A stretch of DNA of 64,000 nucleotides from Vulcanimicrobiota bacterium. GTDB taxonomy: Bacteria > Vulcanimicrobiota > Vulcanimicrobiia > Eremiobacterales > Eremiobacteraceae. Position numbers and translations under genes: made by a program. Positions within the stretch are counted from its first letter, which is position 1; each line of letters opens with the position of its first letter. Shown in pieces: positions 1 to 64,000 of the stretch. The notes under the pieces were generated by a model, which worked only from the letters and a program-made list of their open reading frames with translations, ran no database searches and had not been told where the DNA came from. The DNA is taken from the NCBI GenBank assembly GCA_963812135.1, contig CAWETU010000001.1, forward strand, positions 2,240,001 through 2,304,000. Direction: 5' to 3'.

Positions 1-918
1 GGCGCCGCCGTCGTATAGCTTGATCACCGCTTGCAGCTCGCCCAGCATAAGCCCGGGATCTTTCTGGAGGATGTGCAGCGTATTGACGCCGGCCACCGCG
101 CGGTTCTGCGACATCATCTTCATCACGTCGAACTTGGGCACGGAGCGCAACTGCATGAGCACGCGCAACATATTACGCTTTGGTCCACTGACCAGATTTG
201 CGAAACCGAACGCGATCAACCGGCCGGCCGGCTTGAGCAGGCCGTAGTCTTTGCTCAGCGTGTCGCCGCCAAGCGCGTTGAGCGAGATGTCCACACCCGC
301 GCCCTTCGACAGCTGCTTCACTTCGGCGACGTAGTCTTTGGTCCGATAGTCGATGGGGTACGTGCAGCCATTCGCGCGGATAACATCGTGCTTCGCGGCG
401 GATGCGGTGCCAAACGTCACCACGTTTTGCACGGTCCGGCAAAGCTGCAACGCGGCGATGCCGACGCCGCCAGCCGCCATTTGGACGAGCACCGACTCGC
501 CGGCGCGCAGCGCACCGACATGGAACAGCATGTGATAGGCGGTGAGGTAGTTGACCGGCAGCGCGGCGCCTTCTTCGAACGACATCGAGTCGGGCATCGG
601 GAATGTCTGGCGCGCATCGACGCACACCAGCTCGCTATGCGCACCGAATTCGCAAAAGACCATCACGCGGCGGCCGATCAGATCTTGCGATGCGCCTTGG
701 CCGACCGCGTCGATCACGCCGGCGGCTTCGTAGCCGAGCACGCATGGAGTCGGGGGCGCGTCCGGATAGAGGCCTTGGCTTGCCATCAGCTCGGCGAAGT
801 TCACCCCGGCCGCGTGCACGCGCACGCGCACTTGGCCCGCCGCGGGCGCAGGGTCGGGCGATTCGCGCACTTGGAACGAGTCCGGTCCACCGTGGCCTGT
901 CAACCAAACGGCTCGCAT
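1..918 (-). CDS. VAT-1-like medium-chain dehydrogenase/quinone oxidoreductase (3' end outside window)
   Basis: Manual translation from ATG 918: MRAVWLTGHGGPDSFQVRESPDP...VRVHAAGVNFAELMASQGLYPDAP..PCVLGYEAAG, an MDR N-terminal motif; GGAG RBS; absent from the ORF track because it has no stop in the window. Confidence 0.85.
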   Translation of the reverse strand, partial: MRAVWLTGHGGPDSFQVRESPDPAPAAGQVRVRVHAAGVNFAELMASQGLYPDAPPTPCVLGYEAAGVIDAVGQGASQDLIGRRVMVFCEFGAHSELVCVDARQTFPMPDSMSFEEGAALPVNYLTAYHMLFHVGALRAGESVLVQMAAGGVGIAALQLCRTVQNVVTFGTASAAKHDVIRANGCTYPIDYRTKDYVAEVKQLSKGAGVDISLNALGGDTLSKDYGLLKPAGRLIAFGFANLVSGPKRNMLRVLMQLRSVPKFDVMKMMSQNRAVAGVNTLHILQKDPGLMLGELQAVIKLYDGGA

Positions 919-941
919 CTCGCGCTCCTGTCTGTCCTAGA

Positions 942-1925
942 TCAAAGGTTGACGCTGCTCATGTCGGCGTAGCGCTGGCCTGCGAACGCGCCGGGCGGAG
1001 CGATCTCGTCGATGCGCTTGAGGTCTTCCTTTGAGAGCGTGACGTCGGCGGCGGCGCAGTTCTCTTCTACACGGCTCCTGGTCCGCGAGCCCGGAATCGC
1101 CACGATGTCTTCCCCCTGATTGAGCAACCAGGCGAGGGCGAGCTGCGCGGGGGTTAGCGATTTCTCTTCTGCGATCTCGCCGAAATGGCTCACACGATCG
1201 ACGTTGCGCTCGAAATTCTCGTCGCTGAATCGAGGATAGCCCGAGCGGCGCACGTCGTCTGGGGCGAGCAGGGCCTTGTCGACGATCGTGCCCGTGAGCA
1301 GACCCTGCGCGAGCGGGCTGTACGCCACAAAGCCGACACCGAGCTCGCGGCACGCCGGTAGGATCTGGGCTTCGACGTCGCGCGCCGCCACCGAGTATTC
1401 GGTCTGCAGCGCAGTGATCGGATGAACGGCGTGCGCGCGCCGCAACGTCGCCGGCGATGCCTCGCTCAATCCGATGTAGCGCACCTTGCCCGCCTTGACG
1501 AGCTCGGCCATGGCGCCGACCGTGTCTTCGATCGGTGTGTTGCGGTCCAGGCGATGCTGGTAGTAGAGATCGATGTGGTCGGTTCCGAGGCGCTTCAACG
1601 ACGCATCGCAGGCCTCGTGGACGTACGCGGGCTTTCCATTGAGCCCGAGCCAGCGCCCATCAGGCGCGTGCTGATGCCCGAACTTGGTAGCGATGAAGAC
1701 TTTGTCGCGCTTGCCAGCGATGGCTCTGCCGACGAGCAGTTCGTTCTTGAACGGCCCGTACGTGTCGGCGGTGTCGAGCAGCGTGCAGCCGAGTTCGATG
1801 GCGCGATGGATCGTCGCGATGGATTCGTCGTCGTTCGCAGGTCCGTAGAACGCGGACATGCCCATGCAGCCGAGCCCCAACGCGGACACCAGCGGTCCGT
1901 TCTTTCCGAGCCGACGCTGTTGCAC
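942..1925 (-). CDS. Aldo/keto reductase
   Basis: [35 protein letters not shown] and YSPL motifs. Confidence 0.95.
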
Positions 1926-1940
1926 TCGATCGAACCTTTC

Positions 1941-2216
1941 TTAGCCTGTGAGCCGCCAGGTCTCCGCGGCGGGATCGGCGCTGAGCAGACCGATGTCGGT
2001 CAGGATATCGAACAGCTCGCGCGTACGCTTGCGATCGTGTTTATTCGGCATGCCCTGCCACAGCATCGCGACCTGCGCGACGGTGATCGGCGCGCCCGCT
2101 ACGAGCACATGCTTGACGATGAACGCCGGCGTGAAGCCGAGCTTCTCGATGCGCGCCAGCATCTCATCGCCTTGGCCGCTCGATTTCACGCGTTCGAGCA
2201 GTTCTTGTTCAGTCAT
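1941..2216 (-). CDS. Hypothetical protein (91 aa)
   Basis: Clean ORF co-directional with the AKR gene. Confidence 0.65.
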   Translation of the reverse strand: MTEQELLERVKSSGQGDEMLARIEKLGFTPAFIVKHVLVAGAPITVAQVAMLWQGMPNKHDRKRTRELFDILTDIGLLSADPAAETWRLTG

Positions 2217-2304
2217 ATCAATGAGAACGGAGCGGGCGATCGGTCATGCCGATCGCTGCCGCTCCGCTTCGTGTACGGCGAGTCCGCCGAATGCAACCTT
2301 GACG

Positions 2305-2745
2305 CTAGTTCGGCGACGTGAGGTTGGCGCACGCCATGTAGAGGTTGAGCTGGGCTGCCGATTTGTGGACGTTGACCGAGTTACCCGTGACCTGGACCTT
2401 GCTGAGCGGTGCGCTGACGAGCGTCACTGAGTGACCCGCGACCACATCGGTCAGCGGATAGATCACGGCGCCGGGATGGGCGCAATTGCCGGTGTGCACG
2501 TGGGCGGGCTCGATCGCGCCGTTGGGCTCGCCGGTGATGGCGATCGTGACGCGCGTCTTGTTGCCGACGGCCGCCATCGTGACTGTGCCTTGCTGGGCTG
2601 ACTTATTCATGGGGTTGAACTTGAACGAGGTGCCCACTTCTTTGGGGCCGTTCTCGCTCATCGGCGGGTTCGGGCCAGCAAGGGCGATGGCCGCCGAGCC
2701 CGCGATCACCGCGAACGCGAGCAGACCGTAGGAAAACTTACGCAT
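2305..2745 (-). CDS. Secreted CHRD-like/His-containing hypothetical protein
   Basis: Signal peptide; PAHVHTGNC...VNVH...CA motif; GAGGAG RBS. Confidence 0.75.
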   Translation of the reverse strand: MRKFSYGLLAFAVIAGSAAIALAGPNPPMSENGPKEVGTSFKFNPMNKSAQQGTVTMAAVGNKTRVTIAITGEPNGAIEPAHVHTGNCAHPGAVIYPLTDVVAGHSVTLVSAPLSKVQVTGNSVNVHKSAAQLNLYMACANLTSPN

Positions 2746-2951
2746 GGAATCTCCTCTTCTTATTGCAAAAAAAGTGCCGTCGCACAGACGTGAGCACGCG
2801 ACGTTGGACGCTCACCGATGATTCGTGCAGTCTCGGCGAGCGCCCTCGTCGACTGTCCCAAGCGGGGCGTTGAAACTTTCAGCAGCTCGCTTGGTAGTCA
2901 TACATGTGAACGCACTTGGGCGGCCGGAACGTTCCGGCAAAGGAGCAGATC

Positions 2952-3053
2952 ATGACCATCCGGGAAGGCACCATCGGACTTGAATTCCCGACGATTCTGA
3001 CCCCCGACGCACAGCCGGGCGGTTTTCAGGGGTGGGGCGTGCGGATCGGCTAA
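2952..3053 (+). CDS. Small peptide, 33 aa (MTIREGTIGLEFPTILTPDAQPGGFQGWGVRIG)
   Basis: AAGGAG RBS 6 nt before ATG, GC3-rich codons, intrinsic terminator overlapping the stop. Confidence 0.55.
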   Translation: MTIREGTIGLEFPTILTPDAQPGGFQGWGVRIG

Positions 3054-3072
3054 GCGACCCGCCTTTTTTTTC
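3041..3072 (+). terminator. Rho-independent terminator
   Basis: GCGGATCG-gctaag-CGACCCGC (one mismatch) followed by a T9 run. Confidence 0.7.
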
Positions 3073-3083
3073 GAGCCGACCTT

Positions 3084-4450
3084 TTAGCTTTCAAGCAGCC
3101 GTGCAACCGCGGCACGGCGGTAGGCGAAGATCTTACGCAGGTCCGCTCGCACCAGCGGCAGCGCGAGACCGCTCAACGGGGCAAGCGGCAACGAGTACGC
3201 GACGCGATCGCGGACAAGCGTACCACCCGGATCCGCCGTAAAACTATGTTCGTGACGCCACAGCTCATACGGGCCGCGCACCTGATGATCGACGAAGCGA
3301 ACGCCCGCCTGCCAGTCGCTGATCAGCGACTTCCACTTCATCCGAATCCCGTGGACCTTTAAGCGAGTACTCCATGACGGAACCCCGGCGCAAGTCGCCC
3401 GGGGTTTTTGCATCCATATGGAAGTCGACTTCGGACGGCGTGAGTCGCGCGAGGTTGCCTGGGTCTGCGAAGAAGGAAAATATTTTTTCGAGCGGCGCTT
3501 TGACGACAAGCTCGTCCTCGAATCGCTGGATGTTCGGCTCGCGTTTTTGACCGGGCGCGAGAATATCGAGCAAAGCTTGTTCGAGCAGCTCGTGTTTGAA
3601 TCGGAAACCGGCGGATAGCGCGCGATCGGGCAACACCAGTTGGCTCGCGAGCAGCGTCGAGGCGAACTCGCCTAAGACGGTGTAGAGCGCGATGCCCGGC
3701 GCGTACGCGAGCGCTGGGCGACGAAGCACGTCGCCGATCGCGTGGGCGAGCCGCGCACTGGTGGCGACGTCGGGAGAGACCGCGTTAAATGTTCCAGATA
3801 CGTCGTTGTCGAGCGCGTAGAGAAAGAGTGCGACGTCGTCGTCCAGATGGATCCACGGCATCCACTGCGATCCATTGCCGTACGGCCCGCCGGCGAAAAA
3901 CCTGAACGGCGGCAACATCTCGTCGAGCGCGCCGCCGTCGCGACCGAGCACGATTCCCTGGCGCAAGCAGGCGATACGCAGCCCGATGGACCGCGCGCGC
4001 TGCGCCTCGCGCTCCCAGTCGACGCAGACCTTGGCGAGGAAGTCACTGCCTGGCGGGCTGCTCTCGAGCAACGGCTCGTCTTTGCGATCGCCGTAGTAGC
4101 CGGACGCCGATGCGCAGACCAGGATCCGCGGCTTTCGCGCGGCTGGCTGCGATCGAGTCGACCACCGTCCGCGTGCCCAAGACGCGCGAGTCGTAGATCG
4201 CGCGCTTCTTCTTCTCCGTCCAGCGGCCCGCGACGGTTTCGCCGGCGAGATGGACGACGGCGTCGGTGCCCTCGAACGGCGACGGGTCGGGCGCGCCCAT
4301 CGGATCGAAGCGCGCGATCTGGACGCCCTCGTCGAACCGCGCGGCTTGCGGGTTGCGAGTCAACGCGGTCACCTGATCGCCGCGCGCCTGCAGCGCGCGC
4401 ACGATCGCGTGTCCGATGAATCCGCTGGCACCGCTGACGACGACTCTCAT
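3084..4450 (-). CDS. TIGR01777 family NAD-dependent epimerase fused to a C-terminal SRPBCC domain (two apparent frameshifts)
   Basis: MRVVVSGASGFIG, HLAGE..GRW, PWIHLDD, then FVDHQVRGPYELWRHEHSF across three frames. Confidence 0.85.
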
Positions 4451-4563
4451 CGCCCTGTGGTTCGTCAAGCCGCTTGACTGGCGCTCTTGGAGCACGATGG
4501 GAAGTCCGGGAGACTGAGACGAAGGCGGCAGCCAGCCTCGGGCCAACCATGGGAGACTTGCAC

Positions 4564-5064
4564 ATGATCGGGTATGTCGTCGCGGCATTAACATTCACGC
4601 TCGCGAGCAGCGCGTTTACTGACGGCGGCACGCTGCCGAAGTCGGCTGAATTCAACCATTACGGCTGCACCGGGCAGAACGCGGCGCCTGAGTTGCATTG
4701 GTCGGCAACGCCCGCCGGCACGAAGAGCTTCGCGCTAACGATGCACGATCCGGATGCCCAGGCGCCCGGCGGCTGGTGGCATTGGGTCATGTTCAACATT
4801 CCCGTCGGCGAGACCAAGATCGATACAAAGGTGCAGAGCATGGTGATCCCATGGGTCGAGGGCACGACGAGTTTCAAGACGCCGGGCTATGGCGGGCCGT
4901 GTCCGCCACCTGGCAAGCCGCATCATTACAACTTCACGCTCTATGCGTTGGATATTTCGACTGTCTCCGGAGCGACGGGCGCGACGACGGGGCCGGAGCT
5001 GGTGAAACTGATCGAAGGCCACGTGCTCGGCAAGACGGTCTTGACAGGCTTGTATGGCCGCTGA
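4564..5064 (+). CDS. YbhB/YbcL family (PEBP) protein
   Basis: DPDA..GWWHW and YGGPCPP..HHY motifs. Confidence 0.92.
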   Translation: MIGYVVAALTFTLASSAFTDGGTLPKSAEFNHYGCTGQNAAPELHWSATPAGTKSFALTMHDPDAQAPGGWWHWVMFNIPVGETKIDTKVQSMVIPWVEGTTSFKTPGYGGPCPPPGKPHHYNFTLYALDISTVSGATGATTGPELVKLIEGHVLGKTVLTGLYGR

Positions 5065-5082
5065 GTTGGGCGAGCCGACGTA

Positions 5083-5688
5083 GTGGCTAAGAAGACGCGC
5101 ATCTACACGCGCGGGGGCGATAAAGGCGAGACCGGTCTTGTAGGCGGGCAGCGTGTCGCCAAGGACTCGCTGCGCATCCGCGCGTTCGGCGACATCGACG
5201 AATGTTCGAGCGTCATCGGTCTGGCACGCCGCGCGCTACGCGATGGTGGTGAGGCTGTCGCCGTCAGCACGCTCGATCCGTGGCTCGCGTGGACGCAAGA
5301 TATGCTCTTCAATCTCGGCAGCGACTTGGCGACGCTGCCGGCCGAGCGGCGCGCGTCGATTCCAAAGGTCACGCAACGCGATGTCGATGCGCTCGAGTCG
5401 GCGATCGACGCTGCCGAGGATCGCCTGCCGGCGCTCGATGCGTTCATCCACCCGGGCGGTTCGCAGGCCGGCGCGTTCTTGCACCTCGCGCGCGCGGTGT
5501 GCCGGCGCGCCGAACGCGACATCGTCGAGCTTGGGCGCGCCGAAACGGTCGAGCCGCTCGTGCTTGCTTACGTCAACCGTCTATCGGATGCGCTCTTCGT
5601 GTGGGCGCGTTTGATCAACTATGAACGAGGTGCGGGCGAGCACCGTTGGGACCAGGGGGCGATCCCGCCCGACGCCGCCGGACTCTAA
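5083..5688 (+). CDS. pduO: PduO-type cob(I)alamin adenosyltransferase
   Basis: IYTRGGDKGET, G.IDE, RAVCRRAER, YVNRLSDALF. Confidence 0.92.
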   Translation: MAKKTRIYTRGGDKGETGLVGGQRVAKDSLRIRAFGDIDECSSVIGLARRALRDGGEAVAVSTLDPWLAWTQDMLFNLGSDLATLPAERRASIPKVTQRDVDALESAIDAAEDRLPALDAFIHPGGSQAGAFLHLARAVCRRAERDIVELGRAETVEPLVLAYVNRLSDALFVWARLINYERGAGEHRWDQGAIPPDAAGL

Positions 5689-6790
5689 GCACTCGCTCGA
5701 ATGCGGCGATGGTCTGCGACGCGGTGACGTCCCACGTCATCTGCGCCGCGCGCCGGCGGCCGAGCTCGCGCAGATTGTCCGCGAGTTCATCTTCCGAGAG
5801 CACGAGCGCGATCGCATTGGCGAGCGCGTCGACGTCGCCGCTCGGGAAGTAGAGCGCCGCGTCGCCGCCTGCTTCGGGAATGCCGGCTGCGTCCGAGGCG
5901 ATCACGGGCGCGCCGTAGGCCATGGCCTCCAGCACCGGTAGACCGAAGCCTTCATAACGCGACGGATAGACGACGGCCTTGGCGTGCGCATATAAAGATG
6001 CAAGCACGCTTTCCGAGACGTGCCCGAGATATCGGGTGGGCGTCTTCGGCTCGCTGACCGTGCGCTCGTCTTTGAGCGGCACTTCGCTGCCGCTGTGCTT
6101 GCCGGCGATGATCAACAATGGCGGTTCCGGGATTCGTGCGAGCGCTTCTTCGAGCAGGTCGAGGCCCTTGCGCGCTTCGTTCTCGCCGACGAACAGAATG
6201 AAGGGCTCGCCGAATGGCGGCGCGCTGGGCGCGACGCGTACGGGATCGACGCCCAGATGCACGACATCGATGCGGTCCGGCTCGATGTTGAGATACTTGG
6301 CGAGCTCGCCCTTGGAGAAATGTGAATCGGTGATGATTCTTTGGGCGGTCGCGGCGGCCACCCGGAACGGGCGCTGCTCGCGCTCGCGGACTTCTTGATT
6401 GTCAGGCGGCATCGCGAAGAGCGATGCGTCGTGCAACGTCGCGATGCCGATGCCCGGTGGGATCCAGCTCATGCCGTTCCACGGGAACCACACCATATCG
6501 AACGATTTGACGGTGACGCCGTTGCGATGGATCGCCGGTATCGGCAAACCGCCGAGCTCTTGACGGTATCTCGGCGCGTGCAGCAGCGGCGGCCATTCGG
6601 GGATGATCAGCGTCAGCGCGACTTGGTCGCGTCCGTAGGCGGACCAGGCTCTGAGCAGCGCGCGCGTGTAACGTCCGATGCCGCGATGATCACCGGGAAG
6701 ATTCCAGGCGTCGACGCCAATGTGGAGAGCCACGTGTTCACCACCTCGTGCGGAGGGTGCCAGCGTTCGAGCGGGCAATTCGGACGCCAT
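5615..6790 (-). CDS. Glycosyltransferase family 4
   Basis: GIGRY, SHFS, EARKG, PSRYEGFGLPVLEAM; exact ends uncertain. Confidence 0.9.
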   Translation of the reverse strand: MASELPARTLAPSARGGEHVALHIGVDAWNLPGDHRGIGRYTRALLRAWSAYGRDQVALTLIIPEWPPLLHAPRYRQELGGLPIPAIHRNGVTVKSFDMVWFPWNGMSWIPPGIGIATLHDASLFAMPPDNQEVREREQRPFRVAAATAQRIITDSHFSKGELAKYLNIEPDRIDVVHLGVDPVRVAPSAPPFGEPFILFVGENEARKGLDLLEEALARIPEPPLLIIAGKHSGSEVPLKDERTVSEPKTPTRYLGHVSESVLASLYAHAKAVVYPSRYEGFGLPVLEAMAYGAPVIASDAAGIPEAGGDAALYFPSGDVDALANAIALVLSEDELADNLRELGRRRAAQMTWDVTASQTIAAFERVLRVRRRRAGSPPGPNGARPHLVHS

Positions 6791-7679
6791 GACCGCCGCT
6801 CCCGGTGTCGTCGCTCACATGATCGTCGGGCGACGCATCGAGCCGTATCTGGCTGATGCGCTCGCGTCGATCGCGGGCGTCTGCGCGCACGCTGTGATCA
6901 ACGACAATTCGGGTGCGCAAGGCGGTCCCAATGATAGTATCATCGGCGCAAGCGCCTTCGCACAAGACGGACGCCTGACACACTTGCGCACCGAATTCGT
7001 CGATTTTTCCACCGCGCGAAACGCGTGCATCGAGGCGACCCCGTTGGAGTTTCGGGGCGGCTGGGCGTTGTATGCTGACGCAGACGAAGTCCACGGCCCC
7101 GAGCTGGGGGACATGACAAGGCTGTTGGACCGCCTGCCGGCCGATGTGGACAGCCTGGACGGCTACTCGCGCAACTTCATCGGGTCATTCGATTATTGGA
7201 ACACGATCCACCGGCGGCTGCGCTTTTTCCGCCTGACGGCGGGTCGGCGCTGGGTGGGTGAGGTGCACGAGCGTTTGGAGCCGCTCGGCCGGCGCGAAGT
7301 CGTGCCTGCAGTGGGGGAGCATTACGGCCACGTCTGCACGCCCGCGATGGAAGTCGAGCGCGAACGGCTTTATAAATCGTTGGGCCAGCCGGTCACGCTA
7401 TTGGATAAAGCTTCTTTAGAAGAGGTCACGCCAGCGGTGGTGTGGGGCGAGCAGCTCAAGGATGCGTTGCCGTTTCGCGGCGAGCATCCGGCTGAGGCCC
7501 GTGGGACTATCGCTCGGCTGCGCGAGCAGTGGGCCGATACGTTTGCCGCGGTCTCGCGCGAGGTCGCACGCCAGACGCTCGGCGATCGGTTGCGAAACAG
7601 TTTCCGCGCGGCGAATTACGGCCGGCTTCTTCTCTTTCGCCGCATTGAGGCGCGGCTTCGCTGGGACTACAGGCCGTAA
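6789..7679 (+). CDS. Glycosyltransferase family 2-like protein
   Basis: DFSTARN, DADE, WVGEVHE, HYGH motifs. Confidence 0.8.
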   Translation: MTAAPGVVAHMIVGRRIEPYLADALASIAGVCAHAVINDNSGAQGGPNDSIIGASAFAQDGRLTHLRTEFVDFSTARNACIEATPLEFRGGWALYADADEVHGPELGDMTRLLDRLPADVDSLDGYSRNFIGSFDYWNTIHRRLRFFRLTAGRRWVGEVHERLEPLGRREVVPAVGEHYGHVCTPAMEVERERLYKSLGQPVTLLDKASLEEVTPAVVWGEQLKDALPFRGEHPAEARGTIARLREQWADTFAAVSREVARQTLGDRLRNSFRAANYGRLLLFRRIEARLRWDYRP

Positions 7680-7684
7680 ATCAA

Positions 7685-7710
7685 GGAGCGGGCTTTTGAG
7701 AACCCGCTCC
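7685..7710. terminator. Hairpin between convergent genes
   Basis: GGAGCGGG-10nt-CCCGCTCC. Confidence 0.5.
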
Positions 7711-7738
7711 ATTGTCGCGTGGGCGTTCGGATGTAGGC

Positions 7739-8212
7739 TTAGTGGCCACGGTCCGATTCGAGCGCCTCTTCGATCTGCTCCCGGCCCTGTTGCAGGCGGC
7801 CGATCGCGTCCACGCGATGTCCGCCGTAGTCCGTGTTGTCGCGCTGGAGGACATCGATGACGTTATCGATGTCTTGGCGCACGTATGCCAGGTTGGCGTC
7901 GCTGCGATTGTAGTTGTTCGCTTCGAGGGAAGGCATCGGCGCCATCGCCGTGTTGTAGTCGTGATACTTATCGTAGGTGAGCGCGACGGTGATCTGGTTG
8001 CGGCTGTCTTGGAAGGCCTCGATGGCCTTCACGCGGTGGCCGTCGTAATCGCGGTTATCGCGCTGCAGCATGTCGATGTCGCGCTCGACGTGCGCGCGAG
8101 CCCAACGCAGACTGTTGTCGCTTTGTTGCGGCCAAACTCCGGCCAGCGAGATCGAGGGGATTAAGGCGCTTAGGATGAGCGCGGTCAGAGTGACTGTTAG
8201 GGGACGTTTCAT
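7739..8212 (-). CDS. Secreted protein with two internal DY(D/G)GHRVxAI repeats
   Basis: Signal peptide, GAGGAG RBS, duplicated ~45-aa helical unit. Confidence 0.8.
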   Translation of the reverse strand: MKRPLTVTLTALILSALIPSISLAGVWPQQSDNSLRWARAHVERDIDMLQRDNRDYDGHRVKAIEAFQDSRNQITVALTYDKYHDYNTAMAPMPSLEANNYNRSDANLAYVRQDIDNVIDVLQRDNTDYGGHRVDAIGRLQQGREQIEEALESDRGH

Positions 8213-8341
8213 CGGATCGACTCCTCTTGGCATGATGCGACCGGGCGATATCCGCCCGATTCTTATCCAAGAAACGGTCAAACGATCGTCAGACGTCGCG
8301 ACGCGCCGTGAGGAGTCGATGAACGGGGCATGAAGCGCGAC

Positions 8342-8896
8342 TTAGAGAGCGCTCTTCGGTTTGACGGGCTCGAAGACCGAAGCGACCCGAATCGTGAATC
8401 CCGGCAATGCGTCGTGCGTGAAGGTCTCATTGCGAGAGAAGCTTTGCACTCCCCGGACGTCGTGCGCTTCGAATGCGTGCCGGACTGGATCCACCAGCAC
8501 GACCAGCCTGGCACCGGCGGCAAGATAGACACGGATTTTGTCTTCGATATCGGCTCGGCGGTCGCCAGGCGATACGATCTCGATGGCGACGTCCGGCGCG
8601 AGATACGGAATTTGGGCCTGTTCGCCCTGATCATGACCAAGCCGATCAAATGACAAGAAGGCGACGTCGGGTACGAGGGGACGTGTGGCTTCGCCCGGCG
8701 GCGTGACCCGAAACTCCCACTCCGAGCCGACGCGTCCTGCGCCGGCGGTCTCGGCCCAGAAAAGCAACGCAGCGCCAAACCTGAGTTGCGCGCGGGCATG
8801 CTCCTCGCGCGGGCTCAACTTTTGAAGCGCACGCCCGTTGACCCACTCGGATGCGGGTTTTGTATCGGGCACTGTGATCTCGCGGACCGTCGACAT
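8342..8896 (-). CDS. Uma2 family endonuclease
   Basis: PDVAF, APDVAIEIVSP, K..VYLAAG; TATAAT upstream. Confidence 0.92.
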   Translation of the reverse strand: MSTVREITVPDTKPASEWVNGRALQKLSPREEHARAQLRFGAALLFWAETAGAGRVGSEWEFRVTPPGEATRPLVPDVAFLSFDRLGHDQGEQAQIPYLAPDVAIEIVSPGDRRADIEDKIRVYLAAGARLVVLVDPVRHAFEAHDVRGVQSFSRNETFTHDALPGFTIRVASVFEPVKPKSAL

Positions 8897-8942
8897 TGTG
8901 ATCCCCTCATGGGGGATTATATCACGCGCGATCGCTGACGCG

Positions 8943-9527
8943 TCAATGAGTGGTCGAATGGCCAGGGTGCTTGTCTTCAGCAGCCCACGGATCGCGCAAC
9001 GGCTCGCGCTTCACGCCGCTCGGGAACGTGCCGTGGGGATGCGCCGCGAGCCACGCCCGTGCGCGCATCGCAAGGAACTCGAAATCGTGATACTGCACGT
9101 CGCTGCGGCGACGGCGCATCACCGCGATCGCCGGCTCGAGATGCTCCCAATACGCCACGACAAGACGGCTGAACATGTCCATGAACGCGTCTTCAGTGAC
9201 GAGCTGATTTTTTACGAGCGTCCCCATCTCGTTGAACCAATTGCAGGCTTTGACTTCGAGATGCGTGCGCTCGTCGATGAAGCCTGGCGCTTCGAGCTCG
9301 TTACGATAGCCCGGGTCGCGCAGTTTGAATGGCAGCTCGCGCTGGACGTAGCGGAATGCTTCCTGCAGATCGTGACCGCGAAAATCGCGTTCGAGCGACA
9401 GCACCGCGTCGAGCTGGTTGGCAGCGCGCAGGTGGCGCAGTTGGATGATCGCGGCGACGGCCGTCGCCGCGATCACTACAAACGTGCCGATCGAGCCGAT
9501 GGCGGTGAGCCACTCGGGCGACATCAA
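8943..9527 (-). CDS. Membrane-anchored hypothetical protein (DUF4760-like)
   Basis: N-terminal TM, N.FNEMG.LVK, FEFL motif. Confidence 0.7.
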   Translation of the reverse strand: MMSPEWLTAIGSIGTFVVIAATAVAAIIQLRHLRAANQLDAVLSLERDFRGHDLQEAFRYVQRELPFKLRDPGYRNELEAPGFIDERTHLEVKACNWFNEMGTLVKNQLVTEDAFMDMFSRLVVAYWEHLEPAIAVMRRRRSDVQYHDFEFLAMRARAWLAAHPHGTFPSGVKREPLRDPWAAEDKHPGHSTTH

Positions 9528-9539
9528 CGCGATCGAGCG

Positions 9540-9812
9540 CTAATGGAAGAAGTACGGATCGAGAACGCTGACTTCCGAGATCGTATCGACCGGGAGCCCG
9601 TTACGTTCGGCGGCCTTGCGGATGGCGTCCGGACTCGGACCATCGTAGATGCAATAGGTCTTCTTGTGATCCGTGGAGACGTATGAATGGACCCAGGTCA
9701 CGCCAAGATCGCCGTTCTTGTCGACGACGCTCTTGCACGCCGCGGCGCCTTCGTTCGTGGCCGGGATGAAGAGCCCGTCCTTGAACGTCCGCTCGATCAC
9801 ATATCGAGGCAT
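9540..9812 (-). CDS. DUF4242 (SCO4226-like) protein
   Basis: MPRYVIER, WVHSYVS, KTYCIYDGP, GLPVD.ISEV. Confidence 0.9.
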   Translation of the reverse strand: MPRYVIERTFKDGLFIPATNEGAAACKSVVDKNGDLGVTWVHSYVSTDHKKTYCIYDGPSPDAIRKAAERNGLPVDTISEVSVLDPYFFH

Positions 9813-9952
9813 ACAAAACCCTCCAGCAATTTCGCGCCCGGAACGCACGCACGCATTCGCGGGCCATGTAAGGGTCAATTATATCGTGCGGCGCTCCGGC
9901 TTGCAAGCCAGGGCTAGGGCTCTGAGCGCGGCCAGCCGAACCGTCGCACTCG

Positions 9953-11944
9953 ATGCCACACAACACTCGGACCAAGGAGCGCCAGCCGAAAAAGACCCAG
10001 TCGCTGCCCACCGGCACGGTCACTTTTCTGTTCTCAGATATCGAAGGCAGCACTGAGCGTTGGGAAAAGCATCACGCGCCGATGAAGGCCGCGGTCGCGC
10101 GCCACGAACGTCTGATGCGAGATGCGATCGCCCGACATGATGGCCACGTCTTCAAGACCGTCGGCGATGCGTTTTGCGCCGCGTTCGCCACGGCGCCGAA
10201 CGCTGTGAACGCCGCGCTCGACGCGCAACGCGCGCTCAGCGCGGAAGATTTCTCGGCGGTCCACGGTTTGCGCGTCCGCATGGGTCTGCACACCGGCTAC
10301 GCGGAGGAACGCGACGCCGACTATTTCGGGCCGGCCGTCAACCGCGTCGCGCGGCTGGTGTCGATCGGCAACGGCGGCCAGATCCTGTTGTCCGGCGCAG
10401 CCTATGAATTAGTGCAGCACGACGCACCGCAGGAGATGCGCTTCTCAGACCTCGGCTCGCACCGGCTCAAAGACCTTGCCCAGCCCGAGCACGTGTGGCA
10501 AGTGACCGCGAAGGATATGCCGGACGAATTTGCGCGTCTCAATTCACTGGACACGCTGCCGAACAACCTGCCGGTTCAAGTTACGACCTTCCGCGGACGC
10601 GAGAAAGACCTAGAAGATCTGAAGGCACAGCTCGCCGAGCATCGATTGATCAGCCTCATCGGCGCCGGGGGCGTCGGCAAGACGCGACTGGCTGCCCAGC
10701 TCGGCGCGGAAGTGCTCGACCGATTTCCGGACGGTGTCTGGATCGCGGACCTCGCCTCGGTGACCGATGCCGGACTGGTGACGAGCGTGGTCGCCAAAAC
10801 GTTGGGCGTGAGCCAAGCGCAGGTGCGTCTGGTCGACGAGTCCATGACGCAATCCCTCAAACGTAAGCGGCTTCTTCTCGTGTTGGACAATTGCGAGCAC
10901 GTGCTTGAGGCGGCCGCTGCGCTCGCCGATTCCGTTCATCGGCAGTGCCCAGACGTGTGGATCCTCACCACCACGCGCCAAGCCATGGGGATAACCGGGG
11001 AAAAAGTGCTGCGACTCAGTTCGCTCGCAGTACCGGAGAAGATGGTCAGCCACGACGCAACCACCGCGCTGAGCTTCGGCGCGGTCGCGTTGTTCGCCGA
11101 TCGCGCGTCGCTTGTCGACCAAACATTTCGGCTCGGAGACGAAAACGCCTCAGCGGTATGCGATATCTGCCGCCGGCTCGATGGCATTCCGCTTGCGATC
11201 GAGCTCGCCGCCGCGCGCGTGAAGGGGATGAGCATCCCGACGCTCGCCAAGCGGCTCGACGAGCGCTTCAAGATCCTGACGGGCGGCAGCCGCACCGCGC
11301 TCCCGCGGCAGAAAACGTTGAGCGCCCTCTTCGATTGGAGCTACGACCTGCTTTCGCCGCAGGAGCGAACGCTATTCGCTCGCGCGGCGATTTTTGCCGG
11401 CGGCTTCACGCTTGACGCCGCGGCATCGGTGTGCGGCGGCGGGGAGATCGAATCCGCGGATGTGCTTGACCTGCTCGCGTCGCTGGCGGATAAGTCGCTG
11501 ATCCAGATCGACACGACCAGTGGACACGAGAGCCACCGCATGCTTGAATCCACTCGCCAGTACGCGCTCGAAAAACTCACCGCGAGTGCCGAGCACGAGT
11601 CACTTGCACGCCGGCACGCCGACTATTTCCGCGACGTCGCAAAGAAGGCTGAGGGCAGCTTCGGGTCGATGCCGCTGAGCGATTGGCTCGGGCGTCTCGA
11701 GCCGGATGTCGAGAACTTTCGCGCGGCGATGGATTGGGCACTCGTCAACGATCACGATGTGGCGCTTGGCGGCACGATCGCCGCTTCGTTGGAGATGTTG
11801 TGGTGGCACGGCGGCGTCGAGGCGGAGGGGTTCCGGTGGATCGATGCCGCGTTCCATAAGATCGACGAGAGCGAACACCCGGAGGTAGCGGCTGAACTGC
11901 GCCGGGCGCTCGGGCTTCTCATGTCGCGCGTGCTCTACTCCTAG
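9953..11944 (+). CDS. Class III adenylate/guanylate cyclase domain plus STAND NTPase regulator
   Basis: FLFSDIEGST, GDAF, GLHTG, GAGGVGKT, LDNCEH, LDGIPLAIELAA. Confidence 0.92.
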   Translation: MPHNTRTKERQPKKTQSLPTGTVTFLFSDIEGSTERWEKHHAPMKAAVARHERLMRDAIARHDGHVFKTVGDAFCAAFATAPNAVNAALDAQRALSAEDFSAVHGLRVRMGLHTGYAEERDADYFGPAVNRVARLVSIGNGGQILLSGAAYELVQHDAPQEMRFSDLGSHRLKDLAQPEHVWQVTAKDMPDEFARLNSLDTLPNNLPVQVTTFRGREKDLEDLKAQLAEHRLISLIGAGGVGKTRLAAQLGAEVLDRFPDGVWIADLASVTDAGLVTSVVAKTLGVSQAQVRLVDESMTQSLKRKRLLLVLDNCEHVLEAAAALADSVHRQCPDVWILTTTRQAMGITGEKVLRLSSLAVPEKMVSHDATTALSFGAVALFADRASLVDQTFRLGDENASAVCDICRRLDGIPLAIELAAARVKGMSIPTLAKRLDERFKILTGGSRTALPRQKTLSALFDWSYDLLSPQERTLFARAAIFAGGFTLDAAASVCGGGEIESADVLDLLASLADKSLIQIDTTSGHESHRMLESTRQYALEKLTASAEHESLARRHADYFRDVAKKAEGSFGSMPLSDWLGRLEPDVENFRAAMDWALVNDHDVALGGTIAASLEMLWWHGGVEAEGFRWIDAAFHKIDESEHPEVAAELRRALGLLMSRVLYS

Positions 11945-11971
11945 ATTTCAGCGAAGAAACGGAGGATCCCG

Positions 11972-12505
11972 ATGGATGCAGAGCGCTTGCGCGCGCTACA
12001 GGCGCCGATCAAAGATCACTATCGCGCAGATCCCGCGGCTGCGCTCATGACGCTCACGGCTAGCGGCAAGGTCGATGATCCCGAGGGGGTAAGCTGCAGT
12101 GTCGAGACGGGACGCGCGCTTGTGAAGGCCGGCCTCCATCCCGCGACCGGCGGCGACGGGTCGTTCGCGTGCTCGGGTGACATGTTGTTGCAGGCGCTCG
12201 TCGCGTGTGCCGGCGTGACGTTGCGTTCCGTCGCGACGGCGAAAGGCATTGCATTGCGCGGCGGCACGCTGCACGCCGAGGGCGATTTGGATTTTCGCGG
12301 CACGTTGGGGGTCGACCGCGATGCGCCCGTCGGATTCAAGAGTATTCGATTGCGCTTCGACCTTGACGCCGACGCGACGCCCGAGGAAATCGCGTCGTTG
12401 CAAAAACTGACGGAACGCTACTGCGTCGTCTACCAAACGCTTGCAAGCGGCGTCAAACCGGAGGTCGAGTTCCGCGTCGGTCCCCCGCTCGGTGCTTCGC
12501 ACTGA
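11972..12505 (+). CDS. OsmC family protein
   Basis: CSGDMLL.ALVACAG and TERYCVV motifs. Confidence 0.9.
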   Translation: MDAERLRALQAPIKDHYRADPAAALMTLTASGKVDDPEGVSCSVETGRALVKAGLHPATGGDGSFACSGDMLLQALVACAGVTLRSVATAKGIALRGGTLHAEGDLDFRGTLGVDRDAPVGFKSIRLRFDLDADATPEEIASLQKLTERYCVVYQTLASGVKPEVEFRVGPPLGASH

Positions 12506-13124
12506 CCGAACCGTCTTTTTCGGCGCTGGGGTGGACGCCGACGCGATAGCCGGCAGCCAGAACTGCAACGGTTGATCGAGGAGTCAGCACGTCTACCTCC
12601 CGATGCGCTGGGCGCGCGCGGCGTTCCGTGTATCGCGTGTCTGACCAAGCGAACAGCGTCTTTCCGCTGACCAGCCACGCTCGGCCATCTTCTACTATAT
12701 ATGTGCCGTCTGGAAGGTCGGCTAGTTCGGCACGATAGGTGCGTTTGACGCGCGGTCCGGTGAGCCGCTCGCTGTGAAGCTGTCGATCAATGAGATCGGC
12801 GTTCACGGGCTTGCCGTGGCAAAGTTCCCAGAGATCGGCGAACTTTCGATAGTCCGCATGCCGGCATTCGGCGCATGGCCGATGACCGGCGGCGAACGCC
12901 GTCGCCTCGTCGAGGAAGAAGAGTTCGGTGTAGGAGTGCGGCCGCATGACCACGCGGTGTCGGCCACGGAACTCGGTCACGCACGCGATCCAGCGCCGCA
13001 GCGCTGAATAGCGGACGAGCCGCCGTGCATCATCGTGCAGGATTCCCCGGTTCCCCATCACGAGGCCGCGCCCCGCGAGGGCGACGATGTCGCCGAACGG
13101 GGTGACGCGGTTTTGGAGCGGCAT
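12453..13124 (-). CDS. Conserved hypothetical protein (MPLQNRVTPFG...GHRPCAECR)
   Basis: Recognisable conserved motifs GNRG, ELFFLDEA, GHRPCAEC; 3' end uncertain. Confidence 0.8.
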   Translation of the reverse strand: MPLQNRVTPFGDIVALAGRGLVMGNRGILHDDARRLVRYSALRRWIACVTEFRGRHRVVMRPHSYTELFFLDEATAFAAGHRPCAECRHADYRKFADLWELCHGKPVNADLIDRQLHSERLTGPRVKRTYRAELADLPDGTYIVEDGRAWLVSGKTLFAWSDTRYTERRARPAHREVDVLTPRSTVAVLAAGYRVGVHPSAEKDGSVSAKHRAGDRRGTRPPV

Positions 13125-13242
13125 ACCAGATCGCTTCGAGGCGGCCGTTTGTCGCCACTTCTTGGCGCTGCCCGGGTGCGGGCGCCGCACGTGTCGAACT
13201 GCCGCGGCCTCCGCGAAGCGGTTCCGGTAGAGGAGGGCGATC

Positions 13243-14522
13243 TTGAAGAACCGGCCGGCGCTTACGTTCGTGCTTCCAGCTCATCGCGTGCGTCGCATTC
13301 GTGCTGACGGCCTGGACCGTTGCGAGCGCGGATCCACCGGCCTCGCTGACGATCCACATCCGCATGGAAGCCGTGATCCTTTCGGATAACGACGGCAGCA
13401 ACCCGAGCGGCGTGCTCAGCGGCGCGCAGCTCGAGCAATGGATCGACAACGCGAATCAATCGTTTAGCGTTTCAAATGCGAACATCGTCATCGACTTCGA
13501 TTCGAAGAAGGACCTCGCGCACGTGCGCAACAGCACGATCAACCATTTGAACCACAACCATGATTCCATCGCTGCTGCGCAGGCCGCCAACTACCCGAAC
13601 AAGATGGTCGTCTTCTTCCGCGCGTATGGGGCAGCCGGTTCGGGCGTCGGCGTGACCGGCAATGGGTATACCGCGTACAATGAGTACGCCCCTGAAGGCA
13701 GCAGCGGGTGCACGGGTCATACGCACTCGGCCTGCAGCGCGAGCTTTACCGTCATGCCGTCCGTGTATTGCGGAACGACGGTCAGGACCGACCGCATCAA
13801 GCCAAAGCAGCCCGACGGACCGCTGGGACCCGACAAGTCCGGGTGCGGCATCACGAATTACGGCGGCTGGTATGTCTACCAGAATTACGGCCAACTCACG
13901 CACGAAGTCGGCCACTACTTCGGTTTGCCGCACACGTTCCCGGGCACCAGCGACTTTCTGTCGACGCCCGCGCTGCTGCAATCGTGGTACGACGGCAACC
14001 CTCGCACCGGAACCGATGCGCTCGATCAGGATCTACGATGGCGATTCAGCCGATGGGCCGCTGATAAGCGACGGCACCAGTCTCACCAGCGGCTGGACCT
14101 TCACGGTGCCGGACACACCGCCGGATGCAAGCGCGTCATTGTTCGTGAATAACAACGTCAGCATGTGCGACACGCCCGATACGACGATCAAGGACAGCAG
14201 CGGCGCGAGCGTCGTGTTCCGCGGCGGCCGATACACGCTCCACGCCAAGTACGCCGGCAAGCCGGTCACGTTGACGTTTCATCCGGACAAGGGCGACGTG
14301 ATGAGCTACTTCTTGTGCAAGCGGCCGATGACGTTCAGCGACGGACAGGTGGCGACGATGCGCCACGTGCTGACGACCGACCCGCAGCGCAACTACCTCA
14401 TCTGCACCAATAGCGATGATAAGCCGCTGCGCCGGTACATGACGTGTCCGACGACGATCCCGCACATCGTCCATCGGAAACCGGTGCAACAGATGCCCGG
14501 CGGTCAGTACACCGCGTACTGA
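13243..14522 (+). CDS. Secreted metzincin (M43/pappalysin-like) zinc protease, frameshifted
   Basis: AGGAGG plus TTG start, HEVGHYFGLPHTF, downstream DVMSY Met-turn in another frame. Confidence 0.8.
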
Positions 14523-14602
14523 CCCCTTTATTTATGCTCAATTGCACCAGGAAGACGCGCGTGCGGAGGGAACGTTCGGGCGGCGCGCGCAAGGTCCCGT
14601 TC

Positions 14603-15031
14603 ATGGAACCTCTTGACCTCACTCAACATCCGCCACGCCGCGCCGGCGAGCGTCTCGACGGCCTTGTCATGCTGCCGCGCACGATCGACAAGCTGCGCGC
14701 CTCGCTACCCGGCGGCAAGATCGGTTCGTACAAGATCCCGGGCTTCAGCACGAAGTTACTCGAGCTGCTTGGCGTCTCAGAGGCGGACATGCTCGAAGCG
14801 GTGCGCACGGCATCGACCGACGACGATGTCGCCGCCTGGGTGCGCGCGCACAGCGATCCTTCGAAGTATCCGAAGATCAGCGAGCATTTCGAACGTCGCA
14901 CGGTCGCGGATCTGGCGGATCCTGAAGATTATCACCGCCGCTATCCGATCGCGAAGCGGCTCGGCCTGACCAGATTGATGGACGTGTTGGACGCAGACGA
15001 CGCAGAGAGTTTCGCGACGAAGAGTTCTTAG
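14603..15031 (+). CDS. DUF5069 family protein
   Basis: DLT..PPR...RL.GL..LPRTIDK.RA...G..G.Y. Confidence 0.8.
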   Translation: MEPLDLTQHPPRRAGERLDGLVMLPRTIDKLRASLPGGKIGSYKIPGFSTKLLELLGVSEADMLEAVRTASTDDDVAAWVRAHSDPSKYPKISEHFERRTVADLADPEDYHRRYPIAKRLGLTRLMDVLDADDAESFATKSS

Positions 15032-15300
15032 CCGGGGAGCTGGGCCAGCTTCGCGTCGATGCCGGCGCGAGTTAGGCCGCTGACCGCGAAGAGTTTTTCT
15101 TTCGATCGTGCACCGCGAACCAACGCGACCCGCGAGGGGGCGATGTCGAGGGCTTTCGCGAGCGCGTTGCGCACCGCTTCGTTCGCCTTGCCCTCAATCG
15201 CTCGCTCGCGGACGCGGATGACGAGATGAGAGCCATCCCAACTCAGTCCGGGTGACTTCGAACCAGGCTTTGCGACGACGGTGACCGTCATGTCGCTCAT
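15028..15300 (-). CDS. DUF167 (YggU) family protein
   Basis: V.AKPGS, EGKAN, G.RSKEK. Confidence 0.88.
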   Translation of the reverse strand: MSDMTVTVVAKPGSKSPGLSWDGSHLVIRVRERAIEGKANEAVRNALAKALDIAPSRVALVRGARSKEKLFAVSGLTRAGIDAKLAQLPG

Positions 15301-15361
15301 AGGAACTTCACGCCGTACAACGTACACCGCGTGAGAGCATGCGCACCTGTCTGGACCTCAC

Positions 15362-16782
15362 TTGATCAGATGGTTGTGGCTGGCGTCGGCGCTGTATGCG
15401 CTGGCCGCCGGCACGCTGGTGACGATCCATTGGATGCGCTGGCAGACCGGCGTGGACACGGGCGTCTACACGCAGGTCGTGCTCAACACGTTCAACGGGT
15501 TCCGCTCGACCTTCGAAAACGGGCCGCACTTCGCGGTGCACTTCTCCCCGCTGCTCGGCATCTTCTTCCCCTTGGTGGCTGTCACGCATTCTGGTCTGGC
15601 GCTGGAACTCGCGCAGGTCGCGCTCATCGCGTGCGTGCCGCTTGCGCTCTATGGCTTCGTTCTGCCTCACGTCGGCGAGGCGCTGGCGCTGCGCGTCGGC
15701 TTCATCGCGCTGCTGTATCCGCCGCTTGCCGCGATCGGCATCGGCGAATTTCATATCTTGGCATGTTTGCCGCTGCTCGTCATCGGCGCCCTGTGGGCGT
15801 TGGACCGAGGGCACGGCGCCTGGTTTGGGTTGTTCGCGGGCATGTTGTTGTTGGTGCGCGAGGACGTGCTCCTCGAATTGCTGGTCATCGGAGTGGTCGG
15901 TGGCATCGTCGCGTTACGCGCCTCGCATGGCGTGGGTTCGCTGTTCGCGTCGCCTGCGTCGCGCGGTTTGGTGGGCGCCGCGAGTATCGGGCTCGGCGTC
16001 GCGTCGGGCGCAATGGCCGGATTGTATTTCGGCGTCATCCAGCCGGCGTTCGGCCACTACGGTTGGTACCCGCTGCTCTACTATCGTTTCGGCATCACGC
16101 GCGGCTCGGTGGGCGCGCTCTCGCAGCCGCCGGTCGGCCCGCCACCGAACCCGAGCGCGTCATTGCCGCGACAGCTTTTCGAACGCTTCACGTACTTGCT
16201 CGAGGCGTTCGTGCCGCTGGCGCTGTTGCCGTTTCGCACATGGTGGTGGTTGCTTGCGGTGCCCGGCTTGACGATCGTCCTTGCGGCGACGAGCGCGTCG
16301 ATCTGGACCATGGGCTCGCAGTATGCGCTCTTGTGGGCGCCGTGGCTGCTCGTCGCGACTGCGGTCGCCGTGATCCACGTTCGCGCCACGCTGGGGGAGG
16401 CCGTGGCGCGCCGTTGGACGGGAGCTGCGATCGGCTTATGCCTTGTCTTTCTCGTCGCGATCAACCCGATGCATCTGCAATACTATTTCCGGCCGCCCTA
16501 TCACGATTTGGCTTCCGCACAGCGCGCGCTGGCGTGTGTGCCGAGAAGGGGCATCGTGTGGCGACGCACGACGAATGGTTCACCCACATCGCGGGCACCA
16601 ATCCGCTTGCCAACGGCAATGTCGTCACCGGCGTTGACTACCTCGTGTATGCCGACGACTATCCGGATGCGGCGTTCGAGCGCGAGGTCAAACCCAAGTT
16701 ACAAGCGGAGATCGCGGCCGGCCGCGTGCGCGTGTTGTGCTCGTTCGGGAGCGTGAAAGCGTATCAGAAAACGGTCGAATAA
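15362..16782 (+). CDS. DUF2079 family membrane protein (frameshift near 16560)
   Basis: DTGVYTQ, HFAVHFSP, EFH, RED motifs, many TM helices. Confidence 0.82.
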
Positions 16783-16795
16783 ATTCGACCGATAC
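16772..16795 (-). repeat. GTAG-type REP palindrome (GTAT variant)
   Basis: CGGTCGAATAAATTCGACCG+ATAC; contains the upstream gene's stop codon. Confidence 0.8.
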
Positions 16796-16812
16796 GGGCG
16801 TCGAGAAAATGC

Positions 16813-16843
16813 GAGAGCCGGCTGCGTGATGCAGCCGGCTCTC
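16813..16843. terminator. 13-bp perfect hairpin, probable bidirectional terminator
   Basis: GAGAGCCGGCTGC-gtgat-GCAGCCGGCTCTC between convergent ORFs. Confidence 0.75.
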
Positions 16844-16869
16844 AAGTATTTTATGTATGGATTACGTGG

Positions 16870-17019
16870 TTAGGGAAGCGCGTTGATCTCCGGTCGCTCG
16901 AAGACAAGCTTGGTCATCGAGACGATCGCGATGTAGTACGCGTGCATTTCGGCCCGCGTGAGCCGCTGCGTCGCGGCCGTTTGGCGTAGGTTCCCTTGGG
17001 TCAGGATCTGCTTTTTCAT
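16870..17019 (-). CDS. Small protein, 49 aa (MKKQILTQGNLRQTAATQRLTRAEMHAYYIAIVSMTKLVFERPEINALP)
   Basis: GGAGGTGG RBS, downstream terminator hairpin. Confidence 0.6.
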   Translation of the reverse strand: MKKQILTQGNLRQTAATQRLTRAEMHAYYIAIVSMTKLVFERPEINALP

Positions 17020-17117
17020 TGCCGCCACCTCCGTGGCCGTCATACTCTATATCGGTAAAACTAAGCGAGCAAGCACAACGTTACGGCTGCGCTGATGAAA
17101 GCCGCATTAGAGTCAGG

Positions 17118-17174
17118 AAAAAGAAAGAACCAGCGCTTTTACGCTGGTTCTGGTGCGGGTGCAGACCTGTCACT
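17118..17174 (-). ncRNA. Antisense sRNA, locus 1 (complementary to the tRNA-like RNA)
   Basis: TATAAT at 17179-17184; 24-nt complement of 17293-17316; GAACCAGCG/CGCTGGTTC stem plus U-tract. Confidence 0.7.
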
Positions 17175-17258
17175 TATGATTATACCGTCTCCTTCGTAGA
17201 GGATCGCAAGGGGCCGGCGTCAGACCTGTGCCGCCGCCCCCTTCCGCATAGCGGAGGC

Positions 17259-17326
17259 TGGAGGCGTCGGGAATCGAACCCGAATGCACGACGTGACAGG
17301 TCCGCACCCGCACCAGCGGCGCCCCC
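17259..17326 (-). ncRNA. 68-nt compact tRNA-like RNA (Ala acceptor stem, GUC anticodon), locus 1
   Basis: GGGGGCG/CGCCTCC-A acceptor, CCGC-TGGT-GCGG D arm, CTGTCAC loop, TCGGG-TTCGATT-CCCGA T arm; TTGACG-18-TATCTA upstream. Confidence 0.75.
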
Positions 17327-17443
17327 AACCGCGTTAGATATCACGACGGCACCCGCAACGTCAAGAAGCGTGGCGGATCTGGCGACTCGCGTTTTCATTT
17401 TGCTTTCACGCGAAGGCTGGCTTGGGTTGCTATCCTTGGTGCT

Positions 17444-18775
17444 GTGAAGCTCCTGAGAAATTCTGCCCTCGCGTTGCTGGCTTTCGTGGTCCTTGCAGGT
17501 TGCGCCGGCGGTGGCGGCGCCGGCCTTCCACCGCCCGGCCCGACCCCGACGCCTCCGGCTGCGTCAAAAATCAAATACGTCATCATCATTTTCCAAGAGA
17601 ACCGCACGCCGGACAACCTGTTCCACGGTCTGCCGGGTGCCGACATCGCGAACAGCGGCACGAATTCGATGGGCCAAGTCGTGCCGCTCATCCCTGTGGA
17701 CATCACCGCACCGTACGATCTGGACCATAGCCATAAGGGTTTTACGACCGAATACAACGGCGGCGCGATGAACGGCTGGGATCTGGTCGGCGTGAATTGT
17801 CCAAGCCACGCTTGCAATCCGCAAACCGCGTTTGGTTACGTGCCGCAGGCCGAAGTGCAACCGTACTTCACGATGGCTGAGCGCTTCACGTTCGCCGACC
17901 GGATGTTCCAGACCAATCAGGGCCCGAGCTTCCCCGCGCACCAGTTCATCATCTCGGGTACGTCGACCGATTCGGTGGGCAGCACGCTGCTGGCCGCCGA
18001 GAACCCGAACTACTTCGCCAATAACAAGCTCGATTGCGACGGCTCGACCCAGTCGCTGGTGAAGATGATCGATCCGTCGGGCAGCGAGGCGACGTCATTG
18101 CGGCCCTGCTTCGATCACCCGACGCTGTTCGACTCGCTCGATGCCAAGGGTATCACCTGGCGTTACTACGATTCGTTCAACGGCGGCCTGTGGTCCGCGC
18201 CAGACGCGATCGCGCACATCCGCAACGGCACCGACTGGAACAACGTCAGCCTGCCGAGCTCCAATATCCTGACCGACATCTCGAGCGGGCAGCTGCGCCA
18301 GGTCTCGTGGGTCATCCCGTCAGCCGCCGCTTCCGACCACGCGCTCTCAACCGATGGCAGCGGACCGGCGTGGGTGGCGTCGGTCGTCAACGCGGTCGGC
18401 CAAAGCCAGTACTGGTCTAACACCGCGATCTTCATCACGTGGGATGACTGGGGAGGTTGGTTCGACCACGTCCAGCCGCAGATGTTCAATTCATACGAGT
18501 TGAGTTTCCGGGTCCCGTTGATCGTGGTGTCGCCCTACGCGAAGCCTGCGTACGTGTCGCACGTGCAGCACGAGTACGGCAGCATCCTGAAATACGTCGA
18601 AGAGACGTATGGCCTGCCGTCGCTCGGCTACACGGATGCGCGCGCGGACGATCTTTCGGATTGCTTCAACTACAGCCAAACGCCGATCGTCTTCCAAATG
18701 ATCCCGGCGGACCGCAAGGCGGCGGACTTCATCCGCGCGCCGATGGTCAACGTGCCGCCCGACGACGATTTTTAG
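17444..18775 (+). CDS. Phosphoesterase/phospholipase C family lipoprotein
   Basis: LAGC lipobox, QENRTPDN, GPSFPAH, TWDDWGGWFDHV, FRVPLIVVSPY. Confidence 0.92.
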   Translation: MKLLRNSALALLAFVVLAGCAGGGGAGLPPPGPTPTPPAASKIKYVIIIFQENRTPDNLFHGLPGADIANSGTNSMGQVVPLIPVDITAPYDLDHSHKGFTTEYNGGAMNGWDLVGVNCPSHACNPQTAFGYVPQAEVQPYFTMAERFTFADRMFQTNQGPSFPAHQFIISGTSTDSVGSTLLAAENPNYFANNKLDCDGSTQSLVKMIDPSGSEATSLRPCFDHPTLFDSLDAKGITWRYYDSFNGGLWSAPDAIAHIRNGTDWNNVSLPSSNILTDISSGQLRQVSWVIPSAAASDHALSTDGSGPAWVASVVNAVGQSQYWSNTAIFITWDDWGGWFDHVQPQMFNSYELSFRVPLIVVSPYAKPAYVSHVQHEYGSILKYVEETYGLPSLGYTDARADDLSDCFNYSQTPIVFQMIPADRKAADFIRAPMVNVPPDDDF

Positions 18776-18799
18776 GGTCGAATGAATTCGACCGCTACA
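18775..18799 (-). repeat. GTAG-type REP palindrome
   Basis: GGGTCGAATGAATTCGACCG+CTACA between convergent genes. Confidence 0.85.
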
Positions 18800-19273
18800 T
18801 CAGGCCTTGTCGTAGGCCTCTTGCAGGCCCTTGATGTCGATCTTGTTCATTTCGAGCATGGCTTTCATAACCGCGCTCGATTTTTTTTCGTCGTCGTCTC
18901 CCATAAGTTCGCCCAACGCCGACGGGATGATCTGCCACGACAGGCCGAATTTGTCGGTCAGCCAGCCGCACTGACTCTTCTTGCCGCCCTCGGACAGCCG
19001 CTCCCACAAGTCATCCACCTCTGTCTGTGTCTTGCAGTCGACGAAGAACGAGAAGGCCGGCGTCAACTGGAAGTGCGGCCCGCCGTTGAGCGCCATGATT
19101 TCTTGACCCTCGAGCTCGAAGGTCACGAACATCACAGATCCTTCCGAGCCAGGCCCTTCGTTACCGTGGCGCGAGACGTTCAGGATCTTCGAGTTCTTGA
19201 AGATCGACGTGTAGAATTTCGCCGCTTCTTCTGCTTTGTCGTCGAACCATAAGAACGGTCTGATCTTTTTCAC
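18800..19273 (-). CDS. VOC family protein (PhnB/3-demethylubiquinone-9 3-methyltransferase-like)
   Basis: PFLWF..AEEAA.FY, LNGGP, CGWL.DKFGLSWQI; own RBS and GTG start. Confidence 0.9.
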   Translation of the reverse strand: MKKIRPFLWFDDKAEEAAKFYTSIFKNSKILNVSRHGNEGPGSEGSVMFVTFELEGQEIMALNGGPHFQLTPAFSFFVDCKTQTEVDDLWERLSEGGKKSQCGWLTDKFGLSWQIIPSALGELMGDDDEKKSSAVMKAMLEMNKIDIKGLQEAYDKA

Positions 19274-19301
19274 GGATGTGTCCTTTGCTTTTACGCTGGT
19301 G

Positions 19302-19771
19302 TTAGAGTGTTGGCAGCAGTTCCGCGAGACGTCGAGCTGCTGGTTCCAGCCCTCGCTCATCCCTTCGAGCATGTAGGCCGCTTCCGGCGCAGCCTTGACC
19401 GGGGTTGCCTGCATCGAAATCTTGGTCTTACCGTTTTGATCGGTGAACGTGACGGTGCTGAGCACTTCGAGCACGACGTTGCCCTTGTCGTCCTCGACGA
19501 AGTGGGTCATGACGAGCCGTTCAGGCTCGACGACTTCGTGATACACGCCGTGCATCGGATAGATCGTGCCTTCGGGACCCCGCATGTGGATGCGAAGCTT
19601 GCCGCCCTTGCGCGCATCCGACTCGACGAGCGGCGCCGTGAAATGCTTGGGACCCCACCAGCGCGTCATCATCTTCGGATCGGTCCATGCTTTGAACACG
19701 AGACTGCGCGGCGCGTCGAACACGCGCGTGATCGTCAAGGTTGCCGCGGCCGGGCTATTTTTTGCGTCCAC
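19302..19771 (-). CDS. SRPBCC (AHSA1-like) domain protein (1-nt indel near the 3' end)
   Basis: TRVFDAPRSLVFKAWTDP, WWGP, GW...LD; restoring the frame gives LDRLAELLPTL*. Confidence 0.85.
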
Positions 19772-20105
19772 GTTTCTTCTCTTTCCCCTGGAGCTCGATG
19801 AGGTAATCGTCGAGTCTCTCGAAGCTTTGGTCCCAAAAACGCCGATAGCGCTCCATCCACTGCGCCACTTCTTTCAGCGGCGCGGCATCGAGCTTGCGAG
19901 GGCGCCGCTGCGCATCGCGGCTACGGGTGACGAGGCCGGCGCGCTCCAGCACCTTGAGGTGCTTGGAAATGGCCGGCAGCGTCATGTCGAATGGTCGCGC
20001 CAACTCGGTCACCGATCGTTGACCCGAGGCGAGCCGCGCGAGGATGGCGCGCCGGGTGGGGTCGGCGAGCGCCGCAAGGGTGTTGCTGAGGCGGTCGGCT
20101 GTCAT
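19755..20105 (-). CDS. ArsR/SmtB family transcriptional regulator
   Basis: ALADPTRRAIL..L, ISKHLKVLERAGLV. Confidence 0.93.
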   Translation of the reverse strand: MTADRLSNTLAALADPTRRAILARLASGQRSVTELARPFDMTLPAISKHLKVLERAGLVTRSRDAQRRPRKLDAAPLKEVAQWMERYRRFWDQSFERLDDYLIELQGKEKKRGRKK

Positions 20106-20120
20106 TTCCTCTGTCTTTAT

Positions 20121-20152
20121 GAACCTGTTGGTTATGTAACCTTTTGGTATAT
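20121..20152. promoter_or_regulatory. Putative ArsR operator (tandem AACC-N4-GGT(T/A) dyads)
   Basis: GAACCTGTTGGTTATGTAACCTTTTGGTAT just upstream of arsR. Confidence 0.55.
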
Positions 20153-20237
20153 TACACCTGGACGATCGGGCTGTCAAGCGCGGAAGCCCCAAAATTGTGA
20201 CGGCTGTCCAGCCGGCTATTTGGGTATTATCCGTACG

Positions 20238-20732
20238 ATGAAATCCACGCGTCTTTTCTTGCCCGTCGTGCTGCTGCTGCTCATCGCGTCGCCTGCCGTC
20301 GCCGACCTCGGTATGGATCTGCGCTGCAAGACTGCGGGGACTTCGATGCAGGCGTTGACCAAGCAGTGCGGGGTCGCGGGCGGGACGATCGCGGGCGCTG
20401 ATGCCCGGCTGTGCGTCGAGGCGCATGCGTCTGAGCTTGCACAAACAGCGTCGGTGTGCGTCTACGCGGCGCAAAATCACTATGCCGCGGCCCACGATCT
20501 TTCGGGCTACGATGCGGATCGCGAGCTCATCGGCGGCGCGACGTTCTTGGGCATCGCCGCAGAGGCCAACGTCTACCTCGAGCGGCGCGACCTCGCAACC
20601 GCGCAGCTTAAGTCTGTCATCACAATGGCGACGCAAGTGGCGTCCGATCCCCTTGCCGCCAACCTCACAGGCATGGCGTATAGCGAGCAGGCGGTCGCAA
20701 ATAGCTTGTTGCATTCGCTTGCCGCGAGATAA
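20238..20732 (+). CDS. Secreted hypothetical protein
   Basis: MKSTRLFLPVVLLLLIASPAVA signal peptide, 4 Cys. Confidence 0.7.
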   Translation: MKSTRLFLPVVLLLLIASPAVADLGMDLRCKTAGTSMQALTKQCGVAGGTIAGADARLCVEAHASELAQTASVCVYAAQNHYAAAHDLSGYDADRELIGGATFLGIAAEANVYLERRDLATAQLKSVITMATQVASDPLAANLTGMAYSEQAVANSLLHSLAAR

Positions 20733-20762
20733 ATGTGATCAGGGCTGAAGTCTCGCGCATTT

Positions 20763-20819
20763 GAAAACAGGTCGACCGCGCCTTTCAGCGCGGTCGATTG
20801 CTAACACTGGACCGTCACC
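20763..20819 (-). ncRNA. Antisense sRNA, locus 2
   Basis: TTGCAG-17-TATAAT promoter (20847-20852/20824-20829); 13-nt exact complement of 20943-20955, extendable with G.U pairs; 10-bp terminator stem. Confidence 0.72.
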
Positions 20820-20906
20820 TTAAATTATACCGATTCCTGAAGCGAGCTGCAAGTGGGCAGCGTCTGGTCCGTGGTCGCTGCCCGCTCTCCGCTTTGTATC
20901 GGAGGC

Positions 20907-20974
20907 TGGAGGCAGCGGGACTCGAACCCGCGACACGCGGCTTGACGGTCCAGTGCCGGCACCTGCCCACCCCC
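20907..20974 (-). ncRNA. 68-nt compact tRNA-like RNA (Ala acceptor stem, GUC anticodon), locus 2
   Basis: GGGGGTG/TGCCTCC-A, GGC-AGGT-GCC, CC-GTC-AA loop, GCGGG-TTCGAGT-CCCGC. Confidence 0.75.
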
Positions 20975-21026
20975 AACCAACCGCCCCTATCACTGAAAGC
21001 GCTCTGGCCGTAAAGGTCTTGGGGCG

Positions 21027-22488
21027 TTAGGGCAGGTCGACGATATCGCGGACGACCTCGTCCTCGGCGTCGAAAAACGGCCCGGGGTCGCCGGTCGCGT
21101 CGCCCACCATGACGGCGAAGATGACGCGCCCGTGGTGCAAGGTGTCGGCATAGCCGGTGAGGACGATCGCGTGCTGCATGTAGCCGGACTTGCCGTGCAC
21201 GCGGCCGACCGCATCGGTACCAACCAGCCGACCCGCCAACGTGCCGTCCATGCCGGCCCGCGGCAGCGCGTCGATGAAGTCGTTGCCGTACGAACGTTTG
21301 GCCGTCGAGCGTAGAATGACGACGAGCGTGCGCGGCGTGATGCGATCGGCAGCGCACAAGCCCGAGCCGTCTTGAGCATCGAGCGAGTCCTTGTCGATGC
21401 CGAGCTCTTGCACGGCAAAACGCTGCTCGACCGTCGCGCCGCCGATGAAATTGCCGCGTTGGGATAGCTTGCGCACCGCGAGCATCTTGAGGATGTGCTC
21501 CGCGATGAAGTTATCGCTTTTGGGCAGCATGGTGCGCAGGATGTCGATAAGCGGCGGCGAGTCATGGATCCATACGAGCGTCCCGGTCGCGATCTGTGCT
21601 TTCGGGAGCGGGGTATCATCGATGACGTCAAGCGGCACGTTCGGCGGCGGCGGCCCGGCAGCGACAGTGCCGACGCGGATGCCCGCCGCGACGAGGACGC
21701 TGCGTAGCGTCTTGACCGCGAAATCGGCCGTATCTTCGACCGCGCAGTGCAGCGTGTCTTCCGAAGAGCCGACCGGCATGCGACCAACGATAAGTATTTG
21801 CGTCGTGCCGAGACGGCGCGAACACCGCGCCGGGTCTTCGTATGGTCCCGAGCCCATGGTGGCGCGCGACGCGATGGTGTAGCCGGCGCTCGGACTGAGC
21901 AGTCTTGCGGATACAAGGTCGCCGCTGCGCGCGCCGGGGCTGATGACGACGCCGACCGTGCCTTCGTCGACGGCGAGCGCTTGGATGGGCGCTTGATAAT
22001 AGAACGGGGTGCCATCCCAGGCCCAATCCGGGCCCCAGCGGCGTTGGTCGAACAGCGTCGTGTCGGCAAGCACCGTGCCGCTCACCTCGCGGATCCCCGC
22101 GCGCGTGACGGCCGCAGCGGCGTCGACGAGATCGTTGGACGTCAGCATCGGATCGCCGCCGCCGACCAGGATGAGGTCGCCGTGCAGCACGCCATTGTCG
22201 ATGGTGCCGCGCGCGCGCAGCGACGTCGTGAATCGGAACTGCGGACCGAGGACGTCGAGCGCCGTCGCGGAGAGCAGGACTTTGAAGCTCGACGCGGGCG
22301 TGAAGGTGTGGTCGGCCTGATACGAGGCGAGCACGTGGCCGGTTGCCGCTTCGAGCGCGAACACGCCGAGTTGTGCGTGATTCATCGGGGCACGACGCGC
22401 GATGGACTCGACGGTAGCCTGCAGCGAATCTGCGCGCACGCCGACCGGCGCGAGGAACGCGCCAGAAGACCAGCGCCGCGAGCGCCAT
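21027..22488 (-). CDS. dacB: D-alanyl-D-alanine carboxypeptidase/endopeptidase (PBP4, S13); frameshift in the signal region
   Basis: PASSFK, GGGDP, SDN, DGSGL, KSG motifs. Confidence 0.92.
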
Positions 22489-22502
22489 GCGCCGAATCGT
22501 CG

Positions 22503-23318
22503 TCAGGGCAGCACGCCGAACACCAGCGTTTGGCCCGGATATTCCGGCAGCGTGAGATGGAGCGAGTCATATTTGAGCGGCAGGACTTCGCCGCTTTGCG
22601 GATCGCGCATGTCGAACGGGCCGATCACCGTCCATTGCGCGGGCGAGAGAACGTCGAGATCGGTCCAGAGCCGGGTGAAATCTTTGCTCGCCGCGCGCAG
22701 CGATGTGATGAGGCCTTCGAAATCGCGGTCGCCGACGTATTCCGCGTACTCGGCGCGGAACGCCGCGACGAGCCGGCCCGCGTAGTCTTCCCAACGCGGA
22801 AATACGGTGCGCGCGTCTTTGTCGGTGAACAGCTTCCACAGCGCGTTGCGTTCGAGGCCGGGCGACGTGTGATCGAGCTTCTGCATCTTGCCGAAGCGAT
22901 CGTTCCACGCGAGGTAGTCGAAGCGCGAGTTGCGCAGATAGGCGTAGCCGTCTGTGAAGCGCTCGACGAGGTGGCGGACGCCGTCGTCCACCTCCATCTC
23001 CCACACGTGGGGCTGGTCGGTGTGCGGCCGGACGAGCTTTTGCAGGTATTCTATTTCGGAGGAGGTGAGGCGCAGCGCCGAGCCGATGCGTTCGAGCGTC
23101 TCCTCGCTGACGGCGATCGGGCGTCCTTGCTCGAGCCACGTGTACCACGTCAACCCGACGTCGGCGAGCAGCGCGACTTCTTCGCGGCGCAGACCTTTGA
23201 CGCGCCGTCGCACGCCTGACGGCAAGCCGAGGTCCGCGGGCGCAAGCCGTTCGCGCCGCGATCGAAGGAATGAGGCGATCTCAGCGTGACGGTCGCTGCG
23301 GGCTGGAACACCTGACAT
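22503..23318 (-). CDS. XRE HTH regulator with MmyB-like ligand-binding domain
   Basis: FLRSRRER, GLRREEVA.LA.V..WYTWLEQGR. Confidence 0.92.
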   Translation of the reverse strand: MSGVPARSDRHAEIASFLRSRRERLAPADLGLPSGVRRRVKGLRREEVALLADVGLTWYTWLEQGRPIAVSEETLERIGSALRLTSSEIEYLQKLVRPHTDQPHVWEMEVDDGVRHLVERFTDGYAYLRNSRFDYLAWNDRFGKMQKLDHTSPGLERNALWKLFTDKDARTVFPRWEDYAGRLVAAFRAEYAEYVGDRDFEGLITSLRAASKDFTRLWTDLDVLSPAQWTVIGPFDMRDPQSGEVLPLKYDSLHLTLPEYPGQTLVFGVLP

Positions 23319-23400
23319 CGTGGAAAGCGACTTCGACCGGTCGCTTCAGGTCCCTAGCCCATGACCGTAGGGACAGCGCGTGCGCGGGTGCGGGAATCGG

Positions 23401-23565
23401 CTATGCGATCACGTCCGTCCGGTCACTGGGGTCTGCTGGAACCGCCGGCGGTTCGAACAGCTCGTCAATCCGGCCGGCTTTGAGGCACTCGTCGCAAATA
23501 TGATGCGCCGTGCCGGGAACCAAAAACACTTCGCCGCTGGACTGACAGATATCACACCGTTGCAT
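23401..23565 (-). CDS. Small zinc-finger protein (54 aa)
   Basis: CDIC...ICDEC, GAGG RBS. Confidence 0.55.
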   Translation of the reverse strand: MQRCDICQSSGEVFLVPGTAHHICDECLKAGRIDELFEPPAVPADPSDRTDVIA

Positions 23566-23650
23566 AGTGGGCCTCAATTTTGCGCCCCGGTACGAGGGGC
23601 GGGTTATGTTTGTTTCGCGTCTGTGTACCGTGCCCTGCAAGCGTACAGCG

Positions 23651-24007
23651 ATGCGTAAGTATGTCGATATCTCGCAGCATCGTCTTAGAATGCTTGGGAA
23701 CAATGATATCGAACCATTTTGCCCCCCAGCAGGGCTTCCGGTCAAATCGGAGGCGGTGATGAGTCCTCTCGAAATATGCAATATCCTCGTCAGGCACGAT
23801 CCAATCCATATAGATGCCGGAGACGACACCTACTCGATCGAGTCGCGAGTTCTCGCTCGCAGGTTCTCGAAGAACACCAGCGTGGCGGATTGGCGGCGCG
23901 CGGTGCACGAGGATATGGAGTTTTGGTCGGACGACGAGGCGGCTGGCTCCGAAGAAAGCTATCAGTCGATCGCGCAAGAGCTCTGGAACGGTTTTCACCT
24001 CAATTGA
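23651..24007 (+). CDS. Hypothetical protein
   Basis: Acidic ORF ending before a hairpin. Confidence 0.5.
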   Translation: MRKYVDISQHRLRMLGNNDIEPFCPPAGLPVKSEAVMSPLEICNILVRHDPIHIDAGDDTYSIESRVLARRFSKNTSVADWRRAVHEDMEFWSDDEAAGSEESYQSIAQELWNGFHLN

Positions 24008-24026
24008 ACGCGCTCGGATAAGATAG

Positions 24027-24055
24027 CGGCCCCGCGCACGTCACGCGCGGGGCCG
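24027..24055. terminator. 11-bp hairpin between convergent ORFs
   Basis: CGGCCCCGCGC-acgtcac-GCGCGGGGCCG. Confidence 0.55.
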
Positions 24056-24080
24056 AGCGGAATTCCGACGAAGCGAATCG

Positions 24081-24806
24081 TTATCTGGAGATGCGCACGT
24101 CGCGGGTCGCGGTGCGCTTCGACGTCATGCCCGCGACGCGAAGTTCGAGCCCATCGTGATGCTCTTGACGCTACGGACTGCGACCTATGCGGGCCGGTGA
24201 CCGTGAACGTACGTCGTAGACGTTGTCGCGTCGGGTACCCACAAGGCGTCGCCGTGTAGAATGCCGCCGGCTGCGAGAAGCGAGCGCGAACTCGTTGAAG
24301 TCGCCGACATTGACCCTTGACAGTCCGCCGCGTAATTGGACGTTGAATTGGTTTGCTTGCGCGACCTGTTGGCGACGTAGAGATAAGGTCCCCTGGGTCA
24401 CGGGTCGACGTTTGGTGCCTCGTACTTGGGAACGATCGCACCGTCGGCGAGAATGGTCGCCGCCAGGACTTTGCATGCGGCGCCACGGTTTGATGGCATC
24501 TGACTCGGCGCCGGCGGGGAATTTGGCTGACGGCCGAGCCACGTCCATGTGCGCTCCCATCCGGGTTCAGCGCGTCGACGTGAAGCTTCAAGGTGGTCAC
24601 GGTGCCGTTGGCCACTGCTCTTTGCGCTTGAAATTGACCCACTGCGAAGGCCGGCAAACCGGCGGGCACCGGGGCGTGATGGTGCCTTTGAGCGTGTAGG
24701 TGAATTGGTCGCCGACCGCACGGGTCGCGGCGCTGGCTGGTGCAGCCATGCAAAGGAGGCCCAACGCAGCAAGGACGAGGTCGCGGATCCGGCGGTCGAG
24801 TGTCAT
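24081..24806 (-). pseudogene. Secreted hypothetical protein, multiply frameshifted
   Basis: GAGGAG RBS, signal peptide MTLDRRIRDLVLAALGLLCMAAPASA, then frame breaks. Confidence 0.5.
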
Positions 24807-24817
24807 ATCAATGCTCC

Positions 24818-25600
24818 TCAGTGAAGTCGGATGGCGGTGAGAAAAGACCGGCTTCTCGTTCGCCCGTAGATCGGATGTTGCCGAGCTCGGTCAAGGATCG
24901 TGATATCTCCTGCGATGCTCGGGCGCATCGAGAACGAACGGTACATCACCAGCTTGCCCGGTTCGAACGCCGATGCGGTCGTCGACGGCTGGCATGCGCT
25001 CGCGAGCACGCTTGCCGGATCCGGCGCTTTTGACGGCGCATTGTCGGGGTCTGGAAGATCCGTGACATACTCCACGATGTCGACCTCGTGGTTTCCCGCT
25101 TTGAACCAGCCGACTGGCTGCGCCGATTGAAGAGTGCCGCTCAGATGATAGTCGCGCACGTGCTGGTGCTCGATCGCCGTGGGCGTGAGCGTCGCGATAG
25201 GGCGTGCCGACGAGTTCGGAGACCGGCGCGGGCGTGGCGTGAACTGGTAACGGTCGTGATGCCGGGGTGACGCTTGCGACGGTATGATATCTGCGGCGGA
25301 ATCAAGGACGAGCGGGAGCCCTTGTCCGGTTTGATGATCGTGGCGTAGTGGCCGGCGTCACTCGCCGCCAGCCGCGCTAGTAGGCGATCTGGGTCATCGG
25401 CCGGCGCTCATCAATGCTCTGGATTGTGACGCGATCTGCCCCGGCGTGTTTCTGGGCGGCGTTGAAAGCCGTGCAGGCCGCCACCGACGCACTCGCTGCG
25501 AGGAATGAACCCACGCCGGATGGCGGCTGAGCAATCCCGTCAACAGTCCGGCCGCCATGCTCGGGGCGGCTGGACCGCTGTTGAAATGATAGGGCGGCAA
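24818..25600 (-). pseudogene. Fragmented hypothetical gene
   Basis: Protein-like 113-aa C-terminal piece; upstream frames broken. Confidence 0.35.
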
Positions 25601-25815
25601 TTTGGCGATCGGGTCGCGTGAGCGGCGAAGCTGTCCGGCGGTGGCGGCGTGCCCGATACGATGACCCTGGCGATAATATCGTAGGTTATGTCAAAATGAG
25701 GCGCCAAGGGAGGCGCTCAATGGCAGAGGTTTGCGACTACGCAGGCAAAGGTTGTGCAAAAACAAGTCACAATAGTTACAAGTCTCATGCGGACAGTCTA
25801 GCTGAATTTGCTACA

Positions 25816-26865
25816 TCATTTCGTGCATGCGAAGCTGATCCGGAAGTTCGGCGGATTGACGGTGTAATGGGGCCTCCCAACGCGTACGTTCTGCTTGGCA
25901 GCGTCGAATGGTACGATCAGTTTCGCCGGCTTGTCGTTGGGGTCGAGGGGGCCTTGGCGGAAGCGCTGCTGGTACGTGAACGAACTGCCCGGCGCGAAGG
26001 TGCGGTTCATCAACTGCCCCCAGTTCATCGACGAGCCAGCGCTGTTGGTCACCCCTATGGTGTTTCCGCTCGCCAGCGCGAGCTGCTGCTCGCTCGTGTT
26101 GGTGTCGCCTGGCGCGAGCGGACTACTCGTCACATTGACCCAGTCCTCCGTGATCATCCAGCCGACCTGCGGATTGCTGGGATTGTTGTCGTTGCCATAG
26201 TCGGGTCCGAACGCGGTGGCTCTGACCTTCCATATCCCGTTGGACATCCACTGGTTCAAGCAGCCCTCTTTGGCCGGGATCTCCGACGAACCACCTTGGG
26301 CCGCCGCCGTCGTCGCGCTCGCGGTGCAGTCGAGCTTGATCCGGAAGTCATATTTTTTGGTGGAGAATTGCGGCTGGAACCTGGCTTGCGATAGCTTTGC
26401 GTTGTCGAACGAGATGATCAGCGCCTTGGGCTTGTTGTTCGCATCCACCGCGCCCTTTGCCGATCGAAACATCTGCACGTATTGGAACTGGCCCGACGCG
26501 GGCAGGGCATGCGAGTCGATCACCGACTGCGACATTTGAGACGTATTGGTGTCGGTCGTGGAGAGCGAGGTGCCGTCGGTGAGCTGGAGCTGCTGCGGTT
26601 TGGTGAAGCTGTTACCGGGAGCGATGTTCTGAGTCGTGCCGTTGCGCCACACCTCGGTCACTTGCCAGCCGACCTGCTGGGCACCGTCCATGAGCGGTTC
26701 AACTTTGGTCGCCTGAACGCGCCAGACACCGTTGAACATCCATTGATTCATGCAGCCTTCGCTGGTCGTCGCGTCACCGGCGCTCGTCGAGCGCACGCTG
26801 ATCAACGCGATGAGGATTAGACCAGCCGCTAACGACAGCGCCGGCCGTACCAGGAAATGCCGCAT
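25816..26865 (-). CDS. Secreted protein with a tandemly duplicated domain
   Basis: Signal peptide; EGCMNQWMFNGVWRV and EGCLNQWMSNGIWKV units, each ending FRI...CT. Confidence 0.85.
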   Translation of the reverse strand: MRHFLVRPALSLAAGLILIALISVRSTSAGDATTSEGCMNQWMFNGVWRVQATKVEPLMDGAQQVGWQVTEVWRNGTTQNIAPGNSFTKPQQLQLTDGTSLSTTDTNTSQMSQSVIDSHALPASGQFQYVQMFRSAKGAVDANNKPKALIISFDNAKLSQARFQPQFSTKKYDFRIKLDCTASATTAAAQGGSSEIPAKEGCLNQWMSNGIWKVRATAFGPDYGNDNNPSNPQVGWMITEDWVNVTSSPLAPGDTNTSEQQLALASGNTIGVTNSAGSSMNWGQLMNRTFAPGSSFTYQQRFRQGPLDPNDKPAKLIVPFDAAKQNVRVGRPHYTVNPPNFRISFACTK

Positions 26866-26945
26866 GGGAACCTCCTCAGGGGCAAGTTGGCAGGATGGGC
26901 ATGAGTGTACCGTCCGCGCTTGCGAAAACCTCTTTGCCGCTTGCT

Positions 26946-26992
26946 CGGTCGAATAAATTCGACCGCTACGTCTCTCTTATTCGACCGCTACA
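26946..26992 (-). repeat. REP palindrome plus a second half-copy
   Basis: CGGTCGAATAAATTCGACCGCTAC then TTATTCGACCGCTACA. Confidence 0.85.
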
Positions 26993-27195
26993 TTTTACGA
27001 GAGCGTTCAAGCAGCAGTTCTCGCTCGCGGGCGTTCTTGGTGAGGGCTGCCGCGCGCTCGAACTCGGCACGCGCTTCTGCGTGGCGGCCGAGCTTTGCGA
27101 GCAGGTCGCCGCGCACGCTCGGCAAGAGATGATACGATTTGAGCGATGGCTCATCGGCCAACGCATCGACGATCTCAAGACCCGCTGCGGATGGC
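26988..27195 (-). pseudogene. C-terminal remnant of an ECF sigma factor (DUF6596/TPR-extended type)
   Basis: AAGLEIVDAL..EPSL.SYHLLPSVRGDLL.KLGR..EAR.EFERAA.LT.N.RER.LL; no sigma regions present. Confidence 0.7.
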
Positions 27196-27272
27196 CAAAT
27201 CGACACCAAGGGCATAGGTGCGTCCCGCTCGTATGACCTTATCTACCTTACGGCTTTAGAAGGACGTGCATA

Positions 27273-27551
27273 ATGGCTGATCCAGAGAAAGCGACCAAAG
27301 GGAGCGATTGTTTCGCCGAGTGCCGCCAGCTCCTCGATGATTGTATGTCGATGGCCCAGACCGATGCTGACAAAGCCGCGTGCGCAGCGGATTTCAAGAC
27401 TTGCGTCAGCTATTGTCCGGATCAGTTCGCCGAACGCGATTGCTATACCGCGTGCGCGACCGCCTACGACTCGTGCATGGCAACTGCCGGCAGCGATGCC
27501 GAGAAGGCCGCGTGCGCGGTGAAGTATCAGAATTGTCTCGCCAACTGTTGA
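27273..27551 (+). CDS. Cys-rich small protein, two CX3CX6CX12CX6CX3C repeats
   Basis: AAGGA RBS, 12 Cys in two identically spaced units. Confidence 0.8.
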   Translation: MADPEKATKGSDCFAECRQLLDDCMSMAQTDADKAACAADFKTCVSYCPDQFAERDCYTACATAYDSCMATAGSDAEKAACAVKYQNCLANC

Positions 27552-27576
27552 CGGTCGAATAAATTCGACCGCTACA
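27552..27576 (-). repeat. GTAG-type REP palindrome
   Basis: Consensus copy; its GTAG supplies the TAG stop of the TPM gene. Confidence 0.88.
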
Positions 27577-28006
27577 AGGGCAATCTGGGGCGCGGATAGT
27601 GCTCTGCGAGAACTTGGCCGACTTCGGTCACGCCGTGGACGATGCCGATGGTGAGGTCGCCGGTCTTTATCTGATCGGCGATCTCGTTGGCGATTCGATC
27701 CCAAAACGCTTGGCCGACTTTTTGATGGATGCCCGAACCGCCGAGCACGCGCAGCGAGCGCTGCGACGGCACGACGAATAACAGCACGCCGTTCTCGTCC
27801 ATCGGATGCGAGGAGCGTAAGCGCGCGAACGCGTGATTCGCGTAGCGATGGTGGTGGCCGAACAAACGCGGCGCCAGCGTGACGTAGATCTTGCCGGTGG
27901 TCTCCTTCTCCGCGGCCGTGATGGCGTCGCTGATCCGCTTGGCGTCCACTTGGCGAGCCAGCGGATGGCGCGTCCGGTCAGCAGGATCGTGCGGCAGGTT
28001 CACCAT
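27572..28006 (-). CDS. TPM domain protein
   Basis: AI.AAEK.TTG.I, NGVLLFV, GI..KVG..FW. Confidence 0.88.
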   Translation of the reverse strand: MVNLPHDPADRTRHPLARQVDAKRISDAITAAEKETTGKIYVTLAPRLFGHHHRYANHAFARLRSSHPMDENGVLLFVVPSQRSLRVLGGSGIHQKVGQAFWDRIANEIADQIKTGDLTIGIVHGVTEVGQVLAEHYPRPRLPL

Positions 28007-28815
28007 GATGCCGATGCTCCGCCGCCGCCGCCCATGCCGCCGCCACCCGAGAAGCCGCCGCCACCGCCGCCGCCGAAATCGCTGTCGCCCGAACTGCCGC
28101 CGCTAAAGCCGCCGACCCCGCCCCACCAACCCGGGCCGTAACCACCCGAGCCGATCGTGTAGCCGCGTCGCGCGGCGTATGTCGCGCTGCGGATAAAGGT
28201 GACGATCATGAAGATCATGACCATGATGAACACGACGAACGGTGCGACGACCCAGAAGGTTGGAGGGACGCCTGAGGTTTGGGTTTCACCGGTCTGCTCC
28301 GGCGTGGCACCGCCGATCGCGGCGATGAGGGCGTTGACGCCCGCGGTCACGGCGCCGTCGACGTCGCCTTCCTTTAGATGGGTGGCGATGATGGTGCGCG
28401 CGATCTGCGAGGCGCGCGCGTCGGTGAGCTGGCCCTCGAGTCCGTAGCCGACTTCGATGCGGATCTTGTGGTCGCGCATGAAGATGAACAGCGCGAGCCC
28501 GTCGTCGAGTCCCTTGCGACCGACTTTCCAATTGGTGAAGGCGTGGATCGTCCAGTCCTCGAGCGGCGTATCGCCGGTGGTCTGGGCGATGTACACGATG
28601 AACTGATGGCCCGAGGTGCGATAGTATTCGGCGAGTTGCGCGTTGATCGCGTCGCGCGTCGTCGGCGAGAGCGCACCCGCGGCGTCGGTGACCCATTGGG
28701 TGGGCATCGGCGGGATGGGTTCTTCGGCGGCGCGCGCTTGTTGAACGCCCAGCGCGAGCGAGACGAACAGTGCGAGCGACGCGAACAACGCGCCGCGCGC
28801 GGTCAGGCGCAACAA
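28000..28815 (-). CDS. TPM domain protein (YgcG-like) with Gly-rich tail
   Basis: VTD.AG.LS, W.VGRKG.D.G, RIEVGYGLEG, GGGGASASW. Confidence 0.92.
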   Translation of the reverse strand: MLRLTARGALFASLALFVSLALGVQQARAAEEPIPPMPTQWVTDAAGALSPTTRDAINAQLAEYYRTSGHQFIVYIAQTTGDTPLEDWTIHAFTNWKVGRKGLDDGLALFIFMRDHKIRIEVGYGLEGQLTDARASQIARTIIATHLKEGDVDGAVTAGVNALIAAIGGATPEQTGETQTSGVPPTFWVVAPFVVFIMVMIFMIVTFIRSATYAARRGYTIGSGGYGPGWWGGVGGFSGGSSGDSDFGGGGGGGFSGGGGMGGGGGASASW

Positions 28816-28816
28816 A

Positions 28817-29422
28817 CTAGAAGTTGACCTGTGGCGCAGTCTGCGCGCCGGGCTGCGACTTGAAGTATTCCCTCGGTTTGAATTTGTCGCCGAACATGCC
28901 GGCGACGAGCACGGTGGGGAATTGTTGGCGCGTGGTGTTGAACGTCTGGGCGACCTGATTGTAGCGGTTGCGCTCGACCGCGATGCGGTTCTCCGTGCCC
29001 TCCAGCTGGGATTGCAGCTCGAGGAAATTCTCGTTGGCCTTGAGCTGGGGATAGTTCTCGACCACCGCGAGCAGGTGCGTGAGCGCGCCGCTCAGGCTGT
29101 CCTGCGCGGCTTGGAATTTGGCGAACGCGGCGGGATCGGTCGGCAGGTTCGAGGCGTTGACGTTGAGCTGGCCGACCTTGGCGCGCGCTTCGGCGACCTG
29201 CGTGTACGTGCTCTTCTCGAAATTCGCGACGCCTTTGACGGTCGCCACCAAGTTCGGGATGAGGTCGGCGCGCCGCTGGTAGACGTTTTCGACTTGCGCC
29301 CACTGCGCATCGACGGCTTGGCTCAGCGACACGAGATTGTTGTACGTGCTCGCCAAAAAGAGGCCGACGACGGCGATGATGAGCACGATGGCGATCAGAC
29401 AGCCTAGTAGACCGCGACTCAT
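28817..29422 (-). CDS. lemA: LemA family protein
   Basis: YQRRADLIPNLV, ENYPQLKA, LEGTENRIAVER. Confidence 0.95.
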   Translation of the reverse strand: MSRGLLGCLIAIVLIIAVVGLFLASTYNNLVSLSQAVDAQWAQVENVYQRRADLIPNLVATVKGVANFEKSTYTQVAEARAKVGQLNVNASNLPTDPAAFAKFQAAQDSLSGALTHLLAVVENYPQLKANENFLELQSQLEGTENRIAVERNRYNQVAQTFNTTRQQFPTVLVAGMFGDKFKPREYFKSQPGAQTAPQVNF

Positions 29423-29493
29423 CCTTGTCCCCCTTAAGGTCAGCTCGCGCGATGTAGGGGTCAGGTTCCGTCGGGGCTTCGAACTCCCCTCGG

Positions 29494-29544
29494 AAAAGAA
29501 GAAACCAGCCTCGTTTGGCTGGTTCCAGCGCTGGCTCGTCAAGC
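29494..29544 (-). ncRNA. Orphan antisense-family sRNA, locus 3
   Basis: TATAAT 29551-29556; 5' GCTTGACGAGCCAGCGCTGG; AACCAGCC/GGCTGGTT stem plus TCTTCTTTT, resembling the locus 1 terminator. Confidence 0.62.
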
Positions 29545-29770
29545 AAAGCCATTATAGCGCCCGTGTTTGTTGGCAATAGGGTGTGAGGAGAGAAGGTCAA
29601 GGTGAGCTTGTCGTCACCTGGATAGAGATTCCGGCAGACGAGCCGGTCGTCAGCGTTGAATGCTTACTGTCTGGCCCAGCTTTGTCGACACGCTACGCTC
29701 TTGCGGAGAGCGTTGTGTTTTGGCTTTTTCATTGTGCTGATATTGTAGCGCTGGAGCGGATTTGGTCAAT

Positions 29771-29795
29771 CGGTCGAACAAATTCGACCGCTACA
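29771..29795 (-). repeat. GTAG-type REP palindrome
   Basis: CGGTCGAACAAATTCGACCGCTACA. Confidence 0.85.
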
Positions 29796-29806
29796 GATGA
29801 GCGGGA

Positions 29807-30055
29807 TCAGCGCTTGCTGCGGCTTTGGCTCGTGCGCGGCGCGGACCCGGACGGACCGCGGCTGGGCTGTGCGCATGCTTTCTGAAGGCTCGCCGGTTCG
29901 TACTCGAGGTAATAGTCAATCGCATCGCGGGTAAGGCGAGCGACTTCTTGGCGCGTTGCGCGAGCGACCGCGATTGCCACCTCGGGTCTGACGACGGCGG
30001 CATAGCCGGTTCGAGTTTTCTGGATACTAAATCGGAAGCCGCGGTGCTCTATCAT
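29807..30055 (-). CDS. HicB-like antitoxin (short)
   Basis: Overlaps hicA; GYAA..PE..VA.ATRQEV.....DAI.YYLE. Confidence 0.65.
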   Translation of the reverse strand: MIEHRGFRFSIQKTRTGYAAVVRPEVAIAVARATRQEVARLTRDAIDYYLEYEPASLQKACAQPSRGPSGSAPRTSQSRSKR

Positions 30056-30249
30056 AGACGTTCAATCCCCATGGTTCGGAAAATAGATTTCAGCAGACCA
30101 ATCGGCTGTTCCCGGTCGTCATTGCCGGCCAAGACGACGACTCCGCTCCGCTTCGGATGTTTCCATATTTGGTGGCTGCCGCGTTGTCGAGCGACATACC
30201 ACCCGTTCTTGAGCAGACGCGCGCGAATCTCTCGGTTTTTGGGCGGCAT
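30052..30249 (-). CDS. hicA: HicA family toxin
   Basis: L.KNGW...RQRGSH.IWKHP, IG.LKSI. Confidence 0.88.
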   Translation of the reverse strand: MPPKNREIRARLLKNGWYVARQRGSHQIWKHPKRSGVVVLAGNDDREQPIGLLKSIFRTMGIERL

Positions 30250-30295
30250 GACCGGCGAATCACGCGCGGCAACCGTTTCGTCTAGCCTAGTCTGA

Positions 30296-30319
30296 CGGTC
30301 GAATAAATTCGACCGCTAC
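30296..30319 (-). repeat. GTAG-type REP palindrome
   Basis: Consensus copy next to a stop codon. Confidence 0.88.
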
Positions 30320-33300
30320 TCATGGCGTGGAGAAGCGGACGACTTGCGACGAGCTGCGCGTCCCGTCGGTCACCACGATCTTCACTTGGTGCTTGCGTAC
30401 GTGTGGTTCGAGCAAGACGTCGAACGACTTGGCGTTCGTTTCGAAGACGCGGTCGATCCACGTCTTGCCGTTGTCGGACGAGTACAGGACGACGATAGCG
30501 TCGTGGCGCTGTTCGGTTGTGACCGTCCACGTGACGTGGACGGTTCCATTATGCGGTTGGACGGTATTCGGTCGAATCAATTCGACCGCTACATGGACGG
30601 TTGGTGCGCTGCGCGCTGAGTTGCTGGCTTGCGAGCACCGCGCTGCCCGGGCCGACGACGTCCACGCGCGCAAGCGTTGCGTCGCGGGATTCGATAACCG
30701 AACGCGATGAGGTTGCGATCTTCCTTTGTGACGGGCAAGCGCCACAGCGGATTGAACTGAAACGTCAAGGGGTATGCCGAAAGCGTCGTAGGCGACGATG
30801 TCGTAGTCAGCTGGCTTCCGGCTGTGAGATCCGCGTGACCGTCAGCGTATAGAACGCGCCGAAGACCGCGGTGTTCAGCTTGTTGTACCGGAACTGCACG
30901 CCGCGGACCAACAAGACCGGCGGATCGAGCGGTTGGGTCAACGTGTTGAGCAAGTGCCAGTACGTGCACTCGGTGATCCACTTCTCGGGATCCACCGGGC
31001 CGGCGGGGTTGGCGACCGCCATCGGCCAGTTAGCTGGGATCGCGGTGTTGGGCGACGGCCCTTTGCCAGACGCGCCCATGAGCGGGAACGACTTATCCTT
31101 GCGCACGCGCGCGGCCAGCACGCTGGCGGTCGTGAGGCGCTCGCCGTTAGCGATGAGATCCTGTTTGTTGTGGTAGTCAAGGTCGCACTCGGCCAGCATT
31201 TCAGGCGAGCTCCAACTCGCCACCGGGATGCTGTGGGTTAATTCGTGCCCGACGGTCTGGAAGTTCATGAATTCCGGGATGAGGATAAGCTTGGTCGTGA
31301 CCGTGATGCCAAGCGAATCCGGCGGCGCGATCGCGAAGTAGTCGTGATCGCTGAGCACGGCGACCGTGCGGCCTGCGCCGTCGATGATGCCGCTGGTGGT
31401 CAGCTGGTCGGTGATGGCGGCCTCGAGTTTTTCGCGCTCGTGGATGAGTCTGTTCGCGGTGACGGTCGCATCGCTCACGTTCGCGAGGTGCTTCGCAAGG
31501 AAGCCAAGGATCGCATCGGTCTTGTCTTGCGACAGATCTTTATTATGGAAATCGAATAGCTCGCGGATGACGGTCGGCAAGTCCCACGGCTTGAGCGGAT
31601 AGAAATCGGGGACGTACTTGTGAGTGTCTTGCGCGATGGCGATCGTGCGCTATCGTGAGATCGCGTTTGGTCGCCGGCGTGAAGAACGACGAATCGTACG
31701 ACAGCAGTAGCGGGATGTAGCGGATGGTAGGCCCGTGCGTGACCTCGGCGTGGCCGTCGACGATGACCTTGGCGTCGTCGATCGGCGCGCCTTGGTCGTC
31801 GATGAGCTGGTCGACGATGCGGTAGTCGGTGTCGGGCAAGAATGTGAAGGTCGAATTCGCAGGCACGCCGGTCGGCGCTGGAAGTTTGACTTTCACGTGC
31901 TGCCACGAACCGGCAGGTGGGCGAATGGGGATATTGTCGAGCACGTCGCTCGTGAAGATCGTCTTTTGGACGGTGCCGGATTCGCCGGTGAAGCGCATCC
32001 GCACGGGCACTTTTTCCGTGCAGTCCGTATATATCTCGATGACGATCGTGTCGCGGCTGCTGATCTGGCGGATGTCGCCGCGTTCACTGACGTACCAATT
32101 CACGCCGAACAGCACTGCCGGCTTGTCCGTGACCATATTGAGCGGGGCGATGTAGTGCGGCACGCTATCGTACACGCGCGTCAAGTGCGGCGGCGGCTTG
32201 TTCTTCCATGTGTCGTCGTCTTGCCATACGGCTTGCTCGGGCTCGAACCAGCCATCTCAAGGTTTGATCTCGCACGGCGTGGGAGTCGGCGTCGGCGACG
32301 GAGTGGACGTCGGTGAGGGATATGCCGAGGGCGGCGGCGTCGGAACCGTTGTCGACGTCGGATATGGTGACGGCGTATTGCGACCTTCCGTGCCTCCTAA
32401 CGGCGGCGGCGGGGTCTCGCGGCCGGTCGTGTGATCGCCGTTCTTCGGTTTTGGTGTCGGCGTGGGCGTTGGTGTTGGAGTCGGCGTGGCCGGGCGACTG
32501 GTCGTCTTATACGGATACTCGGTGGGCGAGGGCGGCGTGAGTTTTTCGACCGTACTTCCGCTGTCTTCAGGATGGTGCACTTCGAGATCGGTGCTGACAT
32601 TGAGCGCGCCTGGCCGCACGGCGCGGATCAGCACTTCGGCGAGGCCGTCCTTGACGGGCACCGTCGCAGTTGTTGCACCATCCGCCATGGTCGCCGCACC
32701 GCCCGTATTGAAGATGACGACGGCAGCGTCTTGCGGGCGAATGCCGACGATGTGCACCTTCACCGGCGCGGTCTGACCGGTCTTGAGCGGCGGCAGCGGA
32801 TCAAACGTCATGCGCACGATGCTCGTCGGCATGTCGTTGCTGTGTTGACTACCCGATTGGAAGCTCGTGCGATAGAAACCGGGCTGCGTTCCATCGTGCA
32901 ATTTGCCGACCAGCGCACGGTCGGATGAGGCGAGCGTGTCGACGTTGCGGTCTGAACCGTCGAGCAGCATCTTCATCTTGCTCGGGTCGCCGCCGCGGGT
33001 GAGCACTTGGATGAGGCCCTTGCCATGCCGCCTTCTTCGTATGCCGAGTAACCTTCGGTGATCGCGGGCCCATTGGGCGGCACGTTCGTCAGCGCGGTTC
33101 CGCCGGGCAGGTGCACGGGTCCGTCGGTGACGTGGCACTGCGAACCGGTGTCGGGCTGGCTGTCTTTGTTGAAGTGCTTGAAGACCTCAAGGCCGACGAG
33201 TCCGGCGATGGCGGGCACGAGGAAATGGAAGTGGCCGTCTTTATCGGTGATGCTATGCCAGAATTTCTTGTGGCCTTGGGCGTCCACGCTGCCGACGATA

Positions 33301-33566
33301 AAGGCTTGAGGACCACCGCCACCCTGCTCGTCTTGCACGGTGCCGGTGACTTCCGAGCGATTGCCCGAAACCGCGGGGAAGTAGACGCCCGAGTCGGTGC
33401 CGGTGCCGTCGCCCGGTGCGGGTTTGGTCTGCGTGTAGCTCGGGTTGGCGTCGAGCGGCGCGTCGTTGGATTCGGCCGCGGTGGCGGGCGCGTCATGCTG
33501 ATAGCTTGCAAGCGCGATAACCGCGCTGGCCACTGCGAGCATAAACACCGCAATGAATTGCCGCAT
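30320..33566 (-). CDS. Large (~1080 aa) secreted multidomain protein with Pro/Thr linker and HExxH motif; several frameshifts
   Basis: Signal MRQFIAVFML, PTPTPT linker, VGHELTH, C-terminal YSSDNGKTW; five consecutive overlapping ORF pieces. Confidence 0.65.
30569..30593 (-). repeat. REP palindrome inside coding sequence
   Basis: CGGTCGAATCAATTCGACCGCTACA, read in frame as VAVELIRP. Confidence 0.8.
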
Positions 33567-33656
33567 TTTGTGTGTGCGGCGTTGAATGGGGGCCGGAGAG
33601 TCTCCTCTCCGGCCTCTTGGGTGTGACCGTTGCGCGGCGTGTGCCATCGCGGCGTA

Positions 33657-34343
33657 CTAGCGGCCGGGCTCAGTCTGGGGCTGGGGGTTGACCTGGACCG
33701 GTTGGTCGCTGCCGTTGTGGTGCGCCAGTCCGAAGATCAGCGCCGCGGCGCCGAGGATCGGGAGGAGCAGTTTCATTTTATGCGGCGCGTCGTTGACCGC
33801 GACCCAACCTTTGGCAGGATCCCATTTGTCGTGTTCTTTGGTCGTGTTCTTGCCGTCGAAGTTCGTGCGGGTCGCGTCGCCGCCCGTCAGATCGCCTTGG
33901 CCATCTGGTTGGGAGTACTGCTGCGTGCTGTCCGACGATTTCGAGGTGTTGCCGTCGTTGGTCTGATCGTGCGAGACGACCGTCGAGGTGCCGTCATCGT
34001 TGTTGGTCGTGGTGACTTCGGCTGAGGTCAGGTGCAGGACTTGCTGGTTCGGCAACTTGCCTTTCTTGGTGATGCAGCGTTTGCGCTTGATGGTCTGTAC
34101 GACTTGTCCGGTCTTCAGGCTCGTGAATACGGTCGTGCTTTCCGTGCAGGTCGTGATGCTGCCATCGGGGTTCACGGTGTCGGTGGAGCTGCCTGACGCT
34201 GCGATCGAGTTGCCGTTGCCGTTGTCGGGCGTCGAGGCGGTCCAGTTACCCGCGGCGGCGGGGGCGGCGCTGATGAGCTGGATCATCGGGGCTGCGAGGA
34301 TCAGCGCAAGGGAGAGTGAGATCGCCTTGTGTGCGTAATTCAT
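33657..34343 (-). CDS. Thr/Ser-rich exported protein with C-terminal hydrophobic segment
   Basis: Signal peptide, Thr-rich beta repeats, LLLPILGAAALIFGL. Confidence 0.75.
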   Translation of the reverse strand: MNYAHKAISLSLALILAAPMIQLISAAPAAAGNWTASTPDNGNGNSIAASGSSTDTVNPDGSITTCTESTTVFTSLKTGQVVQTIKRKRCITKKGKLPNQQVLHLTSAEVTTTNNDDGTSTVVSHDQTNDGNTSKSSDSTQQYSQPDGQGDLTGGDATRTNFDGKNTTKEHDKWDPAKGWVAVNDAPHKMKLLLPILGAAALIFGLAHHNGSDQPVQVNPQPQTEPGR

Positions 34344-34510
34344 CTTGATAACATTTTTCAAGAGCGGCCGGGTTTCTTATGCCGGCCGGCGCCCGAACAA
34401 CCGGGCAAATGGCTCAAGGGTAGCGATTTGGGGCATTGGCTAAATCCGGGGGGCTACGGAGAAAAATGCTTTTCGTAGGCGTCCCGGAACGTGAGCCATC
34501 GAGCTTCTTT

Positions 34511-35125
34511 ATGGGCCCTGTCTATCGGCGTTTGCTCTTGTCGGTGCTGCTCGTTCTGTTGGCCGGGCCTGCCTCTGCGTTTAGTTCTGCGCCCCCACTG
34601 CCTCCGCAGAATGATGCGCTTGGTGCGTGGCTGCCTCGATCTCAAGAGGCGGATCTGTGGAACCACAAGCGCGCGTCTGAGACCAGAATCGACGACTCGT
34701 TCACGTACGCTCCCCGCGATTGGTTCGGCGGGCCGGCAGACGGCCGGACATTTCGCTTTGGCAACGCGGGGTCGTCAAGTGCGAGCGTCGTCTACGACGC
34801 TCACTCCAAAACCGCGTTCTACGATGTCGGTTGTTGCTCGTGGCATTCGACGCTGCTCGTCAGTGGTGTGGCGGCACCACCCCAAGCCGTGCCTGCTCGC
34901 GACCTAGGAGCCGCGGGGACCAAAGCTGGTGCGCGGTTGGGAGAATCGCCGAGCACAGTGCGCGGCATCTATGGCGCCGCTTCTCCTATTCAAATGAAGG
35001 ACAAGCCCGGATATACCGAGCTGGTATATTTCAAACCACAGAATCCGACACAGTGCTATTGGTACGACTACTTCATATTTCTCGATGACAAGCTTGTGAG
35101 CATCGAGCTAGCCCACGGGTGTTGA
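34511..35125 (+). CDS. Secreted hypothetical protein
   Basis: Signal peptide RRLLLSVLLVLLAGPASA. Confidence 0.7.
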   Translation: MGPVYRRLLLSVLLVLLAGPASAFSSAPPLPPQNDALGAWLPRSQEADLWNHKRASETRIDDSFTYAPRDWFGGPADGRTFRFGNAGSSSASVVYDAHSKTAFYDVGCCSWHSTLLVSGVAAPPQAVPARDLGAAGTKAGARLGESPSTVRGIYGAASPIQMKDKPGYTELVYFKPQNPTQCYWYDYFIFLDDKLVSIELAHGC

Positions 35126-35157
35126 AGCAGGCCAGGACCACGCTCTGCCGGCAGAAA

Positions 35158-36234
35158 ATGATACATATTGTGAAGCCGCTGATAGGCTCCATTCTCGCCG
35201 TTTTTATCGTGGCAGTTGCGCTGCTGTCCCCGTGTGCGGCGAGCCAAGCGGGTGGAACGCCGCCGACCATGCACGTCGCTCCCACGCCGCACCCGACTCC
35301 GCGTCCGACTCCCAAGCCTGTGTTGCCAGCGCCAAGGGCTCTGCACTACACGACGAATCCCGACACGTGCGTTCATGAAGGCGACGGTCCAAGCCAGTGC
35401 TCATGGTTGACGCACGGCAAGGCAATCGATGTGTATTGGGACTGGAGATGCAGCGACATGCCCTGCGCCCTCGAGGGCTTCCATCTGAGGTTGGCTGGCG
35501 GGGGCCGCTCCGGTGGTCCTGGGAGAGTCGTTGGGATCTCAAGTGCACACTTCATCGTCCAAGACGAGCCAAAAGGCGGCTGGCACGCGGTATGTTACGT
35601 CGTGACTGCGTACCCATTGTCGCGCCTCGCCGCTGCCGAATCCAAGCCGAGTCCGAAGATCTGCATCCATGAGACGTCCAAGACCGTGACCATCAAGGCG
35701 GATAAGGCGCGCGGTTACACCGGCAATATTGGAATCTGTACAGCGACAACAATCCACAAGTGCAGACCTTCCCGGCGATCGGGTTCAGACTTAATCGTCG
35801 GCGATACATTCTTCGAGAGCAACCAAAGCCAGACGAACTCGTTCCAGCGCGCCGCCTACGCGTTCGATCTCTCAGCGATCGCCGGCAACAGCCTGTTCGG
35901 TGGAAGCTTCGCGTACACCGGGCCCGGGCAATCCCACCCGCAGTTGCGCGGATCTCCATCGTGCTCCGAGCGACTGGGCGAGCAAGTCCTGGGTCGTCGC
36001 TGGGGGCGGTCCGCTGCCCGGAAAGTTCGCGAGGATGGATCAACGGTATCGTGGCCCATCAATAAGCTCGTGGAGAGTTGGAACCGGTCAACGCCGTTCG
36101 TGCTGCTCCTCGAAGAAGTCAACGGAGTCGGTTATGCCGAGTACATCAAGAGCAGCGTCGTGCCGTATACGTTCTCGTGTCAAGCGGTCATCATCAACCC
36201 AAGGCTGCTGCTGAGGGTCGGCGTGACAGAATAA
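35158..36234 (+). CDS. Secreted Cys-containing hypothetical protein (possible internal frame slips)
   Basis: Signal peptide, PTP linker, CYVVTAY...ES.PS FN3-like end. Confidence 0.6.
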   Translation: MIHIVKPLIGSILAVFIVAVALLSPCAASQAGGTPPTMHVAPTPHPTPRPTPKPVLPAPRALHYTTNPDTCVHEGDGPSQCSWLTHGKAIDVYWDWRCSDMPCALEGFHLRLAGGGRSGGPGRVVGISSAHFIVQDEPKGGWHAVCYVVTAYPLSRLAAAESKPSPKICIHETSKTVTIKADKARGYTGNIGICTATTIHKCRPSRRSGSDLIVGDTFFESNQSQTNSFQRAAYAFDLSAIAGNSLFGGSFAYTGPGQSHPQLRGSPSCSERLGEQVLGRRWGRSAARKVREDGSTVSWPINKLVESWNRSTPFVLLLEEVNGVGYAEYIKSSVVPYTFSCQAVIINPRLLLRVGVTE

Positions 36235-36256
36235 CCGGTTCTGGGTGGCGCCGGCG

Positions 36257-38997
36257 TCAGGCTGTGGCGGAGCGTGCCATGTGGGCGATCAGCTCGGCGC
36301 GTGACGCCAACCCGAGTTTGTTGAGGATCGCTGAGGCGTGCGTTTCGACTGTACGCTCGCCGACCGTCAGCGCTCTGAGGCGACGATTGGATTTGCCTTG
36401 CGCGATGAGCTGTGCCGACCTCGAGCTCGCGGGGACTCAAGCCTTGCGGGCCAGATGCCCTTGGTCTTCCGCGCCGGCGGGCTGAGGTCTCGAGGCGCTG
36501 CGCGTCTCTTTTGTCGCCTATCTTCTTATAGAGCTCGAGCGCCTTGTCGCGTTCGCCGGCGGTTTCGAGCGCCTGGGCTTCGTATAGATGCCAGCCGAGA
36601 TCGTGGAATTGCGCGGCGGCGCGCTCGCCGAGCGCGCGTGCGTCTTGGGGTTTGTTCTTCTCTTTGCGCGAGCCGAGCGTCGAAGAGCGTCAGATAGGCG
36701 CGCGCATCGTGCTCTTTTTCGTGCTTGAGCGTTCCGGCGCGTTTGAGCAGCTCGCGCGCGCGTTTGACTTGGGCCTGGTCGCCGTGCACCGCGATGTGGA
36801 CGAAGATGACGTTGTCGGTCTGCTTGTCCGCAAGGGCGTCGAGCGCGGTCAGGGCCCGATCGATGATGCCGTGCGCGTCGTCAAAGCGCCCGCGCGCTAC
36901 GGCGTAGTCGATATAGGCGCAGGCCGCGTACGGCACGGCGCTCTCGTCGAGTCCTTCGACAAGTTCGAAGAAATCGCGACGCGCGCGTGCGTTCGACGAG
37001 TTTCGTCGTCGAGCGTGAGCAGGCCGACCGCGATGCCGATGCGCGCAGCGACGACATCGAATTTTTGGCAGGTCGATCTCCATGGCGAGCGCTTGGGTGA
37101 CGAGCTCGCGCGCGCGCTCGAGGTCGCCGAAACGATAGCAGGTGAGCGCGTATTGCAAGCAGGCAGAAACCGGCGGAGACGCTGCGCAGCCGATGCGTCT
37201 CTGATGAGCTCGCGCGCTTGTTCGAAGAGCTCGAGCGTTTGGTGGCGGGCGCGCAGTTTGCCGAGATTGACGGCGACGTTGCCCAGCGCCCGCACGGACG
37301 CCTTCGATGTCGCCGGCGGCTTGCGCGATGTCAGGGCTGCGCGTTCGCAGTTATCGACGCGCCGATCTGCATCGCCCGCGGTCACTGAGCGCGATGGCGA
37401 GGAACTGATAGCAAGCGCGACTGCTTCAGGCCGCGGGCCGCTCGCCTGTGTAGAGCTCTGCCAGCGCGAGATGTTCGAGCGCGCCGGTGGCGTCGTCTTG
37501 GAAGACGCGCAGACCGGCGAGGCTCACGTGCGCGTTGAAGATGCAGCACGTCATCGGGATCGGTGGCGGCGCCGAGCGCGCGTTCGAAGAGCTCTTTCGC
37601 GCCAGCTACATCGCCGGTGTTGAACGCGAGATGGCCCGCTATCTAATGATAGAGCGCCGAGACGTACCGGGATCGCCGGAGCGCTCGTGATGAGGAGCGA
37701 TTGCACGTCGAACGCATCGCGCGCCTTGGCGGCCGAGCCCCGTGATGCAAGGCGAGCGCGAACTTGCGGAACAGCTCGCTTCTGCCCGCATCGTCTGACC
37801 GTGGCGCGTCGAGCGCGCGCTCGTAGGACTGCGCCGCGAACGCATGGGCGAAGAGGGCTTCCGCCTCGTCGCCGGCGCGCTCATCGTAGGCGGCGGCTTT
37901 CGCAGGCTCGCCGGCGTTGCGCCAATGGTACGAGAGTTCGGTCGCGCTCGAGCCCGGTCTGCGCTGCGAGCGCCGTGGCGATCTTGGCGTGCAGCGCGCT
38001 GCGTTGCGCGCCAGCAGCTCATTGTAGATGGCATCGCGCGTTAACACGTGGCCGGAATGTGAAGACGGGCTGCTCGGCGGGTTCTTCGACGATCAACTGC
38101 TGATCGCGAGCGCGTTTGAGGGCCTCGAGGACTTGCTCGCTCGGCCGCTCGGCGATCGCGGCAGCGAACGCGACCGAGAAATGACGCCCGATGACTGCGG
38201 CGCGCTCGAGGACGGCGCGCGTCTCTACGTCGCACTGCCGGAAGCGCTCGAGGACGATCTGCTCGACTGAAGAGGGAACGTCGCCGCGCGCGAGGCTGAC
38301 CGCAGCTTGCGTCGAGCAGCGTCCGCAACAGCTCTTCGGCGAAGAGGGGATTGCCTTCGGCCCTGCCTCTGACCGCATCGGCGACGCCGGACGAGCCAGG
38401 CCGGCTCTCGAGGACGTCATGGATCAGCGTTTGGATGTCGGCGTCGTCGATCGGAGGCAGCTCGAGCCGCGCCACTGACGGATCTCTGCCGAGTTTGGCG
38501 AGCACCGCGCCCAGCGCTTCGCCGCGTCGCGCGTCTTCAGCCCGCAGCGTCGCGAGCATCAACACGCGCGATCGCCCGATCGAGGTGGCGACGTGCGCGA
38601 AGAGCTCGAGCGAATCGTTGTCTGCCCACTGGAGATCCTCGACGACGACGATGACCGGCTGGCTCGCTGCGGCGTCGACAATCGTCTTGACGATGGTCTC
38701 GAACTGTGCCCATTTGTCGGCTTGCGGCGCGAATTCGTGACCCGTGAGCTCGCGATAGATGGCGCGGAACGGCACGTACGGGATCTGAAGATGTTGGAAG
38801 CACTGGCCGATGGCGACGCGGCTTTGCGTGGCATCGCGAATCAGCTGCGCGACGAGCCGGCTCTTGCCGATGCCGGCATCGCCCACGATAAGCACAGTCG
38901 AGCCGCGGCCTTGGGCCGCGGCTTCGTTGCGTTCGCGCAGGTCGGCGAGTTCTTGACGCCGGCCCGCAAAACGCTCAAAGACGATCGGAGTTACCAC
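36257..38997 (-). CDS. LuxR-family STAND regulator (AAA ATPase-TPR-HTH), multiply frameshifted
   Basis: GDAGIGKS, EDLQWAD, EGNPLFAEE, C-terminal SPRELEV...ERTVETH...KLG. Confidence 0.85.
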
Positions 38998-39056
38998 GGT
39001 CGCCTCAACCCGGCGTGGATTTCACCCTTGCTCGGTACGCGACGCAAGTTGAGAAG

Positions 39057-40652
39057 CTAGAGCCTGGAGCGCACGAGGCCGGCCAATATCGAGGCGATGG
39101 CGTCGGGGCTGCCCGGATCGTGCAGCGTCACGGCGATCTGTACGAGGTTGCCGTGTTGGAGGACGAACCGCTCACCGCATGTCCCCGGCCTTGATTCCGT
39201 ACTGCAAGACCCAGCTGGCTGTTCGCCCGATTTTTCAAGAGCGGCCGCATACGATTGCGGCCACACCACGACGGTGACGACCGTGTACAGCATGTCATTG
39301 AAGTCTTTGAGCGTGATCGCGTAGTAGCAGGCCGAGCCTCCGCCATGCAGCACGACAGGACTACCAACGGCGCCGCTCACCTCTCCCGTACTGAGCAAGG
39401 CGTTGCACGACTTGTTGACGACAGGCGGGCTGCTTGACGGTGAAGGTGACGGCGTCGGCTGCAACTTGCAATATGAGTCCAACGAAATTCCAGTGAGCCT
39501 GATCTTCGCGCCGCTTTTCCCGCCGGACATCGACACGTAGGCTATCCCTGGTGCGGCGCGCGTTGTGGGCGGCGGGTTGCCGGTGCTGCCGGCCGGACAT
39601 TTGCAGCCCTGCGGCAGCGTGCAAAAGTAGCCGTTGAGCGCGCCGCCCGCGATTTCGTCGCGATTCGCGAAGCTGACGTGTCCGTGCAGCGACGAGGTGA
39701 CGATCTGGACGATATCGGCTTCGAGCTTCGCGAGGAAGATCTCGTTCGTGTATGCTGCGGCCGCAAACGGCCCCTTTGAGATCCCGTTGCTCACCGTATA
39801 CAGTTTGAGCTCGTCGATCGTCTTCGTGATGCCTGGCCCATCCGAATCCCAACCCGTCGGATCGAGCGACGGGTCCCTGACGCGAGAGCGAGCGTAGCTC
39901 GATGCCCAGCGGATCTCGAAGTTGTCGGGATCCCCGGCGATGGCGAGCGCGTATGCTGCGGCATTGTCGCCCTTCTTGAGCATACCGTCGAAGAGAGGCC
40001 ATGGATTGATGCCGACATACTTCATCTCGGCATAGAAGCCGAGCGCGTCAGGGCCGCGGTCAAAGAGCGGCTTGCCCGGTTCCGTGAAATAATCGGCCCA
40101 ATAGCCAGCGCCGGAGATGTTGGTGCCTGCAAGCGTTGCCCCCACCCACTCGGCTTGGCCTTCGAGGAGCCAACCCGGGGCGTTGTGATAGGACGTCCCC
40201 GTCGCGAAGTCGTCGAGTTGGAAGCAATGGAAATCTTCGTGGCCCGCGATCTCTAGCTGTTCCTGGGCTGGCGCGGCCTGCCCGCTTGGGTTGATGTAAA
40301 TGACGCATTTCACAGGCTTGCCCGAGCGCTGCCCTGTCGCGTCTGGATAGTCCGTGTAAGCCTGGGCCGCCCCCTGTTGCTGCGTCGCATTGATAACGAC
40401 GATGACCGGCAGCGCGGAGTTGCGCCCCATGTTCGCGGCGATCTGAGCTCGTGCGGAACTGATGAGCTCTTCCCAATGCGTCTGCGTGGCATTGGCTTCG
40501 CTCGGGCGAGCGCCGTAGCACATCACTACCAATAGCGTCGCGGCCGTCGCAAGAGCGCGAACCGCTACGCCAGCAACGGAGACAGCTGTGCTCGTCATAC
40601 CCATGGCCCCTTCAATGAGAGTTGGCGATGAAAGGCTTGCGCATGTAGGCAC
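39057..40652 (-). CDS. Secreted putative zinc metalloprotease (gluzincin-like)
   Basis: GHEDFHCFQ...WLLEGQAEW; start uncertain. Confidence 0.75.
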   Translation of the reverse strand: MPTCASLSSPTLIEGAMGMTSTAVSVAGVAVRALATAATLLVVMCYGARPSEANATQTHWEELISSARAQIAANMGRNSALPVIVVINATQQQGAAQAYTDYPDATGQRSGKPVKCVIYINPSGQAAPAQEQLEIAGHEDFHCFQLDDFATGTSYHNAPGWLLEGQAEWVGATLAGTNISGAGYWADYFTEPGKPLFDRGPDALGFYAEMKYVGINPWPLFDGMLKKGDNAAAYALAIAGDPDNFEIRWASSYARSRVRDPSLDPTGWDSDGPGITKTIDELKLYTVSNGISKGPFAAAAYTNEIFLAKLEADIVQIVTSSLHGHVSFANRDEIAGGALNGYFCTLPQGCKCPAGSTGNPPPTTRAAPGIAYVSMSGGKSGAKIRLTGISLDSYCKLQPTPSPSPSSSPPVVNKSCNALLSTGEVSGAVGSPVVLHGGGSACYYAITLKDFNDMLYTVVTVVVWPQSYAAALEKSGEQPAGSCSTESRPGTCGERFVLQHGNLVQIAVTLHDPGSPDAIASILAGLVRSRL

Positions 40653-40678
40653 CCAAAAGTAGGCGCTGCGAGCACACG

Positions 40679-40888
40679 CTATTTCTTGGCTTTGGAGCGC
40701 CTGCGTGGGCGCAATCCGTCATCGGTCAGGTCGATGCTTGTCCGCAGCTCGTGCAGTTGTGCGGGTCGAAGGCGTACTTCGAGAAACGTGTCTTTGGATT
40801 CGAGCAGCAGACGGGCGAGACGCCGGTTCGCGATGGCGGCGGCGTGGAACGATCCGCGTCGAAACGCAACGACAAGTCTTTTCATCAT
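40679..40888 (-). CDS. Small basic hypothetical protein
   Basis: AAGGAG RBS, last gene of the TA/HNH run. Confidence 0.5.
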   Translation of the reverse strand: MMKRLVVAFRRGSFHAAAIANRRLARLLLESKDTFLEVRLRPAQLHELRTSIDLTDDGLRPRRRSKAKK

Positions 40889-40895
40889 TGCTCCT

Positions 40896-41207
40896 TCACA
40901 GGCGCAGCTCCGCGACCAGCCGAGATACTTTCTGCAGGTGCGCCGGATCTGGCGCAGCGCGCGCGTTTCTGCTTTGATTGCAAAGTTTGTGGGCTAGGCG
41001 CAAGTTGTCGAGCTCTCCCCTCCGGCCACCTTGACTGACGGGTACGATATGGTCGACGGTTGGGGCACATGGATGACTCTGTCTTTTCTGGCCCTTCAAA
41101 CCCTCGTATGGCGCGTCGAAATACATCGGCAGACGGCAAATCTGACAGTTCCGTCCGTCGCGCTTGACCAAGGTCCGGATGATGGCGTGGAGCGTGACCT
41201 TGCTCAT
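40896..41207 (-). CDS. HNH endonuclease
   Basis: RDG..CQIC, TVDHIVP.SQGG...NL.LAH..CN. Confidence 0.9.
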   Translation of the reverse strand: MSKVTLHAIIRTLVKRDGRNCQICRLPMYFDAPYEGLKGQKRQSHPCAPTVDHIVPVSQGGRRGELDNLRLAHKLCNQSRNARAAPDPAHLQKVSRLVAELRL

Positions 41208-41216
41208 TCTGAGCTT

Positions 41217-41558
41217 TTACAAGAACAGGGAAACCGGCACCTTGAAGAATTTCGCAAAGCTCTTAGCCGCGTTCACACCGATCTTCCGTTTGCCCGCGAG
41301 CATCTGACTCGCGGTGCCTTTCGACTTGATGATCGCACCCAGCTCTGAGACCGTCAGGCCGCGCGCTTGCATCAGCTCCCGCAGAATATCAGCGGGCGCC
41401 GCCTGTTCGGGCCACGGATAATGCTCCTCCTCGTACTTTTCGATCAGCGTGGCGATCAGATCGAGATACGCCTCTAGCGCGGGCGTCAAGGTTCGCGCCG
41501 CGAGGAGATCTCGAGCCTCGGCGAGCGCCTTCTTGTGCTCATGCTCTGTGCGGATCAT
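41217..41558 (-). CDS. HigA-like HTH antitoxin
   Basis: IRTE.E...AL, L..LIEKYEEEH, LM..RGL...EL, GKRKI. Confidence 0.85.
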   Translation of the reverse strand: MIRTEHEHKKALAEARDLLAARTLTPALEAYLDLIATLIEKYEEEHYPWPEQAAPADILRELMQARGLTVSELGAIIKSKGTASQMLAGKRKIGVNAAKSFAKFFKVPVSLFL

Positions 41559-41570
41559 AGCAACCTGCTA

Positions 41571-41921
41571 CTAGTCCTTTTTTCGTGGCGCATGCACGCC
41601 GCCTACCGCCCGCGTTACGAGTTGAGGCGCCCATTCAATGACACGCAACAGATTACGTGCAAGCTGATCGGGTTTTGACCGTCCTTGTTCCCACTGCTGA
41701 ATGGTTCGTTGGCTAAGGCGGAACCGCCGCGCAAATTCGCTTTGCGACAAGCCGAGCCTACGGCGAATCGCCTTCACATTCGGCGGTCGCGGGTTAAACG
41801 GCCGATGGAAATGGAGCTCCTCCAGCTTTATGCCCAGCGCCGCACGCTCTTCCGCCGCAAGCCGCGCTATGGTGGCCTCGTCGTGGGACTTGATGAGCTC
41901 CCAGTTAATTCTCCCCTTCAT
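41571..41921 (-). CDS. XRE HTH antitoxin-like protein
   Basis: VKAIRRRLGLSQSEFA...TIQQWEQGR..PD. Confidence 0.85.
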   Translation of the reverse strand: MKGRINWELIKSHDEATIARLAAEERAALGIKLEELHFHRPFNPRPPNVKAIRRRLGLSQSEFARRFRLSQRTIQQWEQGRSKPDQLARNLLRVIEWAPQLVTRAVGGVHAPRKKD

Positions 41922-42219
41922 CTCGATACCCCATATGTCGAGCATATTCGTCGATCTCTGATCGCTCGGACTTCCACGCGGTGATGATTCGTTTGCGATC
42001 GCCTCTCATCGTATAGACAGCAGTGATGAACAAATCGCCCGTACACCCGATCGCTTTCATCTGCTCTTCGCCGTCGGCGCGATAACGGATCCAAGCATCG
42101 ACATAGTTCTCCCCCTCGAACATCTCCGCGACGACGTGAAAATCGAAACCATGCCGCGCGAAGATTTCCTCGCTCTTGTCCAGGTCCCATTCAAAATGTT
42201 CGTCGATATAATCGGGCAC
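41905..42219 (-). CDS. BrnT family toxin
   Basis: FEWD..K....HG.DF, GEE...AIG, VYT.RG...RIITA. Confidence 0.85.
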   Translation of the reverse strand: MPDYIDEHFEWDLDKSEEIFARHGFDFHVVAEMFEGENYVDAWIRYRADGEEQMKAIGCTGDLFITAVYTMRGDRKRIITAWKSERSEIDEYARHMGYRDEGEN

Positions 42220-42302
42220 GGCGACCGTCCAAGAGAATCCAGCTATACGTTTTACAACGTACTACGTTGGAAGCGTACAGCGCTTAACATGCACGCTGCG
42301 CT

Positions 42303-42327
42303 CGGTCGAATGAATTCGACCGCTACA
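42303..42327 (-). repeat. GTAG-type REP palindrome
   Basis: CGGTCGAATGAATTCGACCGCTACA. Confidence 0.85.
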
Positions 42328-42493
42328 GTGCGACCGAACGCATGTTCGGTATCACGCCGACCGCTCCGACCGTCAAGAGCCGCGTGGAGTTGTACGATCC
42401 AGCTGGCAAGACCGTGCGTAGCAGCCGCCTCGTCGCTCGGCGATCGCGTAACGGTGAGTGGCCGGCCATGAACGGGTTCATGAGCGCCGGCTT

Positions 42494-42518
42494 GGGTCGA
42501 GTAAACTCGACCGCTACA
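42494..42518 (-). repeat. GTAG-type REP palindrome with a compensatory pair
   Basis: GGTCGAG-TAAA-CTCGACC (A:T changed to G:C). Confidence 0.85.
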
Positions 42519-42602
42519 GACTTCTTGCTCCGGCTGTTATTCGGGAGTGACAAAGCGGCGCGAACTCAAGAAGGGCTGAGCCGCATGGGCAGATCCATTC
42601 CG

Positions 42603-42658
42603 AAAAAAAGCGAGACCACCGCACTTTTGCGGTGGTCTCGGCGAGTCCGTCAAACCAC
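42603..42658 (-). ncRNA. Antisense-family sRNA, locus 4
   Basis: TTGAGC-17-TATACT with extended TG; GTGGTTTGACGGACTCGCC; 12-bp stem plus T7. Confidence 0.68.
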
Positions 42659-42736
42659 GCCGTTAGTATAGCATAGCCTTCCGATAAGCTCAAACTTCGG
42701 GGCGCCGAGTTTGCTGCCACGCGCCCCTCAAGCATT

Positions 42737-42763
42737 TCGCCCGCCCACCAGGGACTTGCCCCC
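42737..42763 (-). pseudogene. 5' remnant of the tRNA-like RNA, locus 4
   Basis: TTGGTT-GGGGGCA-AGT-CCC-TGGT-GGG-CGGGCGA, then no anticodon loop or T arm; TTGACA upstream. Confidence 0.55.
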
Positions 42764-42845
42764 AACCAAGCCTGTTGTCACGCTGCGCCGAGCCGGTGTC
42801 AAGACACAACGGGAATGCGCTTGGCAACGGTGTAGGACTACGAGC

Positions 42846-43667
42846 ATGATGAAGACCGAAAAATCTCAACCTGTCGCGTTGATCTCGGGCGCGTCGTCCG
42901 GCATCGGAGCGGCGATCGCGACGGCGCTTGCCGAGCACGGCTACCGCGTGTTCGGCACGGCCCGCGATCCTGGCAAATCGCCGAAACTGCCCGGCGTCGA
43001 AATGTTAGCGCTCGACGTCCGAAACCCAACGTCGGTGCAAGACTGCGTCAGAGCCGTGCTCGAGCGCGCTGGACAGATCGACGTCCTGGTCAACAACGCA
43101 GGCGTCGCCTTCGTCGGCGCAGCCGAAGAGTGCAGCGATGCCGAGATCGCCGCTCAATTCGAGGTCAATTTCTACGGCGTCGTGCGCATGACGCGAGCCG
43201 TGCTTCCGAGCATGCGCGAGCGGCGACGCGGCCACATCATCAACATGAGTTCGCTGGCGGCGAGAACCGCCACGCCGTTCCAGGGCGTCTACCCGGCGAC
43301 GAAGGCCGCGGTCGAGGGTTATTCAGAAGCGCTGCTGCATGAAGTGTGGCCGTTCGGCATTCACGTCTCGGTCATCGAGCCTGGCTTCATCCACACCGGC
43401 CTGGCCGAGCATAGCGAGCGAGCTGCCGCGCCCATCGCGGCCTACGATCGCTGGCGCGAGGCGGCAGCTCTGTCGATCCAGCATCAGATTGATACTTCGC
43501 CGCCTCCGTCTGTGGTGGCCAAATCCGTGCTTGACGTGCTGGCGTCGAAGTCACCGCGCTTTCGCTACCCGAGTGGGAACGCTAGGTCTGTGCTTTGGGC
43601 ACGAGCGTGGGTTCCCGAGCCGCTCTTTTATAGGGTCTTCCGCCGCCGATTTGGATTGGCGACATGA
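42846..43667 (+). CDS. Short-chain dehydrogenase/reductase
   Basis: SGASSGIG, NNAG, YPATK, EPG. Confidence 0.93.
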   Translation: MMKTEKSQPVALISGASSGIGAAIATALAEHGYRVFGTARDPGKSPKLPGVEMLALDVRNPTSVQDCVRAVLERAGQIDVLVNNAGVAFVGAAEECSDAEIAAQFEVNFYGVVRMTRAVLPSMRERRRGHIINMSSLAARTATPFQGVYPATKAAVEGYSEALLHEVWPFGIHVSVIEPGFIHTGLAEHSERAAAPIAAYDRWREAAALSIQHQIDTSPPPSVVAKSVLDVLASKSPRFRYPSGNARSVLWARAWVPEPLFYRVFRRRFGLAT

Positions 43668-44089
43668 CCTGCATCGAATAGCGCAACAACTCCCAACTCT
43701 TGGCCTTGGGGCGCTTGCGCCGCGGACGCGATGCTCACGAGATCCGCGCCGAAGCCGAACAGGAAACCGCAGGTGAACGCGTCGGCGACGCTGATCGCGC
43801 GGTAGCGCCCGCGGATGGCGATCATGTACAGGATCGGTGCGGCGACGATCGCGTGGGCGAGGATGAACGAGAGGACGTTGACCGTGACCTGTGTGCTGGT
43901 CTGATCCTGACCGCGCCAGCCGTACGGGTTGACGAAGATGCCGGTCACCGCGATGGCCAGCGGCCCGTAGATCATGCCGGCGGCGAGGAATCCGAGAAGG
44001 GTCCTCGTGCTCAGCGTGACGCGCAGGCCGACGATTCTGATGAAGACGTACGTCCAGGCGACGACGAGAGCAAGCCACAAAACCGACAT
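43628..44089 (-). pseudogene. Truncated duplicate of the membrane protein N-terminus at 46838
   Basis: Near-identical to 46476-46861, then diverges. Confidence 0.7.
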
Positions 44090-44111
44090 GACCGACCTTC
44101 CTTAAGGAACG
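43727..44111. repeat. ~385-bp direct repeat, copy 1
   Basis: Matches 46476-46861 with only about 3 differences seen. Confidence 0.92.
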
Positions 44112-44117
44112 CATCGA

Positions 44118-44492
44118 TTAGAGAGCGATCAGGCGCGCGTCGTCCGCGCCGAGCGGTCTGTCGAATGGCGCCGATTTGGGCGCCTGCGGCGGGCCAGGAT
44201 CGGGTGCGCTGGTTGCGGCACCGCCGTTCGGCGGTGGTCCGCCGTTCGGCCCAGCTTCGTCGTCGTCTTCGTCGCCGAGCGGAACGCTCCCAGGTCGGGC
44301 GCGCCGAAGGATCTTGGCACCAATGAAGACGCCGGCCCCGATGGCGAGGAGCGCGGTCGCGCGGGTGGCGTTGTCCGGGATGGCCGAGCAGTCGTCGGGG
44401 CTGGCGCAATCGCCCGCGCGCGCGGGAGCGTAGAACAGCGTTATGGCGGCAAGGCAGCCTGCGATCGCGAGGACAGGGCGCATCACGCGCAT
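44118..44492 (-). CDS. Small exported/membrane protein
   Basis: AAGGAG RBS, signal peptide, CASPDDC, TM, Pro-rich tail. Confidence 0.65.
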   Translation of the reverse strand: MRVMRPVLAIAGCLAAITLFYAPARAGDCASPDDCSAIPDNATRATALLAIGAGVFIGAKILRRARPGSVPLGDEDDDEAGPNGGPPPNGGAATSAPDPGPPQAPKSAPFDRPLGADDARLIAL

Positions 44493-44511
44493 CTTCGACG
44501 CTCCTTCTGAT

Positions 44512-45150
44512 TCACAACGGCCGGGCGTAGCGCTGGCAGATGATGCCAAGCACGGCGCCGTAGAACAGATGCCCGATCATGCTGATGAGCACGAAACCGA
44601 CGGGGTTGTTGATCTTGATGAACAGCGGGAACAGGCCGAGCATGCACAATTCCATGAAGACGCCGTAGCCGACGCCGAACCACCACGAGCGGTTGCCGAA
44701 CAGCAAGACGTACATGATCGCGAACGACAGCCCGTTCCAATAGTGATAGAGCCAACCGGCAAGCACCGCGAGCGGTGTGCCGATCGGCAAGCCCGTGATC
44801 CATGACCCGAACATCAGAATGGGCACGAATCCGTTGTAGCCGAACGGATGCGAGCTCTGGATGATGAGGCGCACGCCATCGTAGACGACCGTCGCCGCGA
44901 GGCCCGCCACGCAACCGACCGCAAGCGCGTTGGTGAACCAGGTCGCCGAGAGCCTGCGCGCCAGCACCGCGAGCGCGACCAACGCGAGCAGCGTCGGCAC
45001 CGCGAAGAACTGCAGCGTGAAGTTCATCGGCACGTGCAACACGACGTGGCCGACCAGCGCGGCCAGCGACATGCTCGCGAAGATCCAGGCGGCGATGCGC
45101 ACGGGCCAGCGGCCGCCGGCTTCGAATGCGTCGAGACGCGGCGTCACGCA
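44512..45150 (-). CDS. Multi-pass membrane protein
   Basis: About 6 TM helices, YHYWNG, GHLFYG; start approximate. Confidence 0.65.
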   Translation of the reverse strand, partial: CVTPRLDAFEAGGRWPVRIAAWIFASMSLAALVGHVVLHVPMNFTLQFFAVPTLLALVALAVLARRLSATWFTNALAVGCVAGLAATVVYDGVRLIIQSSHPFGYNGFVPILMFGSWITGLPIGTPLAVLAGWLYHYWNGLSFAIMYVLLFGNRSWWFGVGYGVFMELCMLGLFPLFIKINNPVGFVLISMIGHLFYGAVLGIICQRYARPL

Positions 45151-45154
45151 CGTG

Positions 45155-46838
45155 TCACTGCGGAGCGGCCGGGAACATGCGGCGCGCGAGCAGGCGCAAG
45201 ACATAGACGAGCACGGCGATGGCGATGAGCAGCACGAACACCGCCACGCTGGCCAGAATGTCGAGCAGGTTCTGCACGTTGAAGCCGAGTGCGGGGAACC
45301 ATGCCGCGGCGACGTGGGCGTGCAGATTCGCGCGCAGCCAGTCGAAGAACGCAGCGCCCAGCATGACGGCAAAGGCGGCCAGCCCGACGATGAAGAGGTT
45401 GGTCTTGACGCGTGCGACCGGCCCGAGGAATGGCTGCGGTGTTTCGCCCGGCCGTGGCGGTGCCGGCGTGGTCGCAGCGCATCCGAGCAGCGCGAAGACG
45501 AGGACGAAACTCGCGACGTCGAGCGCGATCGGCGCGAGCAGGCCGCTAGTGAGCGTGCTCATGCGCGCGTCGACGCCGAAGACCAGCACGAGCAGCGCGA
45601 TGCCAAGCCCGACTTGCAGGGCGAGGGTCGTATCCGATCCGTTCAGACCAGCATCGGTGGTACGTGCGGCCGCCGGGCTGCCGGCGCGCATGACGAAGCG
45701 CCACGCCACGACGAGCAGCAGCGCGAATTCGGCAAGCGTGATGCCGTTGAGCCCCGCGGGCACCGACTGCAAGCCGGGCAGCGTGATGATAACGGCGCGC
45801 AGCGCCGGTATCTTCGGCAGGATGATGACGACGATGACCGCGAGCGCCCACCACGCGATCACCGGCAGTCCAGCCCGCGAGGGCAGTACGCCAGGTCGCG
45901 ACGGCCGGGTCGGACTGCGACGGGCGCAGACGGGGATGGCGACTGCGGCAGGCGGCGCGTTGGCGCCCGATGTCGCCATCTCGGCGCGCGGAGCAGCGCG
46001 CGCCGTTTGTCGCGGAACTCCGCGCCAAGGCGGGCGAAATCGTCGAACTTGCGTTGCACGAGCGCATCTCCCAGCGCCGAGCAGCTCGACAAAGGGCGAC
46101 GAAATGTCTGCGCTCGCCTCAAGTTTCGCGCTGGCGCCGGATCCAGCCGGTCTCCGCCCACTGCAGCGCGATCAATGCGAGCAGGGCGACCCATGCGGTC
46201 GCAGCGCCGTGGAAGACCAGCGCGCTGAAGCGCGTCGCGGTATCGGACTGCGACACGAGCATGGCGTGTTCGAAGGACCACCACAAGACGGCGGCCGCGG
46301 CTGCCAGATATGCAAGCGGCAGCTGGCGCGAAAAGCGCGCGACGGCGACGAAGAGCATCGCCGTGAGGCCGGTCCAATACGCATAGCCGGCCAGCGTCAC
46401 GCCGGCTGACGACACGACGAACGGCGGCACGATCGAAAAACCCGTTGGGATATCGCTCGATTGCGCGACGGTGAGCGCGACGCTCACGAGATCCGCGCCG
46501 AAGCCGAACAGGAAACCGCAGGTGAACGCGTCGGCGACGCTGATCGCGCGGTAGCGCCCGCGGATGGCGATCATGTACAGGATCGGTGCGGCGACGATCG
46601 CGTGGGCGAGGATGAACGAGAGGACGTTGACCGTGACCTGTGTGCTGGCCTGATCCTGACCGCGCCAGCCGTACGGGTTGACGAAGATGCCGGTCACCGC
46701 GATGGCCAGCGGCCCGTAGATCATGCCGGCGGCGAGGAATCCGAGAAGGGTCCTCGTGCTCAGCGTGACGCGCAGGCCGACGATTCTGATGAAGACGTAC
46801 GTCCAGGCGACGACGAGAGCAAGCCACAAAACCGACAT
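45155..46838 (-). CDS. Multi-pass membrane protein, probably one gene with a frameshift near 46100
   Basis: Two consecutive hydrophobic ORF pieces; GGAAGG RBS before ATG 46838. Confidence 0.55.
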
Positions 46839-46861
46839 GACCGACCTTCCTTTAAGGAACG
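46476..46861. repeat. ~385-bp direct repeat, copy 2
   Basis: Matches 43727-44111. Confidence 0.92.
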
Positions 46862-47181
46862 TCGCGAGCGGGCGATTTGCTGTCGGGAGCGGGGTTCGGT
46901 CTGTTTCGCCTGCATTCCGCCCGGGTGTGTCGGCCCGGGCTATTCCTTTGGCTTTTGCGCGCTTTCGACGCTGTTGATCCGCGCACGCACCCATTAAAAA
47001 GGGCACTGCGTTCTCTCGCTCAGTTCGAACGCGGCGCACGACCGCTGACGCCAATTAGCCGCTGAGTCGATCCAGCACCGATCGACACGCCCCCTGCGCC
47101 TTCCGTAGTGGCCGTGTCAGTCCTCGACGCGCTGCGGTCCAGATCACGGCACTTTCGTTACCCGGCGGGAGCGCGTGGCTG

Positions 47182-47259
47182 GTGCTTTGGGCGCGAGCGT
47201 GGGTTCCCGAGCCGCTCTGCTGTCGGGTCTTCCGACGCCGATTCAACCTTGCCACATGA
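47182..47259 (+). repeat. Diverged copy of the SDR gene 3' end
   Basis: GTGCTTTGGGCxCGAGCGTGGGTTCCCGAGCCGCTCT...GGGTCTTCCGxCGCCGATT...ACATGA shared with 43590-43667. Confidence 0.75.
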
Positions 47260-47348
47260 GCGGGTATGAGGAATGAGCCTGGTCTAGCTATTGGCAAACT
47301 CGAAACATGAGGATGAGAGCCGTGCACGCGCCTCAAGCTGCCCGTAGG

Positions 47349-48059
47349 TTATGAACAGAGGGTATTCCAAAACGATACCCCGCACGTTCTCGCTAAGGTT
47401 GAATACATAGCATGATCAAGCCAGATTGAGACCCTCTCTATTTTCTTGGAATATGCAATGACGTCGCTCTTGGTCAACGGGTCTGCCCGCTTATGGGTCA
47501 CGGCAGCCCGCGTATCAGATATCGAGCGCATAAATAACTCGCTGTTGAACTGCAATTTTTGGTCGAGAAACTGCTTTAGGTCATTAAACCCGATCCTCAC
47601 AAAAAGTGCCTTTAGATTATCAAGGCTGGGATACTTTCGTTTCCCGATGACCACTTCAGAATCGATGTGCGGTGGTAGCTGCGCGTTATCGTCAAGAAGA
47701 GTTCTATCAAGCCTCCGGATACCAGCTGCCTCGACAAGCTTTCTCTCGTTCAAAGAATAGGCGTAATGACGATAAGCCTCCAGATTCTGTTGATGAAACA
47801 ACCAGCTGCGGGTCTGGTCCGATACTGAGGATACCGTAAGGGCTTGAGTTATCATCTCACGGACCCAGTCAGACACTAGCGACGTGACGTATTCTTCGAG
47901 CGCAGAGTGCATTTGAACGACAACGCCTTGTAGCGCGGCTTGACGGATCTGGCTCTCTGAAGACAGCCTCAAGGTTTTAGTAGCCGCTTTAGCGACAACC
48001 GTTAGCGCACTCAAGCGATCTTGACATTCTCGCCTGGCCCGACTCATTTTGTAACTCAA
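47349..48059 (-). CDS. HEPN domain protein (MAE_28990/RiboL-PSP-like)
   Basis: H.ALEEYV and R-x4-H (RAAVTH); directly after DUF262. Confidence 0.72.
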   Translation of the reverse strand: MSYKMSRARRECQDRLSALTVVAKAATKTLRLSSESQIRQAALQGVVVQMHSALEEYVTSLVSDWVREMITQALTVSSVSDQTRSWLFHQQNLEAYRHYAYSLNERKLVEAAGIRRLDRTLLDDNAQLPPHIDSEVVIGKRKYPSLDNLKALFVRIGFNDLKQFLDQKLQFNSELFMRSISDTRAAVTHKRADPLTKSDVIAYSKKIERVSIWLDHAMYSTLARTCGVSFWNTLCS

Positions 48060-48073
48060 TATCGTCGATGCAC

Positions 48074-49188
48074 TTAGAGGGTTTCCAGAAATTGGCGAAA
48101 CCGATCTATTCGGCCACGGACTGCTTTCTCATCACTCGTCGCTCTCGAAATAAAACTCTTAAAGTCAGCATCAGCCGTCAGTAGTCTCCGCAACTTCTGC
48201 TGGAACTGATTAGGATCGTAGCTGCGCAGTCTTTCCCGGTCATTGTACAGGGCGATACCTACCATCTCCGCGTCGAAGAGAGCGGAATTGATTATCTTGC
48301 TGATATGGCCTAGACTGTCTATCGTTCTGAAGGCTAATGGTCCGAACAGGCTCGCACATATCTCAGCTACGTCTAGGAGTTCAGATACTCCATTGCCCTA
48401 GAAGGTTTTCAGTCGATTGATCGATGTCGTAAGACAAAATCGTTCAAAAAAACGTCGAGGGGTTTCTTATACAATTGCGCCTCGTAACGAAAAGCCCAGA
48501 ATCGCAGCACGGCTCCGAGGATCTCGTCCGATGATATCGGCCTTGTTTCGCAATGTGACGCCAATGGGTCGACGCTGCCAATCTTATCAACTTCGCGGAT
48601 CAACCTGCCGTAGTAGATTCCGTGTCGAAGCTCTTGCGCGGTGAGTTGCGCGGCGCCACTGTTTATTCGCTCGAATACATCAAACTTTATCTGCGGATGC
48701 GTTTCCTTCTTGATCGAGATAAAGCGTAGAGGTCTAGTAAGGATTTGTCGCTGGAATCGCGCATCCAAGTACAAACTTATTACCATTTAGGTCGGGATAA
48801 GTACGCAAACGTTCAAGCGCAAATTGGTTTTTGACAAACTTGTATATGCTAAGCAGCCTCTGATTGCCATCGATGACCGTGAGCTTGTTGTCTTGTTCCT
48901 CGTTCAGATATATTGCCGGAATAGGGCACTGGATCACAAGAGATTCGATGAGTCTCGATGCCTGCTCAACGGTCCATACGTAGCGGCGCTGGAAAGAAGG
49001 AACGTAGATATCACCGCGGTCGAGCGCTTCTACAATTGTGCTGACCGTAAAGTCAAAGGAATCGGTTACTAGCCTACGCTGATCCTTGGGAACATCAGTT
49101 CTTCAGGCTCGACATCTTTTGAGGATTCGGGGAAGAGCAAATCCGCCAGGTAAGCTTGGTTCCGACGTTCCTCTGTTTCCGCAGACAT
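48074..49188 (-). CDS. DUF262 (ParB-like/GmrS) domain protein, frameshifted
   Basis: PSFQRRYVW, SRLIES....PIP, IDGNQRL, FERINSG...L..QELR. Confidence 0.88.
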
Positions 49189-49265
49189 GACACCAACCTT
49201 TAAATGACATCTCGTTATGGGGCCGCGTGGTTACACTTCCGTCCTTCGAGCCTTCTCGTCCGCAA

Positions 49266-50151
49266 TCAACCCGCGCGTAAGAGTGGCGCATCTCTTACGC
49301 GGCCTTGGTTAAGTGCAGAACGACGAGAATCGCACGCGTGTAGACTCCCGGCTCCGTCTCCTTGATCGACCGGAATATGTTCCGCCAAAGCGCTAGGGCT
49401 CACAATCTTGGGAGTTGGTTTCGGACTCTCATCCAATATCCACAGGTAGATTGCGTAATTTGAAACGCTCAGCGCTGTTTCCCACTCGTGGCGCGTAAGC
49501 CAGAAGCGCGCTGAGTCCTCCAGGGTCGTAGTGGTCTTTACTTCAATGCAAAAGAAAGCATTGTCGTTAGCGGACTTTACTGAGGCGACGTCATATCCCG
49601 CGAGGTTTGTTTCGAGACCGATCCCACCTGGGATCATATCCCGTACGATCGCGTTCGTATTCAATGGTTAGTCTCTCACCCGCACGACCGATGCTAGTGA
49701 GATAAGTGTCGCGCAACCCGCGGACGCTGTTTCCCATTCTATCCCACCACTCGACGGTCTCCGCATCGTAGTTGTCGACGGATCCGCGTCCTTCAGGCAC
49801 TGCTTGACATCGGTCCCGATATAGTCCACCGTCTCTTTGCGCCCGCGAGGAATGAGTTGAGTCCACGGTGGCCGCTCCAGCTCAATTAGGTCGGTCAACT
49901 GCGCTCGGAGGGCACTTTGGGGATGGGGCTCCATCGAAATCCTTCGATCCCTTTCGGTAATTACAAGTCTTCCTTCCGCATCAAGTTTCACCCACTGGCC
50001 CCGTTGTGCAGCGTCAAGTATATGGGTTGATTTTGCGACCGCAAATCGGCTAAAGTGCTGCTCGAAATCGGCGGATTTGAGGTCGTTCCTGCTGATGAAA
50101 CCTAGAAGCTCCTGTACAGAGTAAAGTACACCAGACAGAGAAGGGATTCAC
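49266..50151 (-). CDS. DUF3883 (NOV C-terminal PD-(D/E)xK) domain protein, frameshifted
   Basis: IGRAGE.L..EYE, GYDV.S, IEVKTT, F.LTR.EW; GTG overlaps the helicase stop. Confidence 0.8.
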
Positions 50152-51929
50152 GCTGACTTCAAGTCACTCAATACGGCTTGGGCATCGTCGGGGGAAAAAT
50201 CGTCGGAATCAATGTCGACTAGTTCTGCGTCGATTTGGAGAGATCGATCGTTCAGAATGGACGCCATTTTGTCGACCTTCATGCGCAGGCGCCGATCGAC
50301 ATTCTGGTCGATCGAGTTCTCGCATTCTAGTATCTCGACTTCAGTGACAGCACCTAGGGGTAAACCGATGCGATGTATCCGGTGCTCGGATTGAAGATAT
50401 TGTGCCGCGTTATAACTTCGGTCAACATAAATTGCGTTATGGCAGACGGTATGCAGACTGATACTTTCACTCGCGGCCGCCGGATTAGCGACAAGAACGA
50501 ATGCCCGGCTGTCGTCGTGGAAACGCTTGATCTTGCGCTCCCGCGTGTTCTCGTCTTCCTCGCTCCCAGCATCGACCCCGCCATGGATGTAGTCGGCGCC
50601 TAGATCGCTAAGCCTTTGCGACAGCAATTCGACGTTTCCAACGAACCCTGACCAGATAATCGACTTCTTCCCCAAGCGGGCAAGTTCGCGGGCACGTTTA
50701 CAGGCAAAGGCGATCTTGGGGCTATCGCCCTCCTTTAGCGCGTTTGACAGTACATTCGATGTGGGTAGGTTCAGCTCACTGGAGAGCAGAGCTGGATTCG
50801 ATACTACTTGGAGCAGCTTCATGACGTGGCGCCCCAACGACCTCAGTGCGGTTCGATCCGGTGATGCGAGAAATCGTTCCCCTTGTCGGACCGCTTCAGT
50901 GCGCATTAGCTCATAGAGATGCCGCTGCTCTGGGTTCATCGACATTTGCCGAATAGTTCGGATTGGATCCGGAAGGTTGAGCTCAGCAAGAGTGGTGCGA
51001 ACGTACAGTGGCTGTATCAACTCTGTGACGTTTGCCTCATCAATTCTCGCCTCTGGATACAAAAAACTCAGCTGAGGGACCAAGTCCCCAACGGAATTCG
51101 GCAGAGGCGTCCCTGTCATGATCAACTTAGCCGAAGGCAAATGGCTTAAGTTCAGGACGACACTAGCGGTCTTTCCATCCAAACCTCGTTTAATTCGATG
51201 ACTCTCGTCGAGAAACATGAACGTAGGGTGCTCGTCCATGAATTCCGCAACATTTTCCCACACATTTTCACGTGCTAGTTGCTGGTACGTTATCAACATT
51301 ACATCTGGCTCGAGTTTAATTAGGCTCCGAATCGCTCTATGACCCTCTGTTAGCCTCGTTACGCGAGGTCCCTTGCCAAGGCATATTTCAATCTGCTCTT
51401 CCCAAACAGCAAATGCGTTCTTTGGGGCCACAACTAGAAGGCGAGAGTTTGGTGCGCGCTTGATTGAATAATATGCCAACGCTTCGGTCGTTTTTCCCGC
51501 GCCAGGAACAGAGAATGTGGCGCCAGCACTCAGTGAAGCTAACCGCGCCACATTACGCGCCTGATAGTCCTTAAGCTCCCGACGGAAGTTGCAGCGGCGA
51601 AGCATGGCTTCAAGTTCTGCCGGATCGACGGGTGCTGTGGCTCTGGCTTTGGTTAGTGAGCCCTCGCGTTCAAGCGCCGTCCGCAGCCTATCGCCGGTTT
51701 CGTCATCGACGTCGAGCGAGAGGTTGTGAACTTGTAAAATCCCACGAAGTTTGCCTCTGCAGGAGAGAAAGGACCACCAAGGCATTGACAACCGGGTATC
51801 AGACTCGGCGACGCACTCGTCCGAATGATCACGACGGTCCCGCCAAATGTCAAGCCATACTGACGTCGGGGAATCGAGGTATAGGACGGCGCGGCGGTGC
51901 TTGCTATCGTAACGTAAGTGGAGTTGCAC
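50148..51929 (-). CDS. SNF2-family DEAD/DEAH helicase
   Basis: LKDYQ, PGAGKT, LDESH, MTGTP.PN, SESISL, QSEHRIHRIG. Confidence 0.92.
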   Translation of the reverse strand: MQLHLRYDSKHRRAVLYLDSPTSVWLDIWRDRRDHSDECVAESDTRLSMPWWSFLSCRGKLRGILQVHNLSLDVDDETGDRLRTALEREGSLTKARATAPVDPAELEAMLRRCNFRRELKDYQARNVARLASLSAGATFSVPGAGKTTEALAYYSIKRAPNSRLLVVAPKNAFAVWEEQIEICLGKGPRVTRLTEGHRAIRSLIKLEPDVMLITYQQLARENVWENVAEFMDEHPTFMFLDESHRIKRGLDGKTASVVLNLSHLPSAKLIMTGTPLPNSVGDLVPQLSFLYPEARIDEANVTELIQPLYVRTTLAELNLPDPIRTIRQMSMNPEQRHLYELMRTEAVRQGERFLASPDRTALRSLGRHVMKLLQVVSNPALLSSELNLPTSNVLSNALKEGDSPKIAFACKRARELARLGKKSIIWSGFVGNVELLSQRLSDLGADYIHGGVDAGSEEDENTRERKIKRFHDDSRAFVLVANPAAASESISLHTVCHNAIYVDRSYNAAQYLQSEHRIHRIGLPLGAVTEVEILECENSIDQNVDRRLRMKVDKMASILNDRSLQIDAELVDIDSDDFSPDDAQAVLSDLKSA

Positions 51930-53171
51930 TACTTGGCCCAGTCTCGCAATCGCACAGCATTCCGATCAATCTCATCGAGCTGGTCTCTGACGCCTAGTTT
52001 CTCGGAACCGTCTGTAATGCCGCCGACGGCCGCTGCCAACGATGCGTTGGCCCGCTTTATCTGAGTGAGCACGAAGTCGCTGCGTTTCTTATCCTTTTCC
52101 AAACCCTTTCGGGTAGCGATCGTTTCGCGAACCAAAGAACGTATCTCGTCCTTGCGTTCCTCTGGGTAGCTATCAAGATTTCCAACGTAAATTGGTGCTT
52201 CAGCTTCACCCAACAGCTCGCCACCGGAACCCTTGTCTACTCCTTTGTCGTCCTTTTGCGTCAAGTCCGGTGCAACCGCATCACTTACTGGAGCGATGTA
52301 CTTCGCGACGTCGGCCACGTCTTGGTACACGCGGCCACCTTCTGGTTTGTCTATGAGCAGATAGGCTAATTCTTTGTAAAGAGATACGTTAGAAACAGGC
52401 ACCTTCTTTCGGTTTGCGCCGATCTGTCGAAATGCAAATTCGTCGTCGTCTACGGTACCGTACTGTTCGGTCTTACCGCGGTTCTTTAGATACTCTTCGG
52501 CGTAGCCGAGCATATCTAGGTACTCGCGTATCTCCGCCTCCTTGCGATTGTAGAGCGCGGCCAGTTTTTTATCATCAAACTTGTGCTCCTGTTGTCGTTC
52601 TCTCAACATGATTGCAAAAGATGTCCATGAATAGTCAGCCCGTATGTCTCGATCGATTTGTAGGCGCGCCTCGAGCTCGTCCAGCGACCGCTCATCGCAC
52701 GGAGGCAAGAGGACCGCTTGCACGTTGGCAAAGTTGGCGAAGGTATTTGGATCCTTTTCATGAGCTCGCGCATCGCGCAAAGACGCCTGTTGCCGTTGAG
52801 CACAAACCCATCGCAGGAGAGGATCAGGGGCTGCTCTTGCTTGTTCTTGCTAAAAAACTCCCGCAGACCTCGAGCCTTTGTCTAGGAGCCCATCCAATAT
52901 CTTATGCTGTACAGCCTGGGCACTTTCTGACTCCAAGTCTTTTGAAAAGAAGTCTTTCGGCAGGTCCTGATGAGTTGCGAGATATTCGCGCTGTGGCGCG
53001 CGCGTTCGGCCATTGGATAACCGATATTTCGGCATGTCAATGGGAACTGAGTAGATCGAGGAGATGCTGCAATTGGCCCTGAAAACTTACAGGGAAAGTT
53101 GGGCCGGGAGCGCTGCTCTTCAATTCGTCTAGCAAGTGCCGCCGTCGCGGCAGCGCCCATCCTAATGTCAT
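51929..53171 (-). CDS. ParB/Srx-like N-terminal domain protein, frameshifted
   Basis: YRLSNGRT and LNGNRRLCAMREL; ATGA overlap with the REase stop. Confidence 0.68.
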
Positions 53172-53637
53172 TTCTTGGCCTCCACACCCAGAACCAACAG
53201 TGGTAGTGTCACAATTTCGCGGAATAGGTCTAGTTCGCTAACAAGTCGTTCGTATTGCGCTAGGTTCTTGCCCAGTCGAACGGCCGTCCGTCTCTTCATA
53301 ACAAGAAATATGGCACCCCGCATCCCGCGTCGAAGATAGCAATATTGAAGCTTGAGTAGATCGGCATAGAGGCGGCTCATATTCCCCATTTGACGCATAG
53401 CCCGATGGAGTCCTTGAGGCTCGGAATCGTAACTTGCGAAATGGGATCAACTCGGACGCGGCTCGGCCAACCTCTGCGGTACAGCGCTGATAGTATTCCA
53501 CTTCTTAGCAATGGCGGCGTCAGCTCCCGGTCGGCCAGCGTCAGTGACTCCACGGCTTGAACAACCTCAACGACCAGACTTTGTGGGATAGCTTCAACCC
53601 CACCGCTGTGACTATGTGTGTCCAGTGTAAAATTCAT
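53168..53637 (-). CDS. BglII/BstYI-like type II restriction endonuclease, frameshifted
   Basis: L..RGW...IGLC.QMGNMSRLYADLLKLQY. Confidence 0.72.
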
Positions 53638-53996
53638 TCGGTTGCTTGTTCAAGCTAACAAACGCTAGACTGGGCGCTAAACCAGACTGTTACTATGCGT
53701 TAACCCCGGGGCAATCAAAATGGCCCTTAAGGAGTATATCGGCCCTTCTGACCCACCTCTTGCGAGCCCAGGGACCACCCGTCACGTCGGCGGCGACCCA
53801 TTGAGTAGCCCGCCAGGTGCTCGACACCCAATCCTCAGCTTGGGATTCGGTAGCGCCCGCAAGATGGCTTCTTTTCGACTTTTCGACCGCCCCTAGCGGC
53901 CAGCAGTCTTGCGAAAAGCTAGGATTGAAACGTAATTGTTTTCGGCACCTTAGCGCGTGGGGCACCACACACAGTCTTGCACTTACGGCTGAAGTG

Positions 53997-54988
53997 CTAG
54001 CCCCCGAAGAGATTTAATGAACGGTCAGCTTCCAACCGATCTGACAGAGCCTGCCACTCAGGTGGTACCAGAGACATCTTTGACTTAGCCGGATCCTGAA
54101 TCGGCTTGTCGGGTCTGTATCGTGCCACGCCTCGAAGGGCTTCCTTTAGACGCCTCTTTGCTTCGAGAACGTATTCGCTAACAATTTCAGCGCCCCAAAA
54201 TTGTCTATCGTTCAGCAATGCGGCGACGCCCGTTGTACCGACTCCTGCAAAGGATCGAACACGAGATCGCCAGGTTTTGATAGAGCCCGCACGAGCCTAG
54301 AAACCAAGACTATGGGAAACTGACATGGGTGAACCGTCTTCTCGACGTGGCCTGCCTTGACGTTCGGAATGTCCCAGACATCTTCTGGGTTCTTCCCCAA
54401 AGGATTCCCCGAAAGCTTTCCCTTGTTGGGACCTTTGTAGTGCGTCTTTCCCGGATATTTGGCCGGTATCCGAACTCCATCCAAGTTGAAGTGGTATTTG
54501 TCTGTCTTTGTATACCACATAATTGTTTCGTAGCGGCCACTAAACCGTCGTTTGGCGTGCAATCCGTGGCCAAACCGCCACACTATGCGATTCCGCAGCT
54601 GAACTCCGAGTCGCTTGAAGATGGGAGACAACTCAATGTCCAATGGGAATATCTCCCCTTGATCAATGAAGTTGCCAGTTTGCCAACAAATGCTACCCGT
54701 GGGTTTCAGTCGTGACACAATTTTTTCGAGGATAGATTCCTGCCACTGCAGGTATTTTGCAAGCTCTCTTTTCGTCTCGTAGGCTTTCCCGATGTTGTAT
54801 GGCGGGGAGGTGACGACAAGATCAAATATCTCACACGGGGGCAGCTGGTCAAGAAAGGCGCCTGCGTCCCCCTGCCACAGTAAGAGGCCCGGCAATCTTG
54901 CAGGCAGATTTGCTTTGATGATTTGAAGCGAGCGGCGATCTCTCGCTCGGTAACAAAATCGAACGCGACTGCCCGCAACCTCGCCCAA
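53997..54988 (-). CDS. Site-specific DNA methyltransferase (N4-C/N6-A, beta class), frameshifted
   Basis: VTSPPYN first, then HPCQFP and DPF.G.GTT. Confidence 0.92.
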
Positions 54989-55380
54989 CCTTTCTCGTGC
55001 CCACCAACTGGTGGGCCAAACACACGTTCGAGTGTGGCGTTAATTGTCTTTCTTTGCTAGCCCATGTTGTGGTCGGCCTTGTGGACCGTTTGTGAACAAG
55101 TCGAAAATGTCGTTGAGGAACGACAAACTTCTGTGCATTAGACGGAAACGAACGTTGGCCGGTGGGGCGCTCGAGGACGACACGCAGAACGCTAGCCTAG
55201 CAAAACTCGGGGCATCTCGAGCCCCTCAGCGGACCAGCCCAAGCCGTCTCTATCCTTGTCAAAGGCAGTCCGGCCGACGGCCAGCTCCGAGAACTCTTCC
55301 AGGCAGCTATACCTTCACAGTGGCCGCGCTTCGGCCGCCTCCAGAGTTTAGACTGGTCTTAGACTCCTAGGAAATCCAGC

Positions 55381-57255
55381 TCAAGAACTACCGGTAGCAA
55401 GACGACTTCGCACAAACTCTTCGGTTTCAACGTCCATGAAGTACACATAGCATCCCTTCATGCCGCGGGTGAGCAGTACTCGATACGTATTGCGGACATA
55501 ATGAACGAAGCTTTCCTTGGCTCGCTTGGCGACAACGGAGTCCTGAGAATACTCTTTCCGCCCGACCCATTCTCCGGTTACTTTGGAGTAAGCAAGGTGT
55601 TTTCCGAATATCACACCGACGTAGTCGAACTCGAAACCTTGGGCGGTGTAGATGCAGCCAATTTGAGAGAATCCGTTGGGGTCGGCGGCCCAAAACGAGG
55701 ACTTAGGGATGTCCCTCGCTAGCCGCCCGGCTTCAGGCCTCGCGTTCCAGGGCCGGTGAAATGTTCCAATCGTGACGTCGTCGACTAGCATACCGTCCGG
55801 CTTCGGATCAGACCATGGCCAGCAAAACCCGGCGACAAGACGGCCAGTAAAGCCCTCACTCACCCGAGCCTCGATCGCCGCGGCAAGCTCCTCAGGACTC
55901 TCAAGTATGCGGAAGTCAAAAGCATCTGAGGTTTCAAAGCACTCATCACTCGTTTCCCTGATTCCGAGTATGTTATCGACCCATGAAACGAAAGCTTCGG
56001 AGCCAGCACACCTAAACTGCGTATGAAGTTCTTCCTCCACCAGAGTGGCGTTGGCGCTTTCTGCTGCGTTCCTGACGAGATCCAACTGCCTATCTCTCCG
56101 GGGCGCACCACTTGATGGTCATGGATCAAGAATACCGCTACCTTCGCCGCATCGACGATCTCATTGATTTGGTAACGATCGGATCGATCGGACTTGGGCG
56201 TGAACCGGTCGTTGCTTGACTCTCTGATCCGGTGGGCCTCATCACAGATGACTACATCGAGTGCGTTATCTTCGGCATGTACGAAGCTATTGAAGTACTT
56301 GAACTGACTGGCTGCACGCCTCCCAACCTCGCGGCGCAGGTTCTCGGTGAACGCTCTGGAGCCAGTTGCGTGCTGTACAACAAAGCTCTCCTTTGCGAGC
56401 GTGGCCATGACGTTAACGGCGATGAGTGACTTTCCCGTTCCCGGGCCGCCCTTCACAAGAACTACCGCTTTCTTCGGACTATGGTAGCCCTTCCGAGCAT
56501 GACCGAGGATCGTATTATAGACCACGATTGCTCATCGAGGAGCGTATAAATGTTGTTCCTTGTATTACCTCAGCGACATGATCGAGTAACTTCTTGCTAG
56601 CCCGATACTTGCTCTGCAGCACCCGCTGTAGAACTTCATCCCCGCCGTCTTTGCTTACGCGGTCGCGGAGATACGAGGCAAGCTCCTCAGCTTGATTTCC
56701 CGCGAACATCGGACAGTCCGATAGCACCGCCTCGAATTTCTTGGCATGTAGCGGTGATTGTGGATCGGCTAAGATTATGGAGATAACTGCACGCTGAAAG
56801 GCCCACTGGCTATCCGACTCATGTAGACGGTCTGGCTGTCTATGAGGTATTGCCGATAGTGGCTCGCCTGAACTGAGGGATGAAGTCATTGGATCTCGAC
56901 CTCCGAGATACGTGATTACACACTCCTCGACATCTGAGGCTTCGGCCTTATCCCATTGCTTCAGCTCGATGATTACTGCGTTGTCGCGTCGTTGCGAATC
57001 GCGGCCTGTCAATAGGCAATCAAGACGTGCCGACGACAACGGCAGCTGAAGTTCAAGAATGATACCGTTATTCGTAAGTCGAGCGAATTGTAGATGGACG
57101 GAGAGTGCGGCTAACGAGTTGCGCCATGACCGCATTTCTGAGACCGAGGGAAGGTAGCCGAAGAGTCGTTGGAAGTTGAACTGTAGCTTATCGGCGAGCG
57201 TATGGCGCGCAGCATCGTCAAAGAACTGCTGAGTATTGCCTACGTAAAGCTGCAT
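55381..57255 (-). CDS. DUF2075 (Schlafen group 3-like) nuclease-helicase, frameshifted
   Basis: IIELKQW, GGPGTGKS, DEAHR, QFRC.GS, YTAQGFEFDY, NTYRVLLTRGMKG. Confidence 0.9.
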
Positions 57256-57274
57256 ATTGTCCCGTGCGGATCGA

Positions 57275-58341
57275 TCAAGCTGTTTCGTCGCTCCATTCGA
57301 ATCGCATGAGGCGCTCGTCGACCGCGACGTTCTTCGCCCACGCGTGCTCTCTTAAGAATAGCCTCGGCGAATTGGCGCGCCATCTGCGCCGCTTCCGGCG
57401 GTTCGATGATCTTCGCGTCGCCGCCGAAGCTGAGCGCCCAGGCGACGACCTCGCGCGGGTCGGTCACTTTGAACGCGATCTGAAGCGAGCCGTCGGGCAG
57501 CTCTTTGACCGACTCTTCTGCCGGCCAGCGGCGCGCCAGTACGTCGGCGACCCGTCGCGGCGCGATCTTCACCACGACCTTGCGCGGTTTGCCGGAGGTC
57601 GCGAAAATGCCAAACGAGTGGCGCAGGGTATCGTCGAGTTTTCGTTCTGCGTCGTATCCTTTGGCCGTCACTTCGTCGAGCACGGTCGGGTCGCTCATCC
57701 GGTCCAGGGCGAAGAACTTCGGGCGCTCTCCTCCTTCTTCGACGCCCCAGACGTAGATGCGACCGTTGTTATCGAACAGATCGTAGGGCACGATGTGACG
57801 CGCTGACACTGTACCGTCGGATGATTTCTTGTAGGTGAAGCCGAGGATGCGCCGTTCTTGGATGGCGCGTTCGCAGGCGGAGAGGTTCTCGTAGAATGCG
57901 GCGTTGACGCGCGGCTGCGGCTGCCACACGGGGAGCCGCTCCTTGACCGCTGGATCCATGCCGGCCAGCTGCGATTCCCATTGTTCGAATTGGGGGCCGA
58001 GCGTTTCCATGAACGGCGATCCCATGCGCAGCAGATCGATCCGCAGGCGGACCAGGATCTCGCGTTTGCGCGGATCCATCTGGCGTGCTCGGCCGAGGGT
58101 CCAGCCTTTTGGCACGGTGTGCATTTTCGTCTTTGGGTTGTAGTGGAGCGCGGCATCCCCACGCCGCGAGCTCTTTCTTGTAGCGCTTCCACGTGCTGTC
58201 GCTGAGGTGGTTTCTCCGAGGATTCTGTGCCGCTTGCTGCTTGGTGATCTGGCGGTCTACGTTCAGCCTGATCAGGAGATGACGGATCCCCGAGGCTTTG
58301 GCTCTGGCCTTGGCGGTGGCGTCGGTGTTGAGGTTTTTCAT
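57275..58341 (-). CDS. HTH-WYL-WCX transcriptional regulator, frameshifted
   Basis: F.Y......R...PY.L, F.LDRM, W.LSFG..A.IIEP. Confidence 0.88.
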
Positions 58342-58482
58342 CGTTTGTTTTGTTGGCTTTTGACCTGGGCCAGATTCTGACCCGGTCATTTCCCGGCCGA
58401 ATTACGAGCGCCACCGCCTCACGATACAATTGGGTTTGTGAGATGGGGGACTTCGTCTGGTTCGGTTCTGCGGAGGTGAACG

Positions 58483-59028
58483 GTGAACATTCCAACTTCT
58501 CGAGATCTTCTTCACCCGATGTTGCAGGTCGCTCGTGAACACCCGCGCGTGTCCGAGGGCGAGCTGCATCACTTTTTGGCTTTTGAGTTTGGCTTGTACG
58601 AGGGTGGGCCGGCGGTGGGTGGGCCGGGCGATCTGCGTCGTTTTGCCTGCCGGGTGCGGGTCGCGCGACGCGCGTTGTTGCGCCATGGTTTGCTGGTGAG
58701 CGGCGGCGGCGATGCGTTGATTTTGACGCCGCAAGGCGAGGCGTATCTGACGACTGGTTGGCTGCGCACTGGTTCTGGTGGTGCTGAGCGTGCTGGTTTG
58801 TCCGAGGCGCGCGAGGTGCCGGTCACGGCGGGCCGGGCTCTGAGGCGTCGGACTCGCCTGAGCCGGCTGAGGATCACGATTCCGAGGTCGACCTCAAGGC
58901 GCTGCTCGACGAGGCCAAGTTCGAGAGCCTCGAGCTGGGCGATGGCTGGTATCAGGTCGCCTTCGCAGGCCGAGTTGCGTTCGTGGGATGTCATCGTCCA
59001 CGCCACGGGCGGCTGGCTCTTCTCATGA
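58483..59028 (+). CDS. Mrr N-terminal-like winged-helix protein
   Basis: IPT...L.HP.L, F..RV..AR..L...GLL, LTPQG; no Mrr catalytic domain. Confidence 0.6.
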   Translation: MNIPTSRDLLHPMLQVAREHPRVSEGELHHFLAFEFGLYEGGPAVGGPGDLRRFACRVRVARRALLRHGLLVSGGGDALILTPQGEAYLTTGWLRTGSGGAERAGLSEAREVPVTAGRALRRRTRLSRLRITIPRSTSRRCSTRPSSRASSWAMAGIRSPSQAELRSWDVIVHATGGWLFS

Positions 59029-59318
59029 GTACCCACGTGATGCGGCTGCCGAAGGCGCGGGCCGCGCGAGCTCTGGTGCTCGATCTCATGGCGCGGCTGA
59101 ACTGCAAGGTGCCGGCGGCGAAGTTCTCCGCCACGCCGCGCGACGGGGTGGTGCTCGAGCTTGCGTATCGCACCGAACACGTCGATGCCGAAGTGCTCGG
59201 CAACTTGATCCGCACGCTCTTGCATGTCGCCGAAAGCGAGTACCCGGCGCTGGCGCGGGTCGTCGTCGACGACCGAGCACTCCGACGCCTGGATGCCGCG
59301 TTCAAGAGGTCTGCGTGA
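59025..59318 (+). CDS. Hypothetical protein
   Basis: ATGA overlap, GC3-rich. Confidence 0.45.
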   Translation: MSTHVMRLPKARAARALVLDLMARLNCKVPAAKFSATPRDGVVLELAYRTEHVDAEVLGNLIRTLLHVAESEYPALARVVVDDRALRRLDAAFKRSA

Positions 59319-59664
59319 TGGTACTCGCGTGCTCAATGCTCTTGCGGCGCGCTTTGTCGAAGATCGCTTGACCTTCACGCCGCATGCGCTCGTGCGCTAT
59401 ATCGAGCGGTACCTGGATGCGACGCAGCGTGCGCGACCTTCGGCGAACCGGCTTCCGATGCGCAGATCTTGCGGCGCTTACAGCCTCGATTTTCTGGTGA
59501 GCTCGCGCGAGTTCACGGAGCAGTTCGAGCGAGTTTATGATGGTCGATCGTGTCAGTGCCGCAACGTGACGAGCGGGTTATCGTATCGTCTGCATCTCGG
59601 TCCCGTCCGGATCGTGGTGTGCTGCGGCATCTGCATAACCACGTTACCCGCCGGTTGCGACTGA
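59318..59664 (+). CDS. Hypothetical protein (TPHALVRYIER), frameshifted
   Basis: Translational coupling at both ends. Confidence 0.4.
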
Positions 59665-60466
59665 TGGTCGCCGTGGAGCGCCCGCTGGGGCATCCGCTCG
59701 GGCGCCGTTTAAAATCGTTTGTGTGGGCGTATGGCCTTGCGCCCCAGTTCGCGCCCCAGGCGTGGCGACTCGGCGGCCTTTTCACCGTTGCGGTGGTCAC
59801 GTACGCGGTCTACCTGTGGTCTCCGTTGGTCGGCTGGCTCGCGTTATCGGTCGCAGGCTTGGTGGTACCCGCGCTGGGAGGGCTGCCTCAGTCTGTCTCG
59901 ATGATGTTCGTGGTTGTCGTGTGTGCGCTTGCGACGGTTGGCGTGGTGCTGTGGCTCTGCCAGCTGCTGCCGGCGACATCTGCGTCCTTTGGTTTTGTGA
60001 AGCCCCGACTTCCACAGCTTCTCCACGCGGCCGCGGCGTGGGCGGTCACCTGTGGGCCTCGTGGGCCGTCCCTATCAGAGTCGATCCAAACGATGCGGCA
60101 TACCAAGCTTCCGCAGCGGTCTTCTATTCGCACCACAGAGGGGTCGTCGACTACCTGAGCGATGTCATCGACTCTTCTGTGGCGACTCCGATCGTCGAAG
60201 AGACGATGTTCCGCGGGCTTCTCTTCGCCGCGCTGGCGCAGTGGCTGCCTGCCTGGCTCGCCGCTCTGATCAGCAGCCTGGCATTCGCGTTATGGCATCA
60301 AGAACCGTACCGAATCATCCCTCTGACCATCATGGGCCTGGGGCTTGCCTACATCTACTATCGCAGCGGCACGTTGTGGGCACCGATCGCGGCCCACGCC
60401 TTGAACAACTGGCTGGCCCTGACCTTACGTTCCTATGGTACAACTTCGGACACTAGACGGCAATAG
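59664..60466 (+). CDS. CPBP (CAAX/Abi) intramembrane metalloprotease, frameshifted
   Basis: EETMFRG, FALWH, HALNN. Confidence 0.85.
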
Positions 60467-60501
60467 TCCTAACATATCCTAGACGGAAAGTGGAAGCCAA
60501 G

Positions 60502-60717
60502 ATGAATGCCTATCCAATTATTCTCGAACGCGCCGACGATGGCGGCTACAGTGCTGTCGTTCCCGACTTGCCAGGGCTGTTGCTGGCAGCGGACACGCGC
60601 GAGGAACTACTCGCCCGGGCCCCGGGAGCTATCGCCGACTATCTGGATGCGCTGCGAGAACAAAATCTGCCAGTGCCAAGCCCCGGAGAGGTCGAGATAG
60701 TCCGTATTAAGGGATGA
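60502..60717 (+). CDS. HicB family antitoxin (no adjacent HicA)
   Basis: YPIILE...GYSAVVPDLPG....DT.EE......AI..YL. Confidence 0.85.
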   Translation: MNAYPIILERADDGGYSAVVPDLPGLLLAADTREELLARAPGAIADYLDALREQNLPVPSPGEVEIVRIKG

Positions 60718-60786
60718 GCCGTCCCCCGCATTCATTGGGGGAAACCTGAGCGGGCACTCGTTAGAACCTGCTAGAATCGTCTTTTC

Positions 60787-61961
60787 GTGCGGTCTTCGAA
60801 CCTATTTACTCTAGGGCGATTTTCGTTCGAGGTGGCCGGTCGGGCGCTAACGAGTCCATCCATTCGGAAAGCCCGCGCCATGCTCGCGTGCTTAATCATG
60901 CATCGCGGCAGCGATGTCGCGCGCGAGCGGCTCATCGAGACGTTTTGGCCCGAGGTCGACGCGGAACGCGCACGTGACAGCCTCAAGACCACACTGTGGG
61001 CGATTCGCCGGACGCTGCGCTCCGCGCAACTTGACCCAGACGAGTTTGTGACAAGCACCAAAGCGGTGGTTCGGTGGGAGGCTAACACCGCCTTGGATGC
61101 TCAGCGTTTCTTGGACCTTGTCGCGGCAGATGATCCGCAAAGCCAGGTCGAAGCACGTCAGCTTTATCGCGGCGATTTTCTCGAAGGAGATTACGACGAG
61201 TGGGCGAGCGCGCAACGCGAGCGACTCGCCGAAGCGTATGAGCGCTTGCTAGGTCGGATCGTGCGTGACTCTAAAGATGTCGCCACCGCGCAAAATATCA
61301 TCGATCGCAATCCGTATGACGAAGAGGCATATGCAACTCTGATCGATGCAGAAATCGGCGCGGGCAAGCCGTTGAGCGCCCGAACATATTACGAGCGCTG
61401 CGTTGCAGCTTTGCGGGGAACTCGGCAGCCAACCATCCGCTGCATTTAACTTACGATTTGCCACTCTCTTGATTTCGATGCCTCCGGTCTCCGATAAGCG
61501 TCGATCTGCCATTCAGCGGACGTGAAGACGAACTTTCCATCTTGAAGCGTTCGTTCGTTGCGGCGGACGGAGAACGCGAGCGATCGGCCGTGCTCGTCCA
61601 CGGTGAGGCGGGGATTGGAAAGTCGGCTTTATTACGAAGAGCGCAGACCTTGGCTGCCGCAGCCGGATTCCGCGTCCTCGCGGCGTCCGGACTCGACGAA
61701 GATCCCCGGATGTTCGGCCCCTGGCCGTCGGTGTATGGGATGCTGACAGGTGGCGATTTCGACGCGTTCGCGCAGGGCAACCCGACCAACACCGCATCTG
61801 CCGTTGCCGTCGCAATCAACGCAAGCCTCGTCATGCCCACGGCGCTGTTCGTCGACGACGCCCATGCGTTGCGCGGCGAAGCCCTGGATATCTTCGCAGA
61901 GCTTGTCACACGTTTAGTCCCCAACACGTTGTGGGACACTAGAGGCAATAGTTTCGCGTAG
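60787..61961 (+). pseudogene. SARP/BTAD activator plus AAA ATPase, frameshifted and truncated
   Basis: LYRGDFLEG, P.DE.A, GEAGIGKS, VDDAH, then ends. Confidence 0.75.
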
Positions 61962-61990
61962 ACGATTCTGCCTGCTCGCGTGATACGGCA

Positions 61991-62656
61991 CTAAGCGGAG
62001 CGCCGAGAGCCGCCATCCCTCGACTGGTTCGTTGAGAAAGCACAGGGCGAAGACGAGCAGGCCAACCGTTCCGGCAATGTCCAGAGCGTGATGGAAGAGA
62101 CCTCGCGAAATGTACCAACCGGGAATGGTAGCAACAATGACAGGTTGTGATAACTGAAACCTGTGTCGGATAGGCAATAGATGAAGAACGCCCAGGTCAA
62201 CAGGCTCGGCCTGAGCAACACCAGCGCGGCTCCCAGCACGATAAAGAAAAGCGCAAAGACCAAAACGAGCACCCGAAAGACAGCGTCAAAGCGCCCACGA
62301 TGTTCTGAGATCGACGTGAGGGTTACGGTGCGTCTGACGCCTTCGTGTATCAACCCAAGGGTCACGCGCTGAGAAGCGTGCAGCGTGAATGGTGTAATCC
62401 CCACCATGTGTCTGAACTGCACCGGCGTGGATCGGAGATCGATGATATCGCCAACTTGTATCCCTGCCCTCGCCGCCGGCGAGCCATCGCCAACATACGT
62501 GACTTTAGTGTCGCCGTCTACCGCATAACCGAAAACGCCTATTGGTGCCCACACTCGCTGGATCGCGAGCCCGCCAGCGACAAAAACAAGCAGTGATAAC
62601 GCCACTACCACAAACGTCCGCAGCGCAGCCGTGCGAGATATGCTAGGTGTAAGCAT
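61991..62656 (-). pseudogene. PDZ-containing membrane protein N-terminal part, truncated paralogue of the next gene
   Basis: GSPAARAGIQVGD, LVLLRPS.LTW.FF.YCL shared with the next gene. Confidence 0.65.
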
Positions 62657-64000
62657 GTCGCTGCAAGTCAACGGTCCTGAGGGGAGAGGCCGTGAGCGCT
62701 ACGTAGACGCTACTTGCTGCGTCAACAATTCTCCTGAGGCTTGCGGTCTCTTGAGGATCTAACATTGCACCGCTTTCGTACGCGCCGTACAGCACGAACG
62801 CGACAACTTCGCGATTTTGACGTAGCGATAAACCGATCGCGGGTTGTGCCAACCCGGCCGGCAAGTCGGATCCCGACCGCGGACCGTCCCCTAGCTTAAC
62901 GGCGCCGCGCGCGCCGAGCATTCTCGCAGCGAGGGGATCACCTGGAAGCAGATGCCAGGCAGTGCCCGCCTGGCCAGCCGACTGCTGCTTCCCGCACGAA
63001 GCCACCGTCGGCGAGCCGCGCGAACAGCGCGGCCGACGCCAATCCGAAAGCCTTGGCGGCATCGTCGACGATAAGGTGGGGTCAGTTCCGAGAGCGACGT
63101 AACCCGGTAAATGGCCGCGAGAATGCGATCGCACTCGTTCTGCGCTCGATGCCGGTGTCGAAAGAATATGAAATTGACGGTATTGTTGACCGTCTGTTGA
63201 GCGGACTTCATGACGAATCCGAGGGCGAGCGCGGCGGCGATATATGCGGCCATTTCGAAGCGGCTTTGTGCGAGCTTCTTGGTCATCAGCCAGTCGATGG
63301 CTGCGAACACCGCGATTACCAGCGCAATGAGAACTCCGTACACGAGCGATTGACCTACGACGAAACTGACATCGATCACGCGATGTTTTACCACCGCATA
63401 CGCGAACGTCAAGGGAACGATGATTACCACCAAAGTGGCAGCCGCATTGGACACCCAGACAAGTGCCGGCGAACCCCAGAAGCGGAAGACGTAGAGTACC
63501 AGTTCCATCAACAAGAAAAGACAGAATCCGACTACGATCCAACGCATCCGTTGCTTGGCCGTATCCTGAGCTCGAATGTAGGTGTCTATCAATAAGAAGC
63601 CTACGACGATCGATCCTACAATTTGCGCTGCCAGCGAGATCTTCATCAAGAGCTCGCCCGGAGGCCCGCCCTGGAACATCCACTGATAGAACCAATACAG
63701 GTTATAAGCTACTAGTACGATGATAAACGCCGGCGTAAGCCGCAAGGCCGTCAAGCGCCAGCCGCGTATCGGCTCGTTCAAGAACGTCAGTGAAAATAGC
63801 ACGAGGCCGATCCAACCCACGGCAAAGCTGATGGCGTAGTACGTGCCCATCACGAACGGCCCCGGAGATGGCAATGAGTATGCGACGACCTCCCCGCCAC
63901 CCGGAGCGTAACTAAGGCAATAGAGGAAGAAACCCCATGTCGTTAGACTCGGTCTAAGTAGGACCAGCGCCCCACCAAGAAACACCATCAGCGCAGACGC
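62643..64000 (-). CDS. Multi-TM sensor-like membrane protein with GAF-like tail (5' end outside window, frameshift near 63070)
   Basis: QRMRW, PL.FAYAV.KHR.ID, LYG...GA.LDP.E. Confidence 0.75.

What the first reader, a model, noticed from the sequence alone, without database searches (positions are those of the whole stretch)
20763..21014. Locus 2: diverged second copy, same length and fold, with its own matched sRNA
Seen: also exactly 68 nt (20907-20974) with G3.U70, A73, GUC and the same GCCTCC-A-GCCTCCG 3' tandem. Every stem differs compensatorily (D stem GGC/GCC versus CCGC/GCGG; T stem GCGGG/CCCGC versus TCGGG/CCCGA). Position 33 is C rather than U. The sRNA has a textbook TTGCAG-17-TATAAT promoter and matches locus 2 much better than locus 1. 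Inference: selection on structure and on locus-specific pairing.
Basis: partly seen in the sequence, partly recalled or inferred. Interest (0 to 1): 0.85.

Follow-up and report, generated by a model that had tools for sequence, protein, structure and literature searches.

The report
Alanine-type tRNA mimic with antisense partner
Two neighbouring small RNA genes, a tRNA look-alike bearing the alanine charging marks and a short RNA that is the exact complement of its anticodon arm, form a conserved co-evolving pair in a little-studied soil phylum, which looks like an RNA-only on/off (possibly toxin-antitoxin) module that I found described nowhere.

Summary
On the minus strand, 20974..20907 is a 68-nt cloverleaf that tRNA finders reject. 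It has G3.U70, A73 and a CCGUCAA loop. About 85 nt downstream lies a roughly 58-nt sRNA gene with its own promoter and terminator, and its 5' end is complementary to the D-loop-to-anticodon-loop part of that RNA. Locus 1 (17326..17116) is a diverged paralogue with its own matching sRNA.

With two covariance models and a pattern scan I collected 101 distinct modules. Nearly all come from two families of Vulcanimicrobiota (Eremiobacterota), with 0-5 copies per genome. Three full modules lie in MAGs with other labels and one on an IMG/VR contig.
- Stems covary: 95% of cells paired, and 21 of 27 pairs change on both sides.
- G3.U70 (72 of 72) and A73 (101 of 101) do not vary.
- The sRNA tracks the hypervariable anticodon arm: at least 12 pairs in 67 of 69 cognate pairs, against 148 of 1380 non-cognate pairs.
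- The anticodon is not fixed. It is GUC in this locus, mostly GAU or GAC elsewhere.

No protein partner, Rfam family or paper matches. The best reading, at moderate confidence, is an RNA-RNA antagonistic pair: an alanine-accepting rogue tRNA masked by an antisense antitoxin. No expression data could be obtained. Earlier notes of this scan report similar tRNA/antisense pairs on other DNA (Thermoleophilia); I did not check them.

The parts
21009..21014 (-). -35-like hexamer TTTACG of the tRNA-like gene
   Evidence: Read. A TTG-type motif sits at -38..-33 in 101 family members.
20987..20992 (-). -10-like element TGATAG, 16 nt after the -35; family motif G(G/T)GAT
   Evidence: It places the transcription start at about -3/-4. 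This is inferred from geometry and not shown.
20975..20978 (-). Short leader GGUU that pairs with A73-G74-C75(-C76) and lengthens the acceptor helix to 10-11 bp
   Evidence: U-1:A73 in 70 of 72; -2:74 is CG 57, UA 8, UG 6; -3:75 is GC in 69. Only 1 of 47 real tRNAs of this genome has at least 3 such pairs.
20907..20974 (-). 68-nt tRNA-like RNA (locus 2): G1-C72, G2-C71, G3.U70, G4-C69, A73; 3-bp D stem with loop AGGU; 8-bp anticodon-like stem with a one-base bulge; loop CCGUCAA; T arm with UUCGAGU
20887..20904 (-). Trailer hairpin 1 (CUCCG/CGGAG), formed by the second GCCUCCG repeat
   Evidence: A hairpin stands at the same place, with different sequence, in the relatives read.
20855..20883 (-). 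Trailer hairpin 2 (GGGCAGCG/CGCUGCCC). Its 13-nt loop ACCACGGACCAGA resembles the sRNA seed and abuts the sRNA -35
   Evidence: In relatives of the same family the loop repeats 6-10 nt of the sRNA seed (read by eye).
20824..20852 (-). sRNA promoter TTGCAG-17-TATAAT
   Evidence: TTGNNN-N16-18-TANNNT is found in 70 of 76 modules that have a detected terminator, with a 17-nt spacer in 61.
20763..20821 (-). sRNA of about 58 nt: 5' antisense segment 20817-20805 (13 perfect pairs, extendable with G.U pairs), then terminator stem-loop 20797-20772 and a U tail
17259..17326 (-). Locus 1 tRNA-like RNA (paralogue); its acceptor GGGGGCG/CGCCUCCA is identical to that of the genome's tmRNA; loop CUGUCAC
17116..17209 (-). 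Locus 1 sRNA gene: TTGCGA, 19-nt spacer, TATAAT (17184-17179); 24-nt antisense segment 17173-17150 (one G.U); terminator 17151-17126

Best explanation
Locus 2 is one copy of a self-contained two-RNA module. The first gene makes a compact tRNA-shaped RNA that keeps the full bacterial alanine charging marks and the tRNA elbow, and carries an anticodon-like loop (GUC here). The second gene, under its own near-consensus promoter, makes a roughly 60-nt sRNA. The single-stranded 5' end of that sRNA pairs with the anticodon loop, the 5' strand of the anticodon stem and the D arm of its own partner only. I take the pair to work like an RNA toxin with an RNA antitoxin. Once processed and given CCA, the tRNA-like RNA is charged with alanine and acts on the ribosome as a rogue tRNA: it puts Ala at very common codons (GAC/GAU here) or jams decoding. 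The sRNA keeps it unfolded or marks the duplex for cleavage. Shown here: the two genes, their conserved signals, the covarying structure, the invariant alanine marks and the co-varying complementarity. Inferred: transcription, processing, charging, any toxicity and the direction of control.
For: (a) It is a real structured RNA. 95.0% of cells pair against 75.2% in shuffles and at most 48.6% when partners are slid; 21 of 27 pairs change on both sides.
(b) The alanine set listed for bacteria in PMC9976931 (passages read: A73, G2-C71, G3.U70, G4-C69) is kept while the neighbouring pairs vary. G3.U70 is 72 of 72, G1-C72 72 of 72, G2-C71 69 of 72, G4-C69 67 of 72, and A73 is 101 of 101.
(c) The elbow is kept. 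'GG' was a condition of my D-hairpin search, which found such a hairpin in 90 of 101 (the 11 others had none by that rule); UGGU(G) is the loop in 57 of those 90. The T loop is UUCGAUU in 79 of 101.
(d) Cognate pairing. At least 12 ungapped pairs occur in 67 of 69 cognate pairs against 148 of 1380 non-cognate ones. Mean duplex energy is -53.1 against -35.1 kcal/mol, and the cognate partner beats all 10 random partners in 58 of 76 modules. The two loci of this window discriminate.
(e) sRNA signals are present: a promoter in 70 of 76 modules and a terminator-like hairpin with a T tail in 76 of 101.
(f) It is RNA only. No recurrent neighbouring protein was found beyond local synteny in 93 loci.
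(g) It is patchy, multi-copy and sometimes tandem, as many type I toxin-antitoxin families are (that comparison is recalled). It was found in 13 of 32 genomes of the family, with 0-5 copies, and there are four copies about 311 nt apart in L138.
(h) The dominant loop triplets GAU, GAC, GAG and GUC read ATC, GTC, CTC and GAC. These are codon ranks 4, 5, 7 and 8 in this genome, the most used codons that are not Ala, Gly or Arg.
(i) Alanine tRNAs with changed anticodons mistranslate and slow growth in yeast: 36 of 60 variants (abstract of 10.1101/2022.11.23.517754).
Against: There is no expression, processing or charging evidence.

The core is not canonical:
- No bases separate the acceptor and D stems in this locus.
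- There is no variable loop.
- The anticodon stem has 7-8 bp with a bulge.

Among 89 anticodon-arm hairpins folded, only 33 have 7-nt loops and 27 have 9-nt loops. In the 7-nt loops, position 33 is C in 10 of 33 (it is C in this locus) and position 37 is C in 8 of 33.

CCA is not encoded. The leader pairs with positions 73-75, with covariation, which is unlike the genome's real tRNAs (1 of 47). This could mean that the ends are never opened.

The codon-rank pattern rests on a few related triplets that are one mutation apart. The loop constraint could instead serve fast antisense pairing through a U-turn loop (an idea recalled from work on antisense RNAs).

It is undecided which partner, if either, is harmful.
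Confidence: 0.4

Rival explanations
1. Decoy or sponge pair. The active regulator is the sRNA, and the tRNA-like RNA is a stable decoy that titrates it. The sRNA's real targets are elsewhere, for instance the anticodon loop of the genuine tRNA-Asp/Ile/Val or some mRNAs. The decoy mimics a true anticodon loop and adds extra complementarity to win the competition.
For: The locus 1 loop CUGUCAC is identical to the loop of the genome's real tRNA-Asp. Real tRNA-Asp is the second-best of 47 real tRNAs for sRNA1, at -24.5 kcal/mol against a median of -17.3. The family's loops resemble Ile, Val and Asp loops.
Against: A decoy would not need invariant G3.U70, A73 and a tRNA elbow. The complement of the first 12 nt of the locus 1 sRNA seed occurs once in the genome, and that of the locus 2 seed twice (the second site was not inspected). 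blastn-short with both modules found no other long complement. The sRNA seeds differ between loci and between species, so they cannot share a conserved mRNA target.
Confidence: 0.2
2. Protein or ribosome mimic that acts uncharged. The RNA works as a tRNA-shaped competitor: it sequesters AlaRS, RNase P, EF-Tu or SmpB, or enters the A site uncharged. The paired ends are part of the mature form, and the sRNA is its off-switch.
For: The leader-trailer helix is conserved and covaries and probably begins at the transcription start. CCA is not encoded. The locus 1 acceptor equals the tmRNA acceptor.
Against: About half of this genome's real tRNA genes also lack an encoded CCA, so that lack is not telling. 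An extended acceptor stem is compatible with RNase P processing in the mascRNA case (abstract of PMC8457004). No binding data exist.
Confidence: 0.15
3. A regulated, non-toxic specialised alanine carrier. It would serve either conditional ('adaptive') recoding of common codons to Ala, or supply of Ala to a non-ribosomal transferase (cell wall or lipid). The sRNA would set the dose.
For: The full alanine identity set is present. The common 79-nt form (the form of family f2) often sits at the same chromosomal place: a UDG-family gene lies downstream in 11 of the 93 loci screened. That suggests vertical inheritance rather than a selfish element.
Against: No transferase gene is linked. Presence is patchy even within one genus (4 of 6 other genomes of the genus). 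The hypervariable arm co-evolving with an antisense RNA is not expected for a mere donor.
Confidence: 0.15
4. A processing signal or a relic of mobile DNA. The tRNA shape only directs RNase P/Z cuts that release the flanking RNAs, as mascRNA does, or the copies are scars of integration into tRNA genes.
For: The best Rfam hit is mascRNA, at 21.1 bits. A read-through transcript would fold with the two partners paired in cis (z-scores -4.55 and -6.56). The two copies flank a 3.4-kb block in the same orientation.
Against: The mascRNA score is far below the gathering score of 42.5. The sRNA has its own conserved promoter. The copies are complete, diverged and covarying, not att-type partial duplicates. 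No integrase is linked. Only 1 convincing module was seen among the 4 viral-contig pattern hits.
Confidence: 0.05

Closest known systems
tRNA-Ala and engineered tRNA-Ala anticodon variants (mistranslators)
   Same: The acceptor-stem identity set G1-C72, G2-C71, G3.U70, G4-C69 and A73 is present. AlaRS ignores the anticodon, so a non-Ala anticodon would give Ala misincorporation (PMC9976931, passages read; 10.1101/2022.11.23.517754, abstract read).
   Different: It is not a canonical tRNA: 68 nt, no 8/9 linker here, no variable loop, and a long bulged anticodon stem. It is rejected by ARAGORN and by Rfam tRNA. It is natural, multi-copy and always coupled to an antisense RNA gene.
tRNA-like domain of tmRNA
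   Same: The locus 1 acceptor GGGGGCG/CGCCUCCA is identical to this genome's tmRNA acceptor. Both have G3.U70, A73 and a T arm.
   Different: It has no mRNA-like part, no pseudoknots and no tag frame, and it does have a full anticodon-like hairpin. ARAGORN finds no tmRNA here; tmRNA_permuted scores 10.5 bits against 47.
Type I toxin-antitoxin families with paralogue-specific antisense RNAs (hok/sok, Ibs/Sib; recalled, not read here)
   Same: A short antisense RNA from a strong promoter targets a stable structured partner. The families are multi-copy, sometimes tandem, and each antisense RNA matches its own partner.
   Different: The target is not an mRNA for a small hydrophobic peptide but a non-coding tRNA mimic. 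The two genes lie in tandem on the same strand and do not overlap.
Type VIII toxin-antitoxin systems (RNA toxin with RNA antitoxin: SdsR/RyeA, CreT/CreA; recalled. That eight classes exist was seen only in the abstract listing of PMC8610362)
   Same: Both partners would be RNAs. CreT also acts through the tRNA pool.
   Different: No Cas genes or CRISPR-like repeat are present, there is no cis-overlap, and the putative toxin is itself tRNA-shaped. Toxicity is untested.
Allo-tRNAs of Mukai et al. (PMC5389517)
   Same: They are odd natural tRNAs. Some have G3:U70 with non-Ala anticodons, some are toxic in E. coli, and they are found near toxin-antitoxin genes (passages read).
   Different: Allo-tRNAs have 8/4 or 9/3 acceptor/T stems, and I recall (not read here) a long variable arm. 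Here the stems are 7/5 and there is no variable arm. The paper contains no occurrence of 'antisense'.
mascRNA of MALAT1 (Rfam RF01684; PMC8457004)
   Same: It is a small tRNA-like cloverleaf, and an extended acceptor stem formed by leader and trailer matters for RNase P processing (abstract read). It is the best, though sub-threshold, Rfam hit.
   Different: It is eukaryotic, lacks the alanine identity set as a defining trait, has no antisense partner, and scores 21.1 bits against 42.5.

Membership tests
Canonical tRNA (Rfam RF00005, ARAGORN) | Score at or above the family threshold, or a call by a tRNA finder | tested here: not met
   RF00005 scores 18.6 bits against a gathering score of 29. 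ARAGORN finds 0 genes in the window. No Rfam family reaches gathering in the window or in 8 family loci.
Canonical tRNA (Rfam RF00005, ARAGORN) | Cloverleaf with a 7-bp acceptor stem, a 5-bp T stem and a 7-nt T loop of UUCRANY type | tested here: met
   T loop UUCGAUU in 79 of 101.
Canonical tRNA (Rfam RF00005, ARAGORN) | Core linkers and a 5-bp anticodon stem (positions 8, 9, 26, variable loop), and U33 | tested here: not met
   In locus 2 the D stem follows G7 directly, the anticodon stem has 8 bp with a bulge, there is no variable loop, and position 33 is C. In the family, position 33 is U in 21 and C in 10 of 33 seven-base loops.
Substrate of alanyl-tRNA synthetase (alanine identity) | G3.U70 with A73, G2-C71 and G4-C69 (bacterial set in PMC9976931) | tested here: met
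   G3.U70 72 of 72, G2-C71 69 of 72, G4-C69 67 of 72. A73 101 of 101, and G3.U70 96 of 101 by my own parse.
Substrate of alanyl-tRNA synthetase (alanine identity) | A free single-stranded 3' end NCCA, and actual charging | not testable with these tools
   GCC follows A73 and pairs with the leader. Processing, CCA addition and charging need experiments.
tmRNA | A tRNA-like domain joined to an mRNA-like tag frame and pseudoknots | tested here: not met
   The RNA is only 68 nt with a closed anticodon-like hairpin. ARAGORN's tmRNA search is negative; tmRNA_permuted scores 10.5 bits against 47. The genome's real tmRNA lies elsewhere.
Type I toxin-antitoxin | The antisense RNA targets the mRNA of a small toxic peptide | tested here: not met
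   The target region is a covarying non-coding cloverleaf. ORFs that overlap it are shared only because the RNA sequence is conserved.
Type I toxin-antitoxin | A short antisense RNA with its own promoter and terminator next to its target | tested here: met
Type VIII (RNA-RNA) toxin-antitoxin | Both components act as RNAs and pair with each other | tested here: inconclusive
   No conserved protein partner was found and the complementarity is strong, but no transcript was observed.
Type VIII (RNA-RNA) toxin-antitoxin | Growth arrest when the antitoxin is lost | not testable with these tools
   This needs expression tests.
Allo-tRNA (PMC5389517) | 8/4 or 9/3 acceptor/T-stem arrangement (passages read); a long variable arm (recalled, not read here) | tested here: not met
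   The arrangement is 7/5 (10/5 if the leader-trailer pairs are counted), with no variable arm.
mascRNA / YrlA tRNA-like RNAs | Rfam gathering score | tested here: not met
   mascRNA 21.1 bits against 42.5; YrlA 15.8 against 69.

The most novel reading that the evidence does not exclude
A natural toxin-antitoxin system made of RNA alone. The toxin is an alanine-charged rogue tRNA that rewrites the cell's most used codons to alanine: Asp here, and Ile, Val or Leu in sister copies. The antitoxin is a dedicated small RNA that masks the anticodon arm. The hypervariable arm and its antisense partner co-evolve so that each copy stays private. The family may derive from tRNA-Asp.
Probability: 0.3. 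Interest if true: 0.95.

Novelty: new variant of a known kind. Interest (0 to 1): 0.8.

Why it matters
If the pair works as proposed, it would be the first natural case of a tRNA-shaped RNA held in check by its own antisense RNA. It could also be the first toxin whose weapon is deliberate mistranslation.

Whatever its function, it defines a new, well-supported structured-RNA family with more than 100 members, strong covariation and an invariant alanine identity set. The family is absent from Rfam 15. It occurs in a phylum (Vulcanimicrobiota/Eremiobacterota) whose RNA biology, as far as I know, is unstudied.

It also gives a clean natural system for three questions: how AlaRS identity can be carried by a minimal non-canonical scaffold, how paralogous RNA pairs stay orthogonal, and how a leader-trailer helix controls the maturation of tRNA-like RNAs. 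The design, an anticodon-masking RNA as an off-switch for a suppressor or mistranslating tRNA, is of direct use to synthetic biology.

Tried and rejected
1. Public reads. The look-up of sequencing runs listed 13 runs (soil metagenomes; one RNA run holding 0.05 of the words). No expression evidence exists, and the small shares say nothing about habitat.

2. Known RNA families. Nothing reached gathering score in the window or in 8 family loci. The sub-threshold hits (mascRNA, tRNA, YrlA, tmRNA_permuted) were rejected on score.

3. Protein partner. I clustered 2182 ORFs around 93 loci. The top clusters were spurious ORFs lying over the conserved RNA. The real recurrent neighbours were a UDG-family gene (11 loci; PF03167 confirmed) and a gene that looked like glycyl-tRNA synthetase by eye (7 loci; Pfam did not confirm it). 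Both reflect synteny, not a partner.

4. Synteny test for insertion or deletion within the genus. Gene order is too scrambled at 66-80% identity to define an empty site. L188 was fetched but not analysed further.

5. My first loop-finding heuristic crashed. When rerun it gave unreliable loops (26 weak stems of 100) and was replaced.

6. Model R2 gave weak hits (38-45 bits) in other families of the phylum. The 3 loci I checked were ordinary tRNA-Asp genes, so I do not count those hits as members.

7. Viral contigs. The pattern gave 4 hits. One is a full module (L201). L200, L202 and L203 look like ordinary or other phage tRNA-like genes; L200 and L202 were read but not analysed further, and L203 was only scored (27.5 bits).

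8. Literature. Five full-text searches found no paper on a tRNA-like RNA with a dedicated antisense sRNA. The 2026 preprint on three bacterial tRNA-mimic families (abstract read) concerns Rfam motifs that do not match here.

9. Reading the tRNA-like RNA as an Asp-specific device was rejected, because the triplet varies across the family.
Full report
**What is there**

The window is G000:C1:2240001-2304000 of a 2.79-Mb, 64% G+C genome. The genome has 47 ordinary tRNAs, including a normal tRNA-Asp(GUC), and one tmRNA.

On the minus strand, 20974..20907 reads as a 68-nt cloverleaf:
- an acceptor stem GGGGGUG/UGCCUCC with G3.U70 and an unpaired A73
- a 3-bp D stem with loop AGGU
- an 8-bp anticodon-like stem with one bulged base
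- a loop CCGUCAA
- a T arm GCGGG-UUCGAGU-CCCGC

The cloverleaf is within 0.5 kcal/mol of the MFE.

ARAGORN calls nothing in the window. No Rfam 15 family reaches its gathering score. In a permissive scan the best hits are mascRNA (21.1 bits against 42.5) and tRNA (18.6 against 29).

After A73 come, in order:
- GCC and a hairpin made by the repeated GCCUCCG (20904-20887)
- a second hairpin (20883-20855)
- TTGCAG, 17 nt, TATAAT (20852-20824)
- a short gene that starts with UGACGGUCCAGUG (20817-20805), which is the exact complement of positions 20-32 of the tRNA-like RNA, and ends in an intrinsic terminator (20797-20772)

Locus 1 (17326..17116) has the same layout. Its antisense segment is 24 nt with one G.U pair.

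The two tRNA-like RNAs share only 37 of 68 positions. Each sRNA prefers its own partner:

| sRNA | with t1 (kcal/mol) | with t2 (kcal/mol) | best real tRNA (kcal/mol) |
|---|---|---|---|
| sRNA1 | -55.0 | -26.7 | -24.6 |
| sRNA2 | -21.1 | -34.1 | -22.4 |

. A 13-nt perfect complement was reached in 0 of 2000 shuffles at either locus. blastn-short finds only these two copies in the genome.

**It is a family**

A BLAST search of 41 relatives found homologues. Read by eye, each had a downstream sRNA complementary to its own anticodon arm.

A covariance model built from three gapless members (R1) matched:
- 13 of 32 genomes of the family, with 0 to 5 copies each
- 26 of 151 genomes of the class

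I read all 39 of these matches.
- One (G045:C1:593894) is decayed and has no sRNA.
- One (G009) has an aberrant 5' end.
- The rest show the full layout.

I gave 97 of those 123 loci to cmsearch: the first 100, L055-L154, minus three loci that duplicate a neighbouring locus. This gave 73 matches in 63 loci.
- 52 of the 63 loci carry Eremiobacterota-type labels. The NCBI taxonomy places Baltobacteraceae, Aquilonibacter and Elarobacter, and lists Cybelea, in Vulcanimicrobiota, family Vulcanimicrobiaceae.
- 3 are labelled only 'bacterium'.
- 8 carry other phylum labels.

Three MAGs with other or no phylum labels (L095, L107, L110) lie in A+T-rich surroundings and carry the whole module, with promoter, complementary sRNA and terminator. 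The family therefore reaches beyond the phylum, if the bins are right.

A broader model (R2) was run on a phylum sample of 151 genomes. Matches at E <= 1e-7 came from 3 of 8 genomes of family f1 and 33 of 71 of family f2. The weaker hits in other families were ordinary tRNA-Asp genes in the 3 loci I checked, so I count no member in the 70 genomes of the other 19 families searched.

Of 4 pattern hits in IMG/VR, one (L201) is a full module.

After removing duplicates I worked with 101 distinct modules.

**Structure and invariants**

On the 72 distinct rows of alignment A4:
- 95.0% of cells form standard pairs, against 75.2% in shuffles and at most 48.6% when partners are slid.
- 21 of 27 pairs change on both sides.

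The alignment was fitted to the model, which favours the structure. The slide control is still clear.

While positions 5-7 of the acceptor stem covary, the following are fixed or nearly so:

| Feature | Count |
|---|---|
| G1-C72 | 72 of 72 |
| G2-C71 | 69 of 72 |
| G3.U70 | 72 of 72 |
| G4-C69 | 67 of 72 |
| A73 | 101 of 101 |

This is the bacterial alanine identity set as tabulated in PMC9976931 (passages read).

My search for a D hairpin with 'GG' in its loop ('GG' was a search condition) found one in 90 of 101, and UGGU(G) is the loop in 57 of those 90. The T loop is UUCGAUU in 79 of 101.

A feature that real tRNAs of this genome lack (1 of 47, and that one is tRNA-His) is pairing of the leader with positions 73-75:
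- U-1:A73 in 70 of 72
- -2:74 as C-G 57, U-A 8, U.G 6
- G-3:C75 in 69

. Upstream there is a TTG-type -35 and a G(G/T)GAT element. Their spacing puts the start near the nearly invariant G-3 (96 of 101). This is an inference from geometry.

**The antisense partner**
- A terminator-like hairpin with a T tail follows within 260 nt in 76 of 101 modules.
- In 70 of those 76, a TTGNNN-N16-18-TANNNT promoter precedes it, with a 17-nt spacer in 61. This gives an sRNA of about 65 nt.
- The best ungapped duplex (at most 1 mismatch) between the anticodon arm and the sRNA has a median of 15 pairs for cognate partners and 8 for non-cognate ones.
- At least 12 pairs occur in 67 of 69 cognate pairs, against 148 of 1380 non-cognate pairs. 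Many of those non-cognate pairs are close relatives.
- Whole-duplex energies average -53.1 against -35.1 kcal/mol.

The anticodon stem is the most variable part of the RNA, so three strands change in step.

No terminator lies between the two genes. A read-through transcript would pair the two partners in cis.

In the relatives of family f1 that I read by eye, the loop of the second trailer hairpin repeats 6-10 nt of the sRNA seed. I have no explanation for this beyond a possible second, cis-acting mask.

**The loop**

I folded 89 anticodon arms.
- 33 have 7-nt loops and 27 have 9-nt loops.
- In the 7-nt loops the central triplet is GUC 11, GAC 8, GAU 6, GAG 2 and others 6.
- Position 33 is U in 21 and C in 10.
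- Position 37 is A in 23 and C in 8.
- In the 9-nt loops the centre is GAU 12, CGA 10 and others 5. If the register is shifted by one base, CGA reads as GAC or GAG.

The 'anticodon' is therefore constrained (Y-G-W-Y) but not fixed, and the loop is not always tRNA-like.

In this genome the codons read by GAU, GAC, GAG and GUC (ATC, GTC, CTC, GAC) rank 4, 5, 7 and 8 of all codons in 718 long ORFs. They are the most used codons outside Ala, Gly and Arg. This fits a device that mis-inserts alanine. However, the triplets lie one mutation apart and the copies are kin, so I treat it as a hint only.

**Context**

The neighbours of the two loci here are:
- a PF04185 phosphoesterase
- three ORFs without a Pfam match
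- an S13 D-Ala-D-Ala carboxypeptidase

. Across 93 loci no protein family recurs, apart from what local synteny explains.

**How it most likely works**

Shown:
- two adjacent RNA genes with conserved signals
- a covarying tRNA-like fold with an invariant alanine identity set and elbow
- a partner RNA whose 5' end is kept complementary to the loop, the 5' strand of the anticodon stem and the D arm

Inferred: the sRNA binds the tRNA-like RNA and inactivates it, by unfolding it or by making a 15-24-bp duplex that an RNase III-type enzyme could cut.

My committed reading (0.4) is a toxin-antitoxin-like pair. In it the processed, CCA-tailed, alanine-charged RNA misreads abundant codons, or blocks decoding, unless it is masked. 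Three points support it:
- the pair shows the strong-antisense-promoter, stable-structured-target logic known from type I systems (recalled)
- its distribution is patchy, multi-copy and sometimes tandem
- tRNA-Ala anticodon variants are known to be toxic in yeast (abstract)

Against it stand the non-canonical core, the frequent C33 and 9-nt loops, the closed leader-trailer helix and the complete lack of expression data.

The rivals are:
- a decoy or sponge for the sRNA (0.2)
- an uncharged protein or ribosome mimic (0.15)
- a regulated, non-toxic alanine carrier (0.15)
- a processing signal or mobile-element relic (0.05)

**Known or new**
- Rfam 15 has no such family.
- Five full-text searches found no description of a tRNA-like RNA with a dedicated antisense sRNA.
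- The allo-tRNA paper, the nearest in spirit, does not contain the word 'antisense'.

Earlier notes of this scan describe similar pairs elsewhere: a tRNA-like RNA with its own antisense RNA in Thermoleophilia (e1-5264216), and a long-armed tRNA with an antisense partner (e1-2096409). They are unchecked AI notes. I only followed their pointer to the allo-tRNA paper.

The mechanism class, an antisense RNA neutralising a partner RNA, is known. A tRNA mimic as the target is not. Hence my rating of 'new variant of a known kind', with a bolder reading kept as the novel case.

**Limits**
- The counts come from MAGs, so some taxon labels may be binning errors.
- Family members are related, so the counts are not independent events.
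- Supplementary files of the cited papers were not consulted.

Noticed in passing
L138 (contig CAVWIX010000003.1), 300-1313: Four modules stand head to tail about 311 nt apart. They have near-identical scaffolds but different anticodon arms. In at least one, the sRNA fits its own arm imperfectly (about 3 mismatches) and fits the arm of a module in another genome (G076) perfectly. In the 3 copies compared, the cognate partner was still the best of the row.
   Followed up: partly
window 16870-17043 (-): A small ORF of 57 aa (49 aa from MKKQ), with no Pfam match, lies just downstream of the locus 1 sRNA. DNA similar to it lies near modules or near the dacB-like gene in G006, G005, G002 and G042. 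Whether it is linked to the module or merely syntenic is unclear.
   Followed up: partly
L025 (G011:C15), downstream of the module at 141518-141594: A second, 5'-truncated module follows the first sRNA: only a T arm, the acceptor 3' strand, the trailer hairpins and an sRNA-type promoter. It looks like a decaying tandem copy.
   Followed up: no
L197 (G176:C100) and the tRNA-like family: Real tRNA-Asp genes of other families of the phylum share the 5' acceptor GGGGGCG, the loop context CCUGUCACG and the T arm with the tRNA-like RNAs, and they carry G4.U69. The mimic family may descend from tRNA-Asp by a shift of the wobble pair and a change of G73 to A73.
   Followed up: no
window 9953-11944 (+): A 663-aa protein combines an adenylate/guanylate cyclase domain (PF00211) with an NB-ARC/STAND NTPase. 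This architecture is often seen in signalling or defence proteins.
   Followed up: no
window 48000-58000: G+C drops to 0.51-0.57 against about 0.62 elsewhere in the window. This may be a foreign island.
   Followed up: no
G000:C1:1985591-1985684: ARAGORN calls a 94-nt 'tRNA-Cys' whose sequence does not look like a tRNA. It is probably a false call.
   Followed up: no
L201 (IMGVR_UViG_3300047171_000080), 320-480: A complete module of the common 79-nt type lies on a 64.5-kb contig classed as viral. It was the only convincing one among the 4 viral pattern hits.
   Followed up: partly
family-wide, sRNA/target duplexes: In most of the modules that I read by eye, the long antisense duplex carries exactly one G.U pair or mismatch rather than being perfect (loci 1, L002, L003, L004, L005, L006). 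This could be drift, or a way to avoid a perfect long duplex.
   Followed up: no

What the first reader, a model, noticed from the sequence alone, without database searches (positions are those of the whole stretch)
42603..42802. Locus 4: module with the tRNA-like body deleted but promoter, trailer hairpin and sRNA intact
Seen: TTGACA...GTGACA...TTGGTT-GGGGGCA-AGT-CCC-TGGT-GGG-CGGGCGA, then a short spacer and the GGGGCGC/GCGCCCC hairpin. The anticodon loop, T arm and 3' acceptor strand are missing. The sRNA (GUGGUUUGACGGACUCGCC) pairs with the remnant's final GGCGA and implies the lost continuation GTCC-GTC-AAACCAC. Inference: inactivation of the toxic partner, as expected for an addiction module.
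Basis: partly seen in the sequence, partly recalled or inferred. Interest (0 to 1): 0.78.

Follow-up and report, generated by a model that had tools for sequence, protein, structure and literature searches.

The report
Broken alanine-tRNA-mimic plus antisense-RNA module
This is a decayed copy of an apparently undescribed two-gene RNA unit, an alanine-type tRNA look-alike followed by a small RNA that base-pairs with its anticodon arm; here the look-alike has lost its 3' half while the small RNA gene is intact.

Summary
On the minus strand, 42603-42802 holds a promoter, the first 27 nt of a compact tRNA-like gene (5' acceptor strand, mini D arm, 5' strand of the anticodon stem), a trailer hairpin, then an intact promoter-sRNA-terminator unit. 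Two intact paralogues lie in the window (17117-17364, 20763-21014). A related genome (G011) holds an intact module closely similar to locus 4; against it, locus 4 lacks about 57-64 nt. A soil-metagenome contig from a slightly different strain bridges the same junction, so this is not an assembly error.

The family is real. It gave 79 distinct cloverleaves from one bacterial class, found in 61 of 151 genomes. G3:U70 and A73, the alanyl-tRNA synthetase identity marks, are present in 79 of 79. No loop triplet is an alanine anticodon (0 of 76; mostly GAU, GUC, GAC). Each copy is followed by its own co-varying antisense sRNA gene.

My best reading is an RNA-only toxin-antitoxin-like pair: an alanine-accepting, mis-decoding tRNA masked by the sRNA. 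Four remnants, including locus 4, lost tRNA integrity but kept the sRNA; a fifth lost both. Toxicity, charging and expression are untested. I found no description in Rfam or in the papers searched.

The parts
42797..42802 (-). -35-like hexamer TTGACA of the promoter of the tRNA-like gene
   Evidence: Read directly. It aligns with the promoter region of the intact G011 module.
42776..42781 (-). GTGACA, the family's conserved GTGA motif in the -10 region of the tRNA-like gene
   Evidence: Read directly. GTGA lies 8-16 nt upstream of G1 in 58 of 79 family members.
42737..42763 (-). Remnant of the tRNA-like gene: 5' acceptor strand GGGGGCA (42763-42757), mini D arm with TGGT loop (42756-42744), and the 5' strand of the anticodon stem (42743-42737). 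It is preceded by the family's GTT leader (-3 G, -1 T).
   Evidence: Family structure. Leader conservation is -1 T in 74 of 79 and -3 G in 73 of 79.
42728..42736 (-). Deletion junction and filler (AATGCTTGA). About 57-64 nt present in the G011 module are missing here: anticodon loop and 3' strand, T arm, 3' acceptor strand, discriminator, first trailer hairpin.
   Evidence: Alignment A5. X1 contig record 4 bridges this place in the same form.
42699..42727 (-). Second trailer hairpin (GGGGCGC / GCGCCCC, 15-nt loop)
   Evidence: It is homologous to the G011 trailer hairpin.
42665..42693 (-). sRNA promoter: TTGAGC, 17 nt, TATACT
   Evidence: The same arrangement lies before the antisense stretch in 66 of 77 family members, against 3 of 77 at control positions.
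42603..42658 (-). Orphan antisense sRNA gene: 19-nt seed (42658-42640) complementary to the lost anticodon arm, terminator hairpin (42639-42610) and T7 run (42609-42603)
   Evidence: Fold z = -4.44. It aligns with the G011 sRNA.
17117..17364 (-). Intact paralogous module A: promoter, 68-nt tRNA-like gene (17326-17259), two trailer hairpins, sRNA promoter, and sRNA (17173-17117) with a 24-nt complement to the D/anticodon arms
   Evidence: I18, 24 nt, 96%; -55.3 kcal/mol against -29.7 for the best genuine tRNA; 75.3 bits.
20763..21014 (-). Intact paralogous module B: promoter, 68-nt tRNA-like gene (20974-20907), trailer hairpins, sRNA promoter and sRNA (20818-20763)
   Evidence: -32.8 against -24.2; 79.6 bits.

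Best explanation
Locus 4 is a decayed member of a conserved two-gene RNA module.

Shown from sequence. Gene 1, with its own promoter, encodes a compact 68-72-nt cloverleaf. It has a 7-bp acceptor stem carrying the alanyl-tRNA synthetase identity marks (G3:U70, A73, G2:C71), a mini D arm with a UGGU-type loop, a long bulged anticodon-like arm with a 7-nt loop, a canonical T arm, and no encoded CCA. Gene 2 lies on the same strand 40-120 nt downstream, with a near-consensus sigma-70-type promoter and an intrinsic terminator. It encodes a ~55-nt sRNA whose 5' part is complementary to the anticodon loop, the 5' strand of the anticodon stem and the D arm of its own gene 1. The complementarity co-varies from module to module. 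In locus 4 an internal deletion of about 57-64 nt removed the 3' half of gene 1 and left gene 2 whole.

Inferred. The cloverleaf is cut by RNase P, given CCA and charged with alanine. Its loop triplet reads Asp, Ile or Val codons, never Ala, so the free RNA would put alanine at wrong codons, or at least tie up translation factors, and be harmful. The abundant sRNA keeps it unfolded or targeted for decay by duplex formation. The pair would then behave like an RNA-only toxin-antitoxin or addiction unit. Locus 4 is the expected end state, with the harmful partner destroyed first and the antidote gene still in place.
For: Module anatomy in the window.

Family and structure. In 24 aligned members, 95.3% of cells are paired, 18 of 24 pairs show double changes, and 0 of 500 shuffles reach the observed values. 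In 79 distinct members, G3:U70 is 79 of 79, A73 79 of 79, G1:C72 79 of 79 and G2:C71 78 of 79.

Loop triplets, 76 parsed: GAU 29, GUC 23, GAC 16, six other triplets 8 in all, alanine anticodons 0. Position 37 is A in 69 of 76 and position 33 is U in 55 of 76. Position -1 is U in 74 of 79, as RNase P substrates prefer (the preference is recalled).

Cognate pairing. The best ungapped stretch has a median of 17 pairs against 12 for non-cognate pairs. It overlaps triplet 34-36 in 74 of 77 modules, against 12 of 77 non-cognate. A 21-nt anticodon-arm probe gives -31.5 kcal/mol for cognate against -19.1 for non-cognate, and the cognate beats all 25 random partners in 62 of 77.

The pairing is at RNA level on this strand: mismatches are G.T 67 against A.C 23.

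sRNA gene signals: a promoter in 66 of 77 (control 3 of 77) and a hairpin plus T tail in 52 of 77 (control 5 of 77).

Deletion.

Remnants that keep the sRNA: locus 4, L015, L037:1307-1378 and L270.

Relatives in metagenomes with a fully canonical cloverleaf, the same alanine acceptor, a GUC or GAC anticodon and a downstream antisense: L168, L172, L097, L132, L106. Rfam scores them as tRNA at 48-67 bits and ARAGORN calls them tRNA-Asp or tRNA-Val.

In yeast, tRNA-Ala anticodon variants mis-insert alanine and 36 of 60 slow growth (abstract of PMC10543346).
Against: Nothing shows expression, processing, charging or harm. The laid RNA runs do not cover the module.

The compact form has an 8-9-bp bulged anticodon helix, a 3-5-bp D stem with a 4-5-nt loop and almost no variable region. 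Such an RNA may not fit the ribosome. ARAGORN and Rfam do not call the window's copies tRNA.

Position 33 is C in 20 of 76.

G34 is nearly fixed, which decoding alone does not require.

The remnant count is small (5). One remnant, L274, lost both partners. Some units of a tandem array lack a good cognate, for example L070:1810-1881 at -18.3 kcal/mol.

The members were collected with a model built from members, so the identity marks are partly selected for. The genomes are related, so counts are not independent.
Confidence: 0.5

Rival explanations
1. A regulatory pair, not a selfish or toxic one. The tRNA look-alike and the sRNA titrate each other, as sponge and regulator, to tune something else. 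That could be controlled 'adaptive' mistranslation under stress, supply of Ala-RNA to a non-ribosomal acceptor, or sRNA control of other targets. Locus 4 would then be a copy that lost one partner by drift.
For: The pairing, promoters and terminators are the same facts as above and do not by themselves say which partner is harmful. The modules sit in ordinary chromosomal contexts. A pseudo-tRNA with a non-translational role is known in Bacillus cereus (abstract of PMC3399842, seen in the listing).
Against: Copy number varies from 0 to 6 within one genus or family. Positions are non-syntenic and tandem arrays occur. Each copy has a private, fast-diverging specificity. Four of five remnants are asymmetric. 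These are traits of toxin-antitoxin-like or selfish units rather than a housekeeping regulator. The sRNAs show no outstanding complementarity to genuine tRNAs of the genome. mRNA targets were not searched.
Confidence: 0.27
2. A mimic of the tRNA-like domain of tmRNA. The RNA is charged with alanine, binds SmpB/EF-Tu and enters stalled ribosomes, or titrates SmpB or AlaRS, without any decoding. The sRNA gates it.
For: The only Rfam models that come near are tmRNA (19 bits, E 7e-6 for a 371-nt search) and permuted tmRNA (29.3 bits). The acceptor stem of module A is identical to that of the genome's own tmRNA. The D region is reduced, as in tmRNA.
Against: Both scores lie below the gathering score of 47. 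There is no mRNA-like part or pseudoknot in 68 nt. A well-formed 7-nt anticodon-type loop (Y-U/C-NNN-A-M) is conserved, and canonical-cloverleaf relatives exist. A tmRNA mimic would not need either feature.
Confidence: 0.1
3. A DNA-level feature. The inverted repeat between the anticodon arm and the downstream stretch would be a recombination or inversion site, or an integration scar at a tRNA gene, not an RNA-RNA pair.
For: Formally the two elements are an inverted repeat 110-150 bp apart enclosing a promoter (I18). tRNA genes are common integration sites (recalled).
Against: Mismatches are strongly biased to G.T over A.C on the transcribed strand (67 against 23). The repeat sequence differs in every copy, so no recombinase could recognise it. 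Integration scars are direct repeats, not inverted ones. The downstream arm has its own promoter and terminator. No integrase or invertase was seen beside the three window loci among the 17 neighbouring ORFs scanned.
Confidence: 0.03
4. An artefact: an assembly deletion or a chance resemblance.
For: The genome is assembled from a metagenome-like source. Only contigs, not raw reads, could be laid.
Against: An independent 151-nt contig with 5 differences carries the same junction. There is homology to the G011 module on both sides of the gap. Chance expectations are far below what is observed.
Confidence: 0.02

Closest known systems
tRNA-like domain of tmRNA (SsrA; Rfam RF00023, RF04321)
   Same: A 7-bp acceptor stem with G3:U70 and A73, a canonical T arm and a reduced D region. 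It gives the best, though sub-threshold, Rfam matches. Module A's acceptor stem equals that of the genome's own tmRNA.
   Different: It is 68-72 nt, against 353 nt for the genome's tmRNA. It has no reading frame or pseudoknots. It has an anticodon-type stem-loop. CCA is not encoded. It has a dedicated antisense sRNA gene. The genome has a normal tmRNA elsewhere.
allo-tRNAs and other irregular soil-metagenome tRNAs (Mukai et al. 2017, PMC5389517; passages read)
   Same: They are non-canonical cloverleaves from soil bacteria. Some have G3:U70 with non-alanine anticodons and were charged with Ala in E. coli. Some were toxic or inactive. They are often found near toxin-antitoxin genes, and the authors suggested they are missense suppressors and/or regulatory RNAs.
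   Different: allo-tRNAs have 8/4 or 9/3 acceptor/T branches; these have 7/5. The word 'antisense' occurs 0 times in that paper, so no paired sRNA is described. The toxin-antitoxin systems near allo-tRNAs are protein systems.
Natural bacterial mistranslating tRNAs, tRNA-ProX of Streptomyces/Kitasatospora (review PMC11415595, passages read)
   Same: A genomically encoded tRNA whose acceptor identity and anticodon disagree. Expression is harmful to a degree that depends on the codon.
   Different: It has proline identity with a dedicated ProRSx protein partner. It has no antisense RNA ('antisense' occurs 0 times in the review), a canonical size, and comes from another phylum.
RNA-antitoxin systems: type I (hok/sok-like) and type VIII (RNA toxin with RNA antitoxin, e.g. 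CreTA, SdsR/RyeA); names recalled, not read here
   Same: An adjacent, separately promoted, strongly expressed small antisense RNA with private specificity. The units are multi-copy and patchy, with decay that spares the antisense gene.
   Different: There is no conserved toxin ORF; the frames across the T arm differ between modules A and B. The presumed toxin would be a tRNA. The antisense gene is in tandem on the same strand, not overlapping on the opposite strand.
tRNA-Other of Bacillus cereus (PMC3399842; abstract only, listing)
   Same: A tRNA-like RNA that is not an ordinary decoder and has regulatory effects.
   Different: It is a single gene flanking an island, with no alanine identity set or antisense partner reported in the abstract.

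Membership tests
Canonical tRNA (Rfam RF00005 / ARAGORN) | Recognised by tRNA finders at their thresholds | tested here: not met
   ARAGORN finds 0 genes in the window. Rfam gives no match at gathering score. In the permissive scan of module A, tRNA scored below tmRNA's 19 bits. Canonical-shaped relatives from metagenomes do pass, at 48-67 bits.
Canonical tRNA (Rfam RF00005 / ARAGORN) | Four-helix cloverleaf supported by covariation | tested here: met
   95.3% of cells paired, 18 of 24 pairs with double changes, 0 of 500 shuffles as high; slid controls give 41-54% paired. The alignment was fitted to the model, which leans towards the structure.
Canonical tRNA (Rfam RF00005 / ARAGORN) | Standard dimensions (U8/N9 linker, 4-bp D stem with 7-11-nt loop, 5-bp anticodon stem, variable loop of 4 nt or more) | tested here: not met
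   The compact forms have no or one linker base, a 3-5-bp D stem with a 4-5-nt loop, an 8-9-bp bulged anticodon helix and a 0-2-nt variable region.
Alanine-accepting RNAs (AlaRS substrates) | G3:U70 wobble pair, A73, G2:C71 | tested here: met
   79 of 79, 79 of 79 and 78 of 79. Collection with a model built from members partly selects for this. Locus 4 keeps G3 but has lost U70 and A73.
Alanine-accepting RNAs (AlaRS substrates) | Actual aminoacylation with alanine | not testable with these tools
   Needs an in vitro AlaRS assay or acid-gel northern.
tmRNA | Tag reading frame and pseudoknots; Rfam gathering score 47 | tested here: not met
   19 bits (RF00023) and 29.3 bits (RF04321). The 68-nt RNA has no room for a tag. 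The true tmRNA is at C1:1079223-1079575.
Type I toxin-antitoxin | Small toxic peptide ORF in the target RNA | tested here: not met
   ORFs over modules A and B read the homologous T arm in different frames, and the changes are base-pair compensating.
Type I / type VIII toxin-antitoxin (RNA antitoxin) | Adjacent antisense RNA specific for its own partner | tested here: met
Type I / type VIII toxin-antitoxin (RNA antitoxin) | Target is toxic and is neutralised by the RNA | not testable with these tools
   Only indirect evidence: four remnants kept the sRNA and lost cloverleaf integrity, and one lost both.
allo-tRNA | 8/4 or 9/3 acceptor/T-stem configuration | tested here: not met
   7-bp acceptor and 5-bp T stem in the consensus structure. 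The definition is taken from the abstract of PMC5389517.

The most novel reading that the evidence does not exclude
A widespread, RNA-only class of addiction or defence modules in which the toxin is a tRNA. It would be an alanine-charged tRNA, or a miniaturised derivative, that reads Asp, Ile or Val codons and poisons the proteome by mistranslation. It is held in check by a private antisense sRNA that unfolds its anticodon and D arms. Canonical-shaped members in low- and high-GC metagenome contigs and on contigs of the viral collection would be the ancestral form, and the compact forms of this soil class a streamlined one. Gene finders would mislabel the canonical members as tRNA-Asp or tRNA-Val.
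Probability: 0.35. Interest if true: 0.92.

Novelty: categorically new. Interest (0 to 1): 0.82.

Why it matters
If the reading holds, bacteria carry self-contained two-RNA units in which a mis-identified tRNA is the harmful agent and a small RNA is the antidote. No toxin-antitoxin type that I know of, or found in the papers searched, has this mechanism.

It would link natural mistranslation to selfish-element or defence biology. It would explain a class of 'tRNA-Asp' or 'tRNA-Val' calls that carry alanine identity. It would also offer ready-made orthogonal RNA-RNA pairs, since each copy has its own specificity.

Even if the cloverleaf is not toxic, this is a lineage-wide family that Rfam does not hold. 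It is present in 61 of 151 genomes of one class and has clear covariation in both partners. Locus 4 adds the evolutionary signal of which partner is lost first.

Tried and rejected
- Single-sequence folds of the cloverleaves were uninformative (z -1.12 and -0.84). MAFFT misaligned the 5' ends (A1), so I seeded a model from three equal-length members with a hand-written structure.
For that reason I cannot name the organism or its phylum.
- RNAduplex of the whole cloverleaf against 260 nt did not separate cognate from non-cognate (-76.1 against -62.7, with wide overlap). I replaced it with ungapped runs and a 21-nt probe.
- sRNAs against the genome's 47 genuine tRNAs gave no specific target.
- Expression: RNA runs X10 and X18 and DNA runs X1 and X2 have no contig over 42537-42670. 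This says nothing either way.
- Same-genus comparison: G005 has 3.5 kb of other genes between the same flanks and no module. G001 and G006 match only the BrnT-side flank. G002 and G003 have no match.
- G011 synteny is partial. A 69/70-aa ORF is 77% identical, but the neighbouring 103-aa ORFs are unrelated.
- A conserved peptide ORF is rejected.
- Papers: six searches and passages of PMC5389517 and PMC11415595 gave no tRNA-plus-antisense-sRNA module. Subscription journals are not covered.
- Earlier notes of this scan, searched by place and by sequence, gave nothing.
Full report
**1. What is at 42603-42802**

The feature lies on the minus strand. Reading 5' to 3':
- a -35-like TTGACA (42802-42797)
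- GTGACA (42781-42776)
- the leader GTT, then GGGGGCA (42763-42757)
- AG-TCCC-TGGT-GGG (42756-42744)
- CGGGCGA (42743-42737)
- nine bases, AATGCTTGA
- a hairpin, GGGGCGC / GCGCCCC (42727-42699)
- a near-consensus promoter, TTGAGC-17 nt-TATACT (42693-42665)
- a short transcript that starts with the 19-nt seed (42658-42640) and ends in a strong hairpin and seven T (42639-42603)

The sRNA fold has z = -4.44, and 0 of 200 shuffles fold as well. The 33-nt 5' half and the seed are each unique in the window. ARAGORN finds no tRNA in the window, and Rfam finds nothing at gathering score.

**2. The intact pattern**

GGTTGGGGG occurs three times in the window, against 0.31 expected. The other two copies head complete units at 17117-17364 and 20763-21014, also on the minus strand. 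Each unit has:
- a promoter
- a 68-nt RNA with a 7-bp acceptor stem, a T arm (UUCGAUU or UUCGAGU loop) and the discriminator A, followed by GCC rather than CCA
- two trailer hairpins
- a TTGnnn-17-TATAAT promoter
- an sRNA whose 5' end is complementary to the middle of the 68-nt RNA

In unit A this complementarity is 24 nt at 96% (I18). The sRNA A duplex with its partner is -55.3 kcal/mol, against -29.7 for the best genuine tRNA. For unit B the values are -32.8 and -24.2.

In the whole genome (2.79 Mb, 6 contigs) a covariance model finds only these two intact copies. The six weaker matches (33.4 bits or less) coincide with five ARAGORN tRNAs and the 3' end of the tmRNA. The genome's own tRNA-Ala(UGC) and tRNA-Ala(GGC) genes also lack an encoded CCA.

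**3. Locus 4 is a deletion derivative**

A related genus, G011, carries a module closely similar to locus 4. The two align through the promoter, the 5' acceptor strand, the D arm and the first bases of the anticodon stem. They align again through the second trailer hairpin, the sRNA seed and the terminator.

Between these stretches G011 has the anticodon loop and 3' strand, the T arm, the 3' acceptor strand, the discriminator and the first trailer hairpin. Locus 4 has only AATGCTT there, a net loss of about 57-64 nt.

Both loci have a 69/70-aa ORF (77% identical) 1.3-1.9 kb downstream. The ORFs next to it are unrelated, so the synteny is partial.

The same-genus genome G005 has 3.5 kb of other genes between the same flanks and no module. 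The site is therefore variable.

A 151-nt contig of soil run X1 covers 42685-42836 with 5 other letters and one gap, and carries the truncated form (record 4). The deletion therefore exists in a second, slightly different strain and is not an assembly slip. Only contigs could be laid, not raw reads.

With filters off, the model finds nothing at locus 4 on the minus strand. It faintly matches its anticodon-arm positions 19-42 to the complement of the sRNA (8.4 bits, E 8.8).

**4. The family**

*Distribution.* BLAST and then two rounds of covariance-model search found the cloverleaf in relatives.
- With model R2 at E of 1e-6 or less, 61 of 151 genomes of the class have it. By family, not counting G000, that is f1 12 of 31, f2 48 of 116 and f3 0 of 3. 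One hit genome, G129, is unpublished.
- In a phylum-wide sample it was found only in f1 (3 of 8) and f2 (26 of 71). It was found in 0 of 71 genomes of 19 other families.
- Copy number runs from 0 to 6 per genome. Tandem arrays occur: four units about 312 nt apart in G051:C3 (L070) and three in G076:C87.

*Structure.* On 24 members, 95.3% of cells pair and 18 of 24 pairs have double changes. 0 of 500 shuffles reach these values, and slid controls pair 41-54%. The alignment was fitted to the model.

The structure is a compact cloverleaf with these features:
- no or one linker base after the acceptor stem
- a 3-5-bp D stem closed by a UGGU-type loop (the G18-G19 equivalents)
- a helix of 5 bp, a bulge, then 3-4 bp, closed by a 7-nt loop
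- 0-2 variable bases
- a canonical T arm

*Identity marks and loop.* I collected 79 distinct sequences from published genomes (85 matches; one true tRNA-Lys-like hit, L230, was dropped).
- G3:U70 is 79 of 79, A73 79 of 79, G1:C72 79 of 79 and G2:C71 78 of 79. This is the AlaRS identity set (named from established knowledge; see also the abstract of PMC10543346). The collecting model favours these letters, so the counts are partly circular.
- The loop reads Y32 (72 of 76), U33 (55 of 76; C in 20), a triplet, A37 (69 of 76), then C or A at position 38 (74 of 76).
- The triplets are GAU 29, GUC 23, GAC 16, GCC 2, GCG 2, and GUA, ACC, CUC and UGA once each. None is an alanine anticodon. Three of the 79 had loop indels and were not parsed.
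- Upstream, -1 is T in 74 of 79 and -3 is G in 73 of 79. A GTGA motif lies 8-16 nt before G1 in 58 of 79.

**5. The partner sRNA**

77 modules have at least 200 nt of downstream sequence.
- The best ungapped complementary run (G.U allowed, one mismatch) has a median of 17 pairs, against 12 for non-cognate and for shuffled partners. 46 of 77 exceed the non-cognate 95th percentile of 16.
- The run overlaps triplet 34-36 in 74 of 77, against 12 of 77 for non-cognate partners.
- It typically spans from 12 nt before nt 34 to 4 nt after it.
- A 21-nt anticodon-arm probe binds its own downstream region at a median of -31.5 kcal/mol, against -19.1 for others. It beats all 25 random partners in 62 of 77. 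The exceptions are closely related f2 copies and degenerate array units.
- A sigma-70-type -35/-10 lies just before the run in 66 of 77 (3 of 77 at control positions). A perfect hairpin with a T-rich tail follows in 52 of 77 (5 of 77 in shuffled sequence).
- Within the pairings, transition-type mismatches are G.T 67 against A.C 23 (binomial p about 4e-6; the copies are not independent). This is the signature of pairing between two RNAs made from this strand, not of a DNA inverted repeat.
- In family f1 the loop of the second trailer hairpin is also complementary to the anticodon arm (read). The primary transcript may therefore mask itself in cis. This is inference.

**6. Relatives outside the class**

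The corrected pattern requires GTCA in the loop, so it cannot be used for a triplet tally. It found 16 loci in the viral collection and at least 118 metagenome loci, of which 80 were fetched. 91 matches to R2 were aligned.

Besides compact forms there are full-size canonical cloverleaves. They have the same alanine acceptor, a GUC or GAC (once AUC) anticodon, and a downstream promoter-driven stretch complementary to the anticodon arm. Their pair counts are L168 19, L172 24, L097 19, L132 18 and 16, and L106 15, the last all Watson-Crick. Rfam scores these as tRNA at 48-67 bits, and ARAGORN calls them tRNA-Asp or tRNA-Val. Their G+C runs from 0.47 to 0.75, so several lineages are involved.

Two earlier notes of this scan describe alanine-type tRNA look-alikes with an antisense partner in candidate-phyla bacteria. 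They are unchecked leads, and I did not test them.

**7. How it most likely works**

*Shown.* There are two adjacent RNA genes. One is a cloverleaf with the alanine identity set and a non-alanine anticodon-type loop. The other is a private, co-varying antisense RNA that covers that loop, the 5' strand of its stem and the D arm.

*Inferred.* The cloverleaf matures like a tRNA and is charged by AlaRS. Free, it would insert alanine at Asp, Ile or Val codons. G34 reads NNC/NNU codons, which should be the common ones in a 64% G+C genome; I did not count codon usage. Alternatively it would tie up factors. The sRNA, made from a much better promoter, keeps it in a duplex.

The pattern of decay fits a toxin-antitoxin logic. 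Four remnants have a broken cloverleaf and an intact sRNA gene:
- locus 4
- L015 of G004, an independent deletion of about 55 nt relative to G003
- L037:1307-1378 of G011, which lacks the promoter, the 5' strand and the D arm
- L270 of G035, with a 13-nt deletion of the 3' stem strand

L274 of G078 kept only the 5' half and no sRNA.

Against the decoding version: the compact forms have an anticodon helix 3-4 bp longer than a tRNA's and a minimal D arm. C33 occurs in a quarter of copies. There are no expression or charging data.

I put the toxin-antitoxin-like reading at about 0.5. The rivals are a non-toxic regulatory pair at about 0.27, a tmRNA-domain mimic at about 0.1, a DNA-level repeat at about 0.03 and an artefact at about 0.02.

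**8. Comparison with what is known**

- *tmRNA's tRNA-like domain* shares the acceptor and T arm but fails every other tmRNA criterion.
- *allo-tRNAs* (PMC5389517, passages) are the nearest published idea. They are irregular soil tRNAs, some with G3:U70 and non-alanine anticodons, some toxic, found near protein toxin-antitoxin genes. They have 8/4 or 9/3 branches, and no antisense partner is mentioned.
- *tRNA-ProX* (review PMC11415595, passages) are natural bacterial mistranslators with a protein partner.
- *RNA-antitoxin systems* (types I and VIII; recalled) share the logic but not the parts. There is no conserved toxin ORF here.
- Six full-text searches found no tRNA-plus-antisense-sRNA module. 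The library lacks most subscription journals.

**9. Verdict**

The 'toxic partner' reading is plausible but untested. The module family looks undescribed and is widespread in one class of soil bacteria, with relatives elsewhere.

The organism could not be named, because my one genome-contig scan was lost to a pattern error.

Noticed in passing
42640-42658 (-) with 20930-20945 (-): The orphan sRNA of locus 4 can form a 12-bp duplex (two G.U) with the anticodon loop and 3' stem strand of intact cloverleaf B. This is its best partner among all tRNAs and look-alikes of the genome (-35.3 kcal/mol). Cross-protection could explain why the orphan is kept.
   Followed up: partly
nine copies between 16769 and 42517, e.g. 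16769-16795, 27549-27575, 42300-42326, 42491-42517: A REP-like palindromic repeat (CGGTCGAAT.AATTCGACCGCTAC) occurs 9 times in the window. Two copies lie just downstream of locus 4. X1 contigs join these two copies, skipping 165-168 nt.
   Followed up: no
40896-42219 (-): Next to locus 4 are an HNH-endonuclease-domain ORF, two HTH/Xre-type ORFs and a BrnT-like type II toxin ORF. The neighbourhood is accessory in character and differs in the same-genus genome G005.
   Followed up: partly
43727-44026 and 46476-46775; also 43575-43667 / 47167-47259: A 300-nt direct repeat at 99% identity, with further 75-80% repeats about 3.6 kb apart, suggests a recent segmental duplication downstream of the short-chain dehydrogenase gene (D1, D4, D12).
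   Followed up: no
L168, L106, L172, L132, L097, L129, L112, L105 (metagenome loci): These are full-size tRNAs with the alanine acceptor (G3:U70, A73) but a GUC, GAC or AUC anticodon. ARAGORN labels them tRNA-Asp or tRNA-Val, and Rfam scored five of them (the only ones scanned) as tRNA. Five of the eight (L168, L106, L172, L132, L097) have a downstream antisense stretch above the noise level. Annotation pipelines would mislabel them.
   Followed up: partly
L083, L084, L079 (viral-contig loci): Compact alanine-type cloverleaves also occur on contigs of the viral collection (51-57 bits). L083 has a promoter-driven antisense stretch. Whether these are phages or prophage-flanking host DNA is open.
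   Followed up: no
L070 (G051:C3), units at 1187, 1501, 1810, 2122; G076:C87 79474/79791/80085: Tandem arrays of 3-4 modules lie about 300 nt apart. Some array units look degenerate (D-loop and T-stem changes) and lack a good cognate sRNA.
   Followed up: partly
upstream of G1 in 79 family members; window 42764-42781, 17327-17344, 20975-20993: The cloverleaf promoter has a conserved GTGA motif instead of a good -10 hexamer, and a fixed G-Y-T leader. The sRNA promoters are near-consensus. The cloverleaf may depend on another sigma factor or regulator.
   Followed up: no
L153 (metagenome locus), about 60-80 nt after the first cloverleaf: Here the downstream stretch is a same-sense copy of cloverleaf positions about 17-35, not an antisense one. 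A second cloverleaf follows. This is an unexplained variant.
   Followed up: no
L262, L266, L244, L249, L075:1964 (f2 genomes): A recurrent T-loop variant, TCCGATT instead of TTCGATT, occurs in several f2 copies. It could be decay by point mutation or a tolerated variant.
   Followed up: no
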